Shown here piece by piece: positions 1 through 36,868 of a stretch of DNA of 36,868 bases (position 1 is its first letter; every line of letters begins with the position of its first letter). A program made the translations under genes and the position numbers. The notes under the pieces are model-generated. The model was not told where the DNA came from, did no database searches, and saw nothing but the letters and a program-made list of their open reading frames with translations. The stretch is from a virus: the IMG/VR virus record IMGVR_UViG_3300045988_062603. One strand, 5' to 3'.

Positions 1-55
1 CCTACGACGACGCCGTGGACGTGGACATCAAATATACGAAGTCCCAGTTCGAAGC
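1..55. repeat. Terminal direct repeat, left copy; identical to 36814-36868. Likely the assembly overlap of a circular or circularly permuted genome.
   Basis: The first 55 nt (cctacgacgacgccgtggacgtggacatcaaatatacgaagtcccagttcgaagc) recur exactly as the last 55 nt. The repeat lies inside one continuous reading frame (tail sheath). Confidence 0.95.
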
Positions 56-455
56 GGCGATCCAGGCCGGCGAGTTCGTTTTCTATGCCGACTACGGGAC
101 CGCCCGTGTCCTGACCGACATTAACAGCCTGACCGACTTCGGCGGCGGCATGACCGAAGACTGGACTTCGAACCGCGTGATCCGCGTCCTGGACGGCTGG
201 GCGAACGACGTCGCCCGGATTTTCGGTGATTCCTACATCGGGAAAGTCACCAACAGCGACACCGGCCGCCAGCTTTTCAAGGCCGACCTTGTGTCCCTGG
301 CCTTGCAGTATCAGGACATCGACGCGATCAGTGACTTCGTGTCCGAGGACATCACGATCGCCCAGGGCGTCGGGAAACGGGACGTCGCCGTCGATTCCGC
401 CCTGAAACCGAACGACAGCATGGAAAAGCTGTATATGACGGTCGTCGTCAACTAA
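1..455 (+). CDS. Phage tail sheath protein, C-terminal part; continues the ORF that opens at 35934 across the circular junction
   Basis: The frame from ATG 35934 reads ...AYDDAVDVDIKYTKSQFEA through the overlap and continues in the frame of ORF 15..455. Stop TAA at 453-455. The tail tube gene follows, as in PBSX/skin-type tails. Confidence 0.85.
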   Translation, partial: YDDAVDVDIKYTKSQFEAAIQAGEFVFYADYGTARVLTDINSLTDFGGGMTEDWTSNRVIRVLDGWANDVARIFGDSYIGKVTNSDTGRQLFKADLVSLALQYQDIDAISDFVSEDITIAQGVGKRDVAVDSALKPNDSMEKLYMTVVVN

Positions 456-475
456 CGGAAGGAGTGTGAACCGAA

Positions 476-934
476 ATGAAAACCCTGAACGCGCCTGATA
501 CCATTTCCGGCAAGGAAGGCCGCGCGTATGCGAAGATCGACGGGAACAATGAAGACCTGTTCTTCGCGAAGACCATCGAATCCACCGTCGAGAAGTCGAA
601 GTCGGAAGTGAAGGCGATCGGGAAACGCATGACCGGCCACAAGACCACCGGCGGCAACGGAACCGGGTCCATGACCCTTTACTACATGACCCCCCTGTTC
701 CGCCAGATGATCAAACAGTGGAAGGAAACCGGCCAGGACATTTACTTCGATATGGTGATCGAGAACGACGACCAGGAGTCTTCCGCCGGGAAGCAGTCTG
801 TCCTTCTGATCGACTGCAACCTGGATTCCGTCGTCCTGGGAAAGCTGGACGGCGACAGCGACGACCCCCTGGACGAAGACGTCGACTTCACCTTCGAGGA
901 CTTCGACATTCTGACCCCCTTCACCCAGTTCTGA
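476..934 (+). CDS. Tail tube protein (XkdM-like)
   Basis: 152-aa ORF directly after the sheath gene, with RBS ggaaggag upstream. Position and size are typical of contractile-tail tube proteins. Confidence 0.8.
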   Translation: MKTLNAPDTISGKEGRAYAKIDGNNEDLFFAKTIESTVEKSKSEVKAIGKRMTGHKTTGGNGTGSMTLYYMTPLFRQMIKQWKETGQDIYFDMVIENDDQESSAGKQSVLLIDCNLDSVVLGKLDGDSDDPLDEDVDFTFEDFDILTPFTQF

Positions 935-957
935 TTCTGAAAGCGAGGTAAAAAACA

Positions 958-1362
958 ATGGGTAAACTGCAAGACTTCCTTATGGAAGCCCAGATCGGCA
1001 CGACCCAGACGGAAGTCCAGATCGCGCCCTTCCCCTATCCCTTCATCGTGAAGTCGATCACCGAAGCAGAGAACAAGGCGATCCGGAAGACCTGTCAGAA
1101 GATCGAGTTCGACAAGAAGACCCGCCAGAAGCGGATCGACACCGACACCGACCTTTACAACGCCCGCCTGGTGGTCGCCTGTTGCGTCGAACCCAACTTC
1201 AAGGACGCCGCCCTTCAAGAGAAATACGGCGTTCGCGGAGCCGAAGACCTGATCAACCTGATCCTGAACCCCGGCCAGTACACCGATCTTCTTCTGGCTG
1301 TCCAGGAGATCAACGGCTTCACCGACGACGTGAACGATCTGAGGGACGAAGCAAAAAACTAA
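958..1362 (+). CDS. Tail assembly chaperone (XkdN / gpG-like), short product
   Basis: 134-aa ORF between the tube and tape measure genes. It ends in GCA AAA AAC TAA, which contains a slippery heptamer. Confidence 0.75.
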   Translation: MGKLQDFLMEAQIGTTQTEVQIAPFPYPFIVKSITEAENKAIRKTCQKIEFDKKTRQKRIDTDTDLYNARLVVACCVEPNFKDAALQEKYGVRGAEDLINLILNPGQYTDLLLAVQEINGFTDDVNDLRDEAKN

Positions 1363-1571
1363 TCACGGGGGGCGGTAATGAGGCGGACGCCGACGGCGAA
1401 GCGGTTTACGCCCATTACGCTCTCCACCGGCTGAAAATCCTTCCCGGCGCGCTTCTGGCCCTTCCCAGGCGGGAACGGGCCTTTATCTATGCTTCCATTG
1501 ACCTTCAAATAGAGAAGGAAAAGAAGGAAGCGGCGAAGGCGAAGCGCCGGAAGGGCAAGAAAGGAAGGTGA
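958..1571 (+). CDS. Tail assembly chaperone, -1 frameshift-extended product (gpGT-like)
   Basis: The heptamer A AAA AAC at 1353-1359 permits a -1 slip into the frame of ORF 1182..1571 (...KKLITGGGNEADADG...KGKKGR). That frame stops 5 nt before the tape measure start. Confidence 0.6.
1353..1359 (+). promoter_or_regulatory. Programmed -1 ribosomal frameshift slippery site (AAAAAAC)
   Basis: X XXY YYZ heptamer immediately before the chaperone stop codon. An overlapping -1 ORF is open for about 70 further codons. Confidence 0.6.
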
Positions 1572-1575
1572 CGAC

Positions 1576-3408
1576 GTGGCCGGCGTATCTACACAGTTTT
1601 CGATCCAGGACCGCATGACGTCCCGCCTGAACACCATGACCAGCGCGGCCGAACGTCTGAACCGTTCCCTGGACACCACGGACGCCCTGTCCGACACCAT
1701 CGACCCCGGCGCACCCTTCGAGCGGAGCGCCGGCGACATCGGAGCGGCCGGCCGCCAGGTCGACAACTTCAACAACAAACAGGAACAGGCGGAGCGCGGC
1801 GCGAAGAAGGTGAAGTCGGTCTGGTCGAGCCTGGTCGGCGTCATTAAGTCCGCGATCGCGGCGTTCAGCGTTAAACAGGTGATCGAACTGGCCGACAGCA
1901 TGACCACCACCCGCGCCCGCCTGGACCTGATGAATGACGGCTTGCAGACCACGGCGGAACTTCAAGATATGATCATGGAGTCCGCCAACAGGTCCCGCGC
2001 GTCCTACCAGACCACGGCCGACGCCGTCGCGAAAATGGGCGTAATGGCCGGCGACGCCTTTTCCAGCAACGAAGAACTGATCATGTTTTCCGAACTGATC
2101 AACAAACAGTTCGCGATCGCCGGCACGTCGGCCGCCGGTATCGACGCGGCCATGTTGCAACTGACACAGGCCATGTCGTCCGGCGTCCTTCGCGGCGAGG
2201 AATTGAACAGTATCTTCGAACAGGCCCCGACCATCATTCAGACGATCGCCGACTACCTGGGGGTCCCGATCGGGAAAATCCGGGAAATGGCCGCCGAAGG
2301 CCAGATCACTTCGGAGATCGTCAAAAATGCCATGCTTGCGTCGGCTGACGAAATCAACGCGCGGTTCGACTCCATGCCTATGACCTTCGCCCAGGCGTGG
2401 ACGATCGCGAAGAACGCGATCCTGGAAGTCCTGACGCCCGTCCTGACCCTGATCGGCCAGGGCGCACAATGGATTTATGATAACTGGTCCATGGTCGCCC
2501 CGGTCTTCTGGGGCGTGGCGGCGGCGGCCCTGGGCTACGCCGTGGCCCTGGGAATCCAGACGGCCGCGACATGGATCGCCAACGGAGCCGCGAAGGCGTT
2601 CTTCACGACCCTTCTGACGAACCCCCTGTTCTGGATCGCGATCGCGATCGGCGTCGTTGTGGCGGCGATTTACCAGTGGGTCCAGTCCGTCGGCGGCCTG
2701 AAAGTCGCCTGGCTGACCTGCGTTTACTTCGTCATGGATTTGTGGAACCGTCTGCAACTGGCATTTTACACGGCCGGCGTGAACATTCAGAACTTCATGG
2801 GCGATATGAAGGTCGGCGTCCTGATGATCCTTCAAAACATGGTCAACGGGGCGATCGACATCATAAACGGCTTCATCGGAGTTCTGAACAAAATCCCCGG
2901 CGTCAGTATCGACGCGATCGAGAAGGTCACGTTCGGAACGACCGCACAACTGGAAAACGACGCCGCAAAACAGGCCAGAGCCGCAGACCTGGCCGCCTAC
3001 CAGGACCAGATCAATTCCCAGATCGCGGAGCGGGACGCCGCCCTGGACGCTATGAAGGCCGAAGCGAACGCCGCGAAGGCCGAAGCGGCCGCCGCGAATG
3101 GCGAATCCGGAAGCACCGAACCGGACTGGTCCGCCTACGCCAACAGCGACCCCGGCGACATCGGGAACGTGGACCGCGTCGGGTCCGTCGGGTCTATTGA
3201 CGAAGACGTGAATATCGCCGAAGAAGACTTGAAGTTCCTTCGGGACGTGGCCGAAATGCGCTATGTCCAGAACTTCGTGACCTTGACCCCGACCGTGGCC
3301 GTGGACGCGAAGATCAGCGAGAAAGTGGACGTTGACGAAGTGGTCAACCGGATCGAAACCCGCCTGGAAACCGAGTTCGAAGCGGCCGCCGAGGGGGTAT
3401 ATGCCTAA
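1576..3408 (+). CDS. Tail tape measure protein
   Basis: 610 aa with a GTG start. Contains the tape-measure core motif region (AMLQLTQAMSSGVLRGEELNSIFEQAP), a central hydrophobic segment and an Ala/Glu-rich coiled coil. Canonical position after the chaperone. Confidence 0.9.
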   Translation: MAGVSTQFSIQDRMTSRLNTMTSAAERLNRSLDTTDALSDTIDPGAPFERSAGDIGAAGRQVDNFNNKQEQAERGAKKVKSVWSSLVGVIKSAIAAFSVKQVIELADSMTTTRARLDLMNDGLQTTAELQDMIMESANRSRASYQTTADAVAKMGVMAGDAFSSNEELIMFSELINKQFAIAGTSAAGIDAAMLQLTQAMSSGVLRGEELNSIFEQAPTIIQTIADYLGVPIGKIREMAAEGQITSEIVKNAMLASADEINARFDSMPMTFAQAWTIAKNAILEVLTPVLTLIGQGAQWIYDNWSMVAPVFWGVAAAALGYAVALGIQTAATWIANGAAKAFFTTLLTNPLFWIAIAIGVVVAAIYQWVQSVGGLKVAWLTCVYFVMDLWNRLQLAFYTAGVNIQNFMGDMKVGVLMILQNMVNGAIDIINGFIGVLNKIPGVSIDAIEKVTFGTTAQLENDAAKQARAADLAAYQDQINSQIAERDAALDAMKAEANAAKAEAAAANGESGSTEPDWSAYANSDPGDIGNVDRVGSVGSIDEDVNIAEEDLKFLRDVAEMRYVQNFVTLTPTVAVDAKISEKVDVDEVVNRIETRLETEFEAAAEGVYA

Positions 3409-4067
3409 TGAGCAACTACGGAATGACACTGATTGCGGGGGGACGGGAAATCGACATTCCCGTCCTTCCCGAAAAACTGAAAGTCACTTCGCCGGGAAAC
3501 AACGACACCGCGACCGTCCTTGTCCTGGGCGACATTCTGATCCTTCGGAAGAAGGGGCTTCGGACTATCGCCTGGGACAGCTTTTTCCCGGCCCATAGCG
3601 CGCCCTATGTCACGGGAAGGGTCCGGGACCCCGTCGAGATCGTCCAGGCCATCCAGGCCGCGCGGGACGGCCTTGACCCGGTCCGGTTCCTGATCACCGG
3701 AACAGACCTGGACATCAACGTCCGAATGGGCGTGGAAACCTTCGACTACGAGGAACGCGCCGGCGAACTGGGCGACTTCTACTATTCGATCAAGCTGTCG
3801 GAGTGGAAGGACTATTCGCCCCGCCGGATCGCGCTTCCGGCGGAGCCGGAACAGCCGGCCCAGGCGAAGGAACCGGAACGGACCGGGGAGCCGGAAGCCG
3901 CGAAGGCAAAGACGTACACCGTGAAGGCCGGTGACTGTCTGTGGAATATCGCGAAACAGCTTTACGGCAAGGGGAGCGACTACACCAAAATCTACAACGC
4001 CAACAAGGGGACGATCGGGTCGAACCCAAACCTGATTTACCCCGGACAGGTCTTCACGATCCCGTGA
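3408..4067 (+). CDS. LysM-domain tail protein (XkdP-like)
   Basis: C-terminal LysM motif YTVKAGDCLWNIAKQLYGKGSDYTKIYNANKGTIGSNPNLIYPGQVFTIP. Its start overlaps the tape measure stop. Confidence 0.8.
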   Translation: MSNYGMTLIAGGREIDIPVLPEKLKVTSPGNNDTATVLVLGDILILRKKGLRTIAWDSFFPAHSAPYVTGRVRDPVEIVQAIQAARDGLDPVRFLITGTDLDINVRMGVETFDYEERAGELGDFYYSIKLSEWKDYSPRRIALPAEPEQPAQAKEPERTGEPEAAKAKTYTVKAGDCLWNIAKQLYGKGSDYTKIYNANKGTIGSNPNLIYPGQVFTIP

Positions 4068-5017
4068 TCGCGATCCTGTACCAGAACAACGTGACCGGCG
4101 ACGCCTTCGACGTGACTTCACTGTGCGCCGGCGCGAAGTGGTCGACGAAACGGTCCGGTTCCCCCGCTTCCCTGGAACTGACCATGATCGCCGACGACGC
4201 CGTGGTCTGGACCCACGGCGGGATCGTCGCCTTGAAGGACGACGACACCGGGATTTTTTATGGCTATGTGGTGAAGATCGGCCAGGACGAAACCGACCAG
4301 GTCACGATCACCGCATACGACCAAACCTGGTATTTGAAGAAGAACAAGGACACCTATGTCTTCACCGGCAAGAGGGCCGACGAAATCCTGACCCAGATCG
4401 CGGCGGACTTCGGCCTGAAATGCGGGGAACTGGAAAACACCGGCTACGCGATCCCGTCCATGATCGAAGACGGCCAGACCCTTTTCGACATCGTCTTGAA
4501 GGCCCTGGACTATACCCTGATCAACACCGGGAAAATGTTCGTCCTGTGGGACGACTTCGGGTCCCTTCGGATCACCGACGTCGAGAAGTCGAAGCTGGAC
4601 CTGTTCGTGGGCGATTCCAGCCTTGCGACCGGCTACACCTACGAAACCGACATAGATTCCGAAACCTACAACAAGATCAAACTGGTCCGGGATAATAAGG
4701 AAACCGGCAAACGCGACGTTTACATCTTCCAGGACTCCAACAATATCACCTTCTGGGGGACCTTGCAGGACTACGAGTCCGTCGACGAAGACATGAACGA
4801 AGCGCAGATCAAGGAACGCGGCGGTCAAATGCTGGAACTTTACAACCGGCCGACGAAGTCCTTCGAAGTGAAGGCCCTTCTGGACCTGTCCGTCCGCGCC
4901 GGCCGCGCCCTGTATATCGGAATTGAGAAGGTCGGCGTCAGCGCCTTCTTCATCGTCGAAGAAGCAAGCGCCGATCTTCTGAAAGAAGAAATGTCCCTGA
5001 AATTGAAGGTGGTGTGA
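4064..5017 (+). CDS. Baseplate hub / late-control-D-like protein (XkdQ-like)
   Basis: GTG at 4064 overlaps the upstream stop (GTGA). The tracked ORF 3941..5017 has an Arg-rich N-extension lying inside the LysM gene, so the shorter start is preferred. Position matches PBSX xkdQ. Confidence 0.65.
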   Translation: MIAILYQNNVTGDAFDVTSLCAGAKWSTKRSGSPASLELTMIADDAVVWTHGGIVALKDDDTGIFYGYVVKIGQDETDQVTITAYDQTWYLKKNKDTYVFTGKRADEILTQIAADFGLKCGELENTGYAIPSMIEDGQTLFDIVLKALDYTLINTGKMFVLWDDFGSLRITDVEKSKLDLFVGDSSLATGYTYETDIDSETYNKIKLVRDNKETGKRDVYIFQDSNNITFWGTLQDYESVDEDMNEAQIKERGGQMLELYNRPTKSFEVKALLDLSVRAGRALYIGIEKVGVSAFFIVEEASADLLKEEMSLKLKVV

Positions 5018-5018
5018 T

Positions 5019-5423
5019 ATGGCACTTCTGGAAACCATGAAAAAGGTCGCCAAACAGTCGCAGGACGCGGCCGTTCCGGCGGCCTTCCTTTTTGGAAACG
5101 TGACCGCGACGTCCCCCCTGACGATCCGGGTCGACAACCGCTTCGACATCACCGGCGAAGCGATCGTCGTAATGAAGCAGTTCCGCGCCGGCTACTACCC
5201 GACCCACCAGCATAGCGGATTTAAGAACGCCCCGACCACGGAGCCGAAGGCCGGCGGCGCTGGCGACGCCGCCTTCGCGTCCCACGACCACACACTGAAA
5301 AACGACTACCTGACCAACACCGACGACACGTCCGAATATTATTACGGCCTGGCCGTCGGCGACAAGGTGGTCCTGTTGCGTAACCAGGGCGGACAGTCGT
5401 TCCTGGTCCTGGGAAGGGTGTGA
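5019..5423 (+). CDS. Baseplate spike / DUF2577-like protein (XkdR-like)
   Basis: 134 aa. The N-terminus (FLFGNVTATSPLTIRVDNRFDITGEAIVV) resembles the XkdR/DUF2577 family, and synteny agrees. Confidence 0.6.
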   Translation: MALLETMKKVAKQSQDAAVPAAFLFGNVTATSPLTIRVDNRFDITGEAIVVMKQFRAGYYPTHQHSGFKNAPTTEPKAGGAGDAAFASHDHTLKNDYLTNTDDTSEYYYGLAVGDKVVLLRNQGGQSFLVLGRV

Positions 5424-5427
5424 TCCT

Positions 5428-5856
5428 ATGGCCTTGATTCCGACCCCTTCTGTGGTCACGATCGGCCAGACCGTGACGGTCACGCCGGCGGCCGAACAGC
5501 CGACCAAAACCTACAAGGTGGACTTCGACACCGGCCGCGTCGCTGGCTACGTCGACGAAACCGAAGCTATGAAGCAAGCGATCCTCAAAATCCTGTCGAC
5601 AGAACGGTTCCTGTACCTGATTTATTCCTGGAACTATGGAATCGAACTGAACGCGGTCGTCGGGAAAAGTTATCCGGTGTTTTCAAGTGAAATCAAGCGT
5701 GTAATCACGGAAGCACTTCTGGCGGACAGCCGGATCACCGACGTCACCGACTTCCAGGTCGAGCAGATCGACAAGCGGACCGCCCGCGTCAGCTTCACGG
5801 CGGAAACGATCTTCGGGGAAATCCCCGTTGAAAGGACGGTGACAACCAATGTATGA
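5428..5856 (+). CDS. Baseplate wedge protein, gp25/W-like (XkdS / DUF2634-like)
   Basis: 142 aa. Size and position immediately upstream of the baseplate J-like gene. Confidence 0.6.
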   Translation: MALIPTPSVVTIGQTVTVTPAAEQPTKTYKVDFDTGRVAGYVDETEAMKQAILKILSTERFLYLIYSWNYGIELNAVVGKSYPVFSSEIKRVITEALLADSRITDVTDFQVEQIDKRTARVSFTAETIFGEIPVERTVTTNV

Positions 5857-6928
5857 GAACATGACCTTCGAAAACATCATGGACCGCTGTCTTTCCCGCG
5901 TGTCCGCTTCCGTGGACAAGCGGGAAGGGTCCATCGTCTACGACGCGATCGCGCCGGCGGCGGCGGAACTGGCGATCATGTATATCGAATTAGCCTACCT
6001 TCTGGACCGGGCCTTCCCGGACACCGAAACCGGGGACGACCTGACGAAGAAGTGTCGGGAACGAAGCGTCTTCCGGACGGCCGCAACCTATGCGGTCCGG
6101 AAAGGCTACTTTGAGAAGGCGGACGGGTCCGGCTGTGACCTGGAAATCGGGACCCGGTTTTCTGGCGGCGACATCAACTTCGTCGTGACGGAGCGGATCG
6201 CCGCCGGCCAGTACAGCATGACGGCAGAAACGGCCGGGGTCGTGGGGAATGAGTATGTCGGAACCCTATTCCCGATCGACTACGTCCCGGACCTGGCGGC
6301 CGCGCGCCTGGCGGACATTCTGATCCCCGGCGAAGATGAAGAAAGCGACGACGCCCTTCGCGCCCGCTACTTCGAGTCCCTGGAATCCCAGGCGTTCGGC
6401 GGGAATATCGCGGACTACAAGAACAAGGTCGAACTTCTTCCCGGCGTGGGAGCCGTGAAGGTCTTCCCCGTGTGGAACGGCGGCGGGACCGTGAAGATCG
6501 TCCTGGTGGACAGTGAATGGTCCGTCCCGTCGTCCGAACTGGTCGAGGAAGTCCAGGAAGCGATCGACCCCGTGGGGACCCAGGGGACCGGCGTCGGTCT
6601 GGCCCCGATCGGCCACGTCGTCACAGTCGCCGGCGTCACCGGGACGACGATCGACGTGTCCTTCACGCTGACCTTTTCCGGGTCCGCGTCCTGGACCACC
6701 ACGCAGGAAGCAGTAAAGGCCGCGATCCAGTCCTACTTCGACGACCTGACCCGGACCTGGGCGGACAGCGAAAATCTGATCGTCCGCGTCAGTCAGATCG
6801 AAACGAAGGTCCTGAACGTGGACGGGATCATCGACATCACGGGGACGACGATCAACCAGGGGACCGCGAATATTTCCCTGGACGCCGACGAAATCCCCGT
6901 CCTGGGGGCGGTGACGAATGGAACTTAA
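5849..6928 (+). CDS. Baseplate J-like protein (XkdT-like)
   Basis: 359 aa. The N-terminal region (RVSASVDKREGSIVYDAIAPAAAELA) is typical of the baseplate J family, and synteny agrees. Confidence 0.8.
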   Translation: MYENMTFENIMDRCLSRVSASVDKREGSIVYDAIAPAAAELAIMYIELAYLLDRAFPDTETGDDLTKKCRERSVFRTAATYAVRKGYFEKADGSGCDLEIGTRFSGGDINFVVTERIAAGQYSMTAETAGVVGNEYVGTLFPIDYVPDLAAARLADILIPGEDEESDDALRARYFESLESQAFGGNIADYKNKVELLPGVGAVKVFPVWNGGGTVKIVLVDSEWSVPSSELVEEVQEAIDPVGTQGTGVGLAPIGHVVTVAGVTGTTIDVSFTLTFSGSASWTTTQEAVKAAIQSYFDDLTRTWADSENLIVRVSQIETKVLNVDGIIDITGTTINQGTANISLDADEIPVLGAVTNGT

Positions 6929-7466
6929 AGAATACTGGCCGCGCTACCTTCAAGACCTGATCGAGTTCGACCAGATCGCCGGAGCCGAACAGCCTGAATT
7001 TACACAGGCCGTCCAGGACGTCCAGGGCGCGCCAGACGACTTCTTCCTGGTCAGCCTGTCCGAATATGGCTGTGGACGCTGGGAAGCGATTCTGGGGCTT
7101 GTGGCGGCCCCTGGGGACACCCTGGAAGCGCGCCGCGAAAGAATCCTGATCGCGTACCTGGACCAGCTTCCCTACACATACAGGGCGCTTTTGAAGTATC
7201 TGTCCACGGTCAGCGACGACTTCCAGGTCGTCCTGAACAATGACGCCTATGAACTGTTCATTCGAATCCGCCTGTCCGGACTCACACAGCGGGACGCCCT
7301 GGCGGCGACCCTGGGACAGATGATCCCGGCGAACCTGGTCCTGTTGCTTCAAACGGCGATCCCCCAGGTCGTCCAGAGTCCGCCGACGGTCGTCGGGGCC
7401 GCTATGGTCAATATGATCCGACATGAACACATTCCACAAGGGGGAAACCAAAATGGCACGATTTAA
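6918..7466 (+). CDS. Tail protein, DUF2313 / XkdU-like
   Basis: 182 aa. Overlaps the end of the J-like gene. Canonical slot after baseplate J. Confidence 0.6.
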   Translation: MELKEYWPRYLQDLIEFDQIAGAEQPEFTQAVQDVQGAPDDFFLVSLSEYGCGRWEAILGLVAAPGDTLEARRERILIAYLDQLPYTYRALLKYLSTVSDDFQVVLNNDAYELFIRIRLSGLTQRDALAATLGQMIPANLVLLLQTAIPQVVQSPPTVVGAAMVNMIRHEHIPQGGNQNGTI

Positions 7467-8217
7467 GTCAACGATCACCGACAAGGGCGCGGAAGTCCTG
7501 ACCGCCTTCCTGGCGGCCGGGAAACAGCTTGTCCTGACCAGCGCGGCCGCCGGCGACGGCGTGGCCCAGGTCAGCCCGAACACGCTGACAGCCCTTGTCA
7601 ATCCGATCAATGTGAACACCCAGATCGGCGAAAAGACTTTCGTCGAAAGCAACCCTTCCTATATGCGAATCCCCGTCCAGGTGACGAACGCCGGCCTGGA
7701 AGCGGCCGTATATGTCAGAGAGGTCGCGGTCTACGCCCTGGACGAAAACGAATCGCCCTTCATGTTCAGTTATTCCTGGCTGGACGGCGAAGACAGCGAC
7801 AACATTCTTCCGCCCTGTTCCTTCCAGACCGAAGAAGGTCTGGCCGGCGAGGGCGACACGGTCCACGTCCACGACGTCGCCGTGGTCGTCACGAACCAGG
7901 AAAACAGCGGAATCACCGTGAACGTGGGAAGCGGGTCCTATGTGACCACGGCGCAAATGGTCGCCTATGCGGCCCCGATCGTCCACGGCCACGACGCTTC
8001 CCAGATCGAGGAAACAACCGGCGAAACCGTGGAAGCCGCACAGCGCCGCCAGGACTTCGACATTTCCGCGATCCAGGAACAGCTTGACACCGGCTTCACC
8101 GGGACCACCGTGACCCACACCTTCGCCCCCGCGCAGATCGACCAGTGGAAAGGATATGACGGGACCGGGCTTCCGGAAGGGATTCTGGACACCGTCGATA
8201 ACCGGCTGTATCTGTGA
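7453..8217 (+). CDS. Tail fibre / tail-collar fibre protein
   Basis: ATG 7453 (MARFKSTITDKGAEVLTAFLAAGKQLVLTSAAAGDG) resembles the phage tail-collar fibre N-terminus. The ORF track start at 7423 is less likely. Confidence 0.65.
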   Translation: MARFKSTITDKGAEVLTAFLAAGKQLVLTSAAAGDGVAQVSPNTLTALVNPINVNTQIGEKTFVESNPSYMRIPVQVTNAGLEAAVYVREVAVYALDENESPFMFSYSWLDGEDSDNILPPCSFQTEEGLAGEGDTVHVHDVAVVVTNQENSGITVNVGSGSYVTTAQMVAYAAPIVHGHDASQIEETTGETVEAAQRRQDFDISAIQEQLDTGFTGTTVTHTFAPAQIDQWKGYDGTGLPEGILDTVDNRLYL

Positions 8218-8477
8218 CCCGCTTTGCCTGTACGCCGGCGGAAACGTCTTGCCTATTATCCAACCTGTTCACCGAACTTCGGCCCGTGTGCGGCCGCTGT
8301 GGGGGCGACGCCGTCGTCCTGTGCGGCCTGACCTACGAAGGCGAAGAACGGGCCGTCGTCCTTCGGGACTATGGCTTCGACTATTCCGGCCGGCGCGAAA
8401 CGGTCGAGAGAATCAGGAAACGAAGGTGTATCAATGGGAACCCGGCAAAACTACCAGAGGAATCAGCGGAAGACTGA
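8214..8477 (+). CDS. Hypothetical small Cys-rich protein
   Basis: 87-aa ORF with a GTG start overlapping the fibre stop. Codon usage looks coding-like. Overlaps the avd start by 44 nt. No recognisable family. Confidence 0.35.
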   Translation: MTRFACTPAETSCLLSNLFTELRPVCGRCGGDAVVLCGLTYEGEERAVVLRDYGFDYSGRRETVERIRKRRCINGNPAKLPEESAED

Positions 8478-8919
8478 CGGGGCGGAAAATCCCCTTCACG
8501 TTCTGCCCGTCGCTTCGAATCTGATCGACTACACCCTGAACCTGACCGACAACACGAAGCACTTCCCGAAGAAGGTCCGCTTCACACTGGTCAACCGGAT
8601 TCAGGATCACGTCCTGTCGATCTATGAAAAACTTCTGGCCGCGAATGAAATCTATCCGATCCGGAGCGCAGAAGACAAGGCCCGCCGGCTGACCCTTCAA
8701 CGGGACGCCCTGACGGCCTGTAAAATGCTTCTGTTCTTCATCGAACTTTCGAAGAAGCGCGGCTATATCGACAAGGGGACCTTCGAATACTGGACGAAGA
8801 TCACCCTTGACGTTAAGTTCATGGCCGCCGCCTGGTATAAGGCAGAGCAAGCGCCCGCCGAGAAGGCCGAAAAGGCCGGACCGGAAGGCGCGGAGCCGCC
8901 CGCCCAGGCGGAAGGTTAA
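8434..8919 (+). CDS. avd: DGR accessory variability determinant (four-helix-bundle protein)
   Basis: ATG 8434 is preceded by gaaggtg. A basic N-terminus is followed by a helical pattern (HFPKKVRFTLVNRIQDHVLSIYEKLLAANE...LLFFIELSKKRGYI) typical of Avd / S23-like four-helix bundles. It ends 22 nt upstream of the TR. Confidence 0.8.
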   Translation: MGTRQNYQRNQRKTDGAENPLHVLPVASNLIDYTLNLTDNTKHFPKKVRFTLVNRIQDHVLSIYEKLLAANEIYPIRSAEDKARRLTLQRDALTACKMLLFFIELSKKRGYIDKGTFEYWTKITLDVKFMAAAWYKAEQAPAEKAEKAGPEGAEPPAQAEG

Positions 8920-8940
8920 TGATATTAGGGTATGATCTGT

Positions 8941-9041
8941 AACCCCGAACGCCGGCAACGCGAACAACGTCCGCAACGTCAATTCCGACGGCAACCTGAA
9001 CAACAACAACGCCTGGAATGGCAACAACGGCGTTCGCCCGG
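8941..9041 (+). repeat. DGR template repeat (TR), non-coding and rich in AAC/AAT codon-equivalents
   Basis: 101-nt match to 10914-11014 and to 23428-23528. Every mismatch falls on a TR adenine. Read in the VR frame, it gives TPNAGNANNVRNVNSDGNLNNNNAWNGNNGVRP. Confidence 0.95.
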
Positions 9042-9209
9042 ATTTGGTGGAAAACGTGACCGAGTAAGGCGACGAGCCTGAAAGCAGAGGACCCCAACAA
9101 AGGAGATCATATCCTTCCCGACGCCGGAAAGGCCAGGGTAAACACATGATTGTCGACGCGAGGGCTTCGGCTTTACGACGCCCGGACTGTAAGCGGCAAG
9201 GAGCATTTT

Positions 9210-10334
9210 ATGAACAACGAACTGAACCCGCCGACCGGCTTTGAAGTCATGGCCGACTTCAATCGGCTTTATTCGGCCTACCTGGAATCCAGAAAGGGAA
9301 AACGGTGGAAATGTGCCGTCGTCCGCTTCGAAGTGAATGTCCTGGAAAATATCATGTTCCTTCACTTCATGCTGACGAAGCACAAATACCGCCCGTCGCC
9401 CTACAACTATTTCCTGGTCCACGAGCCGAAGGAACGCCTGATCATGTATAACGGCTTCCGTGACAAGATCATTCAGCATAGCCTGTGCGACAACGTCCTG
9501 GGGCCGCTTCTATCGAAGACGTTCATTTATGACAACTACGCCAGTCAGAAGGGCAAGGGAACACACTTCGGCCTGGATCGTCTGAAATCGTTCATGCAAC
9601 GGTATTACAGACAGTTCGGGGCGGACGGCTGGGTCTTGAAGTGTGATATAAGCAAATACTTTTACAGAATCAATCACGACGTTTTGAAGTCACAGCTTCG
9701 TCGAGTCATTCACGACCCCGACGTTCTGTGGCTTCTTGATTTGATCATCGACTCCACCGACGGGCCGGGAATCCCGATCGGGAATCACACTTCACAGTGG
9801 TTCGCGATCCTGTACCTGTCCGGAATGGATCACATGATCAAGGAACGTCTGGGAATCAAGTTCTACGGCCGTTATATGGACGACTTTTATCTGATCCACC
9901 CGGACAAGGAATATTTGCTTTACTGTCTGGAAGAAATCAGAAAGTTCCTGGTCCCGCTGGGGCTGGAACTGAATCACAAGACGGCCGTGTTTCCGCTGTC
10001 CCAGGGGATCGACTTCCTGGGCTTCCGGACGTACATGACGGACAGCGGAAAAGTCGTCCGCAAACTACGCCGTGAAAGCAAGAACCGAATCAGGCGGAAA
10101 TTGAAGAAGTTCCGTCACCTTCTGGACGAAGGGCGGATCACCTTCGAAACTGTGGTCCAGTCTTATTCTTCCTGGGTCGGCCACGCCGCACACGGCAACA
10201 GCTACCGCCTGATCAGGAACACGGACGAACTGTTCTACGACCTGTTCAGAAAAGAAATGGGGGAATATCATGTCAAAACAACTGTCGACGCTTCCCGTCG
10301 GCGCGATCGTGAAGTCGGTCAACACGAAGTATAA
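9210..10334 (+). CDS. DGR reverse transcriptase
   Basis: ATG 9210 follows RBS gcaaggag. Carries the YMDD catalytic box (GRYMDDFYLIH) and the DGR-clade motif IGNHTSQ (I/LGxxxSQ). Lies directly downstream of the TR. Confidence 0.92.
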   Translation: MNNELNPPTGFEVMADFNRLYSAYLESRKGKRWKCAVVRFEVNVLENIMFLHFMLTKHKYRPSPYNYFLVHEPKERLIMYNGFRDKIIQHSLCDNVLGPLLSKTFIYDNYASQKGKGTHFGLDRLKSFMQRYYRQFGADGWVLKCDISKYFYRINHDVLKSQLRRVIHDPDVLWLLDLIIDSTDGPGIPIGNHTSQWFAILYLSGMDHMIKERLGIKFYGRYMDDFYLIHPDKEYLLYCLEEIRKFLVPLGLELNHKTAVFPLSQGIDFLGFRTYMTDSGKVVRKLRRESKNRIRRKLKKFRHLLDEGRITFETVVQSYSSWVGHAAHGNSYRLIRNTDELFYDLFRKEMGEYHVKTTVDASRRRDREVGQHEV

Positions 10335-11976
10335 CGGCGCTGTGATCCGCTTCAAGGTCGGCCGCCAGGCGTCGGACCGCGTGGGCCTGGTAACGGAACG
10401 AATCATTTCCCTGAAATGCTTCGACGCGAAGGAGCCGTCCAACTCCAACAGCGACCGCCGGAACTACGGCAACAACCGCGCGGCCGTGGCGAATCTGCTT
10501 CAATGGCTGAACAGCGCCGCCGGGACCGGCCAGTGGTACAGCGCACAGCACAGCGCGGACGCGCCGCCCAACAACGCGAACGTCTGGTCCAACTACAACG
10601 AATACGAGGCGGAAGCCGGCTTCCTGAACGGCTTCGAACAGGACTTCCGGGACGCCCTTCTGAACGACACGATCACCGTCGCGAAGTCCAGCACTGACGG
10701 CGGCGGTTCGGAGCAGATCACGCGGAAGGTCCGCCTGTTGACCCGGACAGAGGTCTTCGGCGACACAGAGAACGGCACCGCCGAGGGGACCAAGTGGCCC
10801 ATCTTCACCGACAACAACAGCCGCCTTGCATACCCGACCGCCGAAGCGGTCAGCAAGTCGGAATACAAGACTTCCAGTCTGTCGTCTTCACAGCCCTGGT
10901 GGTGGTGGCTTCTCACCCCGAACGCCGGCAACGCGCACTACGTCCGCTACGTCTATTCCGGCGGCGGCCTGAGCAGCTACGGCGCCTGGGATGGCAGCAG
11001 CGGCGTTCGCCCGGCTTTGTTTTTGGCCCCTGACACCCTGGTATCCGATACAACGGACACCGACGGGGCTTATATCATTCAGTGGAATCAGCCGCCCACG
11101 ACCCCGTCGTCCATTTCCCACGGGACCCCGCGCGCCGGCCAGTCCTTGACGATCACGACCGGCGGGTCCACCGACCCCGAAGGCGACGCGATCAGTTATG
11201 TCTGGGAACGCCGGGTCGATTCCGGGGCCTACACCCAGATCGGGATCACGACCGCGAAGTCCATCGTCGACACGGTCCCGTCGAGCGGGACGAACTACCA
11301 GGTCCGCGTGAAGGCGGTCGACGCCAACGGCGCGGAATCCGCATACCGGACCGGGAACGCGACGCCCATTTCCTACAATACGGACCCGGTAATCAGCGGA
11401 AGCGATCAAAACCTGGGCGCAAAAACTGACCCGTTCACCTACGACTACACCGTCACGGACAGCGAAGCGGCGTCCCAGACCTTGACCGTCACGGAAACCG
11501 TGACCAACGGGACCGAAACGATCACCCTTCGGACCTACACGGCCACGAGCGGGACCCAGAACACGGCGGACCTGTCCGACGTATGGCTTCGGCTTCTGAC
11601 CGGGTCCCACGTCCTGAAAATCTACGTCACCGACGGAGCCGGCGGAAGCGCGACCCGGCTGATCACGTTCAGCCGTACCGTCACCCGGATCGCCGCGTCC
11701 CGCGCGATCGCCACGGACGCGAAGATCGAAAAGGTCTTCCTGTCCCTGTACCCGGCGGATCACCCGGCCGACGCGACCCTTCATGTCGAGGTCACGAACA
11801 ACCCGTTCGACGACAGCCCCGTCTGGGAAGACATCACAAGCAAGGTCGGGAAGTTCGTCCATACCTTCACGAACACGACCGTCGTGTCGTCTTCCTACGG
11901 CCTGGCCTATCGGTTCTACATGACAAAGGGAACCCAGGAAATCGAAGTGATCCAGGCGACCGTTCGGTTTGCCTAA
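10270..11976 (+). CDS. DGR target protein 1, probably a tail-associated receptor-binding protein
   Basis: 568 aa. N-terminal ~250 aa end in WWWWLLTPNAGNAHYVRYVYSGGGLSSYGAWDGSSGVRPALF, which is VR1. This is followed by FN3/Ig-like beta-rich segments (DPEGDAISYVWERR...YQVRVKAVDANGAES). The start overlaps the RT end by 65 nt. Confidence 0.9.
   Translation: MSKQLSTLPVGAIVKSVNTKYNGAVIRFKVGRQASDRVGLVTERIISLKCFDAKEPSNSNSDRRNYGNNRAAVANLLQWLNSAAGTGQWYSAQHSADAPPNNANVWSNYNEYEAEAGFLNGFEQDFRDALLNDTITVAKSSTDGGGSEQITRKVRLLTRTEVFGDTENGTAEGTKWPIFTDNNSRLAYPTAEAVSKSEYKTSSLSSSQPWWWWLLTPNAGNAHYVRYVYSGGGLSSYGAWDGSSGVRPALFLAPDTLVSDTTDTDGAYIIQWNQPPTTPSSISHGTPRAGQSLTITTGGSTDPEGDAISYVWERRVDSGAYTQIGITTAKSIVDTVPSSGTNYQVRVKAVDANGAESAYRTGNATPISYNTDPVISGSDQNLGAKTDPFTYDYTVTDSEAASQTLTVTETVTNGTETITLRTYTATSGTQNTADLSDVWLRLLTGSHVLKIYVTDGAGGSATRLITFSRTVTRIAASRAIATDAKIEKVFLSLYPADHPADATLHVEVTNNPFDDSPVWEDITSKVGKFVHTFTNTTVVSSSYGLAYRFYMTKGTQEIEVIQATVRFA
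10914..11014 (+). repeat. DGR variable repeat 1 (VR1)
   Basis: Aligns with TR 8941-9041 without gaps. All 16 mismatches are at TR adenines, and none are at C, G or T. Confidence 0.95.
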
Positions 11977-11994
11977 CAGAAAGGGGGAAACGCT

Positions 11995-12465
11995 ATGTTC
12001 AATCCGGAACAGTGTGACTTTGTCAGCATGGCCGAAGCGAAGGAACGCGAGAAACAGAACCCGGCGGCGGAAACCGCCAGGGCGGCTTCGATCGCCTTCG
12101 TGGCGCTTGCGGAGTCCGGCCAGATCGACGACGTGACCGCTTCGGAAAACGTCAGTCAGTTCAGCCCGTGGGCCTACCCCGTGGCGTATGCCGTCGGCAA
12201 TATCCGCGCCTACGGGGGCGAACTTTACCGCTGTAACCAGGCCCACACATCGCAAGCGGACTGGACGCCGCCGGCAACGCCGGCCCTGTGGTCGAAGATC
12301 GCCGATCCGTCCGTGGAATGGCCCGAATGGTCCCAACCGCTGGGCGCACACGACGCCTATGACTACGGCGACAAGGTCGCCCACAACGGGAAACACTGGA
12401 CTTCTGACCTGGACGGGAACGTCTGGGAACCCGGCGTCTACGGCTGGACAGAAGTGTCGGAGTAA
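11995..12465 (+). CDS. Carbohydrate-binding protein with two CBM5/12 (chitin-binding type 3)-like repeats
   Basis: Two repeats of the pattern Y.G..Y.C.QAHTSQ..W.P....LW: GELYRCNQAHTSQADWTPPATPALWSKI and GDKVAHNGKHWTSDLDGNVWEPGVYGWTEV. Confidence 0.6.
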   Translation: MFNPEQCDFVSMAEAKEREKQNPAAETARAASIAFVALAESGQIDDVTASENVSQFSPWAYPVAYAVGNIRAYGGELYRCNQAHTSQADWTPPATPALWSKIADPSVEWPEWSQPLGAHDAYDYGDKVAHNGKHWTSDLDGNVWEPGVYGWTEVSE

Positions 12466-12487
12466 CCCAGAAAGGAGATCGACGCCA

Positions 12488-12727
12488 GTGACAGAAGGGA
12501 TTCTGATCGCCGTCCTGTCCCTTCTGGGGACCCTGGGCGGTTCGTATTTTGCCAACAAGAAAAGTTCCGCGCTGATCGCCTACCGGCTGGAAGAACTGGA
12601 AAAGAAGGTCGACAAACACAATTCGGTGATCGAAAGGACGTACAGCCTGGAAGAAGCCCAGGCCGTGATCGAGGAAAAGATCAAAGTCGCGAATCATCGG
12701 ATCGACGACCTGGAAAAGAAGACATGA
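12488..12727 (+). CDS. Membrane-anchored coiled-coil lysis accessory protein (XhlA-like)
   Basis: GTG 12488 follows RBS aaaggag. An N-terminal TM helix is followed by YRLEELEKKVDKHNSVIERTYSLEE. Sits immediately upstream of the holin genes. Confidence 0.5.
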   Translation: MTEGILIAVLSLLGTLGGSYFANKKSSALIAYRLEELEKKVDKHNSVIERTYSLEEAQAVIEEKIKVANHRIDDLEKKT

Positions 12728-12990
12728 GCGGACGGCGTGAACAGAAGCGCGAGTTTTCCAAAATCATCATTTCCACCGTGGGGGCGGTCACGATCATCGT
12801 GACCGCCTTCACGCTGGTCATGGTATGGAGAACCGGCGACACGTCGCCCCTTGCGTATTTGATCCCGGCCGTCTTCACGGAAACGGCGGCCGCGACCGGC
12901 TTCTATTACAGCAAGGCGAAAGCAGAAAACCGGATCAAACTTCGGAAGAAGTACGGTCCCGAAATCTACAATGACACAAAAGAACTGTAA
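12724..12990 (+). CDS. Putative holin (two transmembrane helices)
   Basis: 88 aa with two hydrophobic helices and a charged C-terminus. ATGA overlap with the upstream gene. Lies in the lysis cassette. Confidence 0.55.
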   Translation: MSGRREQKREFSKIIISTVGAVTIIVTAFTLVMVWRTGDTSPLAYLIPAVFTETAAATGFYYSKAKAENRIKLRKKYGPEIYNDTKEL

Positions 12991-13008
12991 CGAAAGGAAT
13001 GAAAGAAC

Positions 13009-13377
13009 ATGAACGCTGAACAGATTATTTCCGTGGTCGTCGCTATCCTGACCGGCCTGTCCGCCTGTATTCCCCTGGCCTACAAGCTGATCCAGTACGT
13101 CAAGAAGGCGACACAGGAAAAGAACTGGGCCGCCCTTCTGGGGCTTGTGATCAGCCTTATGGAAGAAGCGGAAACGAAGTTCACCGACGGGGCAACCCGG
13201 AAGGAATGGGTCATGGCTATGGTCCAGACTTCCGCCGAGTATATCAACTATCCCGTTGACGTTACGGCCCTGGGCGAACTGATCGACGCCCTGTGTGACA
13301 TGACGAAGGTCGTCAACTTCGAGGAAATCCCGGTGATCGAGCCTGTAAAGGGGGAAACCGACAATGATGAAAAGTAA
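13009..13377 (+). CDS. Holin, LL-H-family-like
   Basis: 122 aa. Has a single N-terminal TM helix and then a soluble helical region ([21 protein letters not shown]) resembling LL-H holins. Confidence 0.55.
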
Positions 13378-14302
13378 AACCTTTATCGAAAAACTGATCG
13401 ACGCGGCCCAGAATCACAAAACCCTGTACGTCATGGGGTGCTTCGGCGCGCCTATGACGGCCGCCAATAAGACCAGGTACACCCAGAATCACAGCTACAA
13501 CAAACAGGCGGCCCGGACCGCTATGATCAAGGCCGCCAGCGCCGACACCTTCGGTTTTGACTGTGTCTGTCTGATCAAGGGGATTCTGTGGGGCTGGATC
13601 GGCGACAAGTCGAAGACCTACGGCGGCGCGGTCTACGCTTCGAACGGCGTCCCCGACATCGGGGCCGACAGCATGATCGGCAAGTGTAAGAACGTGTCGA
13701 CCGGGAACTGGGGGAACATGACCCCCGGCGAAGCCCTGTGGGTCCCCGGCCACATCGGCGTCTATATCGGCGACGGCCTGGCCGTGGAGTGTTCCCCGGC
13801 CTTCGAAAACGACGTCCAGATCACGGCCGTCGGAAACATCGGCAAGAAGGCCGGCTACGCCGGCTACAATACCCGGACCTGGCAGAAACACGGCCGCCTT
13901 CCCTATGTCGACTATTCCGACGCCGGCGGAAGCGCGACCGTCGTGACCCCGCCCGCCAGCGGCGGCGAAACCGTCTACACCGTGAAGAAGGGCGACACCC
14001 TGTCCGCGATCGCGGCGAAGTACGGGACCACCTACCAGGAGATCGCCGCCTACAACGGGATCGCAAACCCGAACCCGATCCGCGTCGGCCAGAAGATCAA
14101 GATTCCGGCCGCGACCGCGCCGGAGTCCTTCGAAAAGGGGGACAAGGTGAAGGTCCTGAACGCCGTCACCTATGACGGGAAGTCCTTCAAGACTTACTAT
14201 GACACCTACGACGTGATCCAGGTCAACGGCGACCGCGTCGTGATCGGCGTCGGCGCGACCGTCACGGCCGCCGTCAACGCGGTGAACCTTCGCAAAGCGT
14301 AA
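13364..14302 (+). CDS. Endolysin: NlpC/P60-like cysteine peptidase with LysM and SH3-like domains
   Basis: Cys motif [13 protein letters not shown] and His motif [15 protein letters not shown]. LysM motif [45 protein letters not shown]-terminal SH3-like segment [18 protein letters not shown]. Confidence 0.75.
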
Positions 14303-14335
14303 GCCGGCCGGAGCCGGCGGAAAGGGGGCGATTCT

Positions 14336-14827
14336 GTGGGCGTAAAGAAAGAAGACCTTGTCCGCTGGATCGGCGGCCTGGAAACCCTGAAAGACGACGT
14401 CCCGGAAATCATGTCCCAGATCGCCGTCGGCGAAGGCCAGTACGCCGTCCGCCAGGCGCGCCTGATCTGCAAGAACGACAGCCCGGACATCGTCAATACC
14501 GGCGACTACCGCCGGAACTGGAAGTCCGACAAGACGGCCAGGCGGAGCGGGAAACGCTATATCGTCCGATTTTACAATCCGCTTGACTATGCGAGTCACC
14601 TTGAACACGGCTTCCGAAGTCACTTCGTCCCTGGTCACTGGGAAGGGAACACCTTCGTCTATAACCGGGACGACCCGGAAGGCGGAATGTTCGTCGGCCC
14701 GAAGGGCGGTTACGTCCGGGGACACTTCACCATGAAGCGCGCCGCGAAGAAGACGAAGGATTCCCAACAGGCCAGAGTGTCCCGCAAGATCACGCGGGAG
14801 ATCAACAAGCGAATGAAGACGAAGTAA
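14336..14827 (+). CDS. HK97 gp10-family head-tail joining protein, displaced from the neck module
   Basis: GTG start after aaaggggg. Motifs NTGDYRRNW and YASHLEHGFRSH match the gp10-family pattern (TG.L..s...YA..vE.G). Confidence 0.6.
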   Translation: MGVKKEDLVRWIGGLETLKDDVPEIMSQIAVGEGQYAVRQARLICKNDSPDIVNTGDYRRNWKSDKTARRSGKRYIVRFYNPLDYASHLEHGFRSHFVPGHWEGNTFVYNRDDPEGGMFVGPKGGYVRGHFTMKRAAKKTKDSQQARVSRKITREINKRMKTK

Positions 14828-14831
14828 GAAA

Positions 14832-14861
14832 GGCGGACGGGGAAACCCGTCCGCCTTTTTT
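14832..14861. terminator. Bidirectional rho-independent terminator between convergent genes
   Basis: Stem ggcggacggg, loop gaaa, stem cccgtccgcc, then TTTTTT. An A/T-rich stretch lies on the other side. Confidence 0.8.
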
Positions 14862-14864
14862 GCT

Positions 14865-15518
14865 TTATCTGACCACCATGTCAAGGGCCTTCGAAAAATA
14901 TCCCTGTTGCGCCACGGTCAGGCGATAGTTCTTCGCCCCGTCCTGGATCATAAGCCCGTCGCCTTCCGGCAGGATCGCGGAGATCGTGGACAGCTTGCAG
15001 TCGAAGCCGTTCTGTTTTGCCAGGAAGACGATCCGCCGGTTCGTGAGAACCGCCAGACCGTCGAAGGCGTCCGTGACATCGTCATAGACCGTCTGACTGG
15101 CCCCGCCGCCGGACCGCACAGACACGCCCTTCGCGACGCGGACACTGACGCCGCCGCCGCTTCCTGTCCTTCCGACCGCCTTCTTCTTCGTGACATACCG
15201 GCGCGCCGGCGCGAAGAAATGGGCGACTTCGCCTTCGCCCAGGACCACCGGAACCGACGCAAGAGCCGGAAGAACGCCGCCCTGAATCTGTTGAAGTTCC
15301 TGTTCGGTCATATATGTCCCGTTCCCGCCCTGGCGCTTCGCCTTCTTCCCGGCGCTGGACTTTGCCCCTTGCCAGAACAGGAAGACCGCCAGGGCAACGA
15401 AAAGAAGCGCGATCACCCATTCCGCCCCTGTCTTGTATTCCGGCGCGGTCGTGGCCGACACCAGGGCCGCCACGGCGGCCAGGACAAGAGATAAAGCACT
15501 GAAGATTTTCCAGACCAT
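14865..15518 (-). CDS. Membrane protein with a C-terminal PH/GRAM-like domain; candidate lysogen-expressed accessory gene
   Basis: This is the only convincing minus-strand gene. The preferred start is the Met of MVWKIF, preceded by aaggggg. Two TM helices are followed by a soluble domain (GEGEVAHFF...GLAVLTNRRIVFLAK). Confidence 0.6.
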   Translation of the reverse strand: MVWKIFSALSLVLAAVAALVSATTAPEYKTGAEWVIALLFVALAVFLFWQGAKSSAGKKAKRQGGNGTYMTEQELQQIQGGVLPALASVPVVLGEGEVAHFFAPARRYVTKKKAVGRTGSGGGVSVRVAKGVSVRSGGGASQTVYDDVTDAFDGLAVLTNRRIVFLAKQNGFDCKLSTISAILPEGDGLMIQDGAKNYRLTVAQQGYFSKALDMVVR

Positions 15519-15544
15519 ATAAAAGCCCCCTTGTGAGTGATATT

Positions 15545-15614
15545 TATGGTTCATGCCAATAATATCATACCATAGTTTATGGTAACGTCAAATAAAATAT
15601 TGCAAGTGACCATA
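15545..15614. promoter_or_regulatory. Operator-like half-site array (TATGGT / ACCATA) in a divergent intergenic region
   Basis: TATGGT at 15545-15550 and 15578-15583. ACCATA at 15569-15574 and 15609-15614. The central pair forms the palindrome ACCATA-gtt-TATGGT. Confidence 0.4.
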
Positions 15615-15629
15615 GACAGGGGGACGAAA

Positions 15630-15878
15630 ATGAAGAATCTGGGCTACTACGGACGGCGGAATATATGCGGGGAGCGCGTCAGAATGGCGCGCCTGGCGAA
15701 GCGCATTTCACAGGAAACCCTGGCGGCGAAAATGCAAACGCTGGGCGTGAACATAGCCCAGGACGCGATCAGCAACATCGAAGCCGGCCGCCGGCTGGTC
15801 ATGGACTACGAACTTCGCGCCTTCGCGACCGTCCTTCAAGTCCCCATTGAAGAACTACTTGAACCGGAAGAAGAATAG
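15630..15878 (+). CDS. XRE-family HTH transcriptional regulator
   Basis: ATG 15630 follows gacaggggg. HTH region VRMARLAKRISQETLAAKMQTLGVNIAQDAISNIEAG. Confidence 0.8.
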   Translation: MKNLGYYGRRNICGERVRMARLAKRISQETLAAKMQTLGVNIAQDAISNIEAGRRLVMDYELRAFATVLQVPIEELLEPEEE

Positions 15879-15879
15879 A

Positions 15880-15913
15880 CCCACGGAACGCCCTTCCGTG
15901 GGCCTTATTTTTT
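15880..15913 (+). terminator. Rho-independent terminator
   Basis: 9-bp stem cccacggaa / ttccgtggg with a 5-nt loop, followed by ccttaTTTTTT. Confidence 0.75.
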
Positions 15914-15915
15914 AC

Positions 15916-15944
15916 TTGACATTACGGTCTAAAAGGCGTAATAT
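15916..15944 (+). promoter_or_regulatory. Sigma-70-type promoter: TTGACA, 17-nt spacer, TAATAT
   Basis: TTGACA at 15916-15921 and TAATAT at 15939-15944, with an exact 17-nt spacer. Lies about 30 nt upstream of the second XRE gene. Confidence 0.65.
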
Positions 15945-15975
15945 AGAAGCAGAACAGAGAAAGGCGGCGATTCAA

Positions 15976-16188
15976 ATGAAATCCGGAAGCACAAAGAGCG
16001 AAACGACGATCGCGCGTTTGCGCTGTGAACGGGGGCTGACACAGGCCGCCCTGGCGAAAGGAACCGGCGTCAACATTCGGACGATCCAGAAGTTCGACAG
16101 CGGGGAACGGGGAATCGAAACCGCGTCCCTGGCCGTGGCGCTTCGGATCGCCGACTTCCTGGGCGTCCACCCGCGCGATCTGATCTGA
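15976..16188 (+). CDS. XRE-family HTH transcriptional regulator (second copy)
   Basis: ATG 15976. HTH region IARLRCERGLTQAALAKGTGVNIRTIQKFDSGE. Confidence 0.8.
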   Translation: MKSGSTKSETTIARLRCERGLTQAALAKGTGVNIRTIQKFDSGERGIETASLAVALRIADFLGVHPRDLI

Positions 16189-16199
16189 CAGCACAGCAA

Positions 16200-16245
16200 A
16201 GCCCCCACCCTTGCCACACGGCAAAGGTGGGGGCTGTTTTTCTTT
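16200..16245 (+). terminator. Rho-independent terminator
   Basis: 16-bp stem agcccccacccttgcc / ggcaaaggtgggggct with one mismatch and a 4-nt loop, then gTTTTTcTTT. Confidence 0.8.
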
Positions 16246-16260
16246 ATAGGGGGAAGGAAC

Positions 16261-17304
16261 ATGAAGAAGCGCAGATTCAAACACCTGTCCTGGAACGACC
16301 GCCTTCGGATCGAATCGTTCCTGAAATGTGGGAAGCGGGTCCAGGAGATCGCCGACGAAATCGGCGTCCACCGGAACACGATCTACAACGAACTGAAACG
16401 GGGCCGGTATATCCACCGAAATTCGGACTGGACCGAAGAAGAACGGTATAGCCCGGACATAGCCGAAGCCGCATACCGGGAAAACCTGGCCGCGAAGGGG
16501 CCTGGCCTGAAAATCGGCAAGGATCACCGCCTGGCCGCGTACATCGAACGCCGGATCGTCGAAGACGGCTATTCCCCGGCCGCCGTCCTGGGCGAAATCA
16601 AGGTCAAGGGAATCCGGTTCGACACGACGATCTGTGAAGCGACCCTGTATTCCTACATCAAGAAGGGCGTGTTCCTGACACTGGAAGCCGCCCACCTTCC
16701 CCGCCAGGGCATGAAGAAGCGCCAATACAAGAAGGTCAAGAAGACGGCCGCCAGGCCGTCGGCCGGCCGGAGCATAGAAAAGAGGTCCCCGGAGATCGAC
16801 GACCGCGCGGAGATCGGACACTGGGAAATGGACTGTGTCGAAGGCAAGAAGAAGACGAAGGAAACCCTTCTGGTCCTGACGGAGCGGAAGGCCCGGAAGG
16901 AAATCATGGTCAAAATGAAGGACAAGACCACCGGAAGCGTCGTCGCCGCCCTGGACCGCCTTGAACGCAGATACGGAAAACTGTTCAGCAAAGTATTTCA
17001 AACGATAACAGTTGATAACGGGACAGAGTTTTCGGACGTCGCGGGCCTGGAACGGTCCTGTCTGCACAAAGGGAAGCGGACGACCGTCTTTTACTGTCAC
17101 CCCTATTCTTCCTATGAGCGAGGGACCAATGAGAACACGAACGGAATGATCCGGCGCTGGTTCCCGAAAGGAACCGACTTCGGGAAGGTGACGGCGAAGT
17201 CGATCCAGGCCGTCGAAGACTGGCTGAACGCATACCCGCGCGGGATTCTGGGCTTCCGCTGTGCCGACGACGTCTTCGCCGAAGCCCTGGCCGCCCTGGT
17301 CTAA
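16261..17304 (+). CDS. IS30-family DDE transposase, apparently intact
   Basis: N-terminal HTH (EIADEIGVHRNTIYNELKRG). DDE signature blocks GHWEMDCVEG, ITVDNGTEF and YERGTNENTNGMIRRWFPKG. Confidence 0.85.
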   Translation: MKKRRFKHLSWNDRLRIESFLKCGKRVQEIADEIGVHRNTIYNELKRGRYIHRNSDWTEEERYSPDIAEAAYRENLAAKGPGLKIGKDHRLAAYIERRIVEDGYSPAAVLGEIKVKGIRFDTTICEATLYSYIKKGVFLTLEAAHLPRQGMKKRQYKKVKKTAARPSAGRSIEKRSPEIDDRAEIGHWEMDCVEGKKKTKETLLVLTERKARKEIMVKMKDKTTGSVVAALDRLERRYGKLFSKVFQTITVDNGTEFSDVAGLERSCLHKGKRTTVFYCHPYSSYERGTNENTNGMIRRWFPKGTDFGKVTAKSIQAVEDWLNAYPRGILGFRCADDVFAEALAALV

Positions 17305-17335
17305 AAAGTTTTTTCAGGTTTTTTACAATTTAATC

Positions 17336-17364
17336 TTGACTTTTGCGCCCGCGAGATTTATTAT
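17336..17364 (+). promoter_or_regulatory. Sigma-70-type promoter: TTGACT, 17-nt spacer, TATTAT; candidate early promoter
   Basis: TTGACT at 17336-17341 and TATTAT at 17359-17364. It heads the long rightward operon. A second TTGACT overlaps the -10 element. Confidence 0.45.
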
Positions 17365-17437
17365 TGACTTGTGCAAAGGTCATTCGACCCGCGCACAGGT
17401 CATTTTTTATTTTCGGACGCGGAAAGAAGGTGAAAAT

Positions 17438-17689
17438 GTGCCGAAGCAGTTCAAAACGGTCGAGTTCGAAGACCGGAAGAAGATCGCGACCATGTACGCG
17501 GCCGGGGCGATCGCCGCCGACATAGCCCGGCAGATCGGAGTGTCGGCGACCACCATTTACGCCGAGTTAAAGCGCGGCCAGGACGGCGTCACCCTGGACA
17601 AGAACTTCCGGCCGGCCTACGACCCGGACCTGGCCCAGAAGCGGGTCCAGGAAGCACTTCGACGGCGTGGCCGAAGAAAGGGACCATGA
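17438..17689 (+). CDS. Stand-alone HTH protein paralogous to the IS30 transposase N-terminal domain
   Basis: GTG 17438 follows gaaggtg. DIARQIGVSATTIYAELKRGQ parallels EIADEIGVHRNTIYNELKRGR of the transposase. No catalytic domain. Confidence 0.6.
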   Translation: MPKQFKTVEFEDRKKIATMYAAGAIAADIARQIGVSATTIYAELKRGQDGVTLDKNFRPAYDPDLAQKRVQEALRRRGRRKGP

Positions 17690-18474
17690 TGAAGTATTTC
17701 CATTCGTGGAGTGGCGGGAAGGACAGTACAGCCGCGATCATACTTGACCACATTCATGGGCTTCCGCCTTCGCGGATCGTGTTCTGTGAAGTCATGTATG
17801 ACCGAAAAAACGGAATCAGCGGTGAACTGCCCGAACATATCGACTTTGTGAAGAACGTCGCGATCCCGAAGTTCGCCGAATGGGGCTTCACCGTCGACCT
17901 GATCACCGCAGAAACCGACTACCTGGAAAACTTCTTCCACGTCATTTCCAAGAGCCGGAACGGGAACAACGGAAAAATGCGTGGCTTCCCGTTGAGTGGC
18001 CGCTGTACCATTCAGCGCGACTGTAAGCTGAAACCGATCGCCGATTATTACAAGCGCCTGGGACTGAAACCGGCCGACTTCACCCAGTACGTCGGCGTTG
18101 CGATCGACGAACCGGAACGGCTTGAAAGACTTCGCGGGACGAACAAAGTGTCCTTGCTTGAAAGGTACAGTTATACCGAGGAAATGGCCCTGGAACTGTG
18201 CCGGGAACACGGCCTTCTTTCCCCGATTTACCAATTCACGTCCAGGGGGGGGTGCTGGTTCTGCCCGAATCAGCGACTTTCCGAAATGGCCCATCTGAAA
18301 GAGAGCCGGCCGGACTTGTGGGCCGAACTTCAACGGCTGGACAACGTACAGGGCCGCGTCACAAAAAGCTTCAAGTACGGGGAAACCTTCGCCCAGGTCG
18401 CGCGGCGCGTGGAACAGTGGATCAGGAACCGGGACCTGACCGAACAGCAACTATCCCTATTTGACCAATTTTGA
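17686..18474 (+). CDS. PAPS-reductase-family / PP-loop ATP pyrophosphatase-like protein
   Basis: N-terminal PP-loop WSGGKDST and a C-terminal Cys cluster GGCWFCPNQ. This family is common in phage early regions. Confidence 0.65.
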   Translation: MMKYFHSWSGGKDSTAAIILDHIHGLPPSRIVFCEVMYDRKNGISGELPEHIDFVKNVAIPKFAEWGFTVDLITAETDYLENFFHVISKSRNGNNGKMRGFPLSGRCTIQRDCKLKPIADYYKRLGLKPADFTQYVGVAIDEPERLERLRGTNKVSLLERYSYTEEMALELCREHGLLSPIYQFTSRGGCWFCPNQRLSEMAHLKESRPDLWAELQRLDNVQGRVTKSFKYGETFAQVARRVEQWIRNRDLTEQQLSLFDQF

Positions 18475-18495
18475 AAGAAAGGAGCGGGAACAACC

Positions 18496-18858
18496 TTGAA
18501 GTGGTCGATCACCACCCAGGAGCGAAACGCCCTGGTCGAAACACATCTGGGCTGTATCTGGTGGACCATCAACAAAAACCGGCGACTGATCAGCGCGGTC
18601 GGCCTGGACGACGAAGACGTCTTCCAGCAGTTAGCGATCCGCATGATCCGCGCCGTCGAGAACTACGACCCAGACAAGGGAAAAGACCTGGAACAGCACA
18701 TCTTCGCGCAACTGCAATATGAAGTTCTGAACTGCAAGGACGCCGCGAAGGTGTACGGAATCAAGGGCGCGCCGTATGGAGCGCGGGGCCTGACCGTGTC
18801 CCTGGACGCCCTGGTCGAATCTGGCTGTCAGATTTGCGGGGGGGGGGGGGTGGCTTAA
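18496..18858 (+). CDS. Sigma-70 region-2-like protein with no region 4
   Basis: TTG start after aaaggag. DEDVFQQLAIRMIRAVENYDPDKGKDLEQHIFAQLQYEVLN matches the sigma region 2.1-2.4 pattern. Ends just after a G13 tract. Confidence 0.5.
   Translation: MKWSITTQERNALVETHLGCIWWTINKNRRLISAVGLDDEDVFQQLAIRMIRAVENYDPDKGKDLEQHIFAQLQYEVLNCKDAAKVYGIKGAPYGARGLTVSLDALVESGCQICGGGGVA
18838..18850 (+). repeat. Homopolymeric G13 tract
   Basis: 13 consecutive G residues encode GGGG at the C-terminus of ORF 18496..18858, 8 nt before the next ATG. Confidence 0.95.
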
Positions 18859-19149
18859 ATGCCTAAATTCAAAACCGTGTGCGGCGTGATCGCCTTCGTC
18901 ATGTTCTTCGTCATGCTGGGGGCCGTCGGAGCCGTCGAGAACGACGCCCTTCCCCTTCTGCCCGGCGCGGTCCGCATTTTCGCGGCCCTGGGCCTGTGGG
19001 TCCTGTTTTCCTACCTTGCCGGCGCGTTCGACTATTCCCAGGAAAGGAGTGAACCCCGTGAAGTACAGCGCGAAAACCCTGACGCCCGTCCAGGTCGGAC
19101 AGGTCGTGAAGGCCCTGGTCCTTCTGGGCGCGCGAAAAATTATCGTTGA
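18859..19149 (+). CDS. Hypothetical small membrane protein
   Basis: Two hydrophobic helices (VCGVIAFVMFFVMLGAVGAV and IFAALGLWVLFSYLAGAF). The Arg/Pro-rich tail may not be genuine because it overlaps the next ORF. Confidence 0.4.
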   Translation: MPKFKTVCGVIAFVMFFVMLGAVGAVENDALPLLPGAVRIFAALGLWVLFSYLAGAFDYSQERSEPREVQRENPDARPGRTGREGPGPSGRAKNYR

Positions 19150-19216
19150 AGAAGTGGAAAAGGACCGCTTCGTCGTCACCACAACAACCGAAGCGGCCCA
19201 TTCCAAAAAAGCCTAA
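19058..19216 (+). CDS. Hypothetical small protein
   Basis: GTG 19058 lies 8 nt after RBS gaaaggag. 52 aa, no recognisable family. Confidence 0.35.
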   Translation: MKYSAKTLTPVQVGQVVKALVLLGARKIIVEEVEKDRFVVTTTTEAAHSKKA

Positions 19217-19250
19217 CTGCATTATAGCAGGGAAAGGAACGGTTTTCAAT

Positions 19251-19553
19251 ATGCCGAAACTGAATTTTTATGACACTGACGCCGTGAAGGCGTTTACCCT
19301 GGACGTTCTGGTCGACAACGCGGAACTTCGCCGGGACCTGGACTTCGAGCGCCGCCAGAGCGTGGCCGGCTGGGAGTCCGCGAGAGAGCAGAGAACGCGC
19401 GCCGAGAAGGCGGAAGCCGCGATCGCCGCCGCCGTGTCGACCCTGACCAACCTGTCGGAAGCCCGCCAGGCCGGCGTCGAAGTCGGCTGGCGTGACGTGG
19501 ACCGGGCCGTCGCTGACGTCCTGGACCTTCTGAAAGGGGGCGAAACGAAGTGA
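19251..19553 (+). CDS. Hypothetical protein
   Basis: ATG 19251 follows ggaaagga. 100-aa helical protein. The upstream part of ORF 19146.. lacks an RBS. Confidence 0.5.
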   Translation: MPKLNFYDTDAVKAFTLDVLVDNAELRRDLDFERRQSVAGWESAREQRTRAEKAEAAIAAAVSTLTNLSEARQAGVEVGWRDVDRAVADVLDLLKGGETK

Positions 19554-20044
19554 ACGTCAGTCTGTACGAGATCAGCGCCGACTTCCTGAAAGCCCTGGAC
19601 GGCCTGGAAGTGGACGAAGAAACCGGCGAGATCACGAACTTCGACGCCGTCGAAGCCCTGAACGCCCAGTTCGAGGACAAGGCCGAAAGCGTGGCCTGTT
19701 ACATTAAAAACCTGACCGCCTTCGTCGCCGACCTGAAAACCGAGGAAGCCGCCCTGGCCGCCCGCCGGAAGACGGCGGAACGCCGGGTCGACAGCGTGAA
19801 GAAGTACCTGACTTCGTGCATGGAGTCCGTCGGCAAGGACAAGGTCGAAACCGTGAAGGCGCGGATCAGCTTCCGGAAGTCCGTCCAGGTCCAGATCGAA
19901 GACGAAGCGGCCCTTCCGGCCGACTACGTCACGACCACCGTGACCAAGAGTCCGGACAAGACCGCGATCAAGAAGGCGATCCAGGGCGGCCAGGACGTGA
20001 CCGGGGCTTCCCTGATCGAGAAGCGGAACATTCAGATCAAGTAA
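19550..20044 (+). CDS. Siphovirus Gp157-family protein
   Basis: GTG start overlaps the upstream stop. N-terminus LYEISADFLKALDGLEVDEETGEI and the coiled-coil layout are typical of Gp157. Adjacent to the recombinase. Confidence 0.6.
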   Translation: MNVSLYEISADFLKALDGLEVDEETGEITNFDAVEALNAQFEDKAESVACYIKNLTAFVADLKTEEAALAARRKTAERRVDSVKKYLTSCMESVGKDKVETVKARISFRKSVQVQIEDEAALPADYVTTTVTKSPDKTAIKKAIQGGQDVTGASLIEKRNIQIK

Positions 20045-20058
20045 AGGGGGCGGATCAC

Positions 20059-20949
20059 ATGGCAGAGAAAAAGACGGCCGGACGGGTGGCGGAGCCTACC
20101 ACCCCGGCCCCCGAAACCGCCCAGGACCCGCCGGCGGCCCCCGTGGCCCCGGCGACCGTCCAGAAGGAAATCCCCCTTCTGACGGAAAAGGACATCGAAT
20201 GTCGGGTCCAGAGCGTCAGCAGAGCGAAGACCGGCAAGGTCGGCGCGGTCCTGTTGCTTTACAAGGACGCGCGGGTCGATATGCGGATTCTGGACCAGGT
20301 CTTCGGCCCTGGGAACTGGCAGAGAACCCACGAAGTCATCAACGGGAACCTGTTCTGTAATATCGACATCTGGGACGCAGAGAAGCGCGCCTGGGTCCGG
20401 AAACAGGACGTCGGCGTCGAGAGCAACACCGAGAAAGAGAAAGGCCAGGCGTCCGACGCCTTCAAACGCGCCGGCTTCAACGTCGGGATCGGCCGCGAAC
20501 TTTATACCGGCCCCTTCATTTACGTCGAACTGGCGGACAATGAGTTCTATTCCGAAGGCCAGCAGAACGGACGGAAGGAAGTCCTGAAATGCTATTCGAA
20601 CACCCGCTTCAAGGTCACGCGCGTCGCCTACAACGACCGCCGGGAGATCGTCGACCTTGTGATCGTCGACCGGAACGGGAACGTCCGCTTCGACATGAAT
20701 AAACGGGTCGAGGGACCGCCCCAGACGCCCCAGGGCGGCCAGAGAGCGCCGGCCCAGGGAAACACCCAGGGGCAGACCAGACAGCCCCCCAGGAGCCGCC
20801 AGGGCGCGCCAGCGGCGACGCCAGCGCCCCAGGCAGAGAACGGGGCCGTCTGCCCGATCTGTGGGAAACCGATCACGAAAGCCGAACAGGACTATTCCCT
20901 TCGCAAGTATGGCCGGGAAGCCTGTCGGACCTGTCAAAAAGCATTGTAA
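20059..20949 (+). CDS. Rad52/Sak-type single-strand annealing protein with a C-terminal zinc ribbon
   Basis: ATG 20059. Rad52-family block KEKGQASDAFKRAGFNVGIGRELY. C-terminal CPICG...CRTC. Confidence 0.7.
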   Translation: MAEKKTAGRVAEPTTPAPETAQDPPAAPVAPATVQKEIPLLTEKDIECRVQSVSRAKTGKVGAVLLLYKDARVDMRILDQVFGPGNWQRTHEVINGNLFCNIDIWDAEKRAWVRKQDVGVESNTEKEKGQASDAFKRAGFNVGIGRELYTGPFIYVELADNEFYSEGQQNGRKEVLKCYSNTRFKVTRVAYNDRREIVDLVIVDRNGNVRFDMNKRVEGPPQTPQGGQRAPAQGNTQGQTRQPPRSRQGAPAATPAPQAENGAVCPICGKPITKAEQDYSLRKYGREACRTCQKAL

Positions 20950-20955
20950 AAGGGG

Positions 20956-21732
20956 GTGGCAAGTGTGCCGAGCCGCATAATCAAAGAATCAATCACCACC
21001 AGCGAATCGCTGTCGGAAGTCAGCGCGGAAGCCGAACGCCTTTTCTGGCGACTGGTGGTCAAGGCGGACGACTTCGGCCTGTACTATGGAAATCCGCGAA
21101 TCCTGGCGTCTATGTGCTTCCCGCTGGACCCGCCGAAGGAACAGAGAATCCGCGCATGGCTGGACGAACTGGTCGCCGCCGGCATGGTGGGGACCTACAC
21201 GTCCGACGAGGACGGGAAGAAGTACCTGAAACTTCTGTCCTGGGACCGTCACCAACAACAGAGAGCAAAGAAAAGCAAGTTCCCCCTTCCTGTTGCATTT
21301 GATAACACTTGCAATCACAGCAACGGAAAGCAAGTGAAATCAAAATCCCCCGTAAACGAGAACGAAAACGGGAACGAAAACGAGGAACGAGGAACGGGAA
21401 CGCGCCCAACCGGGGCGGCGGCGACCCCGCGCGGTTTTGATCGCTTCTGGGCCGCATATCCCCGCAGAGTCGGCAAGCAGGACGCCCTGAAAGCCTGGGG
21501 ACAGCTTAACCCGGACGACGCCCTTGTGGACCAGATCGTCGCCGGCGTCGAGCGGTGGAAGACCTGTGACCAGTGGACGAAGGACGGCGGGTCGTTTATC
21601 TGCTACCCGGCCACGTTCATTCGCGGCCGCCGGTGGGAAGAAGACGACCGACCCGATCCGCCCCCGGCTTCGCCGAAGGGAGCCGCGCCGAAGAACTACG
21701 CCGGCGACGAAGACTTCCTGGAAGGGCGGTGA
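20956..21732 (+). CDS. Replication initiator / replisome organizer (DnaD-like C-terminal region)
   Basis: N-terminal block ERLFWRLVVKADDFGLYYGNPRILASMCFP and C-terminal block FDRFWAAYPRRVGKQDALKAW are seen in phage replication organizers. Directly precedes the DnaC-like loader. Confidence 0.55.
   Translation: MASVPSRIIKESITTSESLSEVSAEAERLFWRLVVKADDFGLYYGNPRILASMCFPLDPPKEQRIRAWLDELVAAGMVGTYTSDEDGKKYLKLLSWDRHQQQRAKKSKFPLPVAFDNTCNHSNGKQVKSKSPVNENENGNENEERGTGTRPTGAAATPRGFDRFWAAYPRRVGKQDALKAWGQLNPDDALVDQIVAGVERWKTCDQWTKDGGSFICYPATFIRGRRWEEDDRPDPPPASPKGAAPKNYAGDEDFLEGR
21355..21404 (+). repeat. Imperfect hexamer array AACGNN x8 inside the replication initiator linker; candidate ori iterons
   Basis: Reads aacgag aacgaa aacggg aacgaa aacgag g aacgag g aacggg aacgcg. 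It encodes the low-complexity linker NENENGNENEERGTGT. Confidence 0.5.
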
Positions 21733-21736
21733 TCAC

Positions 21737-22600
21737 ATGGACGCGATCGGGGATATTCTGGCCGGCGTCGTCCAGAAAAGCCTTCAAAACCGGGAGCCGG
21801 AAGACTACGTCGACGACGAAGGTTTTCTGTGCTGTGGCAAGTGTCACGACCGAAAGCAAATGGACGTGAACATTCCGGCCCTGGCCGCCGGCGGAGCGAA
21901 GACGATCCGCGTCGGCTGTCTGTGCAAATGCGGCCGCGAGAGGGCCGCCCAGGAAAAGCGGGAACAGGAACGCCGGGACTTTGAAAGCCGCATGGAACGG
22001 CTTCGGCGCGACGGGATCACCGACCCGGCCTATTTACAGTACACTTTCGACCAGGACGACAAGCGGAACCCGAAGGTCAGCGACGTCTGTCGCCGCTACG
22101 TCGAGAACTGGGCGGAAATGAAGGCCCGGAACATCGGGATTCTGTTCTATGGCGACGTCGGAACCGGGAAATCCTTCCTGGCCTGTGCGATCGCGAACGC
22201 CCTTCTGGAACGTCTGGTCAGCGTTAGCGTGACCAACTTCCCGCGAATCCTGAACAGCCTTCAAGGGGCCTTCGACGACGAACGCCAGAAGCGGATCGAC
22301 CGGCTTCAACACTATTCCCTTCTTGTGATCGACGACCTGGGCGTCGAACGCGACACGTCCTATTCCGTCGAACAGGTCTACAACGTGGTCGACACCAGGG
22401 CAAGGTCCGGGAAGCCGGTGATCATCACGACGAACCTGTCCTTGAAGGACCTGGAAAACCCGCCGTCCCTGGCCTACAAGCGGATTTATGACCGCGTCCT
22501 GGAAATGTGCCCGATCCGGCTGAAACTGGTCGGAGCGTCCCGCCGCGCCAGCAACGCCAGCGAACGGCGTGACGCCGCGCGGCGAATCCTGGGATTCTGA
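21737..22600 (+). CDS. DnaC/IstB-like AAA+ helicase loader
   Basis: ATG 21737. Walker A GDVGTGKS and Walker B LLVIDDLG. N-terminal Cys-rich segment. Confidence 0.85.
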   Translation: MDAIGDILAGVVQKSLQNREPEDYVDDEGFLCCGKCHDRKQMDVNIPALAAGGAKTIRVGCLCKCGRERAAQEKREQERRDFESRMERLRRDGITDPAYLQYTFDQDDKRNPKVSDVCRRYVENWAEMKARNIGILFYGDVGTGKSFLACAIANALLERLVSVSVTNFPRILNSLQGAFDDERQKRIDRLQHYSLLVIDDLGVERDTSYSVEQVYNVVDTRARSGKPVIITTNLSLKDLENPPSLAYKRIYDRVLEMCPIRLKLVGASRRASNASERRDAARRILGF

Positions 22601-22614
22601 AAGGACGAAGACCC

Positions 22615-23022
22615 ATGAAGTACAAACTGACGATCCCCGGCCTGTTGCCGGGGCTGAACGAATACATCGACGCGGAGCGGTCCCACAAGGGCAAATACAA
22701 GGCCGCTTCCATGAAGCGCCAGGCCCAGAACGTGATCGGCTACATGATCCGGACACAGCTTCGCGGCGTCCGCTTCACCCGGCCTGTGGTGATCCGCTAC
22801 CTGTGGATCGAACCGTCCCGCCGGCGCGATAAGGACAATATCGCCTTCGCGAAGAAGTTCATTCAGGACGCCCTGGTCGAAACCGGCGTCCTTCGGAATG
22901 ACGGCTGGTCCGAAATCGAAGGATTCACGGACAACTTCGCCCTGGACCCGAAGAACCCCCGCGTCGAAGTCACGATCGAAGAAATGGAAGGAGTAAGGCG
23001 AAATGGTAAAAGAAAAAATTAA
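22615..23022 (+). CDS. RusA-family Holliday junction resolvase
   Basis: The motif RRRDKDNIAFAKKFIQDALVETGVLRNDGW matches the RusA D.DN..K...D pattern. Confidence 0.6.
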   Translation: MKYKLTIPGLLPGLNEYIDAERSHKGKYKAASMKRQAQNVIGYMIRTQLRGVRFTRPVVIRYLWIEPSRRRDKDNIAFAKKFIQDALVETGVLRNDGWSEIEGFTDNFALDPKNPRVEVTIEEMEGVRRNGKRKN

Positions 23023-23680
23023 GAACCTGGCCCCTGGGGCCTTCTTCAACGCCGGCCCCGCCGTCGTGACCGTCCTGGAACACTTCGCAGACGGCCGAAC
23101 CCTTCTGGCCGCGAAGGAGCCGATCGGGAACCGCCCCTTCACCGTCCGGCCGTTCACCTATAACCGGACGGACCCGGAGCCGAACCCGAACAACTTCGCG
23201 TTTTCTTCCCTTCGCTACGACCTGAACACCGACTTCCTGGACGCCCTGAACGACGCCGGCGTGATCCCGGCCGACAAGGTCCTGGAAGCCGAATGGAGCC
23301 TGGCGGACCACGACGGAACGAACCGTTATGGCGTCGCCGTCTGCAAGATCGCTATGTTGCCCGAACCCCTGGTCCGGAAGTATTACGAAGCGGGCCTTCT
23401 CACGATCGACGACTGGGAGTGGACGATCACCCCGCACGCCGGCTACGCGAACTACGTCCGCGGCGTCTATTCCGACGGCAACCTGGACAGCGACGACGCC
23501 TGGATTGGCTACGGCGGCGTTCGCCCGGCTTTCTTCGTGGATTCTGAAATCTGCCTGTTCCTGGAACCGGACGAAGTCGAACTGTCTGACGCCGCCCTGT
23601 TGCGTGAATTTACTTCGAAACAGCTTGCGGACGAAGTTCTTCGCCGGATCGCCGCCGGCGAGGACGACGAAGACGAATGA
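23003..23680 (+). CDS. DGR target protein 2; small, non-structural context
   Basis: 225 aa. Contains VR2 (WEWTITPHAGYANYVRGVYSDGNLDSDDAWIGYGGVRPAFF). Its N-terminal region parallels the variable domain of target 1. Acidic C-terminal tail. RBS ggaaggag. Confidence 0.9.
   Translation: MVKEKIKNLAPGAFFNAGPAVVTVLEHFADGRTLLAAKEPIGNRPFTVRPFTYNRTDPEPNPNNFAFSSLRYDLNTDFLDALNDAGVIPADKVLEAEWSLADHDGTNRYGVAVCKIAMLPEPLVRKYYEAGLLTIDDWEWTITPHAGYANYVRGVYSDGNLDSDDAWIGYGGVRPAFFVDSEICLFLEPDEVELSDAALLREFTSKQLADEVLRRIAAGEDDEDE
23428..23528 (+). repeat. DGR variable repeat 2 (VR2), remote from the cassette
   Basis: Aligns with TR 8941-9041 without gaps. All 15 mismatches are at TR adenines. It shares the identical 14-nt 3' element cggcgttcgcccgg with the TR and VR1. 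Confidence 0.95.
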
Positions 23681-23949
23681 TCGGGTCCTGTGCCTTGAAG
23701 GCCAGAGTCGAAGAACACCTGGGGGTCGCCCTGGCCCCCGGCTTCTTCGATAAGGCGGAACAGTACGCCCGGCGGAAGCTGGACCTGTGCAACGAACGCG
23801 CCGGCCGCCAATACGGCGAAGACGGCTACGGCGCCGAATACCTGGTCCTTCTGACCGCTGACACGGTCCGGGAAATGGCCTTTTCCGAATATACCATGAT
23901 CCGGTCGGCTGAAATCATGGCTGCCAGAGGAAAGGCGGCGGAAGCATGA
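23677..23949 (+). CDS. Hypothetical protein
   Basis: 90-aa ORF with ATGA overlap to the upstream gene. Coding-like codon usage. Confidence 0.5.
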   Translation: MIGSCALKARVEEHLGVALAPGFFDKAEQYARRKLDLCNERAGRQYGEDGYGAEYLVLLTADTVREMAFSEYTMIRSAEIMAARGKAAEA

Positions 23950-32605: not shown

Positions 32606-33199
32606 ATGATCACCGAAAGCGTCAAAACCATTCTGGGCGAAGACCTGTCGAACCAGGTTGAAGTGGCCTTGAAGGGCAAGGGCAAGGACGGAAAGGACGT
32701 GGACCTGGTCGTCGGGAACGACGGAACCTTCGTCCCGGCCGAGAAGTACAACGGAGCCAACAGCGGCAAGAACAGCGCGGAAAACGCCCTGAAAGCGGCC
32801 GCCGAAGCCTTGAAGGTGATCGGCGGGTCTGGCGACCCGGCAAAGATCGCCGACGACGTCAAGACCGCCCAGGCCACGATCGAAACCCTTCGGACCGACC
32901 ACCAGAAAGAGATCGCGCGAATCCAGAAGAACACGGCCCTTCGAATGGCCCTGGCCGACAAGGCCCACGACCCGGCCGACATTATTTCCCTTCTGGACCT
33001 TGACAAGATCGAGGTCGACGACGCCGGCGCGCTGAAAACGGACCTGGAAAGCCTTCTGAAACCCTTGAAGGAGTCGAAGGCGTACCTGTTCAAGACCCAG
33101 GAACCGGCGAAGAACCCCGACATCAAGGGCGCGAAGCCCGCTGACCCCGGCGCGCGCCAGGACCCGGCCACGAAGGCCGACGGCCCTGTCGTGATTTAA
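32606..33199 (+). CDS. Head scaffolding protein (GP20-like)
   Basis: 197-aa helical protein rich in Ala, Lys and Asp. Lies between the minor head and capsid genes. Confidence 0.7.
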   Translation: MITESVKTILGEDLSNQVEVALKGKGKDGKDVDLVVGNDGTFVPAEKYNGANSGKNSAENALKAAAEALKVIGGSGDPAKIADDVKTAQATIETLRTDHQKEIARIQKNTALRMALADKAHDPADIISLLDLDKIEVDDAGALKTDLESLLKPLKESKAYLFKTQEPAKNPDIKGAKPADPGARQDPATKADGPVVI

Positions 33200-33237
33200 C
33201 AAACCTGTCAACAGACAAACGAAAGGAATGATTTTCA

Positions 33238-34131
33238 ATGGCACGAACCAAAGCTATCAGCCTGATCCAGAGCGGCGCGACGAAGGTCGACCTGGCCGAA
33301 CTGTCCGGCCTTGTGATCGCCAATATCCAGAAGGAAACCCTGTCTTCCGGCTTGAAGTCCCAGTCCTACACCGGCAACCCGGCGACCGGGTCTGTGGAGT
33401 TTAAGCGGTTCAAGAACAGCGCGTCCCAGGCATACGGAACCGCCAGAGCCGCAAACAAGGGAACCGCGATCACTGTTCCCCCGACCACCGTCAACCTGGA
33501 CACCCACCGCGAGATCGTCGAGGAAGCCGCGAAGTTCGACCTGGACACCTTCGGCGTCGGTAACATCATGGCCCGCCGCGCCGACAACCACGTCGACACC
33601 GTGGCGGCCGAACTGGACGCCGCCTTCTTCCTGTGCGCGGCAAATGAGGGAACCGACTTCACCACCACCGAAACCGACATCGAAGCCCAGGTCGAAGCCC
33701 TGATCCAGACCCTTGAAACCGTGAAGAACGACTACGTTCGCGGCGTCCCCCGGAACCTGATCCGCCTGGTCCTGGACCCTGTCTTCTACGGCAAGATCAG
33801 AACCTACCTGGACAAGAACACCAACAACGCCAACGTGGACACCGCCGCCGAGGACTTCGCCCTGTTCCACGGCGTCCGGGTCTATTCTTCCATCAACCTT
33901 CCCGTGACCACCGAAACCGTAGAAACCACCAAGACCAAGACCACGACCTACCACATGATCGCTATGATCGAAGGCGCGGTCGCACAGCCGGCGGTTATCT
34001 ACCCCTACGGGGAGCCGGAGAAGATTCCCCTGTCCAACGACTACGGCGTGTCTATGTTCTTCGACTATGGCACGAAGGCCCTGACCCCCGACCTGATCTT
34101 CACCTACTCCACCAGCGTTACTTCCGAGTAA
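33238..34131 (+). CDS. Major capsid protein (XkdG / YqbE-like)
   Basis: 297 aa directly after the scaffold gene, with a strong RBS gaaagga. Call rests on position and size. Confidence 0.75.
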   Translation: MARTKAISLIQSGATKVDLAELSGLVIANIQKETLSSGLKSQSYTGNPATGSVEFKRFKNSASQAYGTARAANKGTAITVPPTTVNLDTHREIVEEAAKFDLDTFGVGNIMARRADNHVDTVAAELDAAFFLCAANEGTDFTTTETDIEAQVEALIQTLETVKNDYVRGVPRNLIRLVLDPVFYGKIRTYLDKNTNNANVDTAAEDFALFHGVRVYSSINLPVTTETVETTKTKTTTYHMIAMIEGAVAQPAVIYPYGEPEKIPLSNDYGVSMFFDYGTKALTPDLIFTYSTSVTSE

Positions 34132-34166
34132 TCGGAAGGGCGCGCCCGTGAAAGGAGCGAATCACA

Positions 34167-34418
34167 GTGAAGTTTATCAACAAACGAACCGGCGTGATCC
34201 TGGAACCCCGAAGCCGCATGGTCGAAGACCAGCTTCGCAAAAGCGCGGAGTATGCCCCCTATGAGCCGCAGAAGGCCGCAGACGAGGGCAAAAAGCCGCT
34301 GGCGAAGATGAACAAGGCCGAACTTCTGGAAACCGCCCAGGCGGCCGGAATCGCGGTCCCTGACGACGCCACGAAGGCCCAGATCGTCGAACTGATCCAG
34401 GCGAAGGGCGCGGAGTAA
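34167..34418 (+). CDS. Small protein with a Rho-N / SAP-like motif (YqbF-like)
   Basis: MNKAELLETAQAAGIAVPDDATKAQIVELI matches the Rho N-terminal / SAP helix-extended-helix motif. Confidence 0.55.
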   Translation: MKFINKRTGVILEPRSRMVEDQLRKSAEYAPYEPQKAADEGKKPLAKMNKAELLETAQAAGIAVPDDATKAQIVELIQAKGAE

Positions 34419-34446
34419 TCCAGGGCCGCCGAAAGGTGGTGGAAAC

Positions 34447-34896
34447 GTGCTTCAACAGATTCTTTCTTCCCTGGACGGCCTGACCGACCTTGAACAGAAG
34501 GAAGTCCTTCGCGTCCTTATGTCGAAGGACGGCCGACTGGAAAAGGTCAAGGCCCTTCTGGGGATCAGCGGAACAGACCAGGACGAAGTTCTTCTGTTCG
34601 TCATTCAGACGGTCGAAGACCTGGTCCTGGCCTATATCAACCAGGACACGCTTCCCGCCCCGCTGGAAAATGCCCTGATCGTCATGTGCGTCAGTTACTA
34701 CAAGGCCGCCGGCCTGGGGACCACCCAGGCGGCCGTCGGTCCGGTCGCGTCCGTGAAGCGCGGGGACGTCACAACGTCCTTCGCCAATGCTTCCGGCGCT
34801 TCCGGATCGGCGTCGACCTTCAACCTGGGCGCAGAAGGCGACGACTTCTTCGGCTGGCGAACGGTCCTGAATGAGTTCCGGCGGTTAAGGTGGTGA
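34447..34896 (+). CDS. Head-tail connector (gp6-like / YqbG-like)
   Basis: GTG start. VLLFVIQTVEDLVLAYINQDTLPAPLENALIVMCVSYYKA resembles head-tail connector proteins. Synteny agrees. Confidence 0.6.
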   Translation: MLQQILSSLDGLTDLEQKEVLRVLMSKDGRLEKVKALLGISGTDQDEVLLFVIQTVEDLVLAYINQDTLPAPLENALIVMCVSYYKAAGLGTTQAAVGPVASVKRGDVTTSFANASGASGSASTFNLGAEGDDFFGWRTVLNEFRRLRW

Positions 34897-34900
34897 TCGT

Positions 34901-35287
34901 ATGTTCGGAAATCCCGCCGCAGAGCGCGCGGCGATCGAAATGACCTACGAAGACACCGCCACGATCAGCCGGACCGAAACCACGACGGGGTCGAACAACA
35001 TCACGAAGACCGTTCCTGTCGTGAAGTATTCTGAAATCATTTGCGCGCTGTCGTATTCAGGAAGCAACAAGAGTCAGCAGACGGACGCACAGAACGAAAT
35101 CGACTATGACGCCGTTCTGTTCACCGCCCCCGACCTTCTGGTCCTTCCTGGCGACAGTGTTTCCCTGAAACGCTTCGGCCGAATGGACCCGACCAGTCAG
35201 CGCGTCCTGACCTTCCAGGTCGTCGGTCGCCCGGCCGTCTATGCTACCCACCAGGAAATCCGCGTGAAGGACGGTGATCTGGCGTGA
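34901..35287 (+). CDS. Head closure / head-tail adaptor protein (SPP1 gp16-like)
   Basis: 128 aa. Call rests on position and size, plus an N-terminal beta-rich pattern. Confidence 0.55.
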   Translation: MFGNPAAERAAIEMTYEDTATISRTETTTGSNNITKTVPVVKYSEIICALSYSGSNKSQQTDAQNEIDYDAVLFTAPDLLVLPGDSVSLKRFGRMDPTSQRVLTFQVVGRPAVYATHQEIRVKDGDLA

Positions 35288-35721
35288 CCCTGAATAACTT
35301 CATCGAAGCGATCGCGGGGAAGCTGACCGCCGTGTGGCCTGACCGGAAGGTCTACGTCGACGAAATCCCGAAGGACGCCGACGGCCAGTTCTTCGTCGGG
35401 ATCATTGAATCGGAGCAGGAAAAGCACCTGGACCGCCGCTGGAAGCGGTCGATCCAGTTCGAAGTCCTGTACTTCCTGAACACGAAGGAAAACATGGAGT
35501 TCAACGCCTGGGCGGAAACCATGTTCGACCAGTTCGACGTCCTGACCGTAAAGGAAACCGACCAGAAGGACCGGACGGTCCGGCTGACCGGCCAGAAGGC
35601 GACGCCGAACAAGAACGCCCGCGTCTTCCAGTTCACCTTCGACGCCGACTTCTTCTTCGTCGTGACCCCGCCGGAAATCCCCTTCATGGAAAACCTGGAC
35701 CAAACAGAGGAAGTGAAGTAA
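35284..35721 (+). CDS. Neck / tail-completion protein (YqbJ-like)
   Basis: 145 aa. GTG start overlaps the upstream stop. Lies in the slot before the sheath gene. Confidence 0.5.
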   Translation: MTLNNFIEAIAGKLTAVWPDRKVYVDEIPKDADGQFFVGIIESEQEKHLDRRWKRSIQFEVLYFLNTKENMEFNAWAETMFDQFDVLTVKETDQKDRTVRLTGQKATPNKNARVFQFTFDADFFFVVTPPEIPFMENLDQTEEVK

Positions 35722-35930
35722 TGGCAACAGCAAAGAAAGCGGCCCCCGCCGCAAAGAAGGCCGGCGTCGCAGACCAGGCGGCCCCGACCTACACGAAGGA
35801 ACAACTGGTCAAAGCGAAGACCCTGAACCTTCCCAGGGACGCCGTCGCGGCCGTCCTGGAAGACGGGAAGGTCTACACGAAGGACCAGGCCGTCAGCCTG
35901 GTCACTGATTTTCTGGAAAGGAAGGTGTAA
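35721..35930 (+). CDS. Hypothetical small protein preceding the sheath gene
   Basis: 69 aa. TAATG overlap with the upstream gene. Confidence 0.5.
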   Translation: MATAKKAAPAAKKAGVADQAAPTYTKEQLVKAKTLNLPRDAVAAVLEDGKVYTKDQAVSLVTDFLERKV

Positions 35931-35933
35931 GTC

Positions 35934-36868
35934 ATGCCTATCGGTGGCGGAACTTTTACCACACAGAACAAGATCCTTCCCGGCGCGTATATCAACTTCG
36001 TCAGCCTGGGAAGCGTCGTCAAAATGGGGACGCGCGGGATCGCGGCCCTTCCCCTGGAACTGAACTGGGGACCTGAAAACAAGGTCTTTTCCATCTACGC
36101 CGAGGACTTCAACAAGACCGCCCTGACCGTATTCGGCTATGATCCCACGGCGGCCGACATTCTTCTGGTCCGCGAAGCCTTGAAACGCGCCAGGACCCTT
36201 CTGATCTACCGCGTCAATTCCGGCGGCACGAAGGCGACCGCGACCGTGGGCGGAATGACCGTCACGGCCGCCTATGGCGGAACGCGCGGGAGCGCGATCA
36301 GCGTCGCGATCCTGACCAACGCCGACGACGCGACGAACGTCGACGTCGTGACCTACCTTGACGGAATGGTCGTGGACACCCAGACCGTCGCGAAGACCAG
36401 CGGGTCGGCCAACCTGAAAGCGAACGACTTCGTCACCTTCGGGAGCGCGGCGAGCCTGGAAGCGGCCGTCGCGACCACCCTGACCGGCGGCACGAACGGA
36501 ACCGTCAACGGCGCGGCCCACACGGCGGCCCTGAACGGCTTCGAAGTGGAGTCCTTCAACGTGATCGGCTATCCCGGCGACGACGACACGATCAAGGCCC
36601 TGTATTCGACCTTCGTGAAGCGCCTTCGCGACGACGAAGGGAAGAAGATCGTCGGCGTCCTGTACGACTACAAGGGGAACAACATCGGCCTGATCAACGT
36701 GAAGAACGGCGTCGTCCTGACCGACGGGACCACCGTCACCGGCGACAAAGCCGTCGCGTGGGTGGCTGGCGCTTCCGCCGGCGCGGAGATCAACGAAAGC
36801 CTGACGAATACCGCCTACGACGACGCCGTGGACGTGGACATCAAATATACGAAGTCCCAGTTCGAAGC
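35934..36868 (+). CDS. Phage tail sheath protein, N-terminal part; runs off the window end and continues at 56
   Basis: ATG 35934. MPIGGGTFTTQNKILPGAYINFVS is a classic sheath N-terminus. There is no stop before the window end. Joined with 56-455 the protein is about 444 aa. Confidence 0.9.
   Translation, partial: MPIGGGTFTTQNKILPGAYINFVSLGSVVKMGTRGIAALPLELNWGPENKVFSIYAEDFNKTALTVFGYDPTAADILLVREALKRARTLLIYRVNSGGTKATATVGGMTVTAAYGGTRGSAISVAILTNADDATNVDVVTYLDGMVVDTQTVAKTSGSANLKANDFVTFGSAASLEAAVATTLTGGTNGTVNGAAHTAALNGFEVESFNVIGYPGDDDTIKALYSTFVKRLRDDEGKKIVGVLYDYKGNNIGLINVKNGVVLTDGTTVTGDKAVAWVAGASAGAEINESLTNTAYDDAVDVDIKYTKSQFE
36814..36868. repeat. Terminal direct repeat, right copy (identical to 1-55)
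   Basis: Exact 55-nt identity with the start of the window. Confidence 0.95.

Follow-up and report, generated by a model that had tools for sequence, protein, structure and literature searches.

A diversity-generating retroelement with one template repeat and two DUF6273 targets in a phage of probable Oscillospiraceae hosts

The window analysed here is the whole stretch of 36,868 nt in IMG/VR virus record IMGVR_UViG_3300045988_062603, and the phage genome that it represents is a circle of 36,813 bp. It contains a diversity-generating retroelement (DGR) whose parts are listed in Table 1. An avd gene, a template repeat (TR), a reverse transcriptase (RT) gene and a target gene were found in this order, all on the + strand, as described in an earlier note based on the sequence alone. 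That note was right on the TR, the first variable repeat (VR1), the RT and avd, but its coordinates omitted a second target, which carries a second variable repeat (VR2). No close relative of the phage was found in the INPHARED phage collection, and the lineage is also found as an integrated prophage.

Table 1. Positions of the DGR components and of both target genes in the window
Feature	Position	Strand	Description
Small Cys-containing ORF (87 aa)	8214..8477	+	overlaps avd start; phrog_21058, E 1e-22
avd (161 aa)	8434..8919	+	phrog_3206 'Avd protein of DGR', E 4e-29
TR	8941..9046	+	diversifying core ~8942-9041; 12 AAC and 2 AAT codon equivalents
Spacer, TR to RT	9042..9209	+	non-coding; presumed 3' part of DGR RNA
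DGR RT (374 aa)	9210..10334	+	IGNHTSQ and YMDD; AAGGAG precedes ATG
Target 1 (568 aa)	10270..11976	+	N-terminal DUF6273 (residues 40-253), then Ig-like domains
VR1	10914..11019	+	residues 215-249 of target 1; 16 TR mismatches, all at TR adenines
Target 2 (225 aa)	23003..23680	+	single DUF6273 domain, C-terminal helices, acidic tail
VR2	23428..23528	+	residues 143-176 of target 2; read in the VR1 frame

The RT ORF is intact, and the two motifs previously noticed in it, YMDD and the IGNHTSQ of 'IPIGNHTSQ', are both present. Its product matched the profiles RVT_1 (E 1e-15) and phrog_1423 (E 4e-134). Its best match among solved structures was PDB 8ub7, with 152 bits (E 2e-43), compared to 45-48 bits for group II/retron-type RTs; the residues of 8ub7 in this alignment are those of Brt from Bordetella phage BPP-1. 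Identity to Brt itself is 32% (E 2e-49), IGNHTSQ being aligned with the IGSLTSQ of Brt. By these scores the protein groups with DGR RTs, and no clustering with retron, group II or Abi RTs was seen. Assignment to group II RTs was rejected, the best NCBIfam match, group_II_RT_mat, scoring 98.8 bits where the cut-off is 300; scores for the models of Drt, retron and AbiA were below this value, each well under its cut-off of 200-550.

An Avd-like gene next to the TR, also proposed earlier, is confirmed by the phrog_3206 match. It lies 22 nt upstream of the TR, as in phage nd4, and its product is 33% identical to the nd4 protein in the same position. Scores were below the curated cut-offs of Pfam bAvd (20 vs 40 bits) and NCBIfam DivGenRetAVD (31 vs 80 bits), and BLAST gave no similarity to BPP-1 Bbp7. 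The small ORF at the start of avd is 34% identical to the nd4 ORF directly upstream of avd; this ORF is conserved beside the cassette, and its membership in the DGR is uncertain. In the spacer between TR and RT, two blocks are conserved, CAAAGGAG (9098-9105) and TAAACACATGA (9139-9149). Using an alignment of 20 distinct spacers, RNAalifold and pair counts, we found that covariation supports three putative RNA helices, 9117-9119/9136-9138, 9150-9155/9194-9199 and 9162-9165/9180-9183. Paired cells represented 88.8% of the counts, versus 76% in shuffles, and the covariation score was 0.41, versus 0.17 in shuffled alignments (0/500 reached 0.41) and 0.06-0.15 in slid controls.

Every count of the earlier note for the repeats (TR/VR1 mismatches, codons and non-A positions) was reproduced. 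TR 8941-9041 and VR1 10914-11014 align over 101 nt without any indel and with 16 mismatches, each of them at a TR adenine. Adenines account for 31 TR positions and other bases for 70, and none of the latter is mismatched in either VR; the hypergeometric probability that 16 out of 16 VR1 mismatches fall on A is 1.9e-10. Read in the VR frame, which is closed upstream by a TGA, the TR has 14 AAC/AAT codons, and its adenines are found at codon positions 1 (15 adenines) and 2 (16), with only one at position 3. Sequence and population data together indicate that the randomised codons are the fourteen AAC/AAT and one GAC, the scaffold residues being faithfully copied.

A search with equal mismatch penalties extended the repeat to 9046/11019. 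The A-to-C difference at 8941, which was counted in the earlier note, is identical in VR1 and VR2, and an A-to-C difference at 9042, just beyond the interval of that note, is likewise common to both. Since, in addition, the encoded residues are invariant among the 103 target 2 homologues described below, we consider these two sites as fixed boundary differences and not as products of mutagenesis. The last 13 nt of the TR core (9029-9041) form a G+C-rich block, GGCGTTCGCCCGG, which ends TR, VR1 and VR2 identically. The TR continues with an A and each VR with a C, which there encodes an Ala invariant in the 103 homologues. This end and the base difference after it would be compatible with an IMH/IMH* boundary. 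The 89-nt DNA 3' of each VR folds no more stably than shuffled sequences (z = -0.12 and -0.76), and a search for a promoter-like site for the TR RNA found none.

VR2 was found by scanning the whole window with the TR. Its 15 mismatches are all at adenines, with none at non-A positions (P = 1.0e-9). It is located 14.5 kb (14,487 nt) downstream of the TR and 12.5 kb beyond VR1, or equally, round the 36,813-bp circle, 22,326 nt upstream of the TR. Sequence and population data show that a single TR supplies both targets, which are read in one frame, and that a short stretch of each of these two presumed binding proteins of the phage is rewritten at adenine-templated positions.

VR1 and VR2 belong to homologous domains, and their likeness runs a few codons past the match with the TR, as might be expected if the repeats were a paralogous DUF6273 motif in which point mutation or gene conversion, and not reverse transcription, had produced the differences. 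However, one of the three copies, the TR, is non-coding and adjoins the RT gene, and 31 of 31 differences fall on TR adenines against 0 on the 70 other positions. The same bias was found in 48 related loci, defined as RT-related IMG/VR loci with a TR/VR pair at the same spacing and compared ungapped with equal mismatch penalties: 645 of their 670 TR/VR mismatches are on TR adenines, which leaves 25 for the other bases. Our first pattern scan demanded identity at non-A positions, and was therefore blind to VRs with non-A changes; the unbiased scan with equal penalties closes this blind spot for VR1 only. Adenine-only differences are not a product of point mutation or gene conversion, so that paralogous divergence is effectively refuted, and we give it almost no credence.

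We then compared the DGR with its relatives, in which the TR was invariant and the VRs varied, as anticipated in the earlier note; the opposite situation, a polymorphic TR with fixed VRs, was not seen. Among five close relatives, whose RTs are 98-99% identical, the cassette is almost unchanged and the TR shows 0 differences in four, whereas VR1 differs at 10-21 positions per 106 nt, with 27 of the 28 variable columns at TR-adenine positions. VR2 copies from three relatives are each unlike the others and unlike the window's copy. A larger sample was available for target 2: among 103 near-identical homologues, only the 14 AAC/AAT-templated residues vary, with an entropy of 2.0-3.1 bits, compared to 0.08 bits elsewhere in the protein. 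Tyr, Asn, Asp, Gly and Ser are the commonest residues at these 14 sites. Trp is present at residue 163 in 34 of the 103, and sister TRs have TGG there, as predicted if non-A bases are copied faithfully. No VR peptide occurs twice among the 103, although the proteins are otherwise about 99% identical, which requires very recent and repeated diversification in the lineage.

These data bear on whether the element is a fossil, a copy with recognisable parts which has ceased to mobilise and whose VR/TR differences arose long ago. The failure to detect a promoter-like site or a VR-flanking hairpin goes in this direction, as does one related contig whose VR2 fits a foreign TR and not the resident one, indicating that VRs can persist unrewritten. 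But the RT ORF is uninterrupted and retains its catalytic motifs, relatives combine the same TR and an almost invariant cassette with VRs that are all different, and no two VR2 peptides among the 103 homologues are alike. We consider a fossil element highly improbable, and from the between-genome differences we infer activity of the window's own copy. Very probably, the locus is a functional-type DGR and its carrier a temperate, myovirus-like gut phage, complete and circular, whose host is of the Oscillospiraceae type.

Relatives also bear on the origin of the cassette. The earlier note saw more A/T-ending codons in the RT gene, and read them as a hint of horizontal acquisition. The first point is weakly upheld, the GC3 of the RT gene being 0.696 for a genome mean of 0.770 (sd 0.053), with two other genes lower and one equal. 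As a hint of acquisition, this codon usage is not significant. Separately from codon usage, modular exchange is shown by relatives in which the cassette is nearly identical while the flanks differ by 5-10%.

Target 1 has a DUF6273 domain (E 1e-28), matches phrog_10993 over its full length (E 3e-201), and aligns end to end, C-terminal domain included, with the nd4 and nd12 proteins nd4_tgt1 and nd12_tgt1. We classify it as tentaclin-type, with a predicted DUF6273/C-lec N-terminal domain bearing the VR. VR1 covers residues 215-249 of 568, hence part of the first half, and borders the C-terminal end of DUF6273; placing it at a C-terminal tail-fibre tip was rejected. Further downstream, residues 367-515 match a 'tail fiber protein' of solved structure (31he, E 4e-6), with an Ig-like match also to 2yhg and a sub-threshold match to Big_9. 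Compared to PDB, the DUF6273 target domain had as sole significant match the DUF6273 domain of an IgA peptidase; canonical C-type lectins reached a probability of 0.12 or less, so that their fold was not significantly recovered. Target 2 matches phrog_9958 (E 4e-42) and the C-terminal part of DUF6273, and its AlphaFold2 model has a mean pLDDT of 93.8. Both targets are probably ligand-binding, and their varied surface would consist of a beta-hairpin and flanking loops.

The functions of the two targets may differ. One proposal, about function and not mechanism, is that target 1 is a Hoc-like capsid-decoration adhesin for mucus or non-host ligands, target 2 being the true receptor-binding protein. 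The full-length match is to a family, phrog_10993, named 'Hoc-like head decoration', and target 1 has an architecture, a lectin-like head carried by successive Ig-like domains, which has been discussed as a capsid decoration or adhesin (PMC10743442, PMC11792537). Against this, the target 1 gene directly follows the RT and ends the tail module, lying between the tail-fibre gene and the lysis genes, its Ig-like region matches the solved tail fiber protein named above, and the name of a PHROG is an annotation and tests nothing. No match of target 1 to a Hoc structure or Pfam family was found, and only the phrog_10993 name suggests capsid binding of the T4 Hoc type. For target 2, a receptor-binding role, assumed without evidence in published work, is not expected from a gene among replication genes. 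We regard this distribution of roles as possible, while leaning against it.

Target 2 could instead be a diversified binding protein absent from the virion, made early with the replication/recombination genes and active within infected or lysogenic cells. Its gene is in the replication/recombination module; its start overlaps the end of a RusA-like gene, and its stop the start of the next gene. In the window, nd4 and nd12, which represent three divergent lineages, and in one prophage, its neighbours are replication, recombination or DNA-methylase genes and not structural ones, and in the window and the integrated prophage it comes directly after DnaC-like and RusA-like genes. Inspection of the N-terminus found no obvious signal peptide or membrane segment. 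Such neighbours, the gene overlaps and the lack of an obvious signal peptide leave room for an intracellular role, which we nevertheless judge unlikely. An example of its prey would be a variable host or competitor factor.

Whatever the ligands, the mechanism can be proposed by homology to BPP-1. The TR and the structured spacer would be transcribed as a single RNA, from which the RT with Avd would make a cDNA of the TR, misincorporating opposite template adenines. This cDNA would replace the homologous variable repeats, homing being guided by the G+C-rich GGCGTTCGCCCGG at their common 3' end and by the VR-specific bases after it. The BPP-1 element (mtd-avd-TR-brt) and the window share a homologous RT with equivalent [I/L/V]GxxxSQ and YMDD motifs, an Avd-family gene directly upstream of the TR, a spacer of ~150 nt between TR and RT, adenine-only mismatches and AAC codons. 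They differ in that the BPP-1 target is upstream of avd, with its VR at the extreme C-terminus of Mtd, whereas the main target of the window is downstream of the RT and a second one exists. BPP-1 also has a VR-flanking hairpin, a feature that not every DGR possesses and of which none was detected in the window, and neither sequence nor profile similarity was found between Mtd and the window targets.

Much closer systems are the two-target DGRs of the gut phages nd4 and nd12, which combine a tentaclin with tgt2 (Baykov et al. 2023, PMC10743442; GenBank OR777945, OR777946). As in the window, a small ORF, avd, TR, RT and tentaclin follow each other in that order in a small myovirus-type genome of about 36 kb, and a second VR is found ~12 kb further, in a small DUF6273-only protein of the early/replication region. 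The TR-to-VR1 spacing is 1973 nt in the window and 1987 nt in nd12. Over its full length, target 1 has 43-44% identity to nd12_tgt1 and nd4_tgt1; for target 2, identity to nd4_tgt2 and nd12_tgt2 is 30-33%. The phage lineage is nevertheless different, blastn detecting only the TR-RT stretch (67-70% identity), the probable host of the window phage is a bacterium of the Oscillospiraceae, and the TR sequence and repertoire differ, with 31 adenines in the window versus 25 (nd4) and 28 (nd12) as reported. The same gene order with a remote second target was reported for the Toutatisvirus DGR hotspot (bioRxiv 10.1101/2024.10.15.618418) and for Faecalibacterium phages Lelie and CP11 (PMC11792537). By description, these resemble the window in having two DUF6273 targets of unequal size, whose VR is placed at the C-terminal edge of that domain; the larger, annotated Hoc-like, is downstream of the RT, and the smaller is remote, in the core genome. 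The second VR of Toutatisvirus is reported 17,480 nt upstream of the TR, whereas VR2 of the window is downstream.

The DGR is therefore genuine, but the type "tentaclin plus small second target" was already described in 2023, and since such DGRs with a small DUF6273 second target have been known from 2023-2024, the locus adds little as a discovery. Its value is that of an unusually clean and abundant natural example of a two-target DGR. More than a thousand public copies of target 2 exist, differing almost only at the 14 templated residues, and they constitute a ready-made data set on the residues favoured by selection. As the lineage is present as an integrated prophage, the location and ligands of both targets are testable in culture.

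The order avd-TR-RT-target ORF described in the earlier note for this diversity-generating retroelement (DGR) was reproduced, with the same coordinates (see table). In an ungapped comparison of the template repeat (TR) with VR1, the variable repeat of target 1, we again found 16 mismatches, all at TR adenines and none at the 70 other positions. With 31 A among the bases of the TR, the hypergeometric probability that 16 of 16 mismatches fall on A is 1.9e-10. Realignment with an equal penalty for all mismatches recovered the same pair, extended to 9046/11019. The 14 AAC/AAT codon equivalents reported for the TR in the VR frame were counted as 12 AAC and 2 AAT. TR adenines occupy codon positions 1 and 2 in this frame (position 3 once only), so that every change alters the protein.

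The description of the DGR as having a single target was incomplete: the cassette and VR1 stand, but a second target had been missed. Scanning the whole window with mismatches tolerated at adenines revealed a third copy of the repeat, VR2, with 15 A mismatches and 0 non-A mismatches to the TR, and with the codon frame of VR1. The 225-aa ORF that holds VR2 (target 2) aligns full-length with phrog_9958; its DUF6273 match is to the C-terminal part of that domain. It begins inside the 3' end of a RusA-like gene, and its stop codon overlaps the start codon of the following gene. At 8941 and 9042, both VRs have C for the A of the TR; the codons concerned encode Ile142 and Ala176 of target 2, invariant in 103 homologues, and we take both differences to be fixed ones at the repeat boundary. 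Position 9042, just after the shared GGCGTTCGCCCGG block, is where the distinction between the VR-type and TR-type elements of the repeat 3' end (IMH and IMH*) would be expected to lie. Hairpins flanking the VRs were not significant, and a promoter/terminator scan around the cassette gave matches no commoner than in shuffles.

Features of the DGR and of the surrounding phage genome
Feature	Position	Strand	Remarks
Terminal identity	1-55 = 36814-36868		exact
Baseplate J	5849-6928		contractile-tail module
Tail-fibre gene	7423-8217		directly before small ORF/DGR cassette
87-aa ORF	8214-8477	+	phrog_21058; contains Cys; overlaps avd start
avd	8434-8919	+
49-aa ATG ORF	8932-9081	+	crosses TR; frame differs from VR frame
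TR	8941-9041	+
Spacer helix	9117-9119/9136-9138
Spacer helix	9150-9155/9194-9199
Spacer helix	9162-9165/9180-9183
RT	9210-10334	+
Target 1 ORF	10270-11976	+	contains VR1
VR1	10914-11014
CBM_5_12 protein	11995-12465	+	156 aa; two CBM_5_12 carbohydrate-binding modules; directly 3' of target 1
Endolysin	13364-14302
ORF	14336-14827	+	'tail completion/Neck1' family match
Transposase-like recombinase	16261-17304	+	phrog_4646
Target 2 ORF	23003-23680		contains VR2
VR2	23428-23528
Terminase	28648-29919		with portal, major head protein

The RT matches RVT_1 and phrog_1423 (E 4e-134). Compared directly with Brt, the RT of the reference DGR of Bordetella phage BPP-1, it is 32% identical (E 2e-49), with IGNHTSQ aligned to IGSLTSQ and YMDD to YMDD. 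Among solved structures 8ub7 was the best match by far (152 bits), so that the DGR-type Brt/8ub7 is much nearer than the group II (48 bits) and retron-type (45 bits) RTs that had been considered as alternatives. Matching residues in the RT/8ub7 and RT/Brt alignments suggest that 8ub7 is the Bordetella RT; a literature search on this PDB code found nothing. NCBIfam has no DGR-RT model, and the RT scores far under the threshold of all its RT families. The richness of the RT gene in A/T-ending codons, previously taken as a hint of horizontal acquisition, is weakly true (GC3 0.696 for a genome mean of 0.770, sd 0.053; two genes are lower and one equally low), but codon usage was ruled out as evidence of transfer, because the RT is just 1.4 sd under the mean.

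Avd matches phrog_3206 'Avd protein of DGR' (E 4e-29) and is 33% identical to the protein at the same position in gut phage nd4. It falls below curated Pfam and NCBIfam cut-offs, and no match was obtained against PDB sequences, or by BLAST against Bbp7, the Avd of BPP-1. The 87-aa ORF, 34% identical to the nd4 ORF directly upstream of avd, may be either a DGR accessory gene not yet characterised or the final gene of the tail module. The 49-aa ORF is probably not a gene; a similar small CDS is annotated over the nd4 TR in GenBank. In target 1, DUF6273 spans residues 40-253 (E 1e-28), VR1 encodes residues 215-249 at the C-terminal edge of this domain, and ~320 residues of Ig-like domains follow. 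Its PHROG label is 'Hoc-like', yet the gene ends the tail module and the Ig-like region is similar to a tail-fibre protein of solved structure.

Evidence that the DGR works came from its relatives. Scanning IMG/VR with the TR pattern, each A being replaced by N, detected copies of TR, VR1 and VR2 on seven related contigs. In 4 of 5 contigs the TR has no change; every VR is unique and departs from the TR at 13-21 of the adenines. Since this pattern is blind to non-A changes, the test was repeated by an RT-based search (57 loci), followed by an ungapped TR/VR search with equal penalties. A TR upstream and a VR ~1.97 kb downstream were present at 48 of the 57 loci, with 645 mismatches at TR adenines versus 25 elsewhere. 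Between the window and its five closest relatives, the cassette (~8600-11800) is almost invariant (0-1 differences per 200 nt at best); the TR has 0 differences in 4 of 5, VR1 has 10-21, and 27 of its 28 variable columns are TR-adenine positions. This is the opposite of a polymorphic TR with fixed VRs, the contrary pattern named in the earlier note.

Target 2 has 1270 database relatives, the best 120 of which are all 88-93% identical to it. When 103 homologues were aligned, the 14 AAC/AAT-templated residues had an entropy of 2.0-3.1 bits, versus an average of 0.08 at other positions, and all 103 VR peptides were different. The variable positions are mostly occupied by Tyr, Asn, Asp, Gly and Ser. 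Trp, which AAC cannot yield, occupies residue 163 in 34 of the 103, because in the TRs of sister lineages (loci L020, L022 and L053) the run CTG-AAC-AAC-AAC-AAC has its second AAC replaced by TGG. On these sequences, TR evolution shifts which residues get randomised. On contig IMGVR_UViG_3300045988_011435 (loci L018/L005), from a close relative, the TR has two A-to-T changes at the equivalents of 9023 and 9026 (GGCAACAAC to GGCTACTAC), and VR1 has two non-A mismatches. So the TR itself drifts now and then, in this contig at adenine positions.

AlphaFold2 gave a model of target 2 with mean pLDDT 93.8 from 81 diverse representatives, as opposed to a pLDDT of just 37 from the 103 homologues, which are nearly identical. 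On the former model, VR2 maps to a predicted beta-hairpin (strands 151-155 and 161-165) and adjacent loops. Foldseek against the PDB gave a sole significant match, the DUF6273 N-terminal domain of a Thomasclavelia IgA peptidase (E 1e-6), canonical C-type lectins appearing at low probability only; against viral models, it gave many DUF6273 proteins and one DUF1566 protein (E 5e-4). The C-lec assignment of the literature is thus compatible with these searches, yet not established by them. The target 2 family profile has no similarity to Mtd, the BPP-1 target. The target 2 gene consistently sits among the early/replication genes, which leaves room for a non-virion role.

The 168-nt spacer between TR and RT start is conserved even at 59-78% RT identity. 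RNAalifold and explicit pair counts gave three helices, with 88.8% of cells paired versus 76% in shuffles, and a covariation score of 0.41, where shuffles give 0.17 (none of 500 as high) and slid controls 0.06-0.15. The minimum-free-energy fold of the spacer alone was not better than shuffles (z = 0.25); support for the structure comes solely from covariation across relatives. In BPP-1, the TR-spacer RNA templates and also primes cDNA synthesis, and by analogy the present spacer would be a functional 3' part of the DGR RNA. It matches no Rfam family and has no visible similarity to the BPP-1 spacer.

By blastn the cassette matches, among others, phages nd4 and nd12, from which Baykov et al. 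defined 'tentaclins' and the small DUF6273-only second target (PMC10743442). The order small ORF-avd-TR-RT-tentaclin is the same in all three phages. TR-to-VR1 spacing is 1973 nt in the window, 1987 nt in nd12 and 2073 nt in nd4, and VR1-to-VR2 spacing 12,514, 12,113 and 9,656 nt, respectively. Identity to the window proteins is 43% (nd12) and 44% (nd4) for target 1, and 30% and 33% for target 2. Similar two-target DUF6273 layouts have been reported in Faecalibacterium phages Lelie and CP11 (PMC11792537), and in a Toutatisvirus hotspot (bioRxiv 10.1101/2024.10.15.618418). The original DGR call is right in observation and interpretation, to be widened by VR2 and the spacer RNA, and the DGR is of an already described kind, a tentaclin with a small DUF6273 second target.

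The terminal overlap of 55 nt shows that the window is a circularly closed assembly; its 36,813 bp of unique sequence apparently make up an entire phage genome. Nearly all its long ORFs are on the + strand. On a map drawn from PHROG and Pfam matches, a PBSX/Mu-like contractile-tail module (tail tube, XkdN-like protein, tape measure, baseplate J, gp48-like protein) and the tail-fibre gene precede the cassette, and the location first given, the "tail-fibre region", is therefore accurate. The CBM_5_12 protein, holin-like ORFs and the endolysin follow; the 'tail completion/Neck1' match is apart from the structural module, downstream of the endolysin. The replication side comprises Erf-like, replication initiator, DnaC-like ATPase and RusA-like genes, target 2 and an MT-A70-type DNA methylase. 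Rfam and tRNA scans of the window found nothing. No close relative was found in the GenBank phage collection when 16 kb of the genome was compared with it by megablast; the lineage is abundant in metagenome assemblies, and RT relatives are located in MAGs of Oscillospiraceae, Oscillibacter and other Clostridia. The sole recombinase-like gene is of transposase type, not a typical integrase; still, the phage is found integrated adjoining Asp23/Dak2-type genes on a 264-kb scaffold (L072).

In relatives such as L014, the cassette of the window (8600-11800) is matched almost exactly, with 0-1 differences per 200 nt, whereas the 5200-8500 flank (baseplate and tail genes) differs by 5-10% and the 11800-14300 flank (CBM_5_12 and lysis region) is highly divergent, a pattern indicative of a recombination boundary at either end of the cassette. 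The CBM_5_12 gene is among the most divergent stretches across close relatives. Contig IMGVR_UViG_3300045988_030564 has its own, different TR, matched by its VR1 (L045). Its VR2 (L009) fits a window-type TR, with 15 A and 1 non-A mismatches, versus 17 non-A mismatches to the resident TR; it would be either an assembly chimera or an orphan that came by module exchange and has stayed unrewritten.
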